The translations under genes were made by a program, and so were the position numbers. A stretch of DNA of 64,000 nucleotides from an uncultured archaeon (lineage in GTDB: Archaea > Nanobdellota > Nanobdellia > Woesearchaeales > CAIVOO01), in contig CAIVED010000027.1 in NCBI GenBank assembly GCA_903904885.1, positions 1,558 to 65,557 of the forward strand. The letters are read 5' to 3'. This document shows, piece by piece, positions 1-64,000 of the stretch (position 1 is the stretch's first letter; each line of letters starts with the position of its first letter). A model generated the notes under the pieces. It did not search any database. It saw nothing but the letters and a program-made list of their open reading frames with translations, and was not told where the DNA came from.

Positions 1-1
1 C

Positions 2-2707
2 AGAAGTTCCGCCAGTGTAGTTGTTGCCCGCAGCAGGAGTCAGGTTTAAAACAGTTGGAGCGATGTTTTCCATTATCAGAAGGCTGTTTGAGGTTAGTGT
101 CGTTCCGTCCTGGGTGCCGTCATTGGGAGTTACCTTGCAGGTCCAGTTCTGCATCACAGCAAGATCCTGGGACAGCACCATGTTTGTTTTGTTCTGGTAA
201 AGTGAATTTATCTGGGCAGGTGAAAGGGCGTAGCTATAGATAACCGCATCGTCAATAGTTCCGTTGAACATTGCCGCAGGAGGAGCGAATGACTCCATTC
301 CCATGACCAATGGAACAGGAGTCGCTGTGAGCGGGGGGGCAGTTGCATTGAGGCATGCTTCATTTGATGTGTTGCCCAGCCTGTCAAGCTGGCCGTTAAT
401 ATATGTTGCAAGTATTCTTGAGCTGTTGTCATAAACACCCACCACATAATACCAGTTTCCCGGAACAATATTAGTTCCGCCGGCAATGTCCCTGTTAAGG
501 CAGGTAGCGCTGCTGGCATTTCTTACCTCCATCTCTGCCCTGAACAGCGAGCCATTATTATAGATGCTAAGCTTGTATCCCCCGGAAGTGCTTCCCTGCT
601 TTGCAAAAATCTTCATGTCGCTTGCATTGCTTGATACCTTTACCCATGCTGCCAGGGTTATTGCAGTAGTTATGTTCAGCGAAGTGCTGTCTGTAATGTT
701 TATCGAATCGTTTGTTAGCCCTCCGTCAAACATGTAGGCGCCTTTTCCGTCATGGCCGCCTGTGCTGTTCCAGGTTGCTCCCAAAACCACTCCGTTATTT
801 GCAAATCCGGAATAATCCTTTGTAAATGTTGAATTGCTTCCTCCCTCAAAAGGAATGTTGAGCTCTGTTACCGATGTCCCGTTGATGAACCAGTTGTAGA
901 TGCTTTTTACAGGATTGCTCTCTGGGTCAGCTGTTGACTGGTTGTAGCAGGTAAGGTTTTCTGTCGTGAGATTTGTGCCGAAGGTTGAATTCAGGATTGG
1001 AGTTGACTGGGTTGGGGGGGAATTTACATTCACTGTGAAATTCAAAGGTGCAAATGCGCACTGGCTTTGGTTATTGCACGCATAGCAGTTCCACAATATT
1101 TTGCCGCTGAGGCTTGTTCGATTAAACGCTGTTGAATTCGCCGTCCCGCTTAGGCTGTTTGTTCCGTTTGCCTGCCAGGTTCCTGTGTAATTCCAGTAGA
1201 ATGTTATGTTAGTTAGATTCGCGGCAGTGGTTGCATTGCAGGTGAAATTAACAGAGTTTATTGAGGTTACGCTGCCATCTGCGGGACTCACAAGGGATGT
1301 ATTCACTCCCTGAACCTGGGCAGTATAGGAGACATTGAAATAGAGCGCATCCCAGATAGTGTATCTTGTGCCGCCCCCTGTGGAACGGCGGGCTTCCGAC
1401 CTTATCATTGATTTGTTGCCTGAAGAACTGAAGAAATTTTCGCATGCCCAGGTCTTGTTTAATGTTACATTTGTGCAGGTGAACGAAGGAGCTCCTACGG
1501 GACAGGTTGTAGTCATATTCGTGAAGTTTGTCCCATTCTGATTATCAATTGCAATGTAGCAGTCTCCGCCGGGATCGGTTGTGTTCCATTTATAACAAAG
1601 ATAAACACTGTCAACACTCTGGCAGTCGCTGACGCTCAGGTTGTACTGTTTTATCCTGACACCTGCATACCCTGTGCTCGTCATGCTGTGGGTTTCATTG
1701 TAGCCGTCAGCGCATCCCAAATAGCTCCCGCCGGAACCGCAGGCAGCAGGATAGGTTCCGTTGCAAACCGCGCCAAAGCTTCCCTTTGTAGCAGTTTGCT
1801 CTGCAGAGCAGTTGCTCGCCCCTGTATTAAATATTGCATCGTGCAGATAGTCAAATTCAAGATAGGCGTTTGAATCATTATCCGCGTTGAAAATCTTGAG
1901 GTCAAAGGTGTCGCTGCTGTCATTCATGTTTGACAGGGCAACATCATACATCCCGGGCTCTGCTATTACAGGTGTTGATGCAAGAAGAACAGAGCCGTCT
2001 TTTTCATAAACCTCAATTGAAGTGTTCGAGCTTTGGTTGTTTCTGGCATAGATGTTAATCACATTCCCGTTGGTCATGTTTTCGCTGAACCACGCCCGGA
2101 CGTACTGGTTCGCATAAACCGGCTCCGACCAGATGCCATCCTGCGCAGAAATCTGAGGGTAGATATCAGAAATAACCGAGCGGTTTTCATCAAGGTGCTG
2201 GGCGGTTGTTATGTTGATTTCAGCAAAACCAGGATCCCCCCGGGTCAAGGAAAAATCATAGCCCTGGCCTACAGAAAGTCCGTTCATTATCGTAACCCAG
2301 CTTCCGCTGCAGCTCTGCAAAGCAAAATCCCAGTCCTTGCACTTGAAAAGATAATTTCCTTTTGCAACCGCCTTGACATCTGCGCTTTTGAAATCAAGCC
2401 CGGACGCATCTATTGAATAGGCCTGGGCAAACCCAAATTTTGAGGGGCTCGGCGTTCCAATCTTCAGGTTGCCTATGCTGCTCCTGTTTGCCTTCGGGAA
2501 AATTACCGCGGGCGCCTGGCTTGAATTAACCGCATTTCTTATGGCATTTCCGGTAATTGACAAAACATTTGAAATGCCCCCAAGAATGCTGTGATTCGAG
2601 CCGGGAATGGAAACAATTGACGGGAAAACTGAGAATATTGCTAGCGCTAGGAAAACAACCAACACCGCCAAGATTGCAAATCTAACCCGCTTTCCCTTTT
2701 TTTTCAA
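2..2707 (-). CDS. Large secreted/surface protein with LamG-like jellyroll domain; runs off the left edge (partial)
   Basis: Not in the ORF track because it is open at the edge. Manual translation of both ends: TTG at 2707 gives MKKKGKRVRFAILAVLVVFLALAIF...SITGNAI (signal plus ITG motif); near 200-270 FNGTIDDAVIYSYALSPAQINSLY is a typical LamG_3 C-terminal motif. The middle was not fully translated. Confidence 0.8.
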   Translation of the reverse strand, partial: MKKKGKRVRFAILAVLVVFLALAIFSVFPSIVSIPGSNHSILGGISNVLSITGNAIRNAVNSSQAPAVIFPKANRSSIGNLKIGTPSPSKFGFAQAYSIDASGLDFKSADVKAVAKGNYLFKCKDWDFALQSCSGSWVTIMNGLSVGQGYDFSLTRGDPGFAEINITTAQHLDENRSVISDIYPQISAQDGIWSEPVYANQYVRAWFSENMTNGNVINIYARNNQSSNTSIEVYEKDGSVLLASTPVIAEPGMYDVALSNMNDSSDTFDLKIFNADNDSNAYLEFDYLHDAIFNTGASNCSAEQTATKGSFGAVCNGTYPAACGSGGSYLGCADGYNETHSMTSTGYAGVRIKQYNLSVSDCQSVDSVYLCYKWNTTDPGGDCYIAIDNQNGTNFTNMTTTCPVGAPSFTCTNVTLNKTWACENFFSSSGNKSMIRSEARRSTGGGTRYTIWDALYFNVSYTAQVQGVNTSLVSPADGSVTSINSVNFTCNATTAANLTNITFYWNYTGTWQANGTNSLSGTANSTAFNRTSLSGKILWNCYACNNQSQCAFAPLNFTVNVNSPPTQSTPILNSTFGTNLTTENLTCYNQSTADPESNPVKSIYNWFINGTSVTELNIPFEGGSNSTFTKDYSGFANNGVVLGATWNSTGGHDGKGAYMFDGGLTNDSINITDSTSLNITTAITLAAWVKVSSNASDMKIFAKQGSTSGGYKLSIYNNGSLFRAEMEVRNASSATCLNRDIAGGTNIVPGNWYYVVGVYDNSSRILATYINGQLDRLGNTSNEACLNATAPPLTATPVPLVMGMESFAPPAAMFNGTIDDAVIYSYALSPAQINSLYQNKTNMVLSQDLAVMQNWTCKVTPNDGTQDGTTLTSNSLLIMENIAPTVLNLTPAAGNNYTGGTS

Positions 2708-3072
2708 ATGCCTTTGCCTCTCTTTCAAGCAATTCTATTATCAAAGATTTTATCGTAACAGAATTTTCTGCGCAGTAAATCTTCGCCTTCCTGTGCAGCT
2801 CGTCGCTGAGTTCTATGTTTATGTTTCCCATTTTCTAATTTAGTTTATTTAGTTCATCTAATTCAATTAGCTTATTAAGCTTAATTAACTTATTAAACTT
2901 ATTTAAAGTATATACTTTATATAAATTACTTACTTTTTCATTTATAAAGTTTTCTGTTTTTTTAGAAAAAATGCAATCAAATCCTCTATTTGAAAATGCC
3001 ACTAATTCCGCCCCATAAAAACCATCCCCACAATGGAAGAAATAACTTTGTTTATTTAAAAATCTTTTGTAA

Positions 3073-4383
3073 TTATTTCCTTTTCCTTACAACAATCACT
3101 CTCAAAACAATCCCAAGAACAAATGCAGCAACAGCCCCGATTGTAAGGTAGTTTGTCAGCGCAGGCTCAAGAGCAAAATATGAAATAATCGCGCCTGCAA
3201 GGCCTGCGAATGCCGCAATGATTAGCAGTATTGAAATGACGGATAAAACAGCAAGCCCTATTCCCTGAGTCCTTGGTGATTTTTCCCTGAAGAAATCCGG
3301 CTTGGCTTTTGCTTCTGCCCTTGCAGAGGGCTTTTCGTAAATCCTCTCAAGTTTCTCAATCTTCCGTTCATCACGGACAATCTCAGATTCCTGCCTTCTT
3401 TCAAATCTCTTAAGCGACATGACCTCTTTTTCCAAATCAAGAATCTTTCTTGTAAGCAGGGACTCCATTCCCTTCATGTTTCTTTCGATGTCTGTGTACC
3501 GGGCATACAATCTTGAACTCTCCCTAATCTCCCTTATCTCCTTTTTCTCAAGGTCAATCTCTGACTGGATTCCTGCAAGCTGCTTTGCAAACTCTTTTTT
3601 TGACAATGATTCAGATTCAACAAGGCCTATGTATCTCCTGAGTTTTACCAGGTCGGAAAGCTCTGTTTTCATTACATCAAATTCATGGTTTATGCTTTCA
3701 ACAATTGACTTTACCTGCTCTGAGGTTACATTCTGCGCCGTGCTCTGGTTTGTCTTCAGAATCTCCTTTGCAAGCAAATCAACCCTTGCGTTCAGCAACC
3801 CTGTCCTTTTTTCAAGCTCAGAGGCTGTGATTGTGTCCTTTATTTTTTTGATTTCAGCAACTTCCCTTTTCATGGAGACAAGTTCCTGGGTGACATTTGC
3901 TGCCAGTTCTTTCATCTGGCCCTTTGTGGCAACTACCTTCATTTGCTCGGTTATTCTTGAGAATACCTTCGCGGTGTTATTATTGACATCTTCAATATTT
4001 CTGGTGAGAGAATTTGTGTATTCTACAACTTTCTTGTTTGTGCTTGAATTGATTTCAGAAAGCTTCCTGGCAATCTCATCCTTTAGTTTTTCGAATCTTG
4101 ACTCAAAGTCCTTTTTGTCTATTTTCTTTTCATCGACTGCCTTGATTGATGCGTCAAGGTCCCAGATTTTCCTGAGATTGTCGTTTATCTCGCCTATTTT
4201 TATCTTGAGGGCGTTGATTTTTTCCTTTGGGGCGTAGTCCTCCCTAATCCTGTCAACATCCTCCTTAACCCTGAATGAAGCTGAAATTGATTCAGACTGC
4301 TTGGACTTGATTTCATCCATGTCGCTTTTTATGCCTGCAAAAGAATTTTTCAGTATAGCCTTAAGCTGTGATAGTTCGTCCAT
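3073..4383 (-). CDS. Long coiled-coil protein with two C-terminal transmembrane helices
   Basis: 436 aa, K/E-rich heptads, two hydrophobic segments at the C-terminus. Confidence 0.75.
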   Translation of the reverse strand: MDELSQLKAILKNSFAGIKSDMDEIKSKQSESISASFRVKEDVDRIREDYAPKEKINALKIKIGEINDNLRKIWDLDASIKAVDEKKIDKKDFESRFEKLKDEIARKLSEINSSTNKKVVEYTNSLTRNIEDVNNNTAKVFSRITEQMKVVATKGQMKELAANVTQELVSMKREVAEIKKIKDTITASELEKRTGLLNARVDLLAKEILKTNQSTAQNVTSEQVKSIVESINHEFDVMKTELSDLVKLRRYIGLVESESLSKKEFAKQLAGIQSEIDLEKKEIREIRESSRLYARYTDIERNMKGMESLLTRKILDLEKEVMSLKRFERRQESEIVRDERKIEKLERIYEKPSARAEAKAKPDFFREKSPRTQGIGLAVLSVISILLIIAAFAGLAGAIISYFALEPALTNYLTIGAVAAFVLGIVLRVIVVRKRK

Positions 4384-4472
4384 TTCAAGTACCCCAAATC
4401 ACCCCTTAAGAGTGTAAAAAACATATCAGGTATTTAAAGGTTTTGTTTATTAAGTACTTTAGAATAGTAATA

Positions 4473-4500
4473 ATTATAGTTATAACTTTATAACTATAAT
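4473..4500. promoter_or_regulatory. Perfect 13-bp inverted repeat, possible operator or terminator
   Basis: ATTATAGTTATAA-CT-TTATAACTATAAT between the rnp4 stop and the promoter of 3073..4383. Confidence 0.4.
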
Positions 4501-4507
4501 AGATACA

Positions 4508-4798
4508 TCATTTATAAACGAACCGTCTAAACGTCCTGCAATTCAGGCAGTAACAAACTACCTTTCCTTTGGAAACCCTGACCCTGCAGTTCCTGCCGGG
4601 AACAAAATAGCTCAGGCATTTCCTGCAGAACCTCCTTTTCAGCTCCCGGGGAATCGGGGTCTTGGTTTTTGTTGACAGCGACCAGGCAAGCTTCACATAC
4701 CTGTCCGCAAGCTCCTGCCTGGCAGACTCCGCCTGCCTGAAAAGCTCCCTAATCTGGCGCTCAGCAGTTTCCCTGATTTTCGCATTTTTTTCTTTCAT
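4508..4798 (-). CDS. rnp4: Ribonuclease P protein component 4 (Rpp21/Rpr2)
   Basis: LADRYV..A, KRRFCRKC...PG.NCRVR...CLNC..FRR zinc-ribbon signature. Confidence 0.9.
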   Translation of the reverse strand: MKEKNAKIRETAERQIRELFRQAESARQELADRYVKLAWSLSTKTKTPIPRELKRRFCRKCLSYFVPGRNCRVRVSKGKVVCYCLNCRTFRRFVYK

Positions 4799-4851
4799 CT
4801 GCCCGGCAAATTTCAGTTAAGTTTTAATATACCCTGTGATGTTCCAGTGAC

Positions 4852-6138
4852 ATGGGATTTATAAAAATGCTCTTTTTCAGGAAGGAGAAGGCAAAGCCGA
4901 GAAAAACAAGGGTAAGCGTTTCCGAGCTTCAGGAACAGTATCAGAATCTTCTGGGAGACAGCCTCAATGAATTTGAAACAGAGGTGTCGAGAATGCTGAG
5001 GGACACTGAAGACAGCAAGAGAGAGATAGTCCCCCTTCTTGAGGAGCTCAGGAACGCAGAGCTTAACAATGACAAGACCCCCATGAAAGAAAGGCATTTT
5101 ATGGAGGGCAACCGCCTTTCCTACATAAAGACGGTGAATAATTTTGCATCAAAAATCAGCGAGCCTGAAGACATATCAGATGAAACAGCAAGGGTTTATC
5201 TTGCAGAATACGCTGAAAACGCCGATGAGTTCAAAAAAGCCTCATTCAGGCCGGGCCAGATAACATCGCATTTCTTCGGGGACCTTCTCAAGAGAATAAA
5301 TGCGCAGCTTGCAAGGATAGACAAAAATTCAAAGGACCTTCTTGCGCTTATGAAAAGCGACAGCGTAAAGCTCCTGTCAGAAACAAAAAACAGGATAACT
5401 GCGCTGCAGAAAGAGATTGAAAAAAATGAGGCCCATGCAAAGGCGCTGGAACAGGCGGAAATTGACTATGAAGAGCTGAAGAAAGAAAGGGCCTTTTTCG
5501 AGCAGAGGGTCAGTTCAATCAGAAAAAACAGCTCCTTCGCCCAGCTTGGGGAGCTCAGCAGCCTGCTTAGGCGGACAGAGGAGGAGCTAAAAATAACCGA
5601 TGCAGAGTTCATTGACAATTTTCTCCAGATTGAAAAGGCGCTTAAGAAATTCTCAAAAAGCGATGATGAAACTCTCATAGGCAAATACATTGACGACCCG
5701 GTGTCAACTGTTCTCAGCGACCCCGACCTGAGGATTCTCGGAATACTGGCCAAAACAAGCGAGGCTCTCAAAAGCGGCGCCCTTGAGATAGAGGAGAAAA
5801 AGAAGGAAAAGCTTGCCGAGAAAATAGCATCCCTCAGCAGGGAAAAGTTCACAAAATTCATAATATCCCATAACGACCTGACGCTAAAGATAAATGAGTT
5901 CAGCAGGCGGCTCAAGCAGAACAACTCCCAGAGGGAGCTTGATGACATAAAATACAAGCTTGAGCACGTCCAAAAAAAGCAGGAGACTGCCGGAGAGAAC
6001 ATAAAAAAGCTCAACCAGCAGATTGAGAATTCGCGGATAGTTGAGTTCAAGGAAAGCATAGAGAATGCGTTTGAAACCATGAATTCGCCAATAGAGGTGG
6101 AGATTTATGAGGATAAGGATAAAAAAGGCGGAGTATAA
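4852..6138 (+). CDS. Coiled-coil hypothetical protein
   Basis: 428 aa charged helical ORF, no catalytic motif recognised. Confidence 0.7.
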   Translation: MGFIKMLFFRKEKAKPRKTRVSVSELQEQYQNLLGDSLNEFETEVSRMLRDTEDSKREIVPLLEELRNAELNNDKTPMKERHFMEGNRLSYIKTVNNFASKISEPEDISDETARVYLAEYAENADEFKKASFRPGQITSHFFGDLLKRINAQLARIDKNSKDLLALMKSDSVKLLSETKNRITALQKEIEKNEAHAKALEQAEIDYEELKKERAFFEQRVSSIRKNSSFAQLGELSSLLRRTEEELKITDAEFIDNFLQIEKALKKFSKSDDETLIGKYIDDPVSTVLSDPDLRILGILAKTSEALKSGALEIEEKKKEKLAEKIASLSREKFTKFIISHNDLTLKINEFSRRLKQNNSQRELDDIKYKLEHVQKKQETAGENIKKLNQQIENSRIVEFKESIENAFETMNSPIEVEIYEDKDKKGGV

Positions 6139-6219
6139 GCTTACAGGCATCATTGCGGTTGGAGTGGCTGCCTGGCTGACAAACAACTTTCTTTCGCTGA
6201 TTGATTTGATACTGAAGCA

Positions 6220-6678
6220 ATGAAAACCCTGGAAGAATTCACCGGCTGTTTCACCAATGAAAAAATAGATGGCATCATAACCCTGAGAAACTGCTCCTTT
6301 CTGGCTGATGAAGAATTAATCAGCCTGAAAAACAGGGCAGGGCGGGAGCCGTTTTCAATCGGCCTTTTTCTTGGGGAGATTAAAAAAAACAATTTTGTTC
6401 CCGGCACCCCCCTTTTGGACATGATATCAAAAATGTCTGACAAAAAAATATTTGTGAACCGGAAAACCGCATGGCTGTTTTTGTGCGGCAGGGATATTTT
6501 CGGCAGGGGAATTGCAAAGTCAAACGTGAATAAAGGCCTTGCGCTGGTGCAGAATGAGGCTGACGAGAATCTCGGCTACGGGGAGATTATTGCAGACCTG
6601 GGCAATAAAGACAAGGTTGTTGTTAAGAATCTTTTTGACAGGGGGAATTTTCTTAGACGGGAGAGAAATGGAAGATAA
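6220..6678 (+). CDS. NIP7/UPF0113-like PUA-domain ribosome biogenesis protein
   Basis: GLFLGE...LFLCGRDIF...VQNEADENLGYG...DRGNFLRRE pattern. Confidence 0.7.
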   Translation: MKTLEEFTGCFTNEKIDGIITLRNCSFLADEELISLKNRAGREPFSIGLFLGEIKKNNFVPGTPLLDMISKMSDKKIFVNRKTAWLFLCGRDIFGRGIAKSNVNKGLALVQNEADENLGYGEIIADLGNKDKVVVKNLFDRGNFLRRERNGR

Positions 6679-7093
6679 AACTATTCTTGTTGAGTATGGA
6701 ACAAAAAAATTTCCTCCAGACCCAGGCAAAAACGACCTTTACATATTTATCAGGCCGCTTCCCAGAAACCCGGTTATGAATGAAACTGTTTGCTCAATTG
6801 TTACCGCGGTGTCAGAAAGCAGCATCAGGCTGGTAATAGACCGGGAAGAGTGCATTGAACGAAAGCTGGATGCTGAGCTTGACGGAATTTTTATGAGAAG
6901 GATAAAAACCAATTCGCATGGGGATAATTCTCCGGATATTTTAGTTGGAATTGCTTTTATAGAAAAGTATGGGATTGATAGCGCTCAAAATCTTATCAGG
7001 CAGTACCTGCCTGACCAAAAATGCGAAATGCCTGAAGGCGATGGCACTGAGTTTCTTCACGAAGATCTGCCCCCAGACTTTTGGGGCAGATAA
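6668..7093 (+). CDS. Hypothetical protein
   Basis: ATG at 6668 overlapping the upstream stop; in-frame part of track ORF 6539..7093. Confidence 0.55.
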   Translation: MEDKTILVEYGTKKFPPDPGKNDLYIFIRPLPRNPVMNETVCSIVTAVSESSIRLVIDREECIERKLDAELDGIFMRRIKTNSHGDNSPDILVGIAFIEKYGIDSAQNLIRQYLPDQKCEMPEGDGTEFLHEDLPPDFWGR

Positions 7094-7141
7094 CCAAAAC
7101 CATTAAAAAGATTGAAGCTAAAGCGACAGTGAGGTGAGCAA

Positions 7142-7345
7142 ATGGCAAAAATAAAGCTGAAATGGGAATTTTCGCTTGTGATGTCCCTGCTTTTCGGATG
7201 GACCGGTGTTGACAGGTTCATGATGGGCCAGGTTGGCTGGGGCCTTCTGAAGCTGGTAACCTGCGGAGGGGTTATGGTCTGGTGGCTTGTCGACATGATT
7301 CTTGTTGCCACAAGGCACAAGTTCAGGGATGTTGAGTGGGTGTAA
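7142..7345 (+). CDS. TM2-domain membrane protein
   Basis: GWTGVDRFMMGQVGWGLLKLVTCGG..VWWLVD TM2 motif; GAGGTGA SD upstream. Confidence 0.85.
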   Translation: MAKIKLKWEFSLVMSLLFGWTGVDRFMMGQVGWGLLKLVTCGGVMVWWLVDMILVATRHKFRDVEWV

Positions 7346-7366
7346 GCCCATTTTCTTTTTTTATTT

Positions 7367-7786
7367 TTACTGTTCTTTAAATTTAGGATTAAAATGAATG
7401 CTGTTATCCCTTTTATCCACATAACCCAAAATAAACTCAGGCCTTATGAAAAAAGACCCCCTAAGATAGGAAATTTTTTCGTCATTAAAAACATCAGACC
7501 AACTGACTTTTCCACTTTCTTCCTCCCTTAGCTTTTTCATAATCTGCTCAAATAAGCCAACTGAAACCTGGATTATGATTACTGCATCGTTGCCTTTATG
7601 AGATTCATCAAATCTTGCCTTGGCCTCCGGCATATTTTTAGATTGCAATGTTGCTGTTAAGAACAATTCATTAAATTTTAGCCCATTGTTCATTATGCCT
7701 TCAACACATAGCACAGATGTCCTGTGTATAACCCTCAAATATTTTGAAGTAGACACAATATAATCTTCGTAGTTTGGCGGGGCCAT
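7367..7786 (-). CDS. Hypothetical protein
   Basis: 139 aa ORF with its own TATA-like box upstream. Confidence 0.6.
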   Translation of the reverse strand: MAPPNYEDYIVSTSKYLRVIHRTSVLCVEGIMNNGLKFNELFLTATLQSKNMPEAKARFDESHKGNDAVIIIQVSVGLFEQIMKKLREEESGKVSWSDVFNDEKISYLRGSFFIRPEFILGYVDKRDNSIHFNPKFKEQ

Positions 7787-7822
7787 AAAAAAAGATTATA
7801 AAAACAGGTATATAAACATTTC

Positions 7823-8980
7823 TTATTCGAATTTCTTCTCGCTCTCTTCCAGCGCCTTCAGCCCGGGCAGCTCCTTCCCCTCAAGAAATTCCAGCGCTGC
7901 GCCGCCGGCTGTTGAAACGAATGTGAACTTATCCCCAATGCCCAACTTGTCAATAACGCTGATTGTTTCCCCGCCGCCGACAATGGTTACTGCGCTAATG
8001 TCTGAGATATGGCGGGCAATCTCTTCTGTGCCCTTTGCGAATGAACCAATCTCTATGATCCCCATGGGCCCGTTCCAGATAACTGTCTTGGCGCTGTCAA
8101 GGATTTGATTGTAATACCTCACTGTTGATTCTCCGATATCAACGCCTATGTCATCTTTTTTGATGGCATCAACGCTAACGTTTCGTGAGGCTGCGCCTTC
8201 CTCGATTTTCCCTGAAACAACGCAGTCAATCGGAAGCACAATCCTTTTTTTGTTTGCCTCCAGCAGTTTCTTCGCAATCCCAACATTGTCTGCCTCGTAT
8301 TTGCTTTTCCCGACCTCAAAGCCCATTGCCTTCAGGAAAGTGAACATCATCGCCCCTCCAATCAAAACAATGTCAACTTTTTTCAGCATGTTTCCTATCA
8401 GTCCGATTTTGGTTGACACCTTTGCGCCGCCCATCACTGCAATCGCAGGCTTTGAGATATTCTCAAGATTAAGATTTATGATTTCTCTGATTAATTGGAA
8501 TCCTGCGCATGATGGCAGCAATTTCGGAACCTGAAAAACAGATGAATGGTCCCGATGGCAGACAGAAAAAGCGTCGTTGACAAAAATATCAGCATTCGCA
8601 GCCAATTTTCTTGCAAAGAAATCGTCATTCCCTTCCTCTTCAGGATAAAATCTCAGGTTTTCCAGCATGACAATCCGGTCGTTTGGGATTTTTATGTTAA
8701 TGCAGTCATCCAGCTTTGGAACATTTACCCCCAGCAATTCGGACAGCTTGTCTGCAACAGGGGTTAGCCGCATTTCCTCGACAACCCTCCCCTCAGGCCT
8801 TCCAAAATGCGAGATTATTATTATCTGCCTTGCGCCAGCATTGACAATGTATCTTATTGTTTCGAGGCTTGCCTTTATCCTGGCATCGTCTGTAACTATG
8901 CCCTTGGCTATTGGAACATTATAGTCTGTCCGAAGAAGAACAACCTGGTCTTTGAAATCAACGTCGGTTATTTTTAGCAT
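7823..8980 (-). CDS. pgk: Phosphoglycerate kinase
   Basis: RTDYNVP, SHFGRP, LENLRF, GGAKVSTK, WNGPMG, STAGGA motifs. Confidence 0.97.
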   Translation of the reverse strand: MLKITDVDFKDQVVLLRTDYNVPIAKGIVTDDARIKASLETIRYIVNAGARQIIIISHFGRPEGRVVEEMRLTPVADKLSELLGVNVPKLDDCINIKIPNDRIVMLENLRFYPEEEGNDDFFARKLAANADIFVNDAFSVCHRDHSSVFQVPKLLPSCAGFQLIREIINLNLENISKPAIAVMGGAKVSTKIGLIGNMLKKVDIVLIGGAMMFTFLKAMGFEVGKSKYEADNVGIAKKLLEANKKRIVLPIDCVVSGKIEEGAASRNVSVDAIKKDDIGVDIGESTVRYYNQILDSAKTVIWNGPMGIIEIGSFAKGTEEIARHISDISAVTIVGGGETISVIDKLGIGDKFTFVSTAGGAALEFLEGKELPGLKALEESEKKFE

Positions 8981-8981
8981 T

Positions 8982-12387
<3,406 letters not shown>

Positions 12388-12491
12388 ACATTCGCCTCTA
12401 TTTCACTCTAACTGAAAATATGCTCTCTTTTAAACCAGGATTTAGCCTATTGGCATTTATAAAGGTTTGGTAGCATTTGAGAATGAAAAAT

Positions 12492-13361
12492 TTATTTGCC
12501 AAGTTTTTTTCTTTTCTCTTTTTCTGGTAGTTCAAGATAATTTTCTTTTGAAACTATTGGCCTGCCTATTGCTTTCTCTGCGTCTTTCCTTGCCCTTCCT
12601 GCAACCCCTCCTCCTTTGACAGAAGCGGTTTTACACTCATCAAAACCCCTGGAGTCCTCTTTCTTTGTTATTTCTTTAGTTACTTTCTCTCCAAGCATTG
12701 TAAAGATAAGCTCCAAATCATCCATGTGGTCCCTGAGATTTTGTTTAGCGATGCCTTTATATGCCATATACTCATCAACTGTCTTGCCGAATGTTGCCTT
12801 GCTTATTTCATTTGTTAGGATTGCAAACTCAACATTTTGCTTCACTCCCCGATTTTTCCATTCATCTGTCAGTTCCTGCCTTACTGCTATGCCTCTGACC
12901 CGTTTTTCAACCCATTCATCAGAATACCCTTTTGCCCTGTAAATTTCCTTCATTCTGGCCTGGGCCAATTCGGGGTTTTCTATTTCCTGCACTCTTTCAT
13001 AGCCAACCTTGGCAAGCCAAAGCTTGAACGGCTCTGCCTTTTTTGATGGAATAGATTGTATGATTCTGAAAATTGCCGCAGTATTGGCACAGTTCACGCT
13101 CTGTTTACCCCCAGCAGTTTCAACTGAAAGGGTATGTACAATTTGTACCCACCCCTGCTCAAGGGATTCGTCCCTCTGCTTCATCTTCTGTATATACTGT
13201 TTAGTGTCCTTAGAATCAGTTAATGCATAGACAACATCCTCTATGACAAACCACCACTGATTATCATGCCAAGTCCTTCTTATTTTCTTATCCTGGAAAA
13301 CCACCAGGGCATTATTTGCATCCATTTTGGGTGAGAAAGCATTCTGGCTTATAAATTTCAC
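12492..13361 (-). CDS. Bro-N domain protein (phage antirepressor-like); start may be 13325
   Basis: IRRTWHDNQWWFVIEDVV, FRIIQSIPSKKAEPFKLWLA, NLRDHM. Confidence 0.85.
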   Translation of the reverse strand: MKFISQNAFSPKMDANNALVVFQDKKIRRTWHDNQWWFVIEDVVYALTDSKDTKQYIQKMKQRDESLEQGWVQIVHTLSVETAGGKQSVNCANTAAIFRIIQSIPSKKAEPFKLWLAKVGYERVQEIENPELAQARMKEIYRAKGYSDEWVEKRVRGIAVRQELTDEWKNRGVKQNVEFAILTNEISKATFGKTVDEYMAYKGIAKQNLRDHMDDLELIFTMLGEKVTKEITKKEDSRGFDECKTASVKGGGVAGRARKDAEKAIGRPIVSKENYLELPEKEKRKKLGK

Positions 13362-13410
13362 GTCTGCATGACCAGTGAAGAATTCATATCGATATTAATA
13401 TAGATAGAGT

Positions 13411-14862
13411 CTATTTAGCCATTCCCTTCAACTTCTCCACAATCCATACCATTCCCTCGGTATCAAGACCACAGTATTTCTCTAAGTCTTTCCTTAGCTT
13501 CTCTTTCTCCGTTAAAGGTATCTTAGAGAAAGCTATGTCCAGGAAGGCCAGACTGGCGCTTCCGCCGTTGTTTATCTCCAAATCTGCATAACTCTTGCCG
13601 GTCAAGGCAGGCAGCACATGCTTGATTGAACAGCTGCCTTGCTGGACAGGATTGTAGTAATCAAAGTTTCTGAATGGAACAAGCAGGTCAACAACCCTTT
13701 TGATAACAGAATCTACCCATTTTTTATAAGAAGGGAATAATTTCCCCAGTTCCTTCATTCTCGCTATCTCAAATGACTGGTTGAAGACAATAATACTCCC
13801 TTTGCTGCCAAGAAGCCTCTTTAATTCAGAAACAAATTTCTTCCTCGGATCTTCCTTCCCCGAAGCTAAGAATGAATAATGTTTCACTTCTTTTCCATCA
13901 TCAACATGCAAGGAAAACTGAAATGGAATCTGCTGGTAAGGTTTGCTTTTATCATAAAATGGAATAGCAGAACCGAATGTCTCAAAGTCCAAGTAATAAA
14001 GTGGATATTTCAAGGTAGAAAGAAACTTCTTTATTCCTTCCTTATTCACATGAATCTGTCCTGTTTTAGCGCATTTAAGCTGTATCCCCTGCTTGTCATT
14101 CAGCTTGAAATCCGAAGGAATATCCTTAAGGGAAACAATCCCTCGTTCATAGAGCTCAAACTCCTTGCCTCTTGCATTATACAAATCAAAAACACTTCCG
14201 TCAGGAAGCTGCCAGCATTCTCCCTCAACAGGGCATTCGTAGGGCTTCTTGCATTGCCTGCCAAGAGCAGAAGAAGGGCACTTTTTTGAGTTTATGATAT
14301 TAAACATCTCCTTAACCCTTGAAGGCACAGATTTAATCTCCTCAGCAACTTCTTTTGAGATATCCTCTTTTACAAACAGCTTTTTGACATTAATCTCCCC
14401 TTTTCTTACATATTCATTATTGATATGCATAAGAAAGCATTTGTTAATCTTTAATCCGGCGTGCTCATAAACATACTTCTGGAAAGCAACGTCCGGAATA
14501 TGTTCTTTTTTTACTTCTGTTGACATTTTCACTTCAATAATGTCCCAGCCCTTTGGAATCGGATTAAGAATATCTGCCCTTGAATATAATTGGGTTACAG
14601 AAAAAGCTGCCTCAAACAGGGGCTTTTTCTTTGAAAGCAGTTCAGATGACTTTTTTAGATTCTCACCAAAAGGCTCTGTTGGAATATCAATGCCTTTGGG
14701 AAACAATTTCTTAGCCCATTCCCCAACCAAATTCCCTTCATCAAAAATATGCTGCTGGGCTTTGTCTGTCTTAGGGAGCTTATCTGGCTCATGAAATTCC
14801 ATCCACAAATACTTCGGGCACTGCAAGCCGATCATGTATTTGGATTTGGTTAGGAGGTTCAT
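13411..14862 (-). CDS. DUF2779-domain protein (N-terminal PD-(D/E)xK/Cas4-like part, C-terminal RNase H-like part)
   Basis: LTKSKYMIGLQCPKYLW, ADIL...IIEVK, C..PYECP, YLDFET...PYQQIPFQFSLH, SIKHVLP, YCGLD. Confidence 0.85.
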   Translation of the reverse strand: MNLLTKSKYMIGLQCPKYLWMEFHEPDKLPKTDKAQQHIFDEGNLVGEWAKKLFPKGIDIPTEPFGENLKKSSELLSKKKPLFEAAFSVTQLYSRADILNPIPKGWDIIEVKMSTEVKKEHIPDVAFQKYVYEHAGLKINKCFLMHINNEYVRKGEINVKKLFVKEDISKEVAEEIKSVPSRVKEMFNIINSKKCPSSALGRQCKKPYECPVEGECWQLPDGSVFDLYNARGKEFELYERGIVSLKDIPSDFKLNDKQGIQLKCAKTGQIHVNKEGIKKFLSTLKYPLYYLDFETFGSAIPFYDKSKPYQQIPFQFSLHVDDGKEVKHYSFLASGKEDPRKKFVSELKRLLGSKGSIIVFNQSFEIARMKELGKLFPSYKKWVDSVIKRVVDLLVPFRNFDYYNPVQQGSCSIKHVLPALTGKSYADLEINNGGSASLAFLDIAFSKIPLTEKEKLRKDLEKYCGLDTEGMVWIVEKLKGMAK

Positions 14863-14863
14863 T

Positions 14864-16516
14864 TTACCCGGATCTTTGCAATTTTTTTAACTCCTTGCTA
14901 AATAACTTAAACCGTTTATTCAAAAAATTCTCATAATACTTTGCTAGTATTTTTGGTTTAATTGCTCCAGATTTTCTTTTTAGTTTAAGTTCAACTTTTC
15001 TAAGATCCGATATGGAATTGAAGCAAAGAAGATTGCTTCTGAAAAAATTTTCTTCTTCTTTTTTCTTAGGTTTATATTCTTCACGTTTTTCTATCAGCCA
15101 GTCAGATGGCAAAAAATCTTGTTTTCCGGCATTTTCCCCTCTAGGCAAGAAAATCAAGTTTAATATGCTATTTACTTTATGCTCAGGTATTGAATTTTTA
15201 GACAGAAGGTTATGTGCATAAAAATGATCCCCTTCTCTCTTTGTTTTTTCGGACTCTGTTTCTATTAGACTGGGTGTGCCATTAAGCCAATAGGGTCTTT
15301 TGGATAATAGCATTAGTCTGATACAATTACCAACGCTTGACTTACCGGTACCAAAACTTATTTTTACCAAATCCTCCTTTTTGATGTTTTGTATGGGAAT
15401 ATTTAATGATTTTATTTTATTTCTTGCTAAATTTCTCATTGAAGTTGGGTCCTTTCTAATATTTTGATTGTAACCAGAACCGACATATCGGGATCCCAAA
15501 GCAGACCTCCAAAACCATTTTCTTAGTTCTTTATTTTGACTTTTGGTAGGTGCTTTATTTTTGTTATAATAGAAGAAAATACTCAACACAGTTAGCATAG
15601 TTTGAGAAGGTAGCTCATCTGTACTATTTAATTTAAAATTGCTTTTCAAATAGGCCATAGCATATTTTACTGTCTCTAAAACATTCTTAAAAATCTGGTT
15701 ATATCTTCTTGACTTTTTTTCTCTTATTTTTTCTGCAATTTCACCCAATTTTCGTAAAGAAACATCAACTTCCGCTTCAGGGTCATAATCATTTTTTTCT
15801 TCCAGCTGCAAAATTATTGCGAATGCATGTATAAAAATTATGTCTTTAAGTTTACTAGATATCTTACCCTTATCTTTTTTCTTCCACTCTCTTAAAATTT
15901 TTCTTATACTTGATCTTCTACTCCATGAATCTGATAAGAAAATTGCTTCAGTTGAAATTCTTGTACCTGCTTGATTTATTCTTTCAAATAGCTTTATTGC
16001 ATCCTCAAAATTTCTTGTAGAAACGATGATCGCAGGAAATTTATATCCCTTAAGCATTTTTTCAAATTGATTATAATCAAAATCGGGATTTCCGCGTTCA
16101 TTTTGTTTTAATTCTGGTTTTTTATTAAAATAAAACTCCTTAAAATTAATTGGATTTTTCTGACTTCCTTCGTAATTCTCATCAAATTCTTCTTTGATAG
16201 TTCCTTCAAATCTATCTTGGTTACATAAGTAAAAAAGGGATAACATCCTCTGTTGACCGTCCAATATGAAATATTTATTTCCGGATTTTAAAGGATTCAC
16301 ACCAAATAAATCTCGAGGGTTTATTTTTTTATTTGTTTTCCAGATTGTAAAAACACCTATGGGATAATTCTTGACTAAGCTGTCAAAAAGAGCTTTTATT
16401 TGATTATTTTTCCAAACATAGCCTCTTTGAAACTCGGGGATTGAAACTTTTTTAGACTTAATAAATTTTAATAATCCGTCTAGTGTGAACGTTTTTATTT
16501 CTATTTTGTTTCTCAT
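14864..16516 (-). CDS. DUF262-domain GmrSD-like protein with degenerate C-terminal HNH-like motif
   Basis: IPEFQRGYVW, LDGQQR, FERINQAG; C-terminal DHFY...NSILNL...N..K; very low GC. Confidence 0.85.
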   Translation of the reverse strand: MRNKIEIKTFTLDGLLKFIKSKKVSIPEFQRGYVWKNNQIKALFDSLVKNYPIGVFTIWKTNKKINPRDLFGVNPLKSGNKYFILDGQQRMLSLFYLCNQDRFEGTIKEEFDENYEGSQKNPINFKEFYFNKKPELKQNERGNPDFDYNQFEKMLKGYKFPAIIVSTRNFEDAIKLFERINQAGTRISTEAIFLSDSWSRRSSIRKILREWKKKDKGKISSKLKDIIFIHAFAIILQLEEKNDYDPEAEVDVSLRKLGEIAEKIREKKSRRYNQIFKNVLETVKYAMAYLKSNFKLNSTDELPSQTMLTVLSIFFYYNKNKAPTKSQNKELRKWFWRSALGSRYVGSGYNQNIRKDPTSMRNLARNKIKSLNIPIQNIKKEDLVKISFGTGKSSVGNCIRLMLLSKRPYWLNGTPSLIETESEKTKREGDHFYAHNLLSKNSIPEHKVNSILNLIFLPRGENAGKQDFLPSDWLIEKREEYKPKKKEEENFFRSNLLCFNSISDLRKVELKLKRKSGAIKPKILAKYYENFLNKRFKLFSKELKKLQRSG

Positions 16517-17118
16517 TACAACCTCGCTATCTTCCCTGCATCTGTTAGTTTGATTCCATCTTCTGTGCTAACAAGATCCATGTCTTTCAGTTCGTCAAGA
16601 GCACGGTAAAGCATCGCACTTGATAATTCCACTTTCTTGGCTAAATCGCTTATGCTGTCGAACTTGCCTGATTCCAGCGCTTCAAGTATCTTTTTCTGGC
16701 TCTCGGTTAGTTTGAATGATAACTTTGGAAGATAAACAACAGAGCTTTTGTCCTCTTCAGGATTGTAAGCAATCTTCCTAACTCGGTCATGGCGAGCGTA
16801 AGCAGCAAAAAGAAGTCCAATTGCTTTTGTCTTTCTGCCGGAAGTAATATTCACAAATATCCAGTCATCTTTCGGTTGCAGGTCAATAATCTCAACGCAC
16901 TTGCGAGCTACTTCAACAATGTCATAGACCTCTGTCTTGATTGCCTTGACATCAATAACCTTGCCCAAGGAGCCCTGGATAATCTTCAATGCCTCTGCCT
17001 GCTCCTTGTCAGGCTCTTTGTCAATAAGAAGTATTAATCTGTCAGGCCCAAGCCTTGTTGTAGCCAATATAACTGGCTCTGGACTATATAATGTTGCTAT
17101 AAGTACCTTTTTAACCAT
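16516..17118 (-). CDS. CARF plus winged-HTH regulator (Csa3-like)
   Basis: KVLIATLY..EPV, DRLILL, VNITSGRKT CARF motif, C-terminal wHTH (SISDLAKKVELSSAMLYRAL..LTDAGKIARL); ATG 17118 with AGGGGG SD preferred over 17169. Confidence 0.85.
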   Translation of the reverse strand: MVKKVLIATLYSPEPVILATTRLGPDRLILLIDKEPDKEQAEALKIIQGSLGKVIDVKAIKTEVYDIVEVARKCVEIIDLQPKDDWIFVNITSGRKTKAIGLLFAAYARHDRVRKIAYNPEEDKSSVVYLPKLSFKLTESQKKILEALESGKFDSISDLAKKVELSSAMLYRALDELKDMDLVSTEDGIKLTDAGKIARL

Positions 17119-17273
17119 ATTTGCCCCCTTAGAATCAGTTGGCTCTTGTTTGTTTATAAACATTTCCATAGGAAACCCTCAAAACCTGCTTCTTTATATA
17201 TCTTTCCATATATTAGTATAAATATATACCAAATAATAGAAATGTTTAAATAGAAGCGGGTTAGACTATTGCC

Positions 17274-18146
17274 ATGAAAAATGAAAAAATCAAAAAATAT
17301 CTTCATAAAAAAATAAAGGGATTTCAGCCTATTTCTCAGTATAATGAGGTGGTTTCAATAAAAACAATGATTGCATCAATAACAGCAATGGTTGAAAAAA
17401 CAGGAAAGGTTAACTTTGACTTCTCTGATGTGAAATCAATTCTTGATAATGCAATAGAAATAAGTTTCTTTTCAGGAACTGAGAAAGATATTGCTACGAT
17501 AAGTTGCCCTGAAGTAGATGGTGTTCTTTTGTCTATCGAAGGTCCCAAGACCCTGAGCCTGGATAAATGCAGAAATATTGTGAATAAATTTTCAAAAAAA
17601 ATCAGTGAAAAGGCCAGAATAGTCTGGGGAGCAAAAATAAATAATAAATTGAAAAAAATAAAATGTCTTGCCATATTAGCACAGATAAATAATAGGGATA
17701 TAATTTATGATAAAAAGGATAAGCTAAAGTATATTAAAAAAGAAATTATTAATATAGACCGACCAATTAAGAAATTCATTTTAAAACTTAATGAAATTGA
17801 TGGAATTATGACATATTCCTGCTGTGCGGGGCATTCCATGATTGATAAAGAACAAAAAAATCTTAATATATCTCCTACTTTTGAATCTAGTGATTATTGG
17901 ATCATAAATCATCAAACAGGGGCGATATACGATAATCCTTTCATAAAAATTAGATATGTTCCTAAATCAGAAAGGTTAGTATGTGAAAAAATAATTCCTT
18001 TTTTCATAGTTAGAGGCTTCGAGTTTTCATTTCCTCTGCGCAATAATCGGGAAATTGTATTTTTTTCGAGATGTATTACCAAAATAAACTGGAGAAAACT
18101 GACAAAAGAGCTTTCATTAGAAAAGGAAAAATGGAGATTAAAATGA
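17274..18146 (+). CDS. FtsZ C-terminal-domain fragment fused to a Tyw3-like SCxGH domain
   Basis: VNFDFSDVKSIL, GVLLSIEG, ARIVWGAKI align with FtsZ NLDYADVKAIM/ANVIWGARV; then IDRPI..LNEIDGIMTYSCCAGH. Confidence 0.65.
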   Translation: MKNEKIKKYLHKKIKGFQPISQYNEVVSIKTMIASITAMVEKTGKVNFDFSDVKSILDNAIEISFFSGTEKDIATISCPEVDGVLLSIEGPKTLSLDKCRNIVNKFSKKISEKARIVWGAKINNKLKKIKCLAILAQINNRDIIYDKKDKLKYIKKEIINIDRPIKKFILKLNEIDGIMTYSCCAGHSMIDKEQKNLNISPTFESSDYWIINHQTGAIYDNPFIKIRYVPKSERLVCEKIIPFFIVRGFEFSFPLRNNREIVFFSRCITKINWRKLTKELSLEKEKWRLK

Positions 18147-18589
18147 TGAACGTCATATCAAAAACAGAGCATCTGAACAAGAAGGGCTGGCTTTTAACAA
18201 AAGAAGAAGTTGAAAGCAAGGTAAAAGAATTTCTAAAGCTTGACCCAAATGTAGAAATAATTAGGATTGACGGATTCCAGGCAGAATATGTCACTGTGTT
18301 ATACAGCGAAAAACCCACCTATAAAAAAGAAAGAGATTTCATTCACGAGTTTGAGTTTGATGAAAAAAGAATAAGCATGAGTGACAAAACTTTTCTTAAC
18401 ATATTTGGCATAGAGCCAATACACAAAAAAATAATAGCCATAGAAGGAAGGACAAAAAAAGATGGTCTTTTTTTGTCGACATACAGACACCCAAACAAAC
18501 ATCTGTTTCCTGAAAAAGATATGTTCTACTTCTTCACAATAGAAGAGCCGTATCATGATATAATTGAAGAGGTAAAAGATGAATCTTGA
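18131..18589 (+). CDS. Hypothetical protein (start uncertain)
   Basis: In-frame ATGs at 18131-18146 overlapping the upstream stop; operon-like packing. Confidence 0.55.
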   Translation: MEIKMMNVISKTEHLNKKGWLLTKEEVESKVKEFLKLDPNVEIIRIDGFQAEYVTVLYSEKPTYKKERDFIHEFEFDEKRISMSDKTFLNIFGIEPIHKKIIAIEGRTKKDGLFLSTYRHPNKHLFPEKDMFYFFTIEEPYHDIIEEVKDES

Positions 18590-19280
18590 AGCAATTTATC
18601 CTCAAAGGCCGTTTGTTCTGATAAATGATTCGGGCTTTTATTTTGACGAAATCAATAAGGACTTGAAGGATGTATTGGAATATCCTGATTATGATTTCCT
18701 GCTGAAAAACATTGAGGAATTGAAAAATAGCAAGAAAGTGATAATACTTTATCCAACCCAAAAAAGGGAGATTGAGCTGATGTCAGTTTATCTTCCTATT
18801 GCAAAAACCCCTGTTAACATGCTTCATCTTGCAGGAAAGTTCCTGCAAAATGCAAATAAATATGATGAGAATGAGATGCTCAAATTGGCAGAAAAAGAAA
18901 ACAGATATGGGTGGCTGAGCATTTTTGTTTTTGGAAGACTGCATAAAAAAATTAATCTGAACCCATCATACCTTTTGACAACAAAGCCTTTAATGAAAAT
19001 GTGGGAGCATTATGACTTGAAAGGTATCGCTTTGCCTAATACAAAAGAATATATTAATTCAAATGAAGAATTCAGCCCTATCCTATTTCTTGAATTAGCA
19101 GCTGCCGAGCTTTTAGGAAAAGAAACAAGGGAAAGCATAGCTGTCAAAAAGCTATTAAGCCATAATATTGGCGAAGAGATAAAGTCAGATGAATTGGATT
19201 TGACTGAAAGTCTATTCAACAGCCTAATGAGTGCAGGACTGATTTATCAAAAGGAAAAAGGAAAAATAGTAAGGATATGA
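18579..19280 (+). CDS. Hypothetical protein with possible C-terminal winged helix
   Basis: Ends LFNSLMSAGLIYQKEKGKIVRI, like MCM/RPA-type C-terminal WH; GAGGT SD. Confidence 0.6.
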   Translation: MNLEAIYPQRPFVLINDSGFYFDEINKDLKDVLEYPDYDFLLKNIEELKNSKKVIILYPTQKREIELMSVYLPIAKTPVNMLHLAGKFLQNANKYDENEMLKLAEKENRYGWLSIFVFGRLHKKINLNPSYLLTTKPLMKMWEHYDLKGIALPNTKEYINSNEEFSPILFLELAAAELLGKETRESIAVKKLLSHNIGEEIKSDELDLTESLFNSLMSAGLIYQKEKGKIVRI

Positions 19281-19600
19281 GACAGAAAATGAAAACAATA
19301 CCTGAAAAATACATGAAAAAACTGACAGACTGGAGAAAATGCTGTACTGACCTCACAGAAAAAGAAATAAATGAAGTTGTAAGCTTAGGCAAAGAAATAA
19401 CAATGCAGCCAAAGAAGAAAATGCTTGCCAAAGGGGCAATATTCTTTCTTCAAGGCAATGAACATCTTTCACTGGATAAAATAAATGAGATAGGCGGTTC
19501 AAAAACAAAATACTGCTCTGATGAATCAAAAATCATATGGGCTGCTGAAATAAAAAGCAGAACCGAAAAGCCAAAAATAACCTCTTTTTACATTTATTGA
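19277..19600 (+). CDS. Hypothetical protein
   Basis: ATGA overlap with upstream gene. Confidence 0.55.
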   Translation: MRQKMKTIPEKYMKKLTDWRKCCTDLTEKEINEVVSLGKEITMQPKKKMLAKGAIFFLQGNEHLSLDKINEIGGSKTKYCSDESKIIWAAEIKSRTEKPKITSFYIY

Positions 19601-19664
19601 ACTTCAAACTGTCCAAAAACATTAACAACCTTTAAATATTACTTCGTATATACAAAGTAATACC

Positions 19665-19934
19665 ATGGAAACAGTCACATTGAAGATGGAGAAAGAGATG
19701 GTCAAAGAGATTGACAGCAAACTAAAAGAAAACAGGTACAGCACAAGAACCGAATTCATAAGAGATGCTGTGAGGCATAAGCTAAGCCAGATGGAGAAAG
19801 AACTGATTTTCAAAAGGCTTGAACAGGCCAAGGGAAGTTTAAAAGGGAAAGCCAGAACAGATATAAGCGAAGAGGAAGCAAGGGAGCAGGCTGCAAGAGA
19901 AATAGCAAAGCAATTTGGAATTGAGTTAGATTAA
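19665..19934 (+). CDS. Ribbon-helix-helix (CopG/NikR-like) antitoxin-type protein
   Basis: METVTLKM...EID......YSTRTEFIRDAVR. Confidence 0.85.
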   Translation: METVTLKMEKEMVKEIDSKLKENRYSTRTEFIRDAVRHKLSQMEKELIFKRLEQAKGSLKGKARTDISEEEAREQAAREIAKQFGIELD

Positions 19935-20336
19935 TTCTTCTGGTTTTTTGACAACAATTCCCATAACCCCATAAAAGTGAGCATCACGGCTTATCATCAA
20001 CGCATCATTATCTTTCGCTAAAACAGCATGAAATGCGTCTCCGGAGGGTATTTTCAACTGGTTTTTCATTTTTAATGCATCTTCTGTTTGTTTTTCACTT
20101 GTACTAATATTCACTCTTAATTCCGGAGGCACTATTTCAAACATACTGACTATTTGCTTATCAGTATAAAATTTTCTTAGCTCAACCAGAAGCATATCGC
20201 TTATCAGGAACAAACCCCCTTCATCCACAACCTTCTTTATAAACCTAAACGCCCAATCTCCAAGCGGCCTGAGATTGTCTGAACGATTTTCAAAATAGTC
20301 ACGCCATATGCAGGCGTCAATGTAGTATTTTTGCAT
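19926..20336 (-). CDS. PIN-domain ribonuclease (VapC-like)
   Basis: YYIDACIW, E, GDAFHAVLA, SRDAHF acidic PIN residues. Confidence 0.85.
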   Translation of the reverse strand: MQKYYIDACIWRDYFENRSDNLRPLGDWAFRFIKKVVDEGGLFLISDMLLVELRKFYTDKQIVSMFEIVPPELRVNISTSEKQTEDALKMKNQLKIPSGDAFHAVLAKDNDALMISRDAHFYGVMGIVVKKPEELI

Positions 20337-20431
20337 TAATTCTTAATATATATGCAGTATAAATACTTTGGACGTGGCGGCCGCCACGGCGCATGGTTAA
20401 AATTTATAAAGCTCAATGCATTAAACAAACC

Positions 20432-20599
20432 ATGAACCTCAAAAAATGCCCCCAGTGCGGCTCTTTCAACCTTGTGCCCGAAATAGGCGGAGCAACAGGG
20501 CTGTGGAGATGCAAGAACTGCGGTTACGTTGGTTCATTCTTTGTTGAGCAGACGGTTGATGAAAAAATGTTAAAGAAAACTAAATTTGTAAAAAAATAA
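20432..20599 (+). CDS. Small zinc-ribbon protein
   Basis: CPQCGS...WRCKNCGY; TTTATAAA about 25 nt upstream of the ATG. Confidence 0.7.
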   Translation: MNLKKCPQCGSFNLVPEIGGATGLWRCKNCGYVGSFFVEQTVDEKMLKKTKFVKK

Positions 20600-20770
20600 T
20601 CCGTTTTCTGGGCAGTTCTTATTTTTGCTTCTTGCTTTTGATTGTTGCCTTGATTGCCAGGCCTGCGTTAACTTGCATTCTGCAAGTAACATCATATTCT
20701 TGCATGGCACTCGAGCAGAAGAAGCAGAAACAATATCCGGTTTAATGCAAGAACCAGAAAACTGGATTTT
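20599..20770. repeat. Dispersed structured repeat, copy A (no inserts)
   Basis: Aligns with 46926-47152 (same orientation), 43464-43754 (reverse) and 26924-26999; ends CCGTTTTCTGG...CCAGAAAACTGG. Confidence 0.85.
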
Positions 20771-20802
20771 GTAAGATTGAAAAATTAGGAAAAATGAAAA
20801 AT

Positions 20803-21351
20803 CTATTTGCACAATTCGCAATTATCCTCAAAGCACATGCACTCCGGCGCGTAGTACTCTTTTGCGTGATGGCACAGCGGGCATTTCTCCGGCGGCTCCT
20901 TTCCAACATGGATATAGCCGCATTTTGAGCATTTCCATGCTATTGGCTTGCTTCTCTTGTAGAGTGTCCCATTCTCAAGCATCTCGAGAAGTTTCTTGTA
21001 CCTTTTTTCATGATGGCTTTCAACTTCCCCTGTTTCCTTGAACAATGTTGCAGCAGCCTTGTTCCCTTCTTTCTCAGCATCAACCTGGAAATCAGGGTAC
21101 ATCTGCGATGTCTCGTAATGCTCCCCTTCAATTGCCGCCTTGAGGTTTGCCTTTGTATCGCCAATCCCCTTCAAAAGCTTGAATTCCTGTTCACCATGCT
21201 CAAACTCGTTGTCAGCGGTCTCAAGAAATATCCTTGCAATGTAATGGTAACCTTCCTTTATTGCAACATTTGCGAAAAAAGTGTACTTGTTCCTTGCCAT
21301 TGATTCGCCAGCAAAGGCTTTTTTAAGATTATCTTCTGTCTTACTAACCAT
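20803..21351 (-). CDS. rbr: Rubrerythrin
   Basis: AFAGESMARNKY, EFEH, GEHYE, ESHH, C-terminal CSKCGY..CPLC rubredoxin domain. Confidence 0.93.
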   Translation of the reverse strand: MVSKTEDNLKKAFAGESMARNKYTFFANVAIKEGYHYIARIFLETADNEFEHGEQEFKLLKGIGDTKANLKAAIEGEHYETSQMYPDFQVDAEKEGNKAAATLFKETGEVESHHEKRYKKLLEMLENGTLYKRSKPIAWKCSKCGYIHVGKEPPEKCPLCHHAKEYYAPECMCFEDNCELCK

Positions 21352-21395
21352 TTTATCCCCTTTAATTAAAAATAAAAAAAAAGTTTAAAAAAAAT

Positions 21396-23099
21396 TTAAC
21401 CGCATCCGCCTGTTGCTGGCGCTGTTGAAGCTGTGCTTGCGGCTGCTATTGTTGAACCGCATTCAGCAGGCTTGGTTGAATCGTAGGCAGAGCACATCGC
21501 GCCAAGGATTGAGTTTGCATCCCTTGCACCGCTGTATTCCTGGCCCTCGATGAATATTGTCGGCGAGCCCTGGACTCCAAGCAAATTGCCAAGATTCTGC
21601 TCCTTTGCGAGCAATGCCTCTGCTTCGCTGGCCTGGCAGTCCTTTATCTTCTGGGTGTCAAGCCCCAAATCCTTTGCAACCGCTTCCCAGCAGCTGTCGG
21701 CATTCTGCGCAGAGCATTTTGAGTTCATTGCAACTGCAAATGCGAACCATTTGTCAATTCCCATGTACTTGTTGACGCACAGTTCCCTCACATCCTGGCG
21801 AAGCTCCTGGCCTCCGTGCATTGAGCAGTATTTCTGCGTGCTGTCAAGGCAGGAATCCGCGCTTCCGTAGTTGGAGTAAATCACATAGTGCGGGTTGAAT
21901 ATCGCCTTGCTTCCAAGCTTGTCGTAAACCTGTTTGACTATTTCTTCTGCCTGGTTTCCGTAAGGGCAGTAGGCCATCACAAAGAAATCAACCTGAGGCT
22001 TGTTGTCTCCGAGAGTAACGCCTATGCTCTTGAGCATCTCAGCCTGCTTTTCGGCGCTGATGTAATGATTTGCTCCTGTAACCTCATCAAGCAGCCTGTA
22101 TTTTCCGTTTTCCGGCTCAAACAATGCGCTTACCTGGGCATTATTCTGCCATACATAGGCCTGTTCTGCATTCTTGTCAAATATGAATGCAGGAACAACA
22201 GTAAGATTGTACTGTGAAACCAGTGCCTTGCCTTCATCAGAGCTGATGTCAACATTGTTTACATCCAGGTTAAGGAAAACCTGTTTTAAGGAGTCAACAA
22301 TCTGCGAATCATCACACTGGGCGCATGTTTTGTCGTTAACAACAGTCATTGAAACCTTTGCGTCATCAGTGTATTCGCATTTTGCTGCATTTGTCCCTGC
22401 ATTTGCGCATTTCGGGATTTTCCCATTATTCTGCATGCAGTCAGCATCCGCAGTGCAGGCAGGAATATTGCTGCAGGCAGGGCTGTTCACGTTCTGGCAC
22501 ATTGCCCTTGTAAACGATGCCAGGTCTCTCTGGCCGCTGTAGTCCTTTCCGTTTATCTTGATTGTCGGGCTTCCCTGGGCTCCGGCAATGCCTGATGAGC
22601 TGAATGAAGCAGAAAGCAGCTGTTTTCCCTCTGCGCCTTCATAGCACTTTTTGATTGATGCCTTGTCAAGCTTTAGCTGGTCTGCGCACTGCTCCCAATT
22701 TGCTGGGATGCTTCCTGAATTCTGGTTCATGCACAGGATAAGGTCCATGTACTTTTTAGGCTCGTATTTTATTGCGCAAAGCTGGACAGTATCGCCATTT
22801 ACCTCATTAACGCCATGAAGCGAGTTGAAGCTTCCGTCAGAATTTGCAGTTCCTATGAAATTTAGATTGAAAACAACAGAATCCCCAAGATTCTTAAGCG
22901 CAGGGATGATTGCATCCTCTGCCTGAACTCCGTAAGGGCATTGGCTCATTACATACATGTCAACATTTACTGTGCCTGATTTTGGCGCCTGCATTTTTGC
23001 TGCAAACAGCCAGCCGGCCACAGCCACAACAACAACGATTATGGCCACAGCCCAATAAGCAGAATAATTTTTTTTAGTCTTATGTGTCTTTTTTTTCAT
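21396..23099 (-). CDS. Membrane-anchored double thioredoxin-fold (DsbA/GILT-like) protein
   Basis: N-terminal TM; two repeats of MxxCPYG...GSPT; many Cys. Confidence 0.75.
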   Translation of the reverse strand: MKKKTHKTKKNYSAYWAVAIIVVVVAVAGWLFAAKMQAPKSGTVNVDMYVMSQCPYGVQAEDAIIPALKNLGDSVVFNLNFIGTANSDGSFNSLHGVNEVNGDTVQLCAIKYEPKKYMDLILCMNQNSGSIPANWEQCADQLKLDKASIKKCYEGAEGKQLLSASFSSSGIAGAQGSPTIKINGKDYSGQRDLASFTRAMCQNVNSPACSNIPACTADADCMQNNGKIPKCANAGTNAAKCEYTDDAKVSMTVVNDKTCAQCDDSQIVDSLKQVFLNLDVNNVDISSDEGKALVSQYNLTVVPAFIFDKNAEQAYVWQNNAQVSALFEPENGKYRLLDEVTGANHYISAEKQAEMLKSIGVTLGDNKPQVDFFVMAYCPYGNQAEEIVKQVYDKLGSKAIFNPHYVIYSNYGSADSCLDSTQKYCSMHGGQELRQDVRELCVNKYMGIDKWFAFAVAMNSKCSAQNADSCWEAVAKDLGLDTQKIKDCQASEAEALLAKEQNLGNLLGVQGSPTIFIEGQEYSGARDANSILGAMCSAYDSTKPAECGSTIAAASTASTAPATGGCG

Positions 23100-23222
23100 T
23101 ATCTAAACCCCCTATTTTTTAAACTTCCTCAATAAGTTATATTTAAATTTTGCGAATTATGCACTGGTTTCCGGAGGTATATCCGACAGGTTTAAATATA
23201 ACCTGAAGGTGAATCTGGCGCC

Positions 23223-23891
23223 ATGAAAAGGCTGTTTTTGCTCGCAATCGCACTTCTTTTAGTTCCAATAGTACTCGCATCAACCCCAATGAACTGCTAC
23301 CAGAACTTCACTGCAATCAGATGCGGCGAGCAGGCAGAGTTTAACTCAGCACAGTACTGCGCAGGCATTAACCTGACAATAGAGGACTGCTACAATGAAG
23401 GGGGCAAGTTCACAGTCGTTTTTTCAGGAGTCAAATATTTTAAGGCCCCTGACCCCGTGTCAAGAATAACATTCTTTTTTTACTCAAGAAACTGGGCCTG
23501 GCTTGGGGACGAGACAGACATACCCCTGCCTGATAACAGCACAGTAGCCCAGGTCAGCGATAACAGGTTCATAGTTGTTTCGCCTCTTGGAAGCAAGAAG
23601 GTTGAATCTGTCCAGATAACTATTCCTTTCTGCTACAACCAGATGAACAGCGACCTTGAGAAAATTTACCTCAGAACCCAGGCAGGCAAGATTTGCAGGA
23701 TAGTAACGCCTGAAGAGGTTCCCAGCGAGCCTGCTGCCCAATCCAGCAACCCTTCTGCGCCAGTCGCAGCTCCTGCCACCCAAAGCAAAGCAGACAACGG
23801 CTGGATTCTCGGAGTTCTGCTAGTGGTTGTTGTGATTGTAGCTGTAGTCTTTATCCTGAGAAAGCCGAAGGCTAGGAAGAAGAAGAAATAA
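23223..23891 (+). CDS. Secreted protein with C-terminal membrane anchor
   Basis: Signal peptide, P/A/S linker, TM plus basic tail. Confidence 0.7.
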   Translation: MKRLFLLAIALLLVPIVLASTPMNCYQNFTAIRCGEQAEFNSAQYCAGINLTIEDCYNEGGKFTVVFSGVKYFKAPDPVSRITFFFYSRNWAWLGDETDIPLPDNSTVAQVSDNRFIVVSPLGSKKVESVQITIPFCYNQMNSDLEKIYLRTQAGKICRIVTPEEVPSEPAAQSSNPSAPVAAPATQSKADNGWILGVLLVVVVIVAVVFILRKPKARKKKK

Positions 23892-23940
23892 TTTTATTAT
23901 TCTGTATTGTTTAAGAAACTTTTTAAAATAGACAATCATT

Positions 23941-24219
23941 ATGCTGCCCATGAACTACAATCTTGAACTGGAAAGGGCAGCCAAAGAAATCAGGAAAGCC
24001 AGGGCAAAGAATGTTTGCATCCAGCTGCCTGACGGGCTGAAGCCAAAATCAGATGAGATGGCAAATTATCTTGAAAAAAATACGAGTTCAAAAGTTACCA
24101 TCTGGCTGGGGAGCTGCTTTGGGGCCTGCGACACGCCTTCTGGACTGGAGAATCTCAAAATTGATTTGCTCCTGCAATGGGGGCATAATGAGTTTCAGTG
24201 GAAGAGGCAGCGAAAATGA
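23941..24219 (+). CDS. Diphthamide synthesis Dph2 N-terminal domain only (split or short form)
   Basis: VCIQLPDGLKP, SCFGACD, LLLQWGH; only 92 aa. Confidence 0.8.
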   Translation: MLPMNYNLELERAAKEIRKARAKNVCIQLPDGLKPKSDEMANYLEKNTSSKVTIWLGSCFGACDTPSGLENLKIDLLLQWGHNEFQWKRQRK

Positions 24220-24351
24220 TAGAATCATTTTCTGGTCCTCCGTCGTCTTTTCAATTTGGCAACACCATAAAAGCCTCCGGAGGGCAGCGCAAATGACCGC
24301 GGTCATTTGCTGGTCTCTTTTCGCCAAAAGCTCAAAGAGGCAAAGTTCAGG

Positions 24352-24822
24352 ATGATTGACTACATCCTAGCCCTGGTTATTTCTTTCGCCGGCATAATTT
24401 TAGGAAGTATTCTCGCATTGATTGCCCCTGAAGAGCTGAAAGCCGGGAAAAAATGGTGGCAGCTTCTTGAATGGGCTGTTTTCATAGCAATAATCGCTGC
24501 AATGTTTTATTTTGCAAAAATAAACTTTCTCTGGACAGGCCTTATTGCGGCACTGCTCGCTCTCCTTAAAATCGCAAAAATGGACTATCCTGCGCTTGCG
24601 TTTGTGCTGCTGCTTTCGTTTGCAGACGGATTTTTGTTCCTGGCAGCTTCGCTGATTTTCATCTACGGGCTTCCGAAGGGAACGCTTGAAGCCATGCCAA
24701 TCGTTAATATGAGGAATTCCAAGAAATCAATCTTAAGGGTTTTGCTTGGCTGCGTTAAAAGAAACATCCTGTATCTTATTCTCGGCCTTGCTGTTCTACC
24801 ATTTCTGGCTGCTTATCTTTGA
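24352..24822 (+). CDS. Multi-pass membrane protein
   Basis: Hydrophobic segments, IAPEELKAGKKW; ATG 24352. Confidence 0.65.
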   Translation: MIDYILALVISFAGIILGSILALIAPEELKAGKKWWQLLEWAVFIAIIAAMFYFAKINFLWTGLIAALLALLKIAKMDYPALAFVLLLSFADGFLFLAASLIFIYGLPKGTLEAMPIVNMRNSKKSILRVLLGCVKRNILYLILGLAVLPFLAAYL

Positions 24823-25338
24823 GTAATATCCAATATGCTTGACTATCATGTGAAGCGGTATTGTCACAAGGCACAGATAGATCCATATCCATAATGAGGG
24901 AACATAGAAGAACGATGAAAAAACAAGGGCCCCGATAACCAGGTCAATCTGGTCGAATGGAATCCAGCTCTTTCCGGGGGCTATGGCAAACCTTCTCTTG
25001 AAAAAGCTCTTCACCAAATCGCCGAAGATTGCGCCGAACCCGAGCAATGCACCGAACCAGACCGGAAAAGAGCTGTAGTCTATAAGGCTCAGTTCCGTGA
25101 AAATATCAGCTTTGTAAAAAAACTGCTGCAGGTAAAAAATCAGCAGCCCGCCAAGTGTTGCGAAAAAAAGCCCTCGCCATGTCTTGTGGCTGCCGAAAAC
25201 CGGCTCACCGCCGAGCTTTTTCCTGAAATCCACAGGATAGGCAAGGAAATTTATCCTCTTGACAAGCACCGGCGCTATGTTTGCAAAATAGGCAGGGAGG
25301 ATGAAATACAATGCCTGAAGCAAAATCATATAGTCCAT
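24796..25338 (-). CDS. carS: CDP-archaeol synthase
   Basis: PAYFANIAP, GSHKTWRG, GDLVKSFFKRR, DQID. Confidence 0.9.
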   Translation of the reverse strand: MDYMILLQALYFILPAYFANIAPVLVKRINFLAYPVDFRKKLGGEPVFGSHKTWRGLFFATLGGLLIFYLQQFFYKADIFTELSLIDYSSFPVWFGALLGFGAIFGDLVKSFFKRRFAIAPGKSWIPFDQIDLVIGALVFSSFFYVPSLWIWIYLCLVTIPLHMIVKHIGYYSKISSQKW

Positions 25339-25736
25339 ATTAGCAATGCAACCCCTATTCCTATGGCAATCCCTGCCAGCACCTGAAGCGGTGTGTGGCC
25401 CTCAAAATACCTCAGCTTTTTCTTCAGCTTTTCATTCAGTGCAGTGGTTATTATCCCTATCTGCCTTCTTGATGTCATTGAATCATACATCACAATTATC
25501 GCAACAAAAAGGGCAAGCATGAAAAGGTTCGACACGCCTTCCAAAAGATAGATTGATGCTGCAACCGCAACTATTGTTGCAGTGTGGGAGCTTGGCATCT
25601 TGCCAGGCAGGAGAATCATCTTCAGATGGAAGTTTTTTGTCCTGATTCCGTCAATTATGAACTTCAAAAGCTGGGCAATGAACCAGGCAATTATTCCCGC
25701 GAGAAAGATTTTGTTGAGAAGGATATTCCAGAGCAT
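25326..25736 (-). CDS. Divergent PAP2-family (DUF212) membrane phosphatase
   Basis: GKMPSSHTA, VMYDS, GHTPLQVLAG. Confidence 0.85.
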   Translation of the reverse strand: MLWNILLNKIFLAGIIAWFIAQLLKFIIDGIRTKNFHLKMILLPGKMPSSHTATIVAVAASIYLLEGVSNLFMLALFVAIIVMYDSMTSRRQIGIITTALNEKLKKKLRYFEGHTPLQVLAGIAIGIGVALLIWTI

Positions 25737-25784
25737 TTGCCGTATTATTCCCAGACGGTTTAAAAACTTTTTCCCACAGAAACC

Positions 25785-25792
25785 TTTATAAA
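25785..25792 (+). promoter_or_regulatory. TATA box of tRNA-Asn
   Basis: TTTATAAA about 25 nt before the tRNA. Confidence 0.6.
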
Positions 25793-25816
25793 TGTGCTTC
25801 CTGAACGACCTTTTAC

Positions 25817-25945
25817 GCCCCCGTAGCTCAGCAGGTTCCTTGAGAGCCTAGCTTTCAGGGTTGCAAAGAGCGCATGGCTGTTAACCATGAGGTCACCAGA
25901 CAGAAAGATAATCTTTCTGGGTGAATTCGAGTCTGGTCGGGGGCG
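25817..25945 (+). tRNA. tRNA-Asn(GTT) with two non-canonical introns (D-loop 25837-25866; position 53/54 25900-25925)
   Basis: Acceptor GCCCCCG/CGGGGGC, anticodon arm CATGG-CTGTTAA-CCATG, T-arm ACCAG/CTGGT; both introns form bulge-helix-bulge motifs (GCAG/TTGC and CACC/GGTG central helices). Confidence 0.9.
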
Positions 25946-25947
25946 TA

Positions 25948-26718
25948 TTATTTTCTTAGTAAATTTTCTCGAATTGAAAGAGAAGTACCTGGAGGCACAA
26001 ACCCTTGTTTTTTCCAGAGAAAGTACTTTGTTAACTGGACAGGCGAATTAAATCCAATTTCAGACATCCATTTATTCAGTCTTGGAACACCATTAATCTG
26101 AATGTAATAATTTCTGTGAACCTTCCCCTTTCTTGTCTGAAATCTGGAATTTGAATAAAATTTAAATTTTAAATCTTCCAGTATTTTCTTTGTTGAATTA
26201 TGTAAAACTTCGTCAGAAGTTTGATAATCAATAACTGGGTAATAATTGATGTTTTTGTGCCTTGCCTTGAAAGCAAGGCTAAAATCAGCGTCAGCGAGAC
26301 CTCTCAGGAATGACCTTTTAATTTCAGGATTGCTTTTAAGAATTATGCTTGGAAACTCATAATTTGACTTTTTCCCTAAAGGCAATCCGCATTTTTCATG
26401 GAGAAATGAGAGTATTGTTTTTGAGTATATTGTTATATTAGCTGTTGTCTTTTTTGATAAAACTTTTACATTTTTATTAAACAGCTTTTTTATTAATGGA
26501 CATAAGAAGGATTTATACCATTTTAGCTCTTCAGAAAGATTTCCATCATATGAAATATAGTAATTAACCCCATTCCTCTTTTTATAAACACTCATCGATC
26601 CGTCTCCAAGATGAAACCCGAGCAGATAAGCTAATTCTAGATTTAGTGTTTCGGGCAGTTTTATTTTTTGTTTCAAGTCTAAATCACTAAAAGAGATATC
26701 TGAGGAGTCAAATTTCAT
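25948..26718 (-). CDS. Free-standing LAGLIDADG (DOD/intein-type) endonuclease
   Basis: LAYLLGFHLGDG and FLRGLADADF motifs; stop codon 2 bp from the tRNA-Asn 3' end; low GC. Confidence 0.85.
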   Translation of the reverse strand: MKFDSSDISFSDLDLKQKIKLPETLNLELAYLLGFHLGDGSMSVYKKRNGVNYYISYDGNLSEELKWYKSFLCPLIKKLFNKNVKVLSKKTTANITIYSKTILSFLHEKCGLPLGKKSNYEFPSIILKSNPEIKRSFLRGLADADFSLAFKARHKNINYYPVIDYQTSDEVLHNSTKKILEDLKFKFYSNSRFQTRKGKVHRNYYIQINGVPRLNKWMSEIGFNSPVQLTKYFLWKKQGFVPPGTSLSIRENLLRK

Positions 26719-26821
26719 AACTTGAATATAGACTGACCATTTAAATACTCATCGTCGAGGGATGTCCAGTGAACTTTTGAGGGAAAGGTTTATAAAACAT
26801 TTCTTTGTGCAGTTATTCATC

Positions 26822-26896
26822 GGGCCCGTAGCTTAGTTTGGCTGGAGCGTACGACTGATAATCGTAAGGTCCCGCGTTCAAATCGCGGCGGGCCCA
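26822..26896 (+). tRNA. tRNA-Ile(GAT), intron-less
   Basis: GGGCCCG/CGGGCCC acceptor, TACGA-CTGATAA-TCGTA, TTCAAAT T-loop; TTTATAAA at 26789. Confidence 0.95.
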
Positions 26897-26923
26897 TTTA
26901 ACGCTTTCAAAAGGTAATAATTG

Positions 26924-26999
26924 TTTCTTGCGTGGCAATATAGCAAAAGAAGTGAAAACAATATCAAGCTTAACGCAAGAACCAGAAACCGGGAATTTT
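26924..26999. repeat. Dispersed structured repeat, partial copy D (right half)
   Basis: TTCTTGCGTGGCA..AGCAAAAGAAG..AAACAATATC..TAACGCAAGAACCAGAAA matches the right half of copy A. Confidence 0.7.
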
Positions 27000-27038
27000 A
27001 TTAAAAAGCTTTAAAAAACCGCTGGGTAACTAATAATT

Positions 27039-27122
27039 CGGATGTGACCAAAAGCTGATGATTTAGATATCCCCGTCTGATTACAAATGAAGATGGAAAT
27101 CTTATGAAGCTGGTCAAAATCC
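27039..27122 (+). ncRNA. Candidate C/D box guide sRNA
   Basis: Box C TGATGA 27056, D' CTGA 27077, C' ATGAAGA 27087, D-like ATGA 27104, terminal stem TGACCA/TGGTCA, TTTAAAAA at 27010. Confidence 0.55.
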
Positions 27123-27138
27123 AAAGGTTAAAACGTAG

Positions 27139-28011
27139 TTAGTCTAGTCTTACATATCGCCCGATTTGGGCTACAAGGTCGCTGATTTTTATATGCCTTG
27201 GTTTGCCCGGCGTTCCCTTGTCATAGCCAAGCACTTCTCTGTTATCCAGTTCTAACGAAACTCTTCCATGATTTGGAACTCCAACCGTGCTTGTGCATTC
27301 CTGCGCCTCTCCTGTTCCGGTTGAAACCCCCAGAATTTTCTCCCGACTGGGGTCCAGTTTAACTAGGAGAATCTCAAGATTGCCCCCTTTTCTTAGACTC
27401 AAAGAAAATGCACCTTTTTTGTGCTCGCTGCGGCTTCCTATTTTGACAGATTGATTGTCCCAAGAATTAGTTAGCAACAACTCTTCTTCAGGACCAGTGA
27501 TAATTCTATAGTTTGATTTTCTCATGAAATCAAACCTGCTGTTTATTCTTTCAAGATTTTCGTCAGGATCTCCATCGCCTCTGTAAGAAAAACTACTGAA
27601 GGCACACTGATCCACAGGTATTCTTCCAACAACCACCGGTTCTTTGCTTCTCATAAGACATACTTCATCTCCACTGTACTGCAAAGAATATGGCTGGTTT
27701 TTTGCAGAAAGATAATCATTTATCTGGGCAATCACAGCTTGCCCCCTTTCAGAAGTCAACCTCTCCTTAAGGTAAGGTTTTAGGTTCGCTCTTAGAGTAG
27801 TTGCTGCATTAAAAGGTGCGATAGGAGCAAGCACTTTTGGGTGATACTCTTCTCTTTTTCTTGGCCCATCATCTGGAGGCTCGTTCTTTACAACCTTCTC
27901 TTCACTGCCAGATGAAGCATAGTGTCTTAAACTCTCGGTAAGAAAATAACTTCTGCGCCTAGAATCAACATCATCTCCATATCCCATAAAAAAATATTTT
28001 ATGGTACTCAT
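27139..28011 (-). CDS. Hypothetical protein
   Basis: 290 aa ORF, no motif recognised; start uncertain. Confidence 0.6.
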   Translation of the reverse strand: MSTIKYFFMGYGDDVDSRRRSYFLTESLRHYASSGSEEKVVKNEPPDDGPRKREEYHPKVLAPIAPFNAATTLRANLKPYLKERLTSERGQAVIAQINDYLSAKNQPYSLQYSGDEVCLMRSKEPVVVGRIPVDQCAFSSFSYRGDGDPDENLERINSRFDFMRKSNYRIITGPEEELLLTNSWDNQSVKIGSRSEHKKGAFSLSLRKGGNLEILLVKLDPSREKILGVSTGTGEAQECTSTVGVPNHGRVSLELDNREVLGYDKGTPGKPRHIKISDLVAQIGRYVRLD

Positions 28012-28089
28012 TTATAAACATTTCTCTTGTTACCATTTAAAAATAGAAAATACAGAAAACTATATAAAAAACCCTGATTGCAGTGAAAT

Positions 28090-28713
28090 ATGGACGACAA
28101 AACATTTGCTAATTTTCTGAAAATATTGGTATTATACAAGCTTAAACAGATTCCGAGAAATTCATCAAATCAGTATCATGATGAAAAAGAGGGCGTTTTT
28201 TATCGGAGAAGAGAAACAGATGCAGAGCATGTTTATTCTAGTTTAAGGCTTGCGGATTTTTTTCTCACGTCTGAAACTGAATTTGCAGATTTAAGCAGGC
28301 TAAGAGTATACGAACTGATTATGTACCATGAGGATGTTGAAATCATCGCCAGAGATACAGGAATTTCTGAAATAGAAAAAAGAAAAAATAAGGAAAAAAA
28401 AGAACGAGAAGCTTTGAAGATATTGCATCCAAGATATCCTGCTCATTTAGATGACAAACTTATTCTTTTGGATGCTGAATACAGGGAAAGACATACTGAA
28501 GAATCCAAATTTGCAAAGGGAATCGACAAACTGGATGCGTTGGTGCATGAGCTTCAATATCCCACAGATTGGGGCCCGAAAGGATTTGATGAAAAAAATG
28601 TCAGGGCATGGTTCCAGCCGGCTTTTGAATATTCCCCGACATTTATGGCATATTTTGAAAAAATTATTGAGCATTTGAATCAGAATGGGTATTTCAATAC
28701 AAACAGAGAATAG
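28090..28713 (+). CDS. HD-domain hydrolase (YfbR/HDDC2-like)
   Basis: LKQIPR, RETDAEH, YHE (degenerate HD), ESKFAKGIDKLD. Confidence 0.75.
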   Translation: MDDKTFANFLKILVLYKLKQIPRNSSNQYHDEKEGVFYRRRETDAEHVYSSLRLADFFLTSETEFADLSRLRVYELIMYHEDVEIIARDTGISEIEKRKNKEKKEREALKILHPRYPAHLDDKLILLDAEYRERHTEESKFAKGIDKLDALVHELQYPTDWGPKGFDEKNVRAWFQPAFEYSPTFMAYFEKIIEHLNQNGYFNTNRE

Positions 28714-28753
28714 AAAATACAACTTTTATAAACAGAGCAGAAACAATAGATTT

Positions 28754-30307
28754 GTGCCAAAAACAATCAAAATCCCGGAGATTTCTGAAGAGGAGGTTGT
28801 CAACCTTGCTGTTGACACAATAGGCAGGAAAAAGCAGGCCCTTGTTTTTGTTGCAACCAAGTCAAGCGCTGAGGCAACTGCTGACAAGATTGCAGCCAAA
28901 ATAAAAGATAACATTGATGTTGAATTGTCAGAAAAGCTTCTGCATGCGCTGCCAAGGCCAACAAAGCAGTGCCAGCGCCTTGCAAGGAATGCAAAAAAGG
29001 GCGTTGTTTTCCATCACTCAGGATTGCATCACCACCAGAGGGAATTGATAGAAGACAAATTCCGGGATGGTACAATCAAAATAATCTGCTGCACTCCGAC
29101 ATTGGCAGCAGGGCTTGACTTGCCGGCATTCCGCGCAATTCTCAAGGATTTGAAACGATACAACGGCAGGTGGGGAACTTCATGGATTCCTGTTTTGGAG
29201 TACCAGCAGATGTGCGGCCGTGCAGGAAGGCCGGGAAAAGAGGATTTCGGCGAGGCAATAATAATTGCATCAACAGAAGCTGACAAGGAAGAGATTTACG
29301 AAAAATATGTTATCGGGGACGTGGAGCCGATTTACTCCAAGCTTGCTGTTGAACCGGTTCTTCGAACCTATGTCCTCTCTCTTATCGCAACCGAAGTCGT
29401 CAATTCAAGGCAGAAGCTGATTGATTTTTTCAAGAAAACATTCTGGGCCCAGCAGTACAAGGACATGGAAAAGCTTGAAAAGATAATGATGAAAATGGCA
29501 AACCTCCTTGAGGAGTTTGATTTCATTGCGATTTCATCAAAAAAATCGGATTTCAGGGCCGCAAGCGACATAGAGGATGACAGGATAATTTCAACTCCCA
29601 TTGGCAAGAGGGTTGCTGAGCTTTACATTGACCCAATAACCGCCCATAATATTATTCTCGGGCTGAAAAAAGCGGGCAACAAGCCGTCGGCATTTGCCCT
29701 TTTGCAGCTAATAAGCAACCAGCTTGAGCTGAGGCCGAAGCTGGCTGTGAGAAAAAATGACTATGAAACAGTAAGCGAGAAACTTCTGCAGGAGGAGCTT
29801 CTTGCAAATGAGCCAGCAATATACGACCCGGAATACGGCGACTTCCTTGACTCGGTAAAAACAGCAATGTTCCTTGAGGAATGGATAAGCGAGAAAACCG
29901 AAGAAGAAATACTTGAGAAATTCAATGTCCGCCCGGGCGAAATCAAAACAAAAATAGACAGCGCAGACTGGCTGCTCTATGCGATGGAAGAGCTTGCAAG
30001 AATGATTCAAAGGCAGGAACTGCTCAAAGAGATTGCGAAATTAAGATTGCGGGTAAAGCACGGGATAAAAGAAGATATTCTCCAGCTAATGCAGCTTAAA
30101 GGAATAGGCAGGGTGAAGGCAAGAAAATTATTTGCCAACAAGATAAAGGCCTTGGAAGACGTGAGGCAGGCAAGCTTCGGAGCCCTTGCCCAGGTAATAG
30201 GAGCGAAAACAGCGGCCAGCGTTAAAGAGCAGCTGGGAGAAAAGATTGAGGCTGTGCCGGAAAAAAAGAGAAAGGGGCAGCTGAGTTTATTGGGGTATAA
30301 GGATTAA
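28754..30307 (+). CDS. Hel308/Ski2-like helicase lacking the N-terminal RecA1 domain
   Basis: ALVFV, FHHSGL, TPTLAAGLDLP, QMCGRAGRPG, winged helix, ratchet, HhH GIGRVKARKL; no Walker A or DExH; GTG 28754 follows TTTTATAA. Confidence 0.85.
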   Translation: MPKTIKIPEISEEEVVNLAVDTIGRKKQALVFVATKSSAEATADKIAAKIKDNIDVELSEKLLHALPRPTKQCQRLARNAKKGVVFHHSGLHHHQRELIEDKFRDGTIKIICCTPTLAAGLDLPAFRAILKDLKRYNGRWGTSWIPVLEYQQMCGRAGRPGKEDFGEAIIIASTEADKEEIYEKYVIGDVEPIYSKLAVEPVLRTYVLSLIATEVVNSRQKLIDFFKKTFWAQQYKDMEKLEKIMMKMANLLEEFDFIAISSKKSDFRAASDIEDDRIISTPIGKRVAELYIDPITAHNIILGLKKAGNKPSAFALLQLISNQLELRPKLAVRKNDYETVSEKLLQEELLANEPAIYDPEYGDFLDSVKTAMFLEEWISEKTEEEILEKFNVRPGEIKTKIDSADWLLYAMEELARMIQRQELLKEIAKLRLRVKHGIKEDILQLMQLKGIGRVKARKLFANKIKALEDVRQASFGALAQVIGAKTAASVKEQLGEKIEAVPEKKRKGQLSLLGYKD

Positions 30308-30337
30308 AGGGTTAAATATAAAAAGAAGCTAATAAAG

Positions 30338-31132
30338 ATGGGTTCCATGAATTTCAAACCGGCAATATTCCAGAAGCCAAATGCCAGCATTCTCAAAAAA
30401 GAGGGGTTTATGTGCATTGACTGCCACTGCCATACAAATTATTCTGACGGGGCAAAGCTGGACGAGGTTCTAAAAGCGTGCAGAAAGAAAGGGATTGGCG
30501 TCGCAATAACAGACCACAATGAAATAAAAGGCGCTGTGGAAGCGTTGAAGCAAAAGGAAATTATGGTAATCCCAGGCATGGAAATAAACACCAGCGACGG
30601 CCCACACCTGCTGGCATATTTCTACAACATAGCAGAGCTGGAGGATTTCCACAATAAGTTCATTGAACCGAGAAGGGTCTTCAAGCCCAGGATGATGGTA
30701 AAGCTCACAATGCTTGAAACTCTAGACAAGCTTGAAAGCTATAACTGCGTTACAGCCCTGGCTCATCCCTATGCCCCGCTCTGGACAAATTTCAATTTCG
30801 CGCTCATGAAAAATCCCGAAAACCGGGAGGTTGTGAAAAGGGTTGATGCAATAGAGGTAATCTCCGGCCTGCAGAGGAAAATCTCAAACCTCAACGCAAG
30901 GGAGCTTCAGGTGCTTTTTGACAAGGCCGCAACAGGCGGAAGCGATGCCCACTCGGCAAAGGACGTCGGCAACTGCCTGACCCTGGCAGAAACAAACAAT
31001 GCAGAGGATTTCCTTGAAGAGATAAGAAAAAAGAGAACCATTGCCATAGGAAAAGAAAAAATAAGGCAGAAAGCCCGGCTTGCATCCAAATTCATCAGGA
31101 AGACGATAAAGATAGCAGTGACCGGAAAATGA
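30338..31132 (+). CDS. PHP-domain metal-dependent phosphoesterase
   Basis: DCHCHTNYSDG, ITDHN, AHP, GGSDAH. Confidence 0.9.
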   Translation: MGSMNFKPAIFQKPNASILKKEGFMCIDCHCHTNYSDGAKLDEVLKACRKKGIGVAITDHNEIKGAVEALKQKEIMVIPGMEINTSDGPHLLAYFYNIAELEDFHNKFIEPRRVFKPRMMVKLTMLETLDKLESYNCVTALAHPYAPLWTNFNFALMKNPENREVVKRVDAIEVISGLQRKISNLNARELQVLFDKAATGGSDAHSAKDVGNCLTLAETNNAEDFLEEIRKKRTIAIGKEKIRQKARLASKFIRKTIKIAVTGK

Positions 31133-31638
31133 AAATTGCAAATATTCTTACAGTTTCACGGATTGTCCTTGCGCCAATAATACTGGTTTTGATATTGTAT
31201 AAAATCTGGGCTGCTGCGATAATCCTTCTTGCAGCTGCGTTTCTTACAGACATATTTGACGGTTATCTGGCCAGGAAGCTGAAGCAGGAGTCCCATTTCG
31301 GGAAGGTGCTTGACCCTGTTGCTGACAAGATGCTTGCTTTCTGCGCAATTTTCGGGCTGCTTTATGTCTTCGGGAAGGCAGAAACAAACTGGATTTACGG
31401 GATAATGTTTTTTTCAAAGGACATTCTGAACTTCGCATTTCTCATTTTCAAAAACGCCTACAGGCTCAAAAAAATTCACCCCAGGCCTCTCGGGAAAATA
31501 ACCTCCGTATTCCAGGCAATAACTCTTTTCTGGATCATTTTAGGGCTGCCAAACGATTTGATGTGGATTTATCTTGTATTCTTTTTGGGGATAGCATCAA
31601 GCATAGATTATTACCTGGCTTTCAGGAAGAGAAAATAA
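31129..31638 (+). CDS. CDP-alcohol phosphatidyltransferase (PgsA-like)
   Basis: TDIFDGYLARK...FGKVLDPVADK. Confidence 0.9.
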   Translation: MKIANILTVSRIVLAPIILVLILYKIWAAAIILLAAAFLTDIFDGYLARKLKQESHFGKVLDPVADKMLAFCAIFGLLYVFGKAETNWIYGIMFFSKDILNFAFLIFKNAYRLKKIHPRPLGKITSVFQAITLFWIILGLPNDLMWIYLVFFLGIASSIDYYLAFRKRK

Positions 31639-31684
31639 ATTTCAGCTTCATAATATTTTTAAACCCGCAGGCCAGAAAAAATGC

Positions 31685-31954
31685 ATGAACCCGCTCAGAA
31701 TAAACTACATTGCCGACGCAGGGCTGGCCCTGGCTTTTGTTGTTAATTGCCTAACTGGACTGCTGAAATTCTCCTGGTTTTGGAATTTCACTCATCTGAA
31801 TTACAGGGCAGTCAATTTCAGGCTTCTTGGTTTTGTCCATGACTGGAGCGGGATAATCCTGCTTATTCTGATTCTGGCCCATCTTGTTTTGCACTGGAGA
31901 TGGATTGTTTCATCAACAAAAGCGATATTCTCAAAAAAACAGATTGCCAATTGA
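31685..31954 (+). CDS. DUF4405-like small membrane protein
   Basis: TG.L, HDWSG, HLVLHWRWI. Confidence 0.7.
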   Translation: MNPLRINYIADAGLALAFVVNCLTGLLKFSWFWNFTHLNYRAVNFRLLGFVHDWSGIILLILILAHLVLHWRWIVSSTKAIFSKKQIAN

Positions 31955-32002
31955 GCCGGCAGGGCAAACCCTTAAAAAACAGCGCTGATTGTGATAAGCT
32001 GT

Positions 32003-32120
32003 GCCCCTGTAGTATAGCTTGGATAGAATACGGGCTTGCGGTAGCGGCGAACAATGTTCGCCTGAGTTTACAGCTCACTGCAAACAGCCTGTGACCCGGG
32101 TTCGAATCCCGGCGGGGGCG
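32003..32120 (+). tRNA. tRNA-Arg(GCG) with canonical 37/38 intron (32042-32085)
   Basis: GCCCCTG/CGGGGGC acceptor, CGGGC-TTGCGG|A-GCCTG, CCGGG-TTCGAAT-CCCGG; BHB helix TTGC/GCAA. Confidence 0.9.
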
Positions 32121-32123
32121 TTC

Positions 32124-33380
32124 TTACTCATACCTCAGCGCATCAACAGGATTAAGCTTGGAAGCGCGATATGCAGGTATCGCACCGGCTATCATTCCGA
32201 TTCCGACAGAAACAACAATTGCCACAATCAGGATAGTCGGGCTGACAAATGACGTGCCGCCCAGGCCAAATGCCCCTCTTCCCCCTCCGGTAAGCTGTAT
32301 CCCGCCAAGAGAGCTTATTGTTTCCGAGGAGATGACCCCGACTATTATTCCGCCTATTCCCCCAACCAGCCCAATCAAACCGGAATTAAACAGGAATATC
32401 AGCAGAATGTCCCTGTTCTTCGCCCCTATTGCTTTCATCATGCCTATCTCCCTTGTTTTTTCAAGCACAGATGTGAACATCGTATTTGCTATCCCCACTG
32501 CGCCGACTATGAGCGATATTCCTGCTATTGCCCCCAGAAACAGGGCAAGCGCATTCATTGTCTGCTGAATTGTCTGCTGGAAAGATGTGGGAGAAGAAAC
32601 GCTGAAATCCTGCTTGTTCGCCTGCAGAATCCCCCTTGAGAGCATCAGCTTGGAGGTAATAAGATTCATGGTGTCGTTTGCAAGATCAACATTCGCTATT
32701 TTTACCTGTATTGAATTAAGCTCAGTCTGCCCCACATTCGGCAAAACATCCCTTGCAACAGCAAGGGGAATGTAAATGGAAGAGCCTTCTGAAAGTATTC
32801 CAACAACATTAAACGACTTGCCCTCAATTGTTATTTTGTTGTTCAGCGCAATTGTCTTGCCAAAAACTGAATTTGCAACATTTGCCCCTATGACCGCAGA
32901 ATAGGTGTCTCCCTGCAAAAGGAACCTTCCGGAGCTGAGAGTTGATGTGGTAATATCTTTCCATACAGAAGTGTCAACGCCAGTAACTGAAAGCGTGGCG
33001 GTCTTGGCCGAAAACACAACACTCGGACGGTCAGAAACTTGGCCAAGGACATAATCAACATTCGGTATGCTTTTCAGGACAGTTATATCTCTCGATGTCA
33101 GATTTTTCCCCTGGAGGGACGTGCCTCCTCCTTCAGGTCCTCCTGGACCCCCGCCAAAACCAGCGCCCCTTGCCCTTGAAAATCCGGGGCTGACTGTTAT
33201 TATGTTTGCACCCAACCCCCCAAGCCGCTCTGACAATGTCCTTTGGGCTCCCTCGCTGATGGAAACAATCGCAACCACTGCGCCGATTCCTATTATGATT
33301 CCGATGATGGTCAGCCAGCTTCTCAGCTTGCTGTGAAAAAGTATATTAAGCGCCAGCTGGACTGATTTTCTTAGCCTCAT
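32124..33380 (-). CDS. ABC transporter permease (MacB/FtsX family)
   Basis: RSWLTIIGIIIG, VLEKTREIGMMKAIGA, PAYRASKLNPVDALRYE. Confidence 0.93.
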   Translation of the reverse strand: MRLRKSVQLALNILFHSKLRSWLTIIGIIIGIGAVVAIVSISEGAQRTLSERLGGLGANIITVSPGFSRARGAGFGGGPGGPEGGGTSLQGKNLTSRDITVLKSIPNVDYVLGQVSDRPSVVFSAKTATLSVTGVDTSVWKDITTSTLSSGRFLLQGDTYSAVIGANVANSVFGKTIALNNKITIEGKSFNVVGILSEGSSIYIPLAVARDVLPNVGQTELNSIQVKIANVDLANDTMNLITSKLMLSRGILQANKQDFSVSSPTSFQQTIQQTMNALALFLGAIAGISLIVGAVGIANTMFTSVLEKTREIGMMKAIGAKNRDILLIFLFNSGLIGLVGGIGGIIVGVISSETISSLGGIQLTGGGRGAFGLGGTSFVSPTILIVAIVVSVGIGMIAGAIPAYRASKLNPVDALRYE

Positions 33381-34453
33381 TTTTTGGATTTTGCATTTCT
33401 AACCCAGTCGGGGGTCTCACCCTTTTCCTGATGATGCTTTTCTGCTTTCCTCCTGAAAAATTTCATGTAGACCAGGAACACCACAATAATGCAAACTATG
33501 CCGATAATCAGCAAAGTGCCGCTTCCAAATGCCGAAGTTCCATTGGTTCTCCCTGCGCCCTGGAAATTTCCTGCTGCAGAAGAATTCCTCAGCCTTGTGA
33601 AATTGCCGCTGCTGCTTATTGCATACGGAAGCTCCATGTTGGCAACCCTCCTAATCCCTATATTGTCAGTGTAGTAAACATCAAATTTCAGGTTTTTGGA
33701 AACAGGACCGAAGCTTTCATTGCCAAAGTTCCTCGGGGAGCTTGCGTTCCTAAATCCTGCTGGCTGCGCAAGTTTCGGTGTAATTGTGAACCCGACCACG
33801 GTGTAATCCCCGCTTGCAAGATTCCCCACCATCTGGCCGCTGGTTCCGGTAGTTGAAAAGTCCTGCTGGTCAGGAATTCTTACCACCACCGAGTTTGCAG
33901 TGTATTTTCCGGCATTTGCTATGGCAATTGAAACCTGGGAACCGGTTATGTCCTGCATCACTGCGTCAAATGCTGTTCTCGCATCCTGTATTGTGATATT
34001 GAAGTGCCTTATCATGGGAGTTGAATTGCTCCATATGCCCGGGCTAAGCTGAACTTCTACGTCCGACTCACCATCAAGAGCATCCTTGTCCACCCTAAGG
34101 TGATAGGGAACCATCCAGTCTTTTTTGTAATCCTGTATGTATGTATCATCGGGAAGTGTCCTCAATCCGCTGGCATTGCCGTCAAGGGAAAAGGGATAGC
34201 TCATTAGCATCTCAAATCTTGAGCCGTTGCAGACATAGTTCTGCATCCAGTTTACCTGGAACACAACATCAACATAGCTGTCCGGCTGGGCAGGATAGGG
34301 ATTCTGGTTAACCAAAGTAACATTCAGGGCACAGTCTGCGTAATAGCTGTCAGCCACTGAACTCGCTGAATTTGATGAGCCTGGCGCATATGCAATGTTA
34401 GCCAAAAGCAAAACTAATCCTGCAATAATCATTAAATTTCCCAAGATTTTCAT
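33377..34453 (-). CDS. COG1361-like Ig-fold accessory membrane protein
   Basis: Signal, NQNPYPAQP, VGNLASGD, C-terminal TM; inside the ABC operon. Confidence 0.7.
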   Translation of the reverse strand: MKILGNLMIIAGLVLLLANIAYAPGSSNSASSVADSYYADCALNVTLVNQNPYPAQPDSYVDVVFQVNWMQNYVCNGSRFEMLMSYPFSLDGNASGLRTLPDDTYIQDYKKDWMVPYHLRVDKDALDGESDVEVQLSPGIWSNSTPMIRHFNITIQDARTAFDAVMQDITGSQVSIAIANAGKYTANSVVVRIPDQQDFSTTGTSGQMVGNLASGDYTVVGFTITPKLAQPAGFRNASSPRNFGNESFGPVSKNLKFDVYYTDNIGIRRVANMELPYAISSSGNFTRLRNSSAAGNFQGAGRTNGTSAFGSGTLLIIGIVCIIVVFLVYMKFFRRKAEKHHQEKGETPDWVRNAKSKK

Positions 34454-35181
34454 TTCTTCCGTCCCTCCTTTCTATTTACTGTTTCTTTTTCTATTTTTCC
34501 GTCTTTCATGTAAATAATCCTCTTTGCATATTTCACAAGATTTAATTCATGGGTTATAAGCACTACGGTTTTGCCTTCCCTGTTCATCCTGCTAAGGAAG
34601 TCTATCACAAATTTCCCTGTTTCGCTGTCAAGGTTTCCCGTGGGCTCATCTGCCAGTATTATTTCAGGGTCGTTTGCCAGCGCCCTTGCGATAGCAACCC
34701 TCTGCTGCTGCCCGCCGCTCAGCTGTCCGGGCCTGTGACGCATCCTGTTCCCCAGCCCAAGGGTGGTAAGCAGTTCCTGGGCCCTGCTTTTGGCAAGCCG
34801 CTCAGGAGCATCCACTATTTCCATTGGAAGCATGACATTTTCAACTGCGCTTAATGTTGGAAGCAAATTAAATTGCTGGAATATGAAGCCCACGGTCTTG
34901 CCTCTCAAAAAAGCAAGCGAAGACTCGGACATTTCGGATATGTTCTTGTCCTTGAGATAAATTGCGCCCCACGATGGCTTGTCCAGCGCCCCAATCATGT
35001 TCACCATTGTTGATTTGCCGGAGCCTGACGGGCCTGTTATGGCTACAAAATCTCCCTGATTTATGTCCAGGTTTATTTCTTTTAGCACAACAAGAGGCTC
35101 TGCCTCGCCCATATCATATTTCTTCCATACATTTTTGAGGCTAAGCACTGGTTTTTGGTTCATTTTGATTTCATCTCCCAA
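34450..35181 (-). CDS. ABC transporter ATP-binding protein (LolD/MacB-like)
   Basis: [28 protein letters not shown]. Confidence 0.95.
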
Positions 35182-35617
35182 AAAAAGGCCCGGGGCCTGC
35201 TCTTGGAGGCTCGGTGTGGGTTTGGTTTTCCATCCATCCGTAAAAATCAGTTTCTGAGCGCATAACTATGTCGCCTGAGTCCGCATCAACAAGATACAGA
35301 TATCTCCTGGATGAGTCGTAGAGAGAAACCTGAATTATGTTTTTATTCTGCCCCTCTCTTGCAAATCCCCTTGCCATGTCAGATATCTGAATCTTGTAAT
35401 CTGAAATATTTTCCCCGCTGATAGACAAATCTTTGGCAACAGCGCTTTTTGCCAACTCCACCTGGGAAGGGTTGGCAGCAATTCTATGGGGCTCTGAATG
35501 GTTCAGCCTGACCAGGCCAAATATGACTATTGCGCAAAAAACAGCTACAAATGCCAGGGCCACTCCTTTCCAGAACAGGTTTCCATGAGATTCTTTATTT
35601 CTTTTTTCTTTTGCCAT
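35171..35617 (-). CDS. Membrane-anchored hypothetical protein (PepSY-like end)
   Basis: N-terminal TM, YLVDADSGDIV. Confidence 0.6.
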   Translation of the reverse strand: MAKEKRNKESHGNLFWKGVALAFVAVFCAIVIFGLVRLNHSEPHRIAANPSQVELAKSAVAKDLSISGENISDYKIQISDMARGFAREGQNKNIIQVSLYDSSRRYLYLVDADSGDIVMRSETDFYGWMENQTHTEPPRAGPGPFFGR

Positions 35618-35826
35618 ATCAGCTTAATAATATGAAACAGCATATAAAAGTTTCTGTAACTGGTTTCATTTTTGTGAAACGTCAGAAATTGCTCTGAATA
35701 AAAGCTTCTTTGCTTGATGGAACTAAAAACCAGCAATTTCTGAGCGTGCTCAAGAACCACTTTACAAGCAAGTGGTTCTTGACACCAATGGAAACATTTA
35801 AAATCCAGCATTGAAAAACATGGAGC

Positions 35827-36315
35827 ATGAAGAGGTACAAGCTCGTAATCGCTGTGGTCCTGATGGCAAGTTCAATAGTGCTGCTTCTAAGCAAGCTATT
35901 CACACCCCAGCCAATACAGATAATCCTGGAAACCGGACAGGAGGTTACAACCCAAAATCCAAGCTATTATGGCCTTTCAGAAGTCCTGCTGCTTGTGGTT
36001 GCATCATTTGTCATAGGCGCCACGGCCATATACCTTTTTTACAATTCAGAGCAGGTCGCAGTAATTGCATCCAATGGCCAGAAAATTGACAAAAGCAAAT
36101 ACAGGCATATCTCCAATATTCTAAAAAGCGATGAAAAAAAGATATTTGATGCCCTTGTGGATGAAAATGGCGAGATGCTCCAAAACAGGCTGGTTGTTAA
36201 AACGGGGCTTTCAAAGGTTTCTGTTACGAGAGCCCTGGCAAAACTTGGAGAAAAAAGCATAGTAACCAGGGAAAGGCACGGGCTTACAAATAAAATACGA
36301 GTTAAACTAGAATAA
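35827..36315 (+). CDS. Membrane-bound winged-helix regulator (COG2512-like)
   Basis: 2 TM then DEKKI...GEMLQ..L...TGLSKVSVTRAL..L..K.IV.RERHGLTN; divergent from the ABC operon. Confidence 0.8.
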   Translation: MKRYKLVIAVVLMASSIVLLLSKLFTPQPIQIILETGQEVTTQNPSYYGLSEVLLLVVASFVIGATAIYLFYNSEQVAVIASNGQKIDKSKYRHISNILKSDEKKIFDALVDENGEMLQNRLVVKTGLSKVSVTRALAKLGEKSIVTRERHGLTNKIRVKLE

Positions 36316-36326
36316 GCCTATGAAAA

Positions 36327-37877
36327 TCATGACACCTTAGCTGCACTGAAGGTTATTGTCGCATTCTTTGCCCCTGCGCCAACATTGCTCGGGACAACAA
36401 GCCTTGAAGGAACCTTAAAATTATCTGCAGGGTTCATGTACTGAAGAAGAGGGCATAGGACATTCGGTGTCTCTGAAGAATTCGGAACCTCTGCATAGGT
36501 CGTGTTCAAATCAGAACAGGCCCCTGATTCGGCAGCAACACCCTTTATCCGGAAACTAGGGCTGGTTCCGCCAATAAACTGCCCCGCATTTTTGTTTGAT
36601 GTGTAGTTTATGCTGATATTATCCGTGCCATCATTCTCGATGGTTATGAAACCCCTCTGGAAGTACCAGCTTCCGTTTATGGCTGCGCTCGAATTGAAAT
36701 CTTCCTCAGCAACATCATACTCCCAGGTTTCATTGAGATAGAGTTGACTATACCCCGGGGTAATGTAATATCCATAGGAAATCAGCGTCTTGTTTATTGA
36801 GGTGTCAAAAGCGGCGTACGGGTACATGATATAATGCAGGGAAGACTTGTTGACCCAGCCCGTTCCGTTATATTCAAATACCTTGTTTGAAGCATAGGGT
36901 ATGGCTGGCAAATAGCCGCCAACCAGAACTATTTTTTTCCTTAGGGAATCATAAACCATTGCCCCCAGGGATCTCTGTGCCGGAGGAGACTCCCCTGATA
37001 GCGAAGGGGTAACATTTGTCCAGGAGTTTCCATCATACTCCCAGGTTTCATTTAAATAGTTGCTGCCATAGTCCCCGAAGAAGACAGTTACATTCCTGCC
37101 GGCATCATAGGCCATAGCGGAATAAAGTGCCTGTGTAGGATGGGTTCCGCTTGTCCTGTTGGTCCAGGTATTTGCGCTTGCATTATACTCCCAGGTTTCA
37201 GAACCAGAGCACAGCACAGTAACATTTCTCTTGCTGTCAAAAGCCATGGGAGCATCGCCAGTGGGCAAAGGGCTGGTCGGTGGAAACAGCTGCTCCCAAT
37301 CCCCTGATGAATTGAATTTCCAGGTCTCATTTAAATAGGTTCCATTGGTCCCTCCAAAAAGTATTATTGCGCCTATGGACTTGTCATAGGCCATTGAATG
37401 GCCCTCAAAAGCATTTGGATGATGCGTGATGATTAAATTTGTCCACTGCCTGTTGCTGTAATTAAACTGCCATGTTTGGACGTTGAAATCCGGCGAAGGA
37501 AAGTCAGGCGCAGTAGTCTCTGTTCCGTACATTATGGACACTCCAAGCGTATCATCATATATAAAATTAACATGCCCATTATATGGCCTCTCTTCCGAGA
37601 CATCAGTTAGATTTGTCACGTTGTGCAAATCCACATAACCAAGCTCGCTGTCAAGAATAGCCTCAGAGGCATTCGCATTAACCCTGCCGGCGCCGAAATT
37701 AACAGAGCCGGTCACAAGAACTGAAACCTCCTCGGTGAGATTGAAAGAAGTGCTTGAAGAGCCCGCAGATGAAAAACCAGCAATTTGCACCATCCTGGAA
37801 GGCGTAATTAACAAGGATGCCAGCATGACAATGATTAAAATTCCAATCAAAAGCGCCAGGGTTTTATTTTTCAGCAA
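36327..37877 (-). CDS. Secreted Kelch-like beta-propeller surface protein
   Basis: Repeats MAYD....ILFGG...NETWEYD. Confidence 0.8.
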   Translation of the reverse strand: MLKNKTLALLIGILIIVMLASLLITPSRMVQIAGFSSAGSSSTSFNLTEEVSVLVTGSVNFGAGRVNANASEAILDSELGYVDLHNVTNLTDVSEERPYNGHVNFIYDDTLGVSIMYGTETTAPDFPSPDFNVQTWQFNYSNRQWTNLIITHHPNAFEGHSMAYDKSIGAIILFGGTNGTYLNETWKFNSSGDWEQLFPPTSPLPTGDAPMAFDSKRNVTVLCSGSETWEYNASANTWTNRTSGTHPTQALYSAMAYDAGRNVTVFFGDYGSNYLNETWEYDGNSWTNVTPSLSGESPPAQRSLGAMVYDSLRKKIVLVGGYLPAIPYASNKVFEYNGTGWVNKSSLHYIMYPYAAFDTSINKTLISYGYYITPGYSQLYLNETWEYDVAEEDFNSSAAINGSWYFQRGFITIENDGTDNISINYTSNKNAGQFIGGTSPSFRIKGVAAESGACSDLNTTYAEVPNSSETPNVLCPLLQYMNPADNFKVPSRLVVPSNVGAGAKNATITFSAAKVS

Positions 37878-37919
37878 AGACTATCACCATGCCTGGTTTT
37901 GGCTTGGTAGTTTATAAAA

Positions 37920-38711
37920 TTATCCTTTGCCCGCATGCTTTTTGCGCCTGTAAAAAAGAAGCGATGCAGCAATTATCACAGCCAAAACAGCAAGCGGCAG
38001 CAGCCACCCATTGTCAAATGCCCCGCCTATGAAAAACGCAAGCCCTGCCGGCGAGAACTTGGAATATGCGCAGCATGGCATCTGGATTCCGGCAAGCTCG
38101 TCCTTTGTGAAATGGCTGTAAAACGCCCCGCAGTATCTCAGCTGGAAAGAAACAGGGCAATTGACAGCCCCGCCATTAAAAACATAGTTTGAGGGAAAAA
38201 TGTAATAGTCACTGTTCCTTTTTTCTGTCAGGAACTTTTTCGGGTCTGAGCGGAACTCGAGGAGGGAGTTATATGAATTGAATTTCACAATTATGTTGTT
38301 CTGGTTCGGTTCTGCGCAGTATTTTTCAGTTATCAGCGGCTGTCCCTTGTATTTCAGCAGTTCATAGTAGTATGCATTATTGCTGCCGGCTTCAACAACT
38401 ATGCAGAAAGCCGCGCCGTCGCCAAGTGAAGCAAATGATTTGTCTTCCACCAGGCTTTGTATCACCGCTCCAACCTCCTCGCTCGAGGCAGCAGGAATCT
38501 CTGCTTCAACAGGAGTTTCAGCAGGGGTTTCGGCAGAAATGGGAACTGGCTCCTCTGCCGCAGTCTCCTCAACAAAAGTGTTGTTGCCTGCGGAAATAAC
38601 ATCATAGGACTGAAGCCCGGTAATAGCGGGATAAGAATATTTATTGTAAATGAAAGAGACTGCCATTAGCGCGGTCAGAAGAAACAACAAAACAACCAGC
38701 GCCCCTTTCAT
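37920..38711 (-). CDS. Membrane-anchored secreted protein
   Basis: Signal with ITG motif, C-terminal TM plus basic tail. Confidence 0.65.
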   Translation of the reverse strand: MKGALVVLLFLLTALMAVSFIYNKYSYPAITGLQSYDVISAGNNTFVEETAAEEPVPISAETPAETPVEAEIPAASSEEVGAVIQSLVEDKSFASLGDGAAFCIVVEAGSNNAYYYELLKYKGQPLITEKYCAEPNQNNIIVKFNSYNSLLEFRSDPKKFLTEKRNSDYYIFPSNYVFNGGAVNCPVSFQLRYCGAFYSHFTKDELAGIQMPCCAYSKFSPAGLAFFIGGAFDNGWLLPLAVLAVIIAASLLFYRRKKHAGKG

Positions 38712-38714
38712 TCC

Positions 38715-40481
38715 CTACCTCTTTTTCTGCTCATTGAAATATTCCTCAACCATCTGCAATGTGCTAACCTCTTCCGGCGAGCGATCGTCCCTCAGCCGCC
38801 TGACCCTCGGGAACCTAAGCGCGTAGCCTGAATTGTATGTGGGTGATTTCTGTATTTCCTCATAGGTCACCTCAACAACAATCTCCGGCTTTATTTTCAC
38901 TTCCTTGCCTTTCTCAGAGATTACATGCTTTTTAAGCATTTGCGTCAATTGCTCAAATGAAACGCCCTCCTCCTCTTTTTCTTTTATCCCTGTTCCAACC
39001 TTGCCGACTTCCATGTATTCCCCGGAATCCTCATCAAGGCAGGCAAGAGTGAAGCTTGAAAGCCAGCCGGCCCTTTTCCCTGAGCCCCATTCCCCTCCGA
39101 CAATGACCAAATCCAGTTCTTTCATTGTGGGCTTTAGCTTTATCATGAATCCAACTCTTGAGCCGGGCTTGTAGGGTGCTTTCAGGTTTTTCATCATGAC
39201 ACCTTCATTGCCAGCATTCAAAGACTGCCGGTAGAATTTCTCTGCATCGGTTTTGCTTTCAGTTATGATTTGCTCTGCCAAAACAATGGCCCATTTTTTC
39301 GGCTTTACGATTTTCTCAATCAGCTTCCTTCTTTCCTCAAAAGGGGTTTTAATTGTGGTTTTGTTATTGTAATAAAGAATGTCAAAAACATTAAGCTCAA
39401 CAGGAAACTCTTTTGCCGTCTTTTCGATGTCATATTTTCTTTTTATTCTCTGGGAAACATCCTGGAACGGCCGGTATTTTTTTGTTTTCGGGTTGTAGCC
39501 AACAGCCTCGGAATCAAGAATGAATGATGCATTCTGGGTGTTTTCTTTTATTGCCTCGACAACATCAGGGAACTGGTGCGTGACATTTTCCAGCCTTCTT
39601 GTGTAAAGCATTATTTTGTCCCTATTCCTGTGAACCTGGATTCTGAAACCGTCATATTTGTATTCTATTGCTGCAGGTGTTTCGACACGCTCAAAACCCT
39701 CATTGAAATCCGCAACTTTCTGGGCGAGCATAACCTTGACAGGCCTCCCCACCTCAAACTCGATTTCAGCCAGTCCCTTTTCTCCTGATTTTTTCGCCGC
39801 CTTTGCAACAATGGAGAAATCATTGGCAACATCATAGGCATTCTGCACAATCTCCAGAAAATGATTGTACCTGTCCCGGTTTTTCTCAGGAAATGCCACA
39901 TTGTTCAGCTTTTTGTCATAGTCCAGCCCGATTTCCTTTCCAAAAACAGACCACACAATTGCATCCCTTATCGTTCCCTCGCCAAGGCCAACCCTCAAAT
40001 CCTCAAGAACAGTCCTTATTATGTACCTTGCCTCATTTGGCTTTGCGCTTGTCAGCAATTCGGCAACAAGCTTGACTTTCACGTCAACACTGCCCAGGCC
40101 CTCGATTGTTGCAAGCTTCCTGATATTTTCAAAAACCTTTGAGACGGTCAATTCAGATGAGAATAAAGTTCTTTGGTGCTTTTTTCCAATGAGATCCTCT
40201 GCTGTTGCGCCCAAATCCCCTGTTTTCTTCAGGCTCTTTTCTATCAAATCTTTCGAGAGGCCTGTTGCGGTTTCAAGGGCCTTAAGCACCATCTTGGAAG
40301 CAAAACCGATTTTTCTCTCATCCCAGGGAGGAAAAACCTTCCCCCCGGCAAGAAGAACAACCTTGTCAATGTCGTCCGCAGGGACCTCCTTCAGAAACTC
40401 GGATAAAATATGTGTTTTTTCCAAACGCTTTGTCGTATTGTCCAGCTGTTCATACAGCTCTGCCAGTTTGGAGTATTTCAT
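38715..40481 (-). CDS. lig: ATP-dependent DNA ligase
   Basis: EYKYDGFR, EGVMMK, KLK, ALRFPR. Confidence 0.97.
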   Translation of the reverse strand: MKYSKLAELYEQLDNTTKRLEKTHILSEFLKEVPADDIDKVVLLAGGKVFPPWDERKIGFASKMVLKALETATGLSKDLIEKSLKKTGDLGATAEDLIGKKHQRTLFSSELTVSKVFENIRKLATIEGLGSVDVKVKLVAELLTSAKPNEARYIIRTVLEDLRVGLGEGTIRDAIVWSVFGKEIGLDYDKKLNNVAFPEKNRDRYNHFLEIVQNAYDVANDFSIVAKAAKKSGEKGLAEIEFEVGRPVKVMLAQKVADFNEGFERVETPAAIEYKYDGFRIQVHRNRDKIMLYTRRLENVTHQFPDVVEAIKENTQNASFILDSEAVGYNPKTKKYRPFQDVSQRIKRKYDIEKTAKEFPVELNVFDILYYNNKTTIKTPFEERRKLIEKIVKPKKWAIVLAEQIITESKTDAEKFYRQSLNAGNEGVMMKNLKAPYKPGSRVGFMIKLKPTMKELDLVIVGGEWGSGKRAGWLSSFTLACLDEDSGEYMEVGKVGTGIKEKEEEGVSFEQLTQMLKKHVISEKGKEVKIKPEIVVEVTYEEIQKSPTYNSGYALRFPRVRRLRDDRSPEEVSTLQMVEEYFNEQKKR

Positions 40482-40514
40482 TGGCTTAAAAAAGGAGTTT
40501 TCGTTTAAAAAGGT

Positions 40515-42674
40515 TTATTTTTTGCGTGAGGATTTTGAAAGTTTGACATCCCGCTTGGCGTCCTTGAGCATTTTTTTTATTGCAGCAATATGCGAAAGTG
40601 AATGCAAGTCAGTGCTTACTATATCCTTCAAGGTAGCTTCATTTTTCGCGTACCTTTCCAGTGTTTGCTTGAGACTTACTAAGAAATATTTGAATTGCTC
40701 TGCCTGAGTGGCATAGATTTTTCTCCGTCTAAATGACACGTCCTCAGATTCAGGCTCATCAGCAAATAAACCCGGCTGGCTGGTATTTGCCCCAAGACGG
40801 TCTATAAACGCGCTTATATCCTGCCTTATTTCACTTTGTGTTGTTTTGCCTCTGATAACCGCATCATATGCTATCTCCAGCTGTTCGTCAAAAGTAAGTT
40901 TCCTTCTCTCAACTCCTCCTCTTCCTTCAACCGGGACAGTTAAATTTTCATTTGCAAACAGCATGGCCGCAGAATAGCTAAGAAGGCCTTCCCCGACTAA
41001 AGTTTTTACCTCTGGTGCAACCAGTTTAGCAAAACTTAAAACATCCAGACCGGTCCTTCTGCTGATTTTGAGCATTTTAACAACATCATTCAGTCCTTCT
41101 GCTCCGGCAAGTTCATAAACTTCAATCAAAGCATTTCCCCTCTCTTCTGCAGTAAATGGTTCCTGGGTATTTTCATCATTCTGCAGCCAGGACCTTAATT
41201 CCCTGCTGAGATTTTGGATTTCGATTACCCGCACGGTATCCACTCCTGCGTGCTTGCAGGCCTCATATCTTCTGTGACCACAAATAAGTTTGTATTCCTT
41301 TCGTCCTATTTTTTCTACCAGGAGCGCATTGAACAGTCCGGCCATCTTAATAGATTCACCCAAAGATTCTACTTCATTATCCGCAACAGGGCCTCTTGGA
41401 TTTTCAGGGTCAGGGGTAATGTATTCCAATTTCACAACTTTAATTTTTCTGGTTGCTTTTCTTTGAACAGTCGGCCGATCTCTTGACTCAATTTCTCTCA
41501 GTTTTTTAGCAATGGTCACATGGCATATTGAACCACCATTGGCTGCAGTTCCATTAGTGAGCGCGTCCAGGTACTCTGTATGCTTCGCAACGGCAGTTTC
41601 AAGCATACTGAGGCTTTTTAGGCAGGAGTCTACTTTTTCCTCAAGCGAACCCTGCACATTTGCCTTGTAATCATCATCAATCCTGCTGAGTTTCCAGGTT
41701 CTGGAAATATAATCTCTTGCCATTCCCAGACTCTCCCTGACCTCGAGAATGTTTTGTTTTCTGCAGGCTGCTCTGCGCTCTGCCTGGCTTTGCCTGTTAA
41801 TCTGCGCCAGGTCTGTTTCGTCTTCAACCTCAGGAATATTCTCCAAATCCCGCCTCCTTTTTTGCTGGGCAATTATGCGCTTTGCCATAGCGGATAATTC
41901 CTTTGGAACAGACGCCTGGCGTGAGGCCTTCAAAATATCCCTATAAATTATTTCTTTAAATTTTTCAAAAGGGGTATTTGCATATTTCAGGGCAAGCTCA
42001 TGCTGTTCTGTCTTGCCTGGAATCCAGGATAACAAAACTGCCCTTTCATAGCTCAGACCTTCCTCTGCAACTATTTTCTTTACTCTATATGCACAGTTAT
42101 ACACATATCTGTATGCGTCCCGGATAGCTCTTTCAGGCACACTGGCATATTTGCTGAATTCTTTTACAGTAAAAGGCGGCTTGCTCTGGTATTCTCTTGC
42201 CTTATTTTCATCGTTCATCAGTCTTACAATTTCCTCTGCCCTCCTGAAAGGAGGCGGAGCAACCTGGCTGTCCTCCTGGATTTGGATTATCCTCCTCTCA
42301 AGAATTGGCAAAGGTATTTTGGAATTCCTGACATCTATTTCTATGTCTGCAAATCCTGCTTCCTTTGCTGCAAGAAGTCTTCTATGGCCATAAATCAGAA
42401 AAAGAATATCATCATCATCTGAAACACCTTTAAGAACAGTATTTTTATCCTCTTCCTTGACGTCATGCCTCCCGAGAATATATTCCCGGTATACCCTGCC
42501 TTTAACCCATTCAGCCAGGGGGTATGATATCTGCCCGTGACTCGCCATGGATTTAGAAAGCTGCGTTAATTTGTCCTCTTTAACCGTTTTTCTCGGCTGG
42601 CCAAGGTCAGGCTTAACAGTCTCTAAAGACGCGACAAATCTCGTTGAAGTTAAATCAATTCTGGCAACATCCAT
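40515..42674 (-). CDS. Protein with two tandem ParB/Srx domains
   Basis: QPRK..SMASHGQ..LIYGHRRLLAA and NPRG..SIKMAGL..LICGHRRYEAC, each followed by a helical/HTH region. Confidence 0.8.
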   Translation of the reverse strand: MDVARIDLTSTRFVASLETVKPDLGQPRKTVKEDKLTQLSKSMASHGQISYPLAEWVKGRVYREYILGRHDVKEEDKNTVLKGVSDDDDILFLIYGHRRLLAAKEAGFADIEIDVRNSKIPLPILERRIIQIQEDSQVAPPPFRRAEEIVRLMNDENKAREYQSKPPFTVKEFSKYASVPERAIRDAYRYVYNCAYRVKKIVAEEGLSYERAVLLSWIPGKTEQHELALKYANTPFEKFKEIIYRDILKASRQASVPKELSAMAKRIIAQQKRRRDLENIPEVEDETDLAQINRQSQAERRAACRKQNILEVRESLGMARDYISRTWKLSRIDDDYKANVQGSLEEKVDSCLKSLSMLETAVAKHTEYLDALTNGTAANGGSICHVTIAKKLREIESRDRPTVQRKATRKIKVVKLEYITPDPENPRGPVADNEVESLGESIKMAGLFNALLVEKIGRKEYKLICGHRRYEACKHAGVDTVRVIEIQNLSRELRSWLQNDENTQEPFTAEERGNALIEVYELAGAEGLNDVVKMLKISRRTGLDVLSFAKLVAPEVKTLVGEGLLSYSAAMLFANENLTVPVEGRGGVERRKLTFDEQLEIAYDAVIRGKTTQSEIRQDISAFIDRLGANTSQPGLFADEPESEDVSFRRRKIYATQAEQFKYFLVSLKQTLERYAKNEATLKDIVSTDLHSLSHIAAIKKMLKDAKRDVKLSKSSRKK

Positions 42675-42776
42675 CCAACATCCCCCAATAGTAGCAAACT
42701 AGATTGAAGCAGTTTATAACGATTATTGTTCTTTAAAATAGATAATTTTAAATAGAGATTTTTGTTTAAAAACCAA

Positions 42777-43448
42777 ATGGATGTCGAAGAATGCATCAAA
42801 ACGAGGAGGGCCATAAGGAAGTTTCTTGATATTGATTTGCCAAAAGACAAGATTGTTGCAATTCTTGAGGCGGGGAGGATGGCACCGACTGCAGGCAATC
42901 TCCAGAATCATGAAGTAATTGTTGTTACAGACAAGGCATTGAGAAGGGCGGTTGCAGAGGCGTGCCTGCAGCAGTACTGGATTGCCCATGCGCCTGTTAT
43001 CCTGGTTGTTGTCGCAGAGCACGAGGTGCAGAAAATGCACTACGGAAAAAGAGGGGAAACGTATTCAATACAAAGCGCCGCAAACGTGGCAATGAACATG
43101 ATTCTGCAGGCCCATGCGCTCGGCGTTTCCAGCTGCTGGGTGGGCGCATTTGACGAGGAAATGATGAGGCGTTCGCTTGGAATCCCCGGAAAGGTAACTC
43201 CCCTGACAGTGATTCCGCTAGGATATGCGGATGAACAGGTTCCAATTCCGCCGAGAAAATCCTTCTATTCAACAATCTGGCTTGAGCAGTACGGCAACCA
43301 GATAAGGGATGTAAATCTTGCGCTGGGGGAATACGGCGCATTCCTGCAGGGAAAAATAAATAAGGCAAAGGCAGGGACAGAAGAGCAGGTCAGCAGGATT
43401 GTGAGGCATCTGGCCAAGATAATTCCCAAGAAGAAGCCTAAGAAGTAA
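42777..43448 (+). CDS. Nitroreductase family protein
   Basis: TRRAIRKF, APTAGNLQ, LGVSSCWVG, PLGY. Confidence 0.9.
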   Translation: MDVEECIKTRRAIRKFLDIDLPKDKIVAILEAGRMAPTAGNLQNHEVIVVTDKALRRAVAEACLQQYWIAHAPVILVVVAEHEVQKMHYGKRGETYSIQSAANVAMNMILQAHALGVSSCWVGAFDEEMMRRSLGIPGKVTPLTVIPLGYADEQVPIPPRKSFYSTIWLEQYGNQIRDVNLALGEYGAFLQGKINKAKAGTEEQVSRIVRHLAKIIPKKKPKK

Positions 43449-43463
43449 CATCTCTCCTGAAAC

Positions 43464-43754
43464 AAAATTCCGTTTTCTGGTTCTTGCATTACCCTCCAGG
43501 TTTATTCTGCTTCTTTTGCTCGAGTGCCATGCAAGAATAAAACGCAAGAAAATGCTACGCATTTTCTGCGCGCAGAAAATCCCTCTGGGATTTTCTTGCG
43601 TATTAACTGCCGAAGGCAGTTTAAATGCAGGCCTGGCAATCCAGAACAACAGCAAAAGCAAGAAGCTAGTTTAAGCGCAAGAGAAGCATAGCTTCTCTGC
43701 GCGCAGAAAATGCCATAGCATTTTCTTGCGGCCTGCCCAGCAAACGGGATTTTT
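43464..43754. repeat. Dispersed structured repeat, copy B (reverse orientation; twin-hairpin inserts at 43543-43600 and 43676-43730)
   Basis: Reverse complement aligns to copy A outside the inserts; 43676-43730 is the exact reverse complement of 46948-47002. Confidence 0.9.
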
Positions 43755-43774
43755 ATAGCGGAAAATCATGTAAA

Positions 43775-43810
43775 GAAAAAAAAAGAATTCTCCATGCCCC
43801 GGAGGGCATG
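43775..43810 (-). terminator. Hairpin plus T-run downstream of ftsZ
   Basis: CATGCCC-TCCG-GGGCATG followed shortly by a 9-T run on the minus strand. Confidence 0.4.
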
Positions 43811-43993
43811 AAGACCCTTACTGCCTTCATCTCTTAATTTGTTGGGGGTGGTTAAAAAACGAAGGCAAGAAAACGCACCGTGAACCGGTGAGCGTAAAGA
43901 TAATGCCGACTTCATCGGCATTATCAGACTTGCAAATCCAGAGATTTGCAAGTGATTTCTTGCACAAATATCATTAAACCACAAGGTAATTGC

Positions 43994-45070
43994 TTACCTT
44001 ATGATTTCTATCCCAAGCTCCCTGCTTACCTGTACTTGCTTTGTGGACGGCTTGCTGTAGTCCTGCTTTCCAAGTATCCAAGGCGACTGGACTCCTGTTA
44101 TGATTGTCATAACGGTTATCCTGCCCTTCATATCATCCTGGACTCTTGCGCCCCAGATGACATTTGCGTCCTCATCCATTGTCTCGGTTACCAATTCGCC
44201 AATCCTGTTAATGTCGTCAAGCGTCATGTCAGGACCGCCGTTAACCTGGATGATTGCACCTGTTGCTCCTGTGTATGTTATGTCAAGCAATGGGTTTGCC
44301 AATGCTCCTCTTACCGCCTCTTCTACCCGGTTAGTTGTGTCCGAGCTTCCTACTCCAATTGCCGCAACTCCTCCGTTGCTCATGATTGCCTTGACATCTG
44401 CGTAGTCAAGGTTAACCAATGATGGTATTGCAATTGTTTCGACAATTCCTTTGATCATTGTTGAAATCAGTTCGTTTGCAACTGCGAATGCCTGGGTAAC
44501 CGGAAGGTTACCTGCAATCTGGACAAGCCTGTTGTTGTCAATCACAATTACTGTGTCTGACACCTGCCTAAGCTGCTGCAATCCGAATTCTGCCTTGTCA
44601 ATTCTTGCCCTTTCAATCTTGAAAGGCATTGTGACTGTTCCTATGACGATTGCGCCAACATCCTTTGAAAGCTGGGCAATTACAGGAGCTGCTCCTGTTC
44701 CTGTTCCGCCGCCCATACCGGCGCATACGAATACCATGTCAGCGTCCTTAAGTGTTTCCTTAAGCTGCTGAAGTGATTCCTTTGCTGCCTCGGATCCTTT
44801 TTCAGGGAATCCTCCGCATCCAAGACCCTTAGTTACATTTCTTCCCAAAAGAAACTTTCGGTCTGACTCTGTTATCTGCAAGTGCTGCTGGTCTGTGTTA
44901 ACTGCGATGACCTCAGCTCCCTTGACACCTTTCTTGTAGAGCCAGTTAACCATGTTATTACCTGCTCCGCCAACGCCAATAACCTTAATATTAGCCTGGC
45001 CGATGTCAACTCCTTCGAATTGTGTTGTTTGTTCCTGCGCCCTTAAAGCGTTTTGCACCAAAAAGTCCAT
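43994..45070 (-). CDS. ftsZ: Cell division protein FtsZ (FtsZ2-like N-terminus)
   Basis: GVGGAGNN, GMGGGTGTG, NLDYAD; ATG 45070 with GGAGG SD. Confidence 0.97.
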   Translation of the reverse strand: MDFLVQNALRAQEQTTQFEGVDIGQANIKVIGVGGAGNNMVNWLYKKGVKGAEVIAVNTDQQHLQITESDRKFLLGRNVTKGLGCGGFPEKGSEAAKESLQQLKETLKDADMVFVCAGMGGGTGTGAAPVIAQLSKDVGAIVIGTVTMPFKIERARIDKAEFGLQQLRQVSDTVIVIDNNRLVQIAGNLPVTQAFAVANELISTMIKGIVETIAIPSLVNLDYADVKAIMSNGGVAAIGVGSSDTTNRVEEAVRGALANPLLDITYTGATGAIIQVNGGPDMTLDDINRIGELVTETMDEDANVIWGARVQDDMKGRITVMTIITGVQSPWILGKQDYSKPSTKQVQVSRELGIEIIR

Positions 45071-45191
45071 TTTAGTCCTCCCCCAGTTTTGCTCTCTTTT
45101 GGGAAATTGATTTTTTTGTTTTATCGGGATAGCGTGAACTAACGAAAGCTTTATATAGTAGTTCATACTATACTCTATTCCAGAAACAGTT

Positions 45192-45266
45192 ATTTCGTCG
45201 CCAAAACGAAATCGATTTGGTTTAAGTCGCCAAACTTAAACTCGTTGTGTTTCGCCAAAAACACAA
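45192..45266. repeat. Three tandem hairpins sharing the loop CGCCAA
   Basis: ATTTCGT-cgccaaa-ACGAAAT; GTTTAAGT-cgccaa-ACTTAAAC; TTGTGTTT-cgccaa-AAACACAA. Confidence 0.8.
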
Positions 45267-45443
45267 TTTTAATTTTTCTATATATTATATATCTTATATT
45301 TAAACACTTCTGTGAATGAATGTATATTTTGCAGTATACAGATGTGTATACTGGGAGATGAAATACATTCTTTACTGGAGAGTGGTTTTAATAACAAATT
45401 CAATAGAGAAAGTTTTATTACTGAATGAAAACCTCTCAGAAAA

Positions 45444-46157
45444 ATGAAAAACAAGGAATTCTTTTATCTGCAGTATAATAAAATAAACTGGCAGAATCAG
45501 GAGAAGACGAAGATAAATGCTTTGGTGAATAATCATATCATTCAAAATATCATTCTAAAGAACAAGCGCCAAAGTATTAAGATATTTGACATTGGTTTCG
45601 GCATAGGTTTTTTTATGAAAATGCTATCTGAAGCTTTAACCCGATCTTACAATGAGATTACTCTGGCAGGGTGTGAACCTTCCAAAAAGAATTACGATTA
45701 TTTCATTGAGAGAAATTCGCTGAAAAAATTGGAAACATACAACAAAACATTTCAGGAAATAAAAACCAGCAAAAAATTTGATTTCATTACCGCAATTTAC
45801 GTGTTCCCTCATTTCACTTTGGAAGATTTGGATAGTATTGCAAAAAAAATCAATTCTATGCTTGAAACTGCGGGGAAATTTATTCTAGTCGTTGCCAATG
45901 AAAAATATCTAAAGGGAAAGCTAAGAGACAAAAGAGACCTGTTTATAGAAAAAAATACATTTCGGTGGAACGGGAAAGAATATTGGGAGGTCCTGCATTA
46001 TTCGGATATACCTGAGATAGGCAAGGTCATAGACTATAATAGGGAAGAATCTTTTTATATTGACTTGTTTGAAAAGTATAATTTTAGGCTGGCAGAGAGA
46101 AAGAATTTAGACGACAAGGGTTTTATCTGCACAGTATTTGTATTCGAGAAAAAATAA
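45444..46157 (+). CDS. Class I SAM-dependent methyltransferase
   Basis: IFDIGFGIG, GCEPS, FDFITAIYVFPH. Confidence 0.8.
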   Translation: MKNKEFFYLQYNKINWQNQEKTKINALVNNHIIQNIILKNKRQSIKIFDIGFGIGFFMKMLSEALTRSYNEITLAGCEPSKKNYDYFIERNSLKKLETYNKTFQEIKTSKKFDFITAIYVFPHFTLEDLDSIAKKINSMLETAGKFILVVANEKYLKGKLRDKRDLFIEKNTFRWNGKEYWEVLHYSDIPEIGKVIDYNREESFYIDLFEKYNFRLAERKNLDDKGFICTVFVFEKK

Positions 46158-46163
46158 AAGAAA

Positions 46164-46913
46164 ATGCTATCCATAATCGGCATCGGACTGAACGACGAAA
46201 AGGACATAACCCTGAAAGGATTGGAGTTAATCAAGCAATCTGATTTTGTCTACTTGGAAAGCTACACATCAATCCTGCAGTGCGATGTTTCTGCTCTTGA
46301 GAAATTATATGGAAAGAAAATTATTTTGGCAGACAGGACTCTTGTCGAGCAGAAAGCAGAGGAAACGATTCTCAAGAATGCAAAAACAAAAAATGTTTCA
46401 TTTCTGGTTATCGGTGATGCGCTTTCTGCAACAACACACACTGATTTGCTGAAGAGAGCAAAGGATTTGGGAATCAAAGTCAACATTGTCCATAACGCTT
46501 CCATTTTGACAGCTGTCGCTGAAACAGGCCTGCAGCTGTACAAATTCGGCAAGACAACAAGCATGCCGTTTCCTGAGAAGAATTTCCAGCCGGAAACGGC
46601 CTATGAGGTAATTAAAGATAATTTATCATCAGGTCTGCACACTTTGGTGTTGCTAGATCTCCGCCCGCAGGAAAACAAGTTTATGACAGTAAACCAGGCA
46701 ATTAATATCTTATTGGAGATACAGGAAAAAAGAAAGGAAAAAACAATAACTAAAATTATTGGCTGCGCACGTCTTGGAAGTGAAAAACCAACAATCAAAT
46801 TTGGCACAGCAAAAGAACTGAAAGACTTCAACTTCGGCAAGCCGCCCCACTGCTTAATAATCCCGGGAAAAATGCATTTTGCTGAAGAGGAATTTGTTGG
46901 GCAATTCAAATAA
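46164..46913 (+). CDS. dph5: Diphthine synthase
   Basis: IGIGL..EKDITLKG, ESYTS, GDALSATTH, GLQLYKFG, HTLVLLD. Confidence 0.95.
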   Translation: MLSIIGIGLNDEKDITLKGLELIKQSDFVYLESYTSILQCDVSALEKLYGKKIILADRTLVEQKAEETILKNAKTKNVSFLVIGDALSATTHTDLLKRAKDLGIKVNIVHNASILTAVAETGLQLYKFGKTTSMPFPEKNFQPETAYEVIKDNLSSGLHTLVLLDLRPQENKFMTVNQAINILLEIQEKRKEKTITKIIGCARLGSEKPTIKFGTAKELKDFNFGKPPHCLIIPGKMHFAEEEFVGQFK

Positions 46914-46925
46914 ATGTTTCAAACA

Positions 46926-47152
46926 AAAACCTTTTTTCTGGGCAGACCGCAAGAAAATGCTATGGCATTTTCTGCGCGCAGAGAAGCTATGCTTCTCTTG
47001 CGCTTAAACTAGCTTCTTGCTTTTGCTGTCTGCCCCGATTGCCCAGCCTGCCATAAATTGCTTTCAGCAATTAATATCATTTCCTGCATGGCAGTTGAGC
47101 AGAAGAAGCCAAAACAACATCAAATGTAATGCAAGAACCAGAAATCGGTTTT
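46926..47152. repeat. Dispersed structured repeat, copy C (one twin-hairpin insert, 46948-47002)
   Basis: Colinear with copy A; about 80 bp identical to copy B in inverted orientation. Confidence 0.9.
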
Positions 47153-47176
47153 AATTATGCAATTGCCAAGAAATAC

Positions 47177-47749
47177 CTACTTCTGATTTGTAGCTGCTTC
47201 TTCCTCGCATGCGCCTGCGCTGCACTTGCATGTTTCCTTCTCAGAAAATGCCCTTTCATCAGTTGAGCAGTAATATTCCATCAAAGTTTGGTCATCCTTG
47301 CAGTAATCCTCATAGACACGAAGATCATTTGTCAAAACCTTGCCTTTAACCGTGAAATTCATCCCGCCGTCTGTATCGTTGCAGTTTGCATAAGAAACAC
47401 ATGCACCTTTTTGGCAGAACGTTGTATCACCGCACTGGGCAATTGAGCCGCTCTTGTGAATCTCTTTGCATCTCGCCTTTGCCGTTCCGGGATTCTCGCA
47501 CTTTGGCTCGTACAAATCCCCCACAGGATTGTCCTGGAAGCAGTAGGCATTCTCAGCCCTCGGAACCCCGCAGTCTGAATCAGAAGTGCAGGCAATCTTT
47601 GCCGGCGCTGCTGCAGGAGTCTCATTGACCGCTACAGGCTGTGCTGCTGTTGCATTCTGCTGTATCTGCGGCAGATTATCCTGAACCTGCTTCTGGCTGC
47701 ATGCAAAAAGCAGAACAGAAAGAAGAATCATCACGATTATTATACGCAT
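47177..47749 (-). CDS. Cys-rich lipoprotein with CxD[ST]DxG module
   Basis: Lipobox LFAC; CNDTDGG..KG..DYC..LMEYYC..CKC..GAC. Confidence 0.7.
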   Translation of the reverse strand: MRIIIVMILLSVLLFACSQKQVQDNLPQIQQNATAAQPVAVNETPAAAPAKIACTSDSDCGVPRAENAYCFQDNPVGDLYEPKCENPGTAKARCKEIHKSGSIAQCGDTTFCQKGACVSYANCNDTDGGMNFTVKGKVLTNDLRVYEDYCKDDQTLMEYYCSTDERAFSEKETCKCSAGACEEEAATNQK

Positions 47750-48594
47750 TTTCCCTCAAGGCATGAGCACGTGTGCTCCGCATATACACATCTCCCGCTC
47801 ACACAGCTCCATTCCCAGAGCTTATTTACATCAAGGCAGATATCGCCTATGTTCTGCCCGAATCGGTCTGTGCATATTCCCTTAACATTATAGTTTGCCC
47901 CGCCATCGGTGTCTGTGCATCCGCTGTTACTGCTTGAGTTTGATGAGGAGGAATTCCTGCTTGAATTTGAAGATGAATGGGTTGCTGTCGATGACTCATT
48001 TGATGATATGACCTGCTGGGCGCTGAATGTCTGCTTTTTTATGTTGTTGCTCTCATCAGGCTCCTTAAAAGCATTGCCTGAATCCAGGGTAAGGGTAAGC
48101 GCATAAATTCCCTCATTCAGGTTGTATGTATTTCCTATCTTGCTGGTCAGCCCACCGGCATCTATTGTTGTATTGTAGGGATAGTCCTCTGATTTGATCA
48201 CATCATTCCCCTTCATTATTTTTATATTGTAAGCAAAATTTTTTATGCTCTCTGTTCCCACATTCTTGATTTTAAATGAAACATCAAAATCCTCCCCGGG
48301 AAGGGGATAGATTGTGCTCATAAGGAAATTCGAAACTGCCAAGTCTGCTTTAGTTGGTGTTCCCTGGCCCGCAGGAGCTGTTGCATTAGAAGCAGGCGCA
48401 GTACTCTGGTTTGCTGCGGTCTGATTCGCTGTCTGGTTCGAAGAAGGCGCCGGCTGGGCTGCTGTGTTGTTTGAAGGCGCAACTACCGGAACAGTTCCGC
48501 CGCCGTTGGTAACATGGATTACCTTGATTCCCTGCTCCACGCATCCCAGAAGGAATAGCAAAGCAATGCAAACTATTATTATGTGGATACGCAT
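47740..48594 (-). CDS. Lipoprotein with CARDB-like domain and CxD[ST]DxG module
   Basis: LLGC lipobox from ATG 48594; DLAV..IKNVG..DESNN; CTDTDGG module. Confidence 0.7.
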   Translation of the reverse strand: MRIHIIIVCIALLFLLGCVEQGIKVIHVTNGGGTVPVVAPSNNTAAQPAPSSNQTANQTAANQSTAPASNATAPAGQGTPTKADLAVSNFLMSTIYPLPGEDFDVSFKIKNVGTESIKNFAYNIKIMKGNDVIKSEDYPYNTTIDAGGLTSKIGNTYNLNEGIYALTLTLDSGNAFKEPDESNNIKKQTFSAQQVISSNESSTATHSSSNSSRNSSSSNSSSNSGCTDTDGGANYNVKGICTDRFGQNIGDICLDVNKLWEWSCVSGRCVYAEHTCSCLEGKCV

Positions 48595-48929
48595 TGTCCC
48601 TTTGAACACTCGCATCTTATGTTTTTGCTTGTCATCTTGCCGTCTTCGCAATAATATTCAACAAGGAACGGGCCAACGCATTTGTCAGCATAGCCTGTTC
48701 CGCCAACTGTAACTATCCCCTTTACGCTTTGGTCAATTCCGTTATCAGAATCAGAGCATCCTGCCTGGACTGGTGCGCTGTTGCCAAGAGCTGATGTTGC
48801 CTTGCCCTGAACAGGAGCAGATACTGTATTTCCTGAGCAGCCTGTAAACGTAAGCGAAAGCACAAGCGCCATGCTCAACAGCATCAGAATCCATAAAAAC
48901 AGAAAATTTCTCTGAATAGGGTGCATCAT
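48579..48929 (-). CDS. Small lipoprotein with CxD[ST]DxG module
   Basis: FTGC lipobox; CSDSDNG..KG..DKC..LVEYYC..CEC..GQC. Confidence 0.7.
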   Translation of the reverse strand: MMHPIQRNFLFLWILMLLSMALVLSLTFTGCSGNTVSAPVQGKATSALGNSAPVQAGCSDSDNGIDQSVKGIVTVGGTGYADKCVGPFLVEYYCEDGKMTSKNIRCECSKGQCVST

Positions 48930-49094
48930 GGCATAATTTAAGACAAGGGTATATTTAAATATTTCCCTTTAAAAGAGGCTGCAACAGTGCCGCCTAGCGA
49001 AGTTATCCATTTAAACATAAAACTCCAAGTAAATCGGATAGACATCATAATACATATCCAGACGGAGCGCGGCACTGGTAAAAACAGCCAAAGG

Positions 49095-49102
49095 TTTTAA
49101 AA
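49095..49102 (+). promoter_or_regulatory. TATA box in front of the tRNA-Gln 5' fragment
   Basis: TTTTAAAA about 25 nt before 49128, same spacing as the other tRNA promoters. Confidence 0.6.
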
Positions 49103-49127
49103 ACAAGCATAATACAGAATATTTCAC

Positions 49128-49152
49128 AGCCCCGTGGTGTAGTGGTCAAGCA
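49128..49152 (+). repeat. Duplicated 5' 25 nt of mature (spliced) tRNA-Gln
   Basis: AGCCCCGTGGTGTAGTGGTCAAGCA equals exon 1 (50095-50116) joined to the first 3 nt of exon 2 (50142-50144). Confidence 0.9.
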
Positions 49153-49187
49153 AAAATATTTAAATACTCCCAAACTGAATTTATTCA

Positions 49188-50147
49188 ATGAGAATTAAAC
49201 TAAAAAAATTAAAACAAAAAGAACTGATTAATAATTTCAAAAAAGAAAACAGTCTCACCTGGGCAGAACTTTCTGATGTACTAGGCGTCAAAAAGGGGGC
49301 ATTGCTGAACTGGTATTATGAAAGAACACTATTACCCCGTTCAGTTTATAAAAAGATAGACCCAAGAGGCATTTATAGAAAGTTCATAATACAAGAATAT
49401 AGTGAAAAGTGGGGAAAAAGTAAAGGGGGCCACAATTCAAAGGGGAATACTAAGTATGTAAAAGCCCCTCAATATTCCGAAAAATTAGCGGAGCTTGTAG
49501 GAATAATTCTTGGTGATGGAAATTTGAATTTGTACAATAAAAACGGCTTTGGAACTTATTCAATTAGAATAACTGGCGATGCCAACAAAGACGCGGAATA
49601 CTTAAGAGTTTACATACCCCATTTATTTAGAGATATTTTTAACGTAGAAGCAAAAATATACAAACCAAAAAACAATAATGGGTTAGTAGTGCTAGTTCAT
49701 AGCAGGATGGTCCTAGAGCATATGGAAAAAATGGGTTTAAAGAATGGAAATAAGCTTAAAAATCAGATTACGATACCCAAATGGATATGGAGTTCTGATT
49801 CTTATTTGAGAGCATGCACAAGAGGATTAATCGATACGGATGGTTCAATTTATGAGCTTAAAACACACTGGCCAGGCACTTATCAGATAAATTTTGAGAA
49901 TAGCAATATGACCCTACTAAAAGACTTCAGAAAAGCTCTGATTCACATAGGGTTTATTGTATCAAAAATCTGCTCTAACCGGTCCAAGATAAGAGGGAAA
50001 AAGATATATATAACTCGTAAAGACCAGATAGAAAAATATTATAAAGAGATAGGTTCTTCAAATCCTAGAAAGAGAGAAATACTTAAAAGAAGCCAGCCCC
50101 GTGGTGTAGTGGTCAAATTTCTCTCTGAAAAGAAAGACCAGGCATAG
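49188..50147 (+). CDS. Free-standing LAGLIDADG endonuclease with N-terminal HTH; 3' end overlaps tRNA-Gln
   Basis: LTWAELSDVLGV HTH; LAELVGIILGDG and TRGLIDTDG; TTTAAATA at 49159. Confidence 0.88.
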   Translation: MRIKLKKLKQKELINNFKKENSLTWAELSDVLGVKKGALLNWYYERTLLPRSVYKKIDPRGIYRKFIIQEYSEKWGKSKGGHNSKGNTKYVKAPQYSEKLAELVGIILGDGNLNLYNKNGFGTYSIRITGDANKDAEYLRVYIPHLFRDIFNVEAKIYKPKNNNGLVVLVHSRMVLEHMEKMGLKNGNKLKNQITIPKWIWSSDSYLRACTRGLIDTDGSIYELKTHWPGTYQINFENSNMTLLKDFRKALIHIGFIVSKICSNRSKIRGKKIYITRKDQIEKYYKEIGSSNPRKREILKRSQPRGVVVKFLSEKKDQA

Positions 50148-50210
50148 TGGCCTTTGGCAGTCTGAAACTGAAGACAGCCATTGACGGCGGTTCGAATCCG
50201 CCCGGGGCTA
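50095..50210 (+). tRNA. tRNA-Gln(TTG) with D-loop intron (50117-50141) and 37/38 intron (50158-50175)
   Basis: AGCCCCG/CGGGGCT acceptor, GTGGC-CTTTGG|A-GCCAT, GGCGG-TTCGAAT-CCGCC; BHB helices GGTC/GACC and CTTT/GAAG. Confidence 0.9.
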
Positions 50211-50266
50211 TTATTTGCTGTTAAAAAACCCCAAGTATTTTAAAATATGGCTGACTTGGCTCAAAC

Positions 50267-51880
50267 ATGAGACAGTACCTGTTTTTTACGCTATTCCCGA
50301 TTTTGCTGCCTATTTTTATTATTGCTGCAATCTTTCTGCCAATTTTTTTGCAGAACCCTTACATAAGCAGTGTAAAATTTTCCGCGAACATCAGCAATAG
50401 CTCTGATATTTATGTTGAAGAAATCATTTCAATTGACTCATTCAGCAATTATTACCGTTCTGATTTCAGGGAGTTTGAGGGAAATGCCATTGTAGAAGAT
50501 ATAAATGTCTATGACACAACGGAAAATGTTCCCGTGCAGTTTGAGTTGGCGCAAAAGGATGGGAAAATAAAGGGCGTTAAATGGACATTTCTAACAAACG
50601 GAAAAAGCAACAGAATAGTCCTGTCCTACCGGTTGAAAAATGCCATTGCTCTTTATTCTGATGTGGCAGACTTTGAATGGAACTACAAAATATCCCGCAA
50701 GACAGGGCCGGGCATTCGCGCCCTTTCCAATATGCCTGAGGTCATAGCATCATATATTGAAGGGGCGAGAACTGATTTCAAATTTTATCTGCCAAGTGCG
50801 GGAATCCATGCCTGGTCCTATCCGCTTAAACAAAGGGACATCAAAATTGGCAACAATACGGTGGATTACGGGGGGCAAACAGGCCGGTTCAGCAGCAGTG
50901 TCAGCCTGGCAAGGGGGATTGATTTCAGGATTGCATTTCCTTCGGGAATAATGGCAGGAAATAAAATTGATGCAGAAGGACTCTCAAAAATAGAAAACGA
51001 GGAAAAAATCATCGGAATAACCAGGCCGTTGGTTAAATTTGCCGCGCCGGTGTTAATTGCAATCCTGCTCTTCCTATTGGTCTATTTTGCTGTTGGCAGG
51101 GAATACAAGACTGAGGGATATGAAGCGGTTTATGAACGGGATATCCCCTACGATTATTCGCCGGCCATAGTAAGCGCTCTTGTCAATCAGGACACAAAAG
51201 AGCCCAAGCAAGAAGACTTCATAGCGGTCATTCTCAATCTCAGCACAAAGGGCTACCTCAAATTCCAGCGGGAAAAAAATGACTATGAAATAACATTCAT
51301 AAACAAGGACATTTCCGCCCTTGCCCGGCACGAACAGCATGCAATCGAAATACTTAAGGAATATTCAACAAACGGAAAGTTGTCGTTTAATTTCCTGAAA
51401 GGCCTTATTGAAAAAGACCAGACAGCATTCAGGATAATGTTTCGCGAGTGGCAGGGCAATGTGAAAAAAGAAGCGGTTGGCATGAACTTTTTTTCAGCTG
51501 CCCCGGCCATAAGGTTGCTGTTCTACATTTTCTGCTTCGGATTTTTAATTTACGGAATGGGCCTCGGGCCATTTTCGCTGATGATACGGGACACTGTTCT
51601 TTTCCTGGGAATACTCTGCGCAATAATTCTTGTTTTCGCCATGAACATAATTTTCAGGCAGGCGCTGCCTAAAAGAACAAGGAATGGCTCGCTTCATTAC
51701 GCAAGGTGGATGAACTTCAAGAAATTCCTTGAGGATTTCAGCGAGCTTAAGCGCCATCCTCCGGAATCAATAGTGGTGTGGGAAAGGTACCTTGCCTATG
51801 CACTGTCTCTTGGCGTTGCTGACACTGTGAAGAAAACGATGAGTCTGTCCAAAAAGACAAAAGTGCCGCCAGTTATATGA
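50267..51880 (+). CDS. DUF2207-family membrane protein (no Gly-rich tail)
   Basis: [46 protein letters not shown]; paralog of 52619..54373. Confidence 0.8.
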   Translation: MRQYLFFTLFPILLPIFIIAAIFLPIFLQNPYISSVKFSANISNSSDIYVEEIISIDSFSNYYRSDFREFEGNAIVEDINVYDTTENVPVQFELAQKDGKIKGVKWTFLTNGKSNRIVLSYRLKNAIALYSDVADFEWNYKISRKTGPGIRALSNMPEVIASYIEGARTDFKFYLPSAGIHAWSYPLKQRDIKIGNNTVDYGGQTGRFSSSVSLARGIDFRIAFPSGIMAGNKIDAEGLSKIENEEKIIGITRPLVKFAAPVLIAILLFLLVYFAVGREYKTEGYEAVYERDIPYDYSPAIVSALVNQDTKEPKQEDFIAVILNLSTKGYLKFQREKNDYEITFINKDISALARHEQHAIEILKEYSTNGKLSFNFLKGLIEKDQTAFRIMFREWQGNVKKEAVGMNFFSAAPAIRLLFYIFCFGFLIYGMGLGPFSLMIRDTVLFLGILCAIILVFAMNIIFRQALPKRTRNGSLHYARWMNFKKFLEDFSELKRHPPESIVVWERYLAYALSLGVADTVKKTMSLSKKTKVPPVI

Positions 51881-51900
51881 GAACTCAGTTATAAAATTTC

Positions 51901-52527
51901 TTAACGTGCAACCGCAATGGTGCTTGGGCTTCTTCTTCCGATTATTGGACCGTCAAGAACTTCAAAGCCCGCCTTTCGCAAATTTTCCCTGACCCATCCG
52001 GCATAGCTGTAGGTGCTGAGCTTTCCGCCGGTTTTCATTTTATTCCTGATATTCCTGAAGAATTCTTCGGTCCACAGTTCAGGGACTTTCGCAGGGCTGA
52101 AGGGCGCGAAAAAAACATAGTCTGCTTTTTCTCCGGCTTCCAGGATTTTTTCCCTTGCATCCCCAAACATCATGACAAGTTTGCATCCTTTTGATTCGTA
52201 GACATTTTTGCCCTCAAAAAATCCCCTTACAAATTCCTTTATCATTTCAAAGCTTTTGAAATCCGCATCAATCTCAAGAATTTTTTTTAATATCGTTTCA
52301 TCATTCTCAAAACAATAAACTGTTGAAGGCCCCAGATCCAGCGCAGCCGCAGCACTGTACCCCAAACCGAAGCAGATATCAAAAATCACCTTTCCGGGAA
52401 CAACATCCAATGCCCTGACATGCTTTTCAATGGCCTCCTGTTTAGCTCCATAAAGCGTGTGATAATTATCTCCCACTTCATCACTATGGTAAGTTATTGA
52501 TCCGTCCCGGGTGATTATTTTGTTCAT
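51901..52527 (-). CDS. MnmC1/MnmD-like tRNA methyltransferase
   Basis: TRDGSIT, YH...GA..EA..K, DICFGLGY, FSPAKVPELWT, LSTYS. Confidence 0.8.
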   Translation of the reverse strand: MNKIITRDGSITYHSDEVGDNYHTLYGAKQEAIEKHVRALDVVPGKVIFDICFGLGYSAAAALDLGPSTVYCFENDETILKKILEIDADFKSFEMIKEFVRGFFEGKNVYESKGCKLVMMFGDAREKILEAGEKADYVFFAPFSPAKVPELWTEEFFRNIRNKMKTGGKLSTYSYAGWVRENLRKAGFEVLDGPIIGRRSPSTIAVAR

Positions 52528-52618
52528 GAGTGTGATTCAATTTAGTAACCCTAATAAAGTTATTCCTTACCCATAAAAAACGCTGCTTTTTTAAGCAAAT
52601 AGTTCATTTATCCTAAGA

Positions 52619-54373
52619 ATGAACAAGAAAATCCTGCTTTTGCTGTTTCTGTTAATAATCCCTTTCGTATCCGCAAAATCCTACACCCTTGACAAAGCTA
52701 ACATTGATGTTATTGTTAATGATGACTCAAGTTTGTCTGTAAGTGAATTGATAACATTCAATTTCAACGGGCCTTTCACGTTTGCCTACAGGGATTTCGT
52801 TTATGATAAGGAAGTTATTGAAAATCTTAGTGCCTATGAGTATTCAAACAACCAGACAACTGAACTAAAATCAGAAATAACTTCGGTTAATGGCGGCGAA
52901 AGGATTACATGGCATTATTCCGCGGAAAATGAAAAAAAGCAGTTTCTAATAACATACACGCTGAAAAACGCATTGAAAGTCTACAATGACGTTGCAGAAT
53001 TCAACTGGAAAATCTGGGGCGACGGCTGGGACCATTCCCTGAAAGAAATGGTTGGCACATTTAAGCTTCCAAAAGCGGCTGAAAAGCCAACAGATGTTTA
53101 TTCCTGGGGGCATCCCGCATTAGACGGAAAGATTGCAATACAAAACAACCAAAAAGTGATCTTCCAGGCATTTGACATCCCTGCACAGCAGTGGGTTGAA
53201 TTGAGGGTTATTTTTCCGGCTAGCCTGATTTCAAACGCAGATTCTGCGAGCAGGATTAATTCAGACGGGCTCCAAAACATAATAAACGAAGAAGCCAATT
53301 ACGGCAAGAAATCAGAATCCGCAAAAAAATTCGAGGCGCTTATTGCAAAGTTGTTATTCTGGTTCATTGTAGGGCCAATCATATTAATTATAGTATTGTT
53401 CATTATCCTTTACCTTGCCTACGGCCGGGAGCCGGCTGTAAATTACGAACAGGAATATGAAAGGGAAATTCCCTATGACTATTCCCCTGCAATTGTAAGC
53501 GCGCTGATAGAGCAGGCCAGCAAAAAGCCGAATGCAAGGGATTTTGTCGCAGTCCTCCTCAATTTATGCACCAAGGGCCATCTTAAGCTTCAGGTTATCC
53601 AGAAGAAAAAATTTCTCGGCATTTTCGGCAAGGATTCAGATTACGAAATAATCCTGCAAAAGAAGGACCGCTCAAAACTTGCAGGCCATGAAAAAACAGT
53701 CCTTGGAATAATTGAAGGTTATGCAACAGAAAATAAAATCGCTTTTGAAGAGCTTAAGAGCGAGATACGAAGCGACAGCATGGATTTCAGGATGAAATTC
53801 ATGGACTGGCAGAAGGAAGTTAAGGATGAAGCAACAAAACAGGGCTTTTTTGCAAAAAGCAGCGTTCACCTCATCTTCAATATTATTTGCATAGCGCTGA
53901 TTGTAATTGGCATATTTGTCTTCTCTTTTGGCTTTGGAATTGCAGGTTTCATCGGGCTTTTCATGAACAACGCCATATTCCGGCAGGCTCTTCCAAGGAG
54001 AACAGAAAAAGGGGCATTGCATTACAAAAGGTGGATGAACCTTAAAAAATTCATAAAAGACTTCAGCGCAATGGAGGAGCACCCGCCGGAGTCCATTGTT
54101 TTGTGGGAGAAATATCTTGTTTACGCTGTAACTCTCGGCGTTGCAGATGAAGTGCAGAAAAGCATGAAACTGATTCTGCCGGATAAAAACTACACCAATT
54201 CCACCATATTCATTGGCGCTGTTAATTACCACGCGCTTAGCACAGCAGGATTTGTAAATTCTGTCAACACATTCAGCTCCTCATTCGCAACTGCCTCAGG
54301 CACATCCGGCTCAGGAGGATTCGGAGGAGGCGGTGGCGGCGGTGGAGGAGGAGGCGGAGGGGGAGCTGGGTAA
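52619..54373 (+). CDS. DUF2207-family membrane protein
   Basis: [24 protein letters not shown]-terminal [10 protein letters not shown]...G tail. Confidence 0.88.
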
Positions 54374-55300
54374 ATGAAAGTCTTGGTAACCGGCGGGGCC
54401 GGTTTCATTGGAAGCCATATTGTTGATTTTCTTGTTGCTAAAGGAAATGATGTTGTTATCATAGACAATTTAAGCACAGGCAAAAAAGAACATCTGAACA
54501 AAAAAGCCAAATTCTATGAAGCGGACATAACCAAGGATATAGACTTCATTTTCCAAAAAGAAAAACCGGACATTGTAATTCATACAGCTGCTCAGGTAAT
54601 GCTGAGGGAATCCATTAAAGACCCGCTTAATGACGCAAAGATAAATATTCTGGGAACGATAAATGTTCTTGAGTCCTGCCGGAAGAATAATGTTAAAAAA
54701 ATAATTTATACATCAACAGGAGGCGCGCGCGTCGGAGAGCCGGAATATCTGCCTGTTGATGAAAAACACCCGCTAAATCCCTGCTCTCCCTACGGCATAT
54801 CAAAGCATACTGCCGAGCATTATGTCTGGATGTACCGCCAATTATATGATTTGGACTATCTCATATTTTGCTTTGGAAATGTCTACGGCCCAAGAGATGA
54901 CCCAAAATGCAAAAGAGTGATTTCAGTTTTCATCGACAGCATGCTCAGGAATGAACCCCCTTTAATATTTGGCGACGGAAACCAGACAAGGGATTTCATC
55001 TATGTTCTTGATTTGGCTGAATTCATTGTAGAAAACATTGGAAAAAATCCAAAGCAAAAATTATTCCATCTTGCAAACAGTGAGCAGATAAGCGTAAATG
55101 AAATTTTCAGGATATTAAAGGAAGTTTCTGGATTCAGGGAAGAAGCCAAACATATTGAAGCAATAAAAGGAGAAGTAAGAGATATTGTTCTTGACACTTC
55201 TCTTGTTAAAAAAGAACTCGGATGGAACCCAAAGCACAGCTTCAATGAAGGGCTAAAAGAAACATTTGAGTGGTTCAAGAAAAATCAATCAGTCCAGTAA
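54374..55300 (+). CDS. NAD-dependent epimerase/dehydratase (UDP-glucose 4-epimerase-like)
   Basis: [25 protein letters not shown]. Confidence 0.92.
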
Positions 55301-55310
55301 GCCTTTTCTC

Positions 55311-55405
55311 ACAAACCTTTCCTCGTCAAACTGGTTCTTTAAGAATTTTGAGCACTCTGACTTGTTCTCCCAGAAATACATGCACTTGTTCTTGAACGCT
55401 GAAAA
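55311..55405. repeat. 95-bp exact direct repeat, copy 1 (orphan 3' end of the small Cys-rich gene)
   Basis: Identical to 56116-56210. Confidence 0.95.
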
Positions 55406-55467
55406 AATAGTTTTTAAATTTTGCTTAAAAATGCGCCTTTTACGGCAGGGGTTTTAGCGCCAAAAAA

Positions 55468-56049
55468 CTAGGTTGGACTTGCCAGGCATTGAAAATCCTG
55501 CGCTGGATGCCAGCAGGACGGGTTTCCCGGACTACAGCAGAATTGTCTGGTGGTATCGCAACATTCATCCCCGCATGGGTCTTCATTAGGGGAATCGCCG
55601 CATACATGAGCTGCTGGGGCTGTTTCCTGAGGCTTAGAACCTGAAAAACAGGAAGGATAGCTCTGCTTCAAATTCAGGGCGGCATCCTGCAATTCCGGGG
55701 GCAGCAAATCAAAAGCGCCAGGCAAAGGCAAGTCCCGCTTCCTAACCTCCTTAATTACAAAAACCTTCTTCCCATCCTTCTCCACTGGAACTATTTCAAA
55801 CTCATAATACTGCAAAAACTTAACAAGCTCATCCTTGCTCGGAACAAAAGCCCTCCAATTATTATCTGCAGTTAAATGGTTAAAATCAAAAAGAGGAACA
55901 TTATTAAAACCCCACTCATTCGAAAGCAAAACAATCGTCCCATCATCAATGCTGCCCCAGTCAATCTTGTCCAAAGCGCCCTGCTCACTATATGCATAAA
56001 CAATTCCAGCAAAAACAACAATAATCAAAATCAATAACAGCCTCTTCAT
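55468..56049 (-). CDS. Secreted protein with Cys-rich C-terminus; cargo between the 95-bp repeats
   Basis: Signal peptide; C-terminal CGD..CGDECC..CC..C..C; strongly G/T-skewed coding strand. Confidence 0.7.
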   Translation of the reverse strand: MKRLLLILIIVVFAGIVYAYSEQGALDKIDWGSIDDGTIVLLSNEWGFNNVPLFDFNHLTADNNWRAFVPSKDELVKFLQYYEFEIVPVEKDGKKVFVIKEVRKRDLPLPGAFDLLPPELQDAALNLKQSYPSCFSGSKPQETAPAAHVCGDSPNEDPCGDECCDTTRQFCCSPGNPSCWHPAQDFQCLASPT

Positions 56050-56093
56050 TTTCCCTATTATGTCATTTAAAGCTTTTAAATCTTACTGAAAAA

Positions 56094-56303
56094 TCAGTTT
56101 AGCAAACCCTTCCTGACAAACCTTTCCTCGTCAAACTGGTTCTTTAAGAATTTTGAGCACTCTGACTTGTTCTCCCAGAAATACATGCACTTGTTCTTGA
56201 ACGCTGAAAATCTCCAGCAGCTGGCGCATACTCCACTCTCTGGCTTTTCTTTTTTTGGTGATTTTTCCCTGCTCATTTTTTTCTGATTCGCCTTCTTTTT
56301 CAT
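56094..56303 (-). CDS. Small Cys-rich protein (start 56303 or 56276)
   Basis: CASC..C.YFWE.K.ECS; 3' end conserved with mostly synonymous changes in the duplicate at 55289-55405. Confidence 0.6.
   Translation of the reverse strand: MKKKANQKKMSREKSPKKEKPESGVCASCWRFSAFKNKCMYFWENKSECSKFLKNQFDEERFVRKGLLN
56116..56210. repeat. 95-bp exact direct repeat, copy 2
   Basis: Identical to 55311-55405. Confidence 0.95.
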
Positions 56304-56377
56304 TAGCCCATGAAAGGGGGGAGGATTTAAAAAGCTTATGTGCAACATTTATAAATAACCATTCCCTAACCGGACCT

Positions 56378-57154
56378 GTGAAAAACGTAAAAGGCCAGAT
56401 AACCCTTTTTGTTATTATTGGCATTGTTATCATAGCAATTATCGCAATTTTCCTTTCTATGCGGTCCCAGGTTTCAGAGACGAAACCAGTTTCAAAGGGC
56501 GTTGATGTTGAACCAGTGCAGCTCTATGTTGAATCCTGCATAAAGTCGGTTGGTGAGGATGCGATTGTTTTCACAAGCAGGCAGGGCGGCTATTTTGAGC
56601 TGCCGGAGCTTTCAACAACGGATTATTTTTCAAATACTGCTTATTACTTTAGCATTGACAAAAACCTGATGCCCTCGCAGGAAAGGGTTGAAAAGGAAAT
56701 TTCAAAATACATGGACAATGAGTTGTTTTTTTGCCTTAAAAATTTTGAGGATTTCAGAAAGGAAGGGATGGATATAAAAATAGCAAACATAAGCACAACA
56801 ACACTGATTCTGCCCTCAAGCGTGCTGTTCAAAGTGAACATGCCCCTGACAATTAAAACACAGCAGGCTAAAACAGGGCTAAGCGATTTCAGCGGCTCGC
56901 TTGAGAATATAAGGCTTAAAACTATTTACAACATCACAAAGGACATGACAGAAGAGCAGATGAAAAAATTTGATTCGATATGCGTAAGCTGCATATTAAG
57001 AATGGCAATTGAAAATGATGTATATATTGACATTCAAAGGCTTGGCAATGACACCATCTTGTTTACAATCACAGACTATAACTCCAAAATAAAAGATGAA
57101 CCGTTCGAATACATGTTTGCAAATAAATACAACCTAACCGGTGCAACCAGATGA
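56378..57154 (+). CDS. Class III signal peptide (pilin-like) protein
   Basis: GTG start after TTTATAAA; KG/QITLFVIIGIVII prepilin cleavage motif. Confidence 0.75.
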   Translation: MKNVKGQITLFVIIGIVIIAIIAIFLSMRSQVSETKPVSKGVDVEPVQLYVESCIKSVGEDAIVFTSRQGGYFELPELSTTDYFSNTAYYFSIDKNLMPSQERVEKEISKYMDNELFFCLKNFEDFRKEGMDIKIANISTTTLILPSSVLFKVNMPLTIKTQQAKTGLSDFSGSLENIRLKTIYNITKDMTEEQMKKFDSICVSCILRMAIENDVYIDIQRLGNDTILFTITDYNSKIKDEPFEYMFANKYNLTGATR

Positions 57155-59238
57155 AAAAGCAGTTTATTTTCATTGCAGTTATTTTTTTAGTGTGCTCTAT
57201 TTATGTTTGCGCAGCCTGCCCTCCGGAATGCTCAACACAGGCAAGCATAACCCCTGACTCTTATAGCAATCAGGCTTCATACTCAAATTCTGATTTCTAT
57301 GCAAACTCAGACCCCGCAAAATGGAAGTGGAATCTTGTGGACTGGAACAATCAGGGACTGCAGCAGGCGCTTAATACAAACCCGGAAGCCAGCAAAAGGT
57401 ACATGGAGAGCAAAGGCTGCCTGAAATGCAGCATTGGCAACACAGGCAATGTAAACCTGGCATTTTCACAAAATGGAATAAGCCACCCTAACGGGGGCTT
57501 TGTTTCAGCAAATTCAAATTATCCGCAGGGAACCTCATTTGAGGCCACAGCGGATAACATAATTGCCCACTACCCTGCATCTTCAACCATCTCTGTCCCA
57601 GTCACAGACACAGTGACTATTGACACTGGGGGTGAAACATTGACTTTAACCGGCTCAAACATGCCTCCGGACACAAACGTCTTCGGAAAAATAACATTCA
57701 AAAACGGCCAGGCCTATTTTAGAACAGACGAGGACCTTTACATAAACTATGTGCAGATAAGCCGTTCAGCCATGACAGGCGAAACCCCATCAAGCAATGA
57801 AGCAATGATATTTTTTACGGGCAATTATGTGCCGGGGGTAACTACGGACTATGTATCAATTAATCCCGCAAGCAAGAACTTTTTTGTCTATGCTGATGAT
57901 GAGCCAGGGGGAATCATCATGAATTTCGGCCCAGGAAACCCTTTTTTTCAATCAAACGATGCTAAGGGGCATCCTATTTTAAGAGATACTGACAAGGTTA
58001 GCCTCTTTGCGGCCTATAACAATGAGATGTACTATGTTGCACCTTCTACAGTTGCGGGGTATCCCGTAGTCAAGGTGAAAGAAACAAGCGACGATAAGCT
58101 TGTTTATTCGGTAACTAATGGACCGTTTAGTTTTTCCAAGAATTATGACAGCAATATAGAGGGCCAAGTAAATGAGATTTTTGCTGAACTCGACCCAAAC
58201 CTAAAACTAACAACCACACCGATGCTTATAAATCCTATAGACAGCAGCGACAACCCAATTATGTCAGCATATGCAAATGGAAAACAGGTCAATCTAACAT
58301 CAATCTCAATCGATGGCCATAACAGGGTATTCTTCATCACAGACACGGGAAGCCTGTCTTTGGACTATGATTTTTATCTTCAGCAGGGTCTTCAGCCAGG
58401 CCAGACACTGCCGCCGCTTGAAATAAATGGCCGCCAGACTAGAACATTTCAGGTTGGCGATTCAAAAATAATAATAACAACTAAAACATATAGTGAAAAC
58501 GACCTGAGGGACATTGTTCAAATGAATCCCGATTACAAGATTATATCAGGGGTTCCTGCAAACAAGATAGATATTTTTAAACAATTTATTGAAGAACTCC
58601 CGGAGGAGATGCTGAATAGTTTCCGAGGCATAGCTGTACAGCCCAATGTGGCTTATACATATGCTGCTGTAACCGAAAGCAAAAAGTTGAGCTATTTTAA
58701 CACCGGCGCACTTAGCAAAGAAGGAGGCATTATTACTGCTCCTGACACTTACTTTTGGTGTGAAGAATGCTCAGATGAATACATTTTCGACAGGATTAAC
58801 GGGCTTCTCATCCATGAGATAGGGCATGAGTTTGTCATGAGAAAAAGAAATGAAGAAGGCCTTGCATGGTATGAATCAGACTCAACATTTGACAAGAAAT
58901 GGGAGGCTACATACGGAAACACGCCTCCGCCCTATGGGAAACTAAGCAAACAAGAAAATCCTTTTACAGTGTCTCTGAAGTGGATAAAGTCAATAGATGT
59001 GCGTAGCGACGACCCCTATGACAGTTTTCTAAACGCCTATGCCAACACAAATAATGATGAATATAAAGCAGTGGCTTTCGAGACATTCAACTCTGACGCT
59101 GAGTATGTTAAAAGCACGTTCCTGGACCCAAATTCAAAGTTTTATGACGCAAGATATTTAAAGCAAATTGAACTCCTCTGCGAAGAAGGCGGGATAAAGG
59201 CTAAGAATTGCCAGGCTTTTGGAGTGCCGTACAAATGA
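57151..59238 (+). CDS. Secreted protein with C-terminal zincin metallopeptidase domain, paralog 1
   Basis: Signal, FY.NSDPA.W.W..VDW, HEIGH, YA.TN..E..A..FE. Confidence 0.75.
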   Translation: MKKQFIFIAVIFLVCSIYVCAACPPECSTQASITPDSYSNQASYSNSDFYANSDPAKWKWNLVDWNNQGLQQALNTNPEASKRYMESKGCLKCSIGNTGNVNLAFSQNGISHPNGGFVSANSNYPQGTSFEATADNIIAHYPASSTISVPVTDTVTIDTGGETLTLTGSNMPPDTNVFGKITFKNGQAYFRTDEDLYINYVQISRSAMTGETPSSNEAMIFFTGNYVPGVTTDYVSINPASKNFFVYADDEPGGIIMNFGPGNPFFQSNDAKGHPILRDTDKVSLFAAYNNEMYYVAPSTVAGYPVVKVKETSDDKLVYSVTNGPFSFSKNYDSNIEGQVNEIFAELDPNLKLTTTPMLINPIDSSDNPIMSAYANGKQVNLTSISIDGHNRVFFITDTGSLSLDYDFYLQQGLQPGQTLPPLEINGRQTRTFQVGDSKIIITTKTYSENDLRDIVQMNPDYKIISGVPANKIDIFKQFIEELPEEMLNSFRGIAVQPNVAYTYAAVTESKKLSYFNTGALSKEGGIITAPDTYFWCEECSDEYIFDRINGLLIHEIGHEFVMRKRNEEGLAWYESDSTFDKKWEATYGNTPPPYGKLSKQENPFTVSLKWIKSIDVRSDDPYDSFLNAYANTNNDEYKAVAFETFNSDAEYVKSTFLDPNSKFYDARYLKQIELLCEEGGIKAKNCQAFGVPYK

Positions 59239-59828
59239 AAAAAACAATATTATTACTGCCCTTTATTTTGCTGTTTACAAACCTTGCGCTGGCAGAGACA
59301 GTGCATTATTACGAATTTAATGTGGTGTACAACAACAGTTATTTCTCGTATAATTCGCTTTCAGTCCAAACACTGCAGGAAGGCCAGGAAATCTGGAATT
59401 TTCCGGGATTGTACCAAGCAGAAGTGGTGTCATCTGACCAAAAGGTGCTAAACTACAGCAAATTTGACCTGCCAAGAGGAGTTTTTTTTGATAATTTCGA
59501 TGAAAACGGGAGTGCCGTATCAGGAGGCAGCATAATTCTAAATGAAACAGAAGCAAGAATCCACCTGCCATACTTCGACAACGCAAAAGAAATAAACATC
59601 TACGACGAAAACGACATAAAGAAGCTGACAATTGACGTTTCAATGTACTCAAAAAACATAACTGCGGCAGTTTGGGAATTGAAACCTGCGCCAATTGAAA
59701 GCATAATCGGAAAACCGATAACCTCGGAAAAGGACAGGCTCAACAGAATTGTTGCAGTTGTAATAATCTCAGTACTTGTAATAATCGTTGAAGTAATCAT
59801 AATCAAAACAAGAAAAAAAGAAGAATAA
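59235..59828 (+). CDS. Secreted, C-terminally anchored partner protein
   Basis: Signal, HYYEFNVVYN..NFPGLYQAEVV, LPYFDNAKEI, C-terminal TM; ATG 59235. Confidence 0.7.
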   Translation: MKKTILLLPFILLFTNLALAETVHYYEFNVVYNNSYFSYNSLSVQTLQEGQEIWNFPGLYQAEVVSSDQKVLNYSKFDLPRGVFFDNFDENGSAVSGGSIILNETEARIHLPYFDNAKEINIYDENDIKKLTIDVSMYSKNITAAVWELKPAPIESIIGKPITSEKDRLNRIVAVVIISVLVIIVEVIIIKTRKKEE

Positions 59829-59835
59829 ACTTGAA

Positions 59836-61839
59836 ATGAAATGGACCCTGGCGCTATTTATTCTGCTGATTTTAATCCCCATAGCCCAGGCCCCCTGCGA
59901 CACATCAAAGCCGACAGCAGAATGCTACAATGATGCATCATTCTATTCCAACTCAGACCCTGCCAGATGGGACTGGAACTATGTAAACCTTCAAAAAATC
60001 GACTGGAGCAACAACCCAAAACTGCAGGACGAGCTGAACAGAAACCCGGAGAGCGCCAAAAAATACCTTCAAAAAACCGGATGCCCAACCTGCAGCCTTG
60101 ATAACACCCAAAACACAGGAAGACTGGCTTTTTCTGAAAGAGGCATAATGCACCCAAATGGAGATTTTGTTTCACCAGCCAGCTATTATGCCGGCACAAA
60201 ATTTACTGCAACTGACAAGGGCATTGTTGTAACTCCATCAATATCAAGAACAAACACAATAAATGTCCCTCCAAAAACAGACACTGTTACAATCGACACA
60301 GGAGGAAACTCATTTTTCATTATGGAAGGCAGCAAAGAACTTACAGCAGACATCAATGGAAAAATTACTTTCAGGAACGGACAGGCCTACCTGAACGTAG
60401 GCGATAATGTTATCATAGGCCAGGTAAAGGTGGAACCCCTCACCATACTTGGGGAAAATCCCGTGAACAAAGATGTAAGAATATTTTTTGACGGGCTTCC
60501 CCACACTGGAACAAGTGAAGATTACCTTTCCATAAACACCAACCCTGATTCAAAGAAATTTTTTGTACACGCCGACAGCAATGCGGGGGGAATCGGGCTG
60601 ACATTCCTGAAAAACAACCCTTTTTTTGACATGAAGAGGGACACGGACAGGGTGCGCATCTTTGCGGACTACAATGCCAACATTGCCTATCTGCCGGTTT
60701 CCCTGGAAAACCAGTACCCCAAAGTCCAGGTGACAGAAACCAGCAACGACAAAGTCGGCTACGGCATTGACAACGGCCCGCTGAACTTTTACAAGGAATA
60801 CAACAAAGCAGGGGGGAAAGGCTACTCAACAAGCAACGAGCTGCTTTCTTCTTTTGACACAGACCCGAAGCTTACAACTGCAAGAATGGCCATAACCCTT
60901 GCCGACAGCAGCGGAAACCCAATCATTACTGCAGCAAATTTGAACGGGAAACAGGTCAGCCTGAAAACAATAACTATAAATGAGAATAAGCAGGCATTTT
61001 TTGTAACAGACCAAGGAGAAATGATAAAATTTGACCAGGGCGCATTTCAGCCCGGGCAGCCGCTGCCACTTATGCAAATGCTCAATAATCCAACTGTAAT
61101 GAATGTTCGCTCATCAACCGGAAATGCAAAAGTTCTCATCACAGAAAAAGAGCTAAACGAAGATGAAATGCGGGCTTTGCTGCAAAGTTATCCCGACTAC
61201 AAAATTATAAGTGGGGTTCCGCCAGAAAAATTAAGTGGGATTATGAAAATACTAGACAATCTTCCTCCGGAAATGATAAACAGTCTCAGAGGGGTAAATG
61301 TTTTTAAGGATGACAAGTACTATGCGGATTACATAAAGGATAAATATAAGATTGCTCCTAAAGGTGTCGCTGGCATTGCTCTGGATGGGGGAGTTGTTCT
61401 GATTCCGCCACTGGCGCTTGAGTGCTCTGGAGAGTGCACAGATGCAGAGTTTAAAAGCCAATACAAGCTTTTCTATCATGAGATAGGGCATGAATTTGAG
61501 TCCCGCCTTAAAGCAGAGGCAAGCCAAAGCGGATTGCCAACGATTGATGAAGAATGGGGGAGACTGAAGATCCCCTATGGTAAAGAAGCGAAGGGTGTAA
61601 ATGACAAGGACATCTCAGACTTTGCCCCCCATGGCGGCTGCATAACTAACTATGCCTGCAAGAACCCTGGAGAGAATTTTGCAGAGACCATAAGCATAGC
61701 AGAAGCATACCCCGAGAAATTCAAAGCTTTGGTGGACTGCAGCAAGACAAAAGAGTGCAGAATATACGAAGAAGAAATCAAAATCGCATGCAAATACGGC
61801 GCATTGAGCACTGAAAGGTGCAAGTCTTTTGGGATGTGA
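59836..61839 (+). CDS. Secreted zincin metallopeptidase, paralog 2
   Basis: Colinear with paralog 1; HEIGH, YACKNPGENFAE. Confidence 0.78.
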   Translation: MKWTLALFILLILIPIAQAPCDTSKPTAECYNDASFYSNSDPARWDWNYVNLQKIDWSNNPKLQDELNRNPESAKKYLQKTGCPTCSLDNTQNTGRLAFSERGIMHPNGDFVSPASYYAGTKFTATDKGIVVTPSISRTNTINVPPKTDTVTIDTGGNSFFIMEGSKELTADINGKITFRNGQAYLNVGDNVIIGQVKVEPLTILGENPVNKDVRIFFDGLPHTGTSEDYLSINTNPDSKKFFVHADSNAGGIGLTFLKNNPFFDMKRDTDRVRIFADYNANIAYLPVSLENQYPKVQVTETSNDKVGYGIDNGPLNFYKEYNKAGGKGYSTSNELLSSFDTDPKLTTARMAITLADSSGNPIITAANLNGKQVSLKTITINENKQAFFVTDQGEMIKFDQGAFQPGQPLPLMQMLNNPTVMNVRSSTGNAKVLITEKELNEDEMRALLQSYPDYKIISGVPPEKLSGIMKILDNLPPEMINSLRGVNVFKDDKYYADYIKDKYKIAPKGVAGIALDGGVVLIPPLALECSGECTDAEFKSQYKLFYHEIGHEFESRLKAEASQSGLPTIDEEWGRLKIPYGKEAKGVNDKDISDFAPHGGCITNYACKNPGENFAETISIAEAYPEKFKALVDCSKTKECRIYEEEIKIACKYGALSTERCKSFGM

Positions 61840-61847
61840 AAGAAAAA

Positions 61848-63809
61848 ATGAATAAAAAAATCTTAATTTGCTTTATTGCATTGATTCTTTTAGCTGCGAC
61901 TGCCCATGCAGCATGCGACTATTCCGCAAAGGAAAAAATAACTGCAGAATGCTATGACAGCGCTGAATTCTACCAAAAATCAAACCCTGCGCTGTGGAAC
62001 TTTGCACAGGTAAAATGGGACAACCCTGCTATATGGAGCAACCCCAAAATACAGAACACATTAAACACAAACGAGAACGCAAGAAACGAATACTTCAAAA
62101 AAACAGGATGCGCAGGATGCACATTTGTTAAGATAACTGATATCTATTGTGACGCCAAAAAAGTCCCAAGTTGCGCATCCGCCAATGCTGCGATGGCAAA
62201 TTTTCTTACTTTTTCCAGCACAGGAATCAAGCACCAAAACGGCGACTTTGTAACACCAAAAAACTATCCAGAAGGAACAGCGATAAGGGCAGACAAAAAT
62301 GGCATAACAGTTTTCCTGACAAGCAAGGCCAAATCAATAAATGTTCCAGCAACTGACACTCTTACCATAAATACAGCACTCTCTAATAATCCCACATTGA
62401 CTGGGGCAGGAATTCCTACGGGAGTTATCGTAAAAGGTTCTCTAAGCTTCAAAAACGGCCAGGCATATGTAAAAGGGGGGGCTAGTGCAACCATAAATAA
62501 TGTTGAGATAAAAACATTTACTGATACCCTCATCTTTTTCAATGGGGAACGGCAACCTCTAGCAGAGAATAAAGATTACATCTCATTGAACCCTTCAACC
62601 AGAAAAATGTTCATTAACAGCAAAAGCGAGTTTGGCATTGCAAGTATAGATTTTCAGGAAAATAATCCGTTCTTCAAAATAGAGAAAAAAGATGAATTGA
62701 GCATTTGGGGCATAAAGAATGCTGAAATTAGCATTCGAAACAGGGACTCGGAACTCCTGATTCCTGCGGTGAATATAAAAGCAAAAAATCAGGACTCATC
62801 TGTAGAAATTAGTTCTGGAATGGTAAACATTATTTTGAAGGGGAAAACCCGATTGTTAGGGGAACCACGTTTAGAGGCAGATATCAATTATGGTAACGCA
62901 GGTTCTTCTCCAATGAGCATAACTGCGCAGGATGAAAATGGAAAAAGCTTGCTTGGAACTGACAAAAACCCCCAAAAAATTGTCATAGACAACTACAATG
63001 AATTTGTAACAATAAGCGAGAAAGAGGGTGAAGGGTTAGGCAAAGAGGGGTGGAAGGTAAGTGAAAGATTGAAAATGAACTACGACCCCCAGACAGCTGT
63101 GCAGGGAAGAGCCATAATCCTGGATAAAAGGCCAAGCGACAGGGAATTGCAAAGATTGATTGCGACCAGTAACGGGAAGGTTATAATAATGGGAGTTACA
63201 GATCCGGCGATGGCAAGGGAAATATACGACTCGCTTTTAAAAATGCCTACTAAACTGGCTGGCAGCGTATTTGCAATTGATGTGACAAGTTCTGATAAAG
63301 AATTTGCTAAGCTATTAAGTGGAAATCCGAACTCAGACACGGGTGCTACTCAGGCTTTTGCAGGACCTGATGGGATTGTTGTTTTTAAAGGAAACGAATT
63401 TTTTAATCAGAGGAATTTATTTCATGAAAGCGCGCATACGCGTGTTTTTTCGTTAGCTCAAACTAACCCCGAGTTTTCAAATGCCTGGAACTCTGCAGCA
63501 GGCAATGTTTACGGAAAAGGCCTCGCACTTCCGCTTCCTGGCAATACATTGCCTGTAGCCTGGGCAGATGGCAGCGATGGCGCAAGAAATGGGTGTGTTA
63601 GAGCATACGGCTGTAACGAACTGCATGAAGACGTTGCAACATTTACAGAGATGGCTTATACCAAACCGGATAATATGAAGATATTGGTTAGAGGAAAAGA
63701 CCCAAGATATCTACAAAAACTTGATTTGTGCTGCTCTTACGGATTTATGGACGGGGCGCAGTACAAGCTCATAACAGGAAACACAAAAAAGTGTGGTGAA
63801 GCAGGATGA
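61848..63809 (+). CDS. Secreted zincin metallopeptidase, paralog 3
   Basis: ATG 61848; shared N-terminal motifs; HESAH, YGCNELHEDVA. Confidence 0.75.
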   Translation: MNKKILICFIALILLAATAHAACDYSAKEKITAECYDSAEFYQKSNPALWNFAQVKWDNPAIWSNPKIQNTLNTNENARNEYFKKTGCAGCTFVKITDIYCDAKKVPSCASANAAMANFLTFSSTGIKHQNGDFVTPKNYPEGTAIRADKNGITVFLTSKAKSINVPATDTLTINTALSNNPTLTGAGIPTGVIVKGSLSFKNGQAYVKGGASATINNVEIKTFTDTLIFFNGERQPLAENKDYISLNPSTRKMFINSKSEFGIASIDFQENNPFFKIEKKDELSIWGIKNAEISIRNRDSELLIPAVNIKAKNQDSSVEISSGMVNIILKGKTRLLGEPRLEADINYGNAGSSPMSITAQDENGKSLLGTDKNPQKIVIDNYNEFVTISEKEGEGLGKEGWKVSERLKMNYDPQTAVQGRAIILDKRPSDRELQRLIATSNGKVIIMGVTDPAMAREIYDSLLKMPTKLAGSVFAIDVTSSDKEFAKLLSGNPNSDTGATQAFAGPDGIVVFKGNEFFNQRNLFHESAHTRVFSLAQTNPEFSNAWNSAAGNVYGKGLALPLPGNTLPVAWADGSDGARNGCVRAYGCNELHEDVATFTEMAYTKPDNMKILVRGKDPRYLQKLDLCCSYGFMDGAQYKLITGNTKKCGEAG

Positions 63810-64000
63810 AAGCAAAACTGATTTTATTTTTTATGGTTTTTTTGTGCGCAATAAACGCAGCACTGGGAGTAAGCCACTATTACGAAATCAATCTAATTTA
63901 CAATGACAGCAAAATCACCTATGAATACGTTATAGTCAGCCTATTACAAGCAGACGAGCAAATAGGAAATCTTCCTGGCAGTTATAGCGCAGAAATAGTT
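63806..64000 (+). CDS. Partner protein, paralog of 59235..59828 (partial)
   Basis: MKAKLILFF...HYYEINLIYNDS..GNLPGSYSAEIV. Confidence 0.7.
   Translation, partial: MKAKLILFFMVFLCAINAALGVSHYYEINLIYNDSKITYEYVIVSLLQADEQIGNLPGSYSAEIV

Follow-up and report, generated by a model that had tools for sequence, protein, structure and literature searches.

A LAGLIDADG endonuclease gene and a short D-loop intron as a probable homing cassette within an archaeal tRNA-Gln gene

How a tRNA-Gln gene may come to be represented by a short 5' fragment behind a tRNA-type promoter and, further downstream, by a complete and interrupted copy, with an endonuclease gene in between, was the question raised by a locus encountered in a stretch of 64,000 nt (the window) from an uncultured archaeon of the order Woesearchaeales. 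The source genome is designated G000 in the comparisons. The locus displayed the following features.

49096-49103, + strand: tRNA-type TATA-like box TTTAAAAA, 32 nt 5' of the stump; presumed promoter of the ancestral tRNA-Gln
49128-49152, + strand: 5' stump (25 nt, positions 1-24) of the presumed ancestral intron-less tRNA-Gln(UUG); 22 nt are identical to the downstream exon 1
49153-49187, + strand: left end of the cassette with a TATA-like box (~49155-49165, ~28 nt 5' of the ATG), read from the sequence
49188-50147, + strand: single-chain LAGLIDADG endonuclease gene, 319 aa, apparently intact (ORF, Pfam, motifs)
50095-50116, + strand: exon 1 of the complete tRNA-Gln(UUG), positions 1-22, inside the 3' end of the endonuclease ORF (Rfam alignment, repeat)
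50117-50141, + strand: non-canonical D-loop intron, 25 nt, at about tRNA positions 21/22 (Rfam insertion, minimum free energy fold)
50142-50157, + strand: exon 2, from the D-stem 3' strand to position 37, with anticodon TTG; contains the ORF stop
50158-50175, + strand: canonical 37/38 intron, 18 nt (Rfam insertion in the anticodon loop)
50176-50210, + strand: exon 3, from position 38 to the discriminator (Rfam alignment)

An exact direct repeat of 23 nt (49127-49149 and 50094-50116), the longest found within 48500-51000, was composed of tRNA positions 1-22 and the base at -1. Directly 3' of its upstream copy, G-C-A was followed by unrelated A/T-rich sequence; these are also the first three bases of the downstream exon 2, and the intron-less junction is only 3 nt deep. 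The stump could be aligned with positions 1-24 of the intact tRNA-Gln of genomes G001 and G003. TTTAWAWA-like boxes were found at -32/-33 in about two thirds of the 30 tabulated Rfam-detected tRNA genes of G000, and a box similar to TTTAAAAA preceded the intact tRNA-Gln of G001. The complete downstream tRNA-Gln displayed no such box at -32/-33, its best match lying at -57. A sigma-70 promoter and terminator scan of the locus was uninformative for an archaeon. The same left end, namely the stump, three nt, a few bases and a TATA-like box, was encountered in L053, L058, L063, L066, L075 and L094, with ~38 nt from stump to ATG; the spacing between TATA-like box and ATG suggests a leaderless endonuclease mRNA.

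Logan contigs from four DNA runs of one study, possibly the source samples, joined the stump to the ORF (X1 record 2, X4 record 22) and the ORF to the tRNA, the latter without differences (X1 record 5, X2 record 8, X3 record 15, X4 record 24). As far as contigs can show, the arrangement is thus not an assembly artefact. No cassette-free allele of the source organism was seen in the Logan contigs of these four runs. Joints from 49149 to 50176 and from 50116 to 50176 were considered as empty alleles and rejected, given that other letters lay between the two sides and that the upstream flanks were different; judged by these letters, they are tRNA-Gln genes of other organisms, whose contigs match again from exactly 50176.

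The complete tRNA-Gln(UUG), located at 50095-50210, scored 45.2 bits with the Rfam tRNA model (gathering score 29). ARAGORN, which reported 18 tRNAs in the G000 genome, missed it by default and mis-called it as Phe when introns were allowed. Exon and intron bounds were derived from the Rfam alignment, which displayed two insertions, and from manual reading of the predicted fold. The minimum free energy fold of the D-loop intron consisted of a helix UGGUC/GACCA, a 3-nt AAA bulge and a helix UUUCU/AGAAA; by manual reading, the bulge holds the predicted 5' cut, and the predicted 3' cut, at a distance of 4 bp, is placed in an internal loop instead of a bulge. On this predicted fold the motif is a relaxed form of bulge-helix-bulge. 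The 18-nt intron at 37/38 displayed CUUU/GAAG pairing, a 3-nt bulge on each side and the anticodon stem as outer helix (manual reading), and is on that reading a regular bulge-helix-bulge; a similar intron was found in tRNA-Gln(UUG) of G001. The genome encoded one EndA homologue.

The 319-aa protein matched Pfam LAGLIDADG_3 (E 4.4e-11) and, weakly, LAGLIDADG_2. Two motifs were present (motif 1 ..ILGDGN and motif 2 ..IDTDGS) and, together with acidic residues D110 and D218, were invariant in six aligned homologues. The AlphaFold2 model (mean pLDDT 82.7) displayed a double-domain LAGLIDADG fold (alpha-beta-beta-alpha-beta-beta-alpha), which matched intein endonucleases, I-AniI, I-Tsp061I and I-DmoI with a Foldseek probability of 1.00; a profile search also matched I-DmoI (E 2e-5). 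From its motifs, acidic residues and predicted fold, the enzyme looks intact. Its N-terminal domain of ~70 aa was a helical bundle in the model, and no family match was found for it. The GC content of the ORF was 33.6 %, against 42.5 % for the genome. Most of this anatomy had been anticipated by the original prediction: a TATA box with a 25-nt stump and a 3-nt GCA junction, a second TATA box ahead of a 319-aa LAGLIDADG gene, and an ORF stop beyond the 3' splice site, the TAG at 50145-50147 lying in exon 2. The full tRNA-Gln with exon 1 inside the ORF and a 25-nt intron was likewise recovered (Rfam, repeat), the second, canonical intron of 18 nt having been overlooked. Of the proposed HTH-LAGLIDADG architecture, the LAGLIDADG part was confirmed by Pfam and fold; the HTH part was not.

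Empty counterparts of the locus were encountered in four genomes of the same family. The syntenic site of G001, which belongs to the same genus, contained the orthologous upstream gene, the orthologous promoter and a complete tRNA-Gln(UUG) whose sole intron was the canonical one; G003, G005 and G006 displayed an uninterrupted tRNA-Gln(UUG) beside the same two upstream genes as G000. Endonuclease, D-loop intron and stump were absent at the syntenic site in all four, a comparison that is made between species. In G003, the sequence that begins with the D-stem 5' strand and ends just beyond the D-stem 3' strand was contiguous and read as the end of exon 1 plus the start of exon 2 of G000. DNA matches of G039 to the 5' end of the ORF were rejected as A-rich low-complexity sequence.

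The endonuclease family was patchily distributed: of 401 genomes of the order, 114 contained a homologue at E <= 1e-10. The G000 enzyme itself was best matched by a protein from a genome of another family (49 % identity), same-family G004 reaching only 43 %. All nine of the closest homologues (E <= 2.4e-36, among the same 401 genomes, own included) were directly followed by a tRNA-Gln gene, which was of either isoacceptor (manual reading). In G004, an exact 22-nt stump was followed by GGA, as found also in exon 2 of this genome, and the intron at the corresponding site measured 20 nt; the stump of G378 was followed by TCA, again matching TCA of exon 2. The endonuclease gene adjoined the tRNA gene and did not lie inside it, also in G004, G378, G167, G284, G166 and G309.

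For public loci, a custom finder based on T-arm and acceptor pairing was used because Rfam and ARAGORN missed or mislabelled multi-intron tRNAs; Rfam detected only eight tRNAs in 20 loci and missed multi-intron tRNAs that were visible by eye. With this finder, which is blind to tRNAs with T-loop introns and gives no anticodon, 63 of 80 public loci displayed a same-strand tRNA start between -100 and +30 from the ORF stop (~1.5 expected from the local tRNA-call rate), and the stop was a TAG at tRNA positions 8-10 or 13-15 in 41 of the 63. Stumps of at least 14/22 identity were present in 18 of 61 upstream regions versus 7 of 171 controls, and those of at least 18/22 identity in 7 of 61 versus 1 of 171. 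The distribution of this design is much wider than the single locus first noted. Its independent occurrences, with both tRNA-Gln isoacceptors and in other genera and families, support the presumed mobility of the cassette.

We consider it probable that the locus harbors a mobile homing cassette which replaces the 5' part of a tRNA gene with a version whose cleavage site is disrupted. This cassette, of ~990 bp within the tRNA-Gln(UUG) gene, would consist of its own TATA-like box, the LAGLIDADG gene and a replacement tRNA 5' part (exon 1 and the 25-nt D-loop intron). The enzyme would have cut an intron-less tRNA-Gln in the D-arm, near position 24/25 as far as the sequence indicates, and a donor would have served as the template from which the cassette was copied during repair. 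What stayed behind as a dead stump would be the old promoter with tRNA positions 1-24, and the tRNA would have been rebuilt by joining the exon 1 and intron of the cassette to the resident 3' part. The resident copy would no longer be a target because, as proposed, its D-arm sequence is interrupted by the intron at a distance of 3 nt from the break. Lacking its own promoter, the tRNA is probably transcribed by read-through from the stump promoter, the endonuclease promoter or both; the TTTAAAAA promoter would now drive the stump and probably read through into the cassette. The tRNA 5' end would be cut out of this transcript, followed by two splicings by the splicing endonuclease of the cell. 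In this account, the anatomy, the empty syntenic site of four relatives, the recurrent layout, the decay of stumps and of one endonuclease gene, and the correlation of intron presence with stump identity are observed; we infer where and how specifically the enzyme cuts, by which pathway the break is repaired, that the genes are co-transcribed and the tRNA spliced, and that the cassette is active at present. The original prediction of a homing cassette was supported by the empty sites, by the recurrent layout and by an endonuclease of foreign GC content and patchy occurrence. An empty tRNA-Gln gene at the upstream promoter, for which it had proposed to look, was found in G001, with no intron in the D-loop, and likewise in G003, G005 and G006; ORF-free relatives sharing intron and relic, which it had named as counter-evidence, were not encountered, the ORF-free genomes of the same family being devoid of both. 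The adjacency survey and the artefact check that it had suggested also came out in its favor, given the 63 tRNA-adjacent loci, the stump enrichment and the contigs across both junctions.

Whether the intron confers immunity was approached by comparing, by hand and across cassettes, the D-arm of the stump (positions 10-22) with that of the new tRNA copy. New copies with a D-loop intron displayed no differences in G000, L057, L076, L092 and L112, one difference in L054, L058 and L068, and three in L065. Intron-less new copies always differed from the stump in the D-stem, by two to four differences or an indel (L053, L063, L066, L075, L094). Presence of the intron was thus correlated with stump identity; in G000, G004 and G378, the end of the stump was 3 nt away from the site of the intron. 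G323 was an exception: its stump ended at the same place, and its downstream tRNA lacked an intron at the D-loop site and displayed an insertion a few bases further 3'. The idea that the intron immunises the tRNA therefore draws its support from this comparison, G323 excepted.

Introns homologous to the D-loop intron occupied the same site in ~52 tRNA-Gln genes of the order (counted by eye). Among the 19 of these that were examined, none displayed an endonuclease remnant within 1.3 kb upstream and only one was preceded by a stump. Since introns are far commoner than the endonuclease and remnants were absent in 19 of 19 cases, the intron could predate the cassette and be independent of it. G004 contained a second tRNA-Gln gene whose uninterrupted D-arm equals the spliced D-arm of the cassette-bearing gene, yet it was not invaded; the G004 enzyme may thus be inactive or read further bases, or ectopic homing may be rare.

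Such an uninvaded, target-like gene would also fit an alternative that we regard as improbable, in which the element arrived by homing and its nuclease is now inactive, the gene either decaying or being kept for another role, e.g. DNA or RNA binding that aids expression of the co-transcribed tRNA (both variants are included in this judgment). The tRNA without its own promoter would need transcription through the ORF, the C-terminal tail of the G000 enzyme departs from the conserved tail and continues to the stop in exon 2, and LAGLIDADG-derived regulators, such as WhiA, were among the Foldseek fold matches. However, both motifs have been preserved together with their catalytic acidic residues, and the same-family relatives manage without the endonuclease. 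The family is, moreover, not conserved but patchy and includes pseudogenes, the G284 copy having two in-frame TAG codons and a deleted N-terminus.

Decay of the stumps bears on another reading, already offered as an alternative by the original prediction and in our view very unlikely, according to which the stump is the true exon 1 and 49150 to 50141 (~990 nt) a single endonuclease-bearing bulge-helix-bulge intron of the kind known from archaeal rRNA, the ORF and a duplicated exon 1 being part of it. At the DNA level this is formally equivalent to the cassette description, the only canonical tRNA promoter is that of the stump, and the GGTC of the stump is able to pair with the GACC closing the short intron. 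Nevertheless, the stump displayed an internal deletion in G167 and a degenerate 5' part in G323, was reduced to 14 nt in G284 and was not found upstream of the endonuclease in G166, while the proximal exon 1 and the downstream tRNA were complete throughout. Proximal exon 1 and the 25-nt intron are predicted to form a stable local helix, whereas the sequence following the stump cannot make the inner helix. The three nt that follow the stump match exon 2 in G000 (GCA), G004 (GGA) and G378 (TCA), for which an intron start offers no reason, and many cassettes combine a stump with an intron-less downstream tRNA. Finally, the ORF is located 5' of a complete exon 1, which it overlaps, and the 25-nt intron contains no ORF; the endonuclease gene is thus not inside an intron.

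Partial tRNA duplications are a hallmark of integrase-type integrations, and here a 23-nt exact direct repeat of a tRNA part flanks the insert. In comparison with G001, G000 also displayed three extra genes downstream of the tRNA (50267-54373; 4.1 kb), of which the 537-aa one gave no match in a same-protein search of G001; the locus has thus changed more than once. With the precedent of a recombinase-encoding element in tRNA-Thr of Caldiarchaeum (PMC3293823), a larger rearrangement or the integration of a plasmid or virus-like element could be considered in which an attachment site was duplicated, the endonuclease being cargo and the three genes belonging to the same event. We regard this as very unlikely: the LAGLIDADG ORF is the sole plus-strand ORF of at least 60 aa between the repeats, with no tyrosine or serine recombinase or transposase encoded among such ORFs, the extra genes end without a 3' tRNA fragment, a 584-aa ORF adjoining an epimerase gene at that point, and the two-repeat unit of ~0.9-1 kb with the endonuclease alone recurs between unrelated flanks in many public loci as well as in G004 and G378.

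The homing cassette proposed here resembles several known systems. The closest is cyanophage psbA/F-CphI, in which a free-standing homing endonuclease is said to practise 'collaborative homing' next to an intron. In both, the endonuclease gene is outside the intron and adjoins the intron-containing gene, the intron is at or near the presumed cleavage site, such that a carrier allele would be protected and an intron-less one cut, and intron and endonuclease can move together or apart. In contrast to psbA/F-CphI, the host here is a tRNA gene, the intron presumably a protein-spliced bulge-helix-bulge rather than a group I intron and the enzyme a LAGLIDADG one; the 5' part of the target is duplicated, leaving a promoter-bearing stump, and the ORF overlaps the tRNA, usually borrowing its stop codon. 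Free-standing endonuclease ORFs of fungal mitochondria (e.g. Allomyces atp6) reportedly bring along a duplicate end of the target gene, the original end being displaced as a relic. The mobile unit there is likewise an endonuclease with a resistant partial replacement of the target, and the displaced part a non-functional relic. Those targets are organelle protein-coding genes, usually duplicated at the 3' end and resistant by synonymous or foreign sequence, whereas a tRNA 5' part would be replaced here and resistance provided by D-stem changes or an intron.

Phage T4 SegB is comparable as a free-standing homing endonuclease tied to tRNA genes; according to the original report of 2008, it is said to promote inheritance of its own tRNA region. 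We know of no tRNA stump, intron or ORF-tRNA overlap in that system. SegB belongs to another enzyme family, GIY-YIG, and serves the tRNA gene cluster of a phage (PMC13096335), not a cellular chromosome. I-DmoI, I-Tsp061I and I-PorI share fold and motif architecture with the present enzyme, as well as the context of archaeal stable-RNA genes and, presumably, the same cellular splicing endonuclease. Their ORFs are inside rRNA bulge-helix-bulge introns and the host gene is not duplicated, whereas the ORF here precedes a duplicated exon 1 and the 25-nt intron contains none. Lastly, for tRNA-Thr(GGU) of Caldiarchaeum subterraneum, Sugahara et al. (2012, PMC3293823) describe a 5' fragment, a 1.8-kb recombinase-encoding insert and a tRNA with an additional intron; the arrangement, a single locus of a single population, is attributed to attP/attB site-specific recombination. 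The two cases share a 5' fragment of a less-interrupted tRNA, a mobile insert and a full tRNA with an added intron, and also the idea of a mobile element that delivers an intron which blocks re-invasion; they differ in that the sole cargo is here a homing endonuclease, with no recombinase, and in the involvement of dozens of genomes and several tRNA species. No description of endonuclease-tRNA cassettes of this kind was found in the main text of the mostly open-access literature that was searched.

How archaea acquired split tRNA genes, tRNA fragments and tRNA introns at non-canonical positions is a long-standing question. The models published so far rely on the integration of plasmids or viruses, or on introns that transpose by an unexplained mechanism. 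The present locus and its relatives offer a testable agent, namely a one-gene homing cassette with an inferable cut site in the D-arm, a 'before' state that is visible in sister genomes and two putative solutions to immunity, stem substitution or intron. The cassette design explains why many tRNAs of these small genomes escape tRNA finders, and nature provides with it a large collection of LAGLIDADG enzymes, the stump and tRNA next to each gene revealing the target. More tentatively, and at somewhat short of even chances in our estimation, LAGLIDADG cassettes of this family, relatives of which would occur in CPR bacteria, may quite generally drive the disruption of tRNA genes in DPANN archaea. 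If so, they would home into the D-arm, or in some cases the T-arm, of tRNA genes and replace a part of the gene with a resistant one, resistance being achieved by compensatory stem changes or by a short protein-spliced intron. Since the donor offers two copies of exon 1, either of which could pair with a broken recipient end, the intron could also spread alone; the great excess of D-loop introns in tRNA-Gln over endonuclease genes would thereby be accounted for. Promoter-bearing stumps would, on the same assumption, constitute raw material for split tRNA genes.

An exact 23-nt direct repeat (49127-49149 and 50094-50116) was returned by a repeat finder, and the region 48800-50500 was read around it. 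The downstream copy belongs to a tRNA gene matched by Rfam at 50095-50210 (45.2 bits, gathering score 29), whose alignment displayed two insertions, in the D-loop and the anticodon loop. ARAGORN did not detect this tRNA in default mode and mis-called it when introns were allowed. The following borders were our reading of the Rfam alignment and fold.

Predicted parts of the tRNA-Gln(UUG) gene, from Rfam alignment and fold
50095-50116, plus strand, exon 1
50117-50141, plus strand, D-loop intron (25 nt)
50142-50157, plus strand, exon 2, with anticodon TTG
50158-50175, plus strand, canonical 37/38 intron (18 nt)
50176-50210, plus strand, exon 3

The D-loop intron of the original prediction was thus recovered, while the canonical intron had been missed. 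The upstream copy, or stump, corresponds to tRNA positions 1-22 followed by GCA and then by unrelated A/T-rich sequence. As GCA is also the start of exon 2, the stump represents positions 1-24 of an intron-less gene. Upstream of it, TTTAAAAA begins at -32; among 30 tabulated tRNA genes of this genome, about two thirds have a TTTAWAWA-like box beginning at -32 or -33. No comparable box was found at -32/-33 of the complete downstream tRNA-Gln, the best match being at -57. The predicted order of stump, ORF and intron-containing tRNA-Gln was therefore confirmed by repeat finder, Rfam and ORF reading.

A single ORF (49188-50147, 319 aa) lies between stump and tRNA. Its reading frame continues through exon 1 and across the D-loop intron to a TAG stop in exon 2. 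The ORF has 33.6% GC, the genome as a whole 42.5%. The protein matched Pfam LAGLIDADG_3 (E 4.4e-11), conserved both LAGLIDADG motifs with their acidic residues and was confidently predicted by a structure model to adopt the LAGLIDADG fold, its nearest solved relatives being I-DmoI and intein endonucleases. The N-terminal helical domain of ~70 residues matched no family model. A TATA-like box at ~49155-49165, roughly 28 nt upstream of the ATG, suggests by its spacing a leaderless endonuclease mRNA. Three homologous loci displayed an inverted repeat directly before the endonuclease start codon (L025, ~1470-1500; L026, ~1460-1500; L057, upstream of the ATG); it contains a GGTGAT-like ribosome-binding sequence and may be a translational control hairpin. 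The present cassette lacks this inverted repeat.

Assembly artefact, a possible source of the duplication, was examined with independently built contigs from four DNA runs, which spanned both the stump-ORF and the ORF-tRNA junctions without differences. The runs stem from one freshwater sediment study and may be source samples of the genome. Apparent joints in run contigs, considered as empty alleles, were rejected as intron-less tRNA-Gln genes of other organisms with different flanks.

The empty, intron-less site sought behind the upstream promoter was found in G001, of the same genus: past the orthologous upstream gene come the TTTAAAAA box and a complete tRNA-Gln(UUG) with a short canonical intron only, devoid of endonuclease and D-loop intron. 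Three genomes of the same family (G003, G005 and G006) displayed an intron-less tRNA-Gln(UUG) next to homologues of the two genes found upstream in the present genome, and in G003 the D-arm is contiguous, the sequence of the present exon 1 end being joined directly to that of the present exon 2 start. The two genes whose homologues mark this syntenic locus in all four relatives adjoin each other on the minus strand (47740-48929) and encode secreted Cys-rich proteins with a C-terminal module in common. The canonical intron resembles that of G001, which points to a resident 3' part of the gene and to replacement of the 5' part alone. Downstream, three genes (50267-54373) are missing in G001 before a common epimerase gene; no 3' tRNA fragment was found at their far end, and the difference was treated as a separate indel. 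Two of them are paralogues coding for membrane proteins of 537 and 584 aa; the third, on the minus strand, encodes 208 aa. The G001 epimerase gene appears internally deleted.

Homologues (protein search, E <= 1e-10) were found in 114 out of 401 genomes of the order, including genomes flagged unpublished. The best nine matches, own included (E <= 2.4e-36), were all directly followed by tRNA-Gln, of both UUG and CUG isoacceptors according to our reading. In G004 (same family, other genus) the promoter is followed by an exact 22-nt stump, GGA, three bases and the ATG; GGA is the start of its own exon 2, and the ORF leads into a tRNA-Gln(CUG) whose D-loop is interrupted at the same site by a 20-nt intron. 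The G378 stump, followed by TCA, displayed two differences from the new exon 1. Other stumps were internally deleted (G167), degenerate in their 5' part (G323) or shortened to 14 nt (G284, whose endonuclease gene is interrupted by two in-frame TAGs and has lost the N-terminal part), and none was found at the G166 locus. The stump had alternatively been proposed as exon 1 of a ~990-nt intron; decayed stumps beside complete tRNAs rule it out as a required exon, and this reading was rejected. The comparative evidence supports the main interpretation, in which the 5' part of tRNA-Gln was most probably replaced by a homing-endonuclease cassette.

From public genomes, 80 loci were gathered by profile-guided scanning; they belong to Pacearchaeota, Woesearchaeota, Nanoarchaeota, Iainarchaeota, Aenigmatarchaeota and Micrarchaeota and, among the weaker matches, to CPR bacteria and Omnitrophota. 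With our own tRNA finder (T-arm and acceptor pairing), a same-strand tRNA started -100 to +30 from the ORF stop in 63 loci, ~1.5 being expected from other tRNA calls in the same loci (39 per 267,906 bases). The stop codon coincided with tRNA positions 13-15 in 30 of these 63 and with positions 8-10 in 11, so the TAG is supplied by the tRNA. Gln-like 5' signatures were seen in 36 of the 63, Glu-like ones in 16 and those of long-arm bacterial types in 8. Stumps (at least 14 of 22 identical, up to 300 nt upstream) were present in 18/61 loci versus 7/171 control windows, and in 7/61 versus 1/171 at 18 or more identical. At many loci the stump ended ~38 nt upstream of the ATG with a TATA-like box few bases past it, as here.

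In CPR bacteria and Omnitrophota (L118-L131), the homologues overlap tRNA 5' ends, mostly of long-arm Ser type by our reading, with diverged 5' stumps upstream in at least two loci (L128, L131); to our knowledge, bacteria lack bulge-helix-bulge splicing. In L041 (G303) and L048 (G220) the homologues are antisense to the tRNA and the repeated fragment is its 3' end (acceptor and T-stem), the full copy in L048 having a T-loop insertion. These two loci look like the cassette design directed at the T-arm.

Stump positions 10-22 were compared by us with the new exon 1. New copies with the D-loop intron displayed no difference (the present locus, L057, L076, L092, L112), one (L054, L058, L068) or three (L065). 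Intron-less new copies (73-74 nt; L053, L063, L066, L075, L094) differed in the D-stem by two to four positions or an indel; the three bases past the stump matched the stump's own D-stem, not that of the new copy, in L053, L066 and L075, and did not fit it in L063 and L094. The resident copy was therefore always unlike the stump around the break, by substitution or by intron, a correlation that a homing element would require. G323 was an exception, with an insertion a few bases further 3' and no intron at the D-loop site. We lean towards the D-loop intron protecting the resident copy.

A pattern search for tRNA-Gln with this intron matched 62/401 genomes. About 52 matches, in ~47 genomes, were true tRNA-Gln genes with an intron directly after D-loop ..GGYCAA (counted by eye); the others had an intact D-arm and a canonical intron. 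Twenty intron-bearing regions without a listed close endonuclease were taken, 19 being usable: all 19 displayed an ordinary promoter, and tblastn (E <= 0.01) detected no remains of an endonuclease in the 1.3 kb upstream of any of them. One (L138, G048:C19) has a 16-nt tRNA-Gln 5' stump ~100 nt upstream with no ORF between and an inverted partial copy next to the stump; loss of the ORF from a former cassette is a possible explanation. The D-loop intron is either older than the cassettes or spreading without them. The latter would follow naturally from the two exon 1 copies of a donor: a broken recipient end with exon 1 would acquire ORF and intron by pairing with the stump, and the intron alone by pairing with the proximal exon 1.

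The other two LAGLIDADG genes of the genome likewise adjoin multi-intron tRNAs.

Further LAGLIDADG genes
25948-26718, minus strand, second LAGLIDADG gene (256 aa, GC 31.5%)
L003 1483-2353 (contig C4), third LAGLIDADG gene (229 aa) and its tRNA

The second abuts the 3' end of a plus-strand tRNA (~25815-25947), read as Asn(GUU) and present in neither ARAGORN output nor the Rfam genome scan; the start of this LAGLIDADG gene is 104 nt away from tRNA-Ile (26822-26896). The stop of the third is followed, after 7 nt, by a long Ser/Leu-type tRNA (~2179-2353) of which Rfam detects the T-arm only. The genome (1.31 Mb, 44 contigs, 98.7% complete) yielded 31 tRNA matches by Rfam and 18 by ARAGORN, many 85-140 nt long. 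Non-canonical and multiple introns that escape standard finders seem to abound in its tRNA genes.

Related systems include the cyanophage psbA gene, in which a group I intron homes collaboratively with a free-standing endonuclease, SegB of the T4 phage tRNA cluster, and free-standing endonuclease ORFs of mitochondria, which carry a second copy of a gene end with them. A full-text literature search returned no description of the endonuclease-tRNA cassette design. The nearest published case is the Caldiarchaeum tRNA-Thr locus, whose 5' fragment, insert encoding a recombinase and tRNA with one additional intron were attributed to site-specific integration (PMC3293823). Distinctive here are a widespread, LAGLIDADG-only cassette that overlaps the tRNA and replaces its 5' part, and a putative immunity acquired through either an intron or a stem change.
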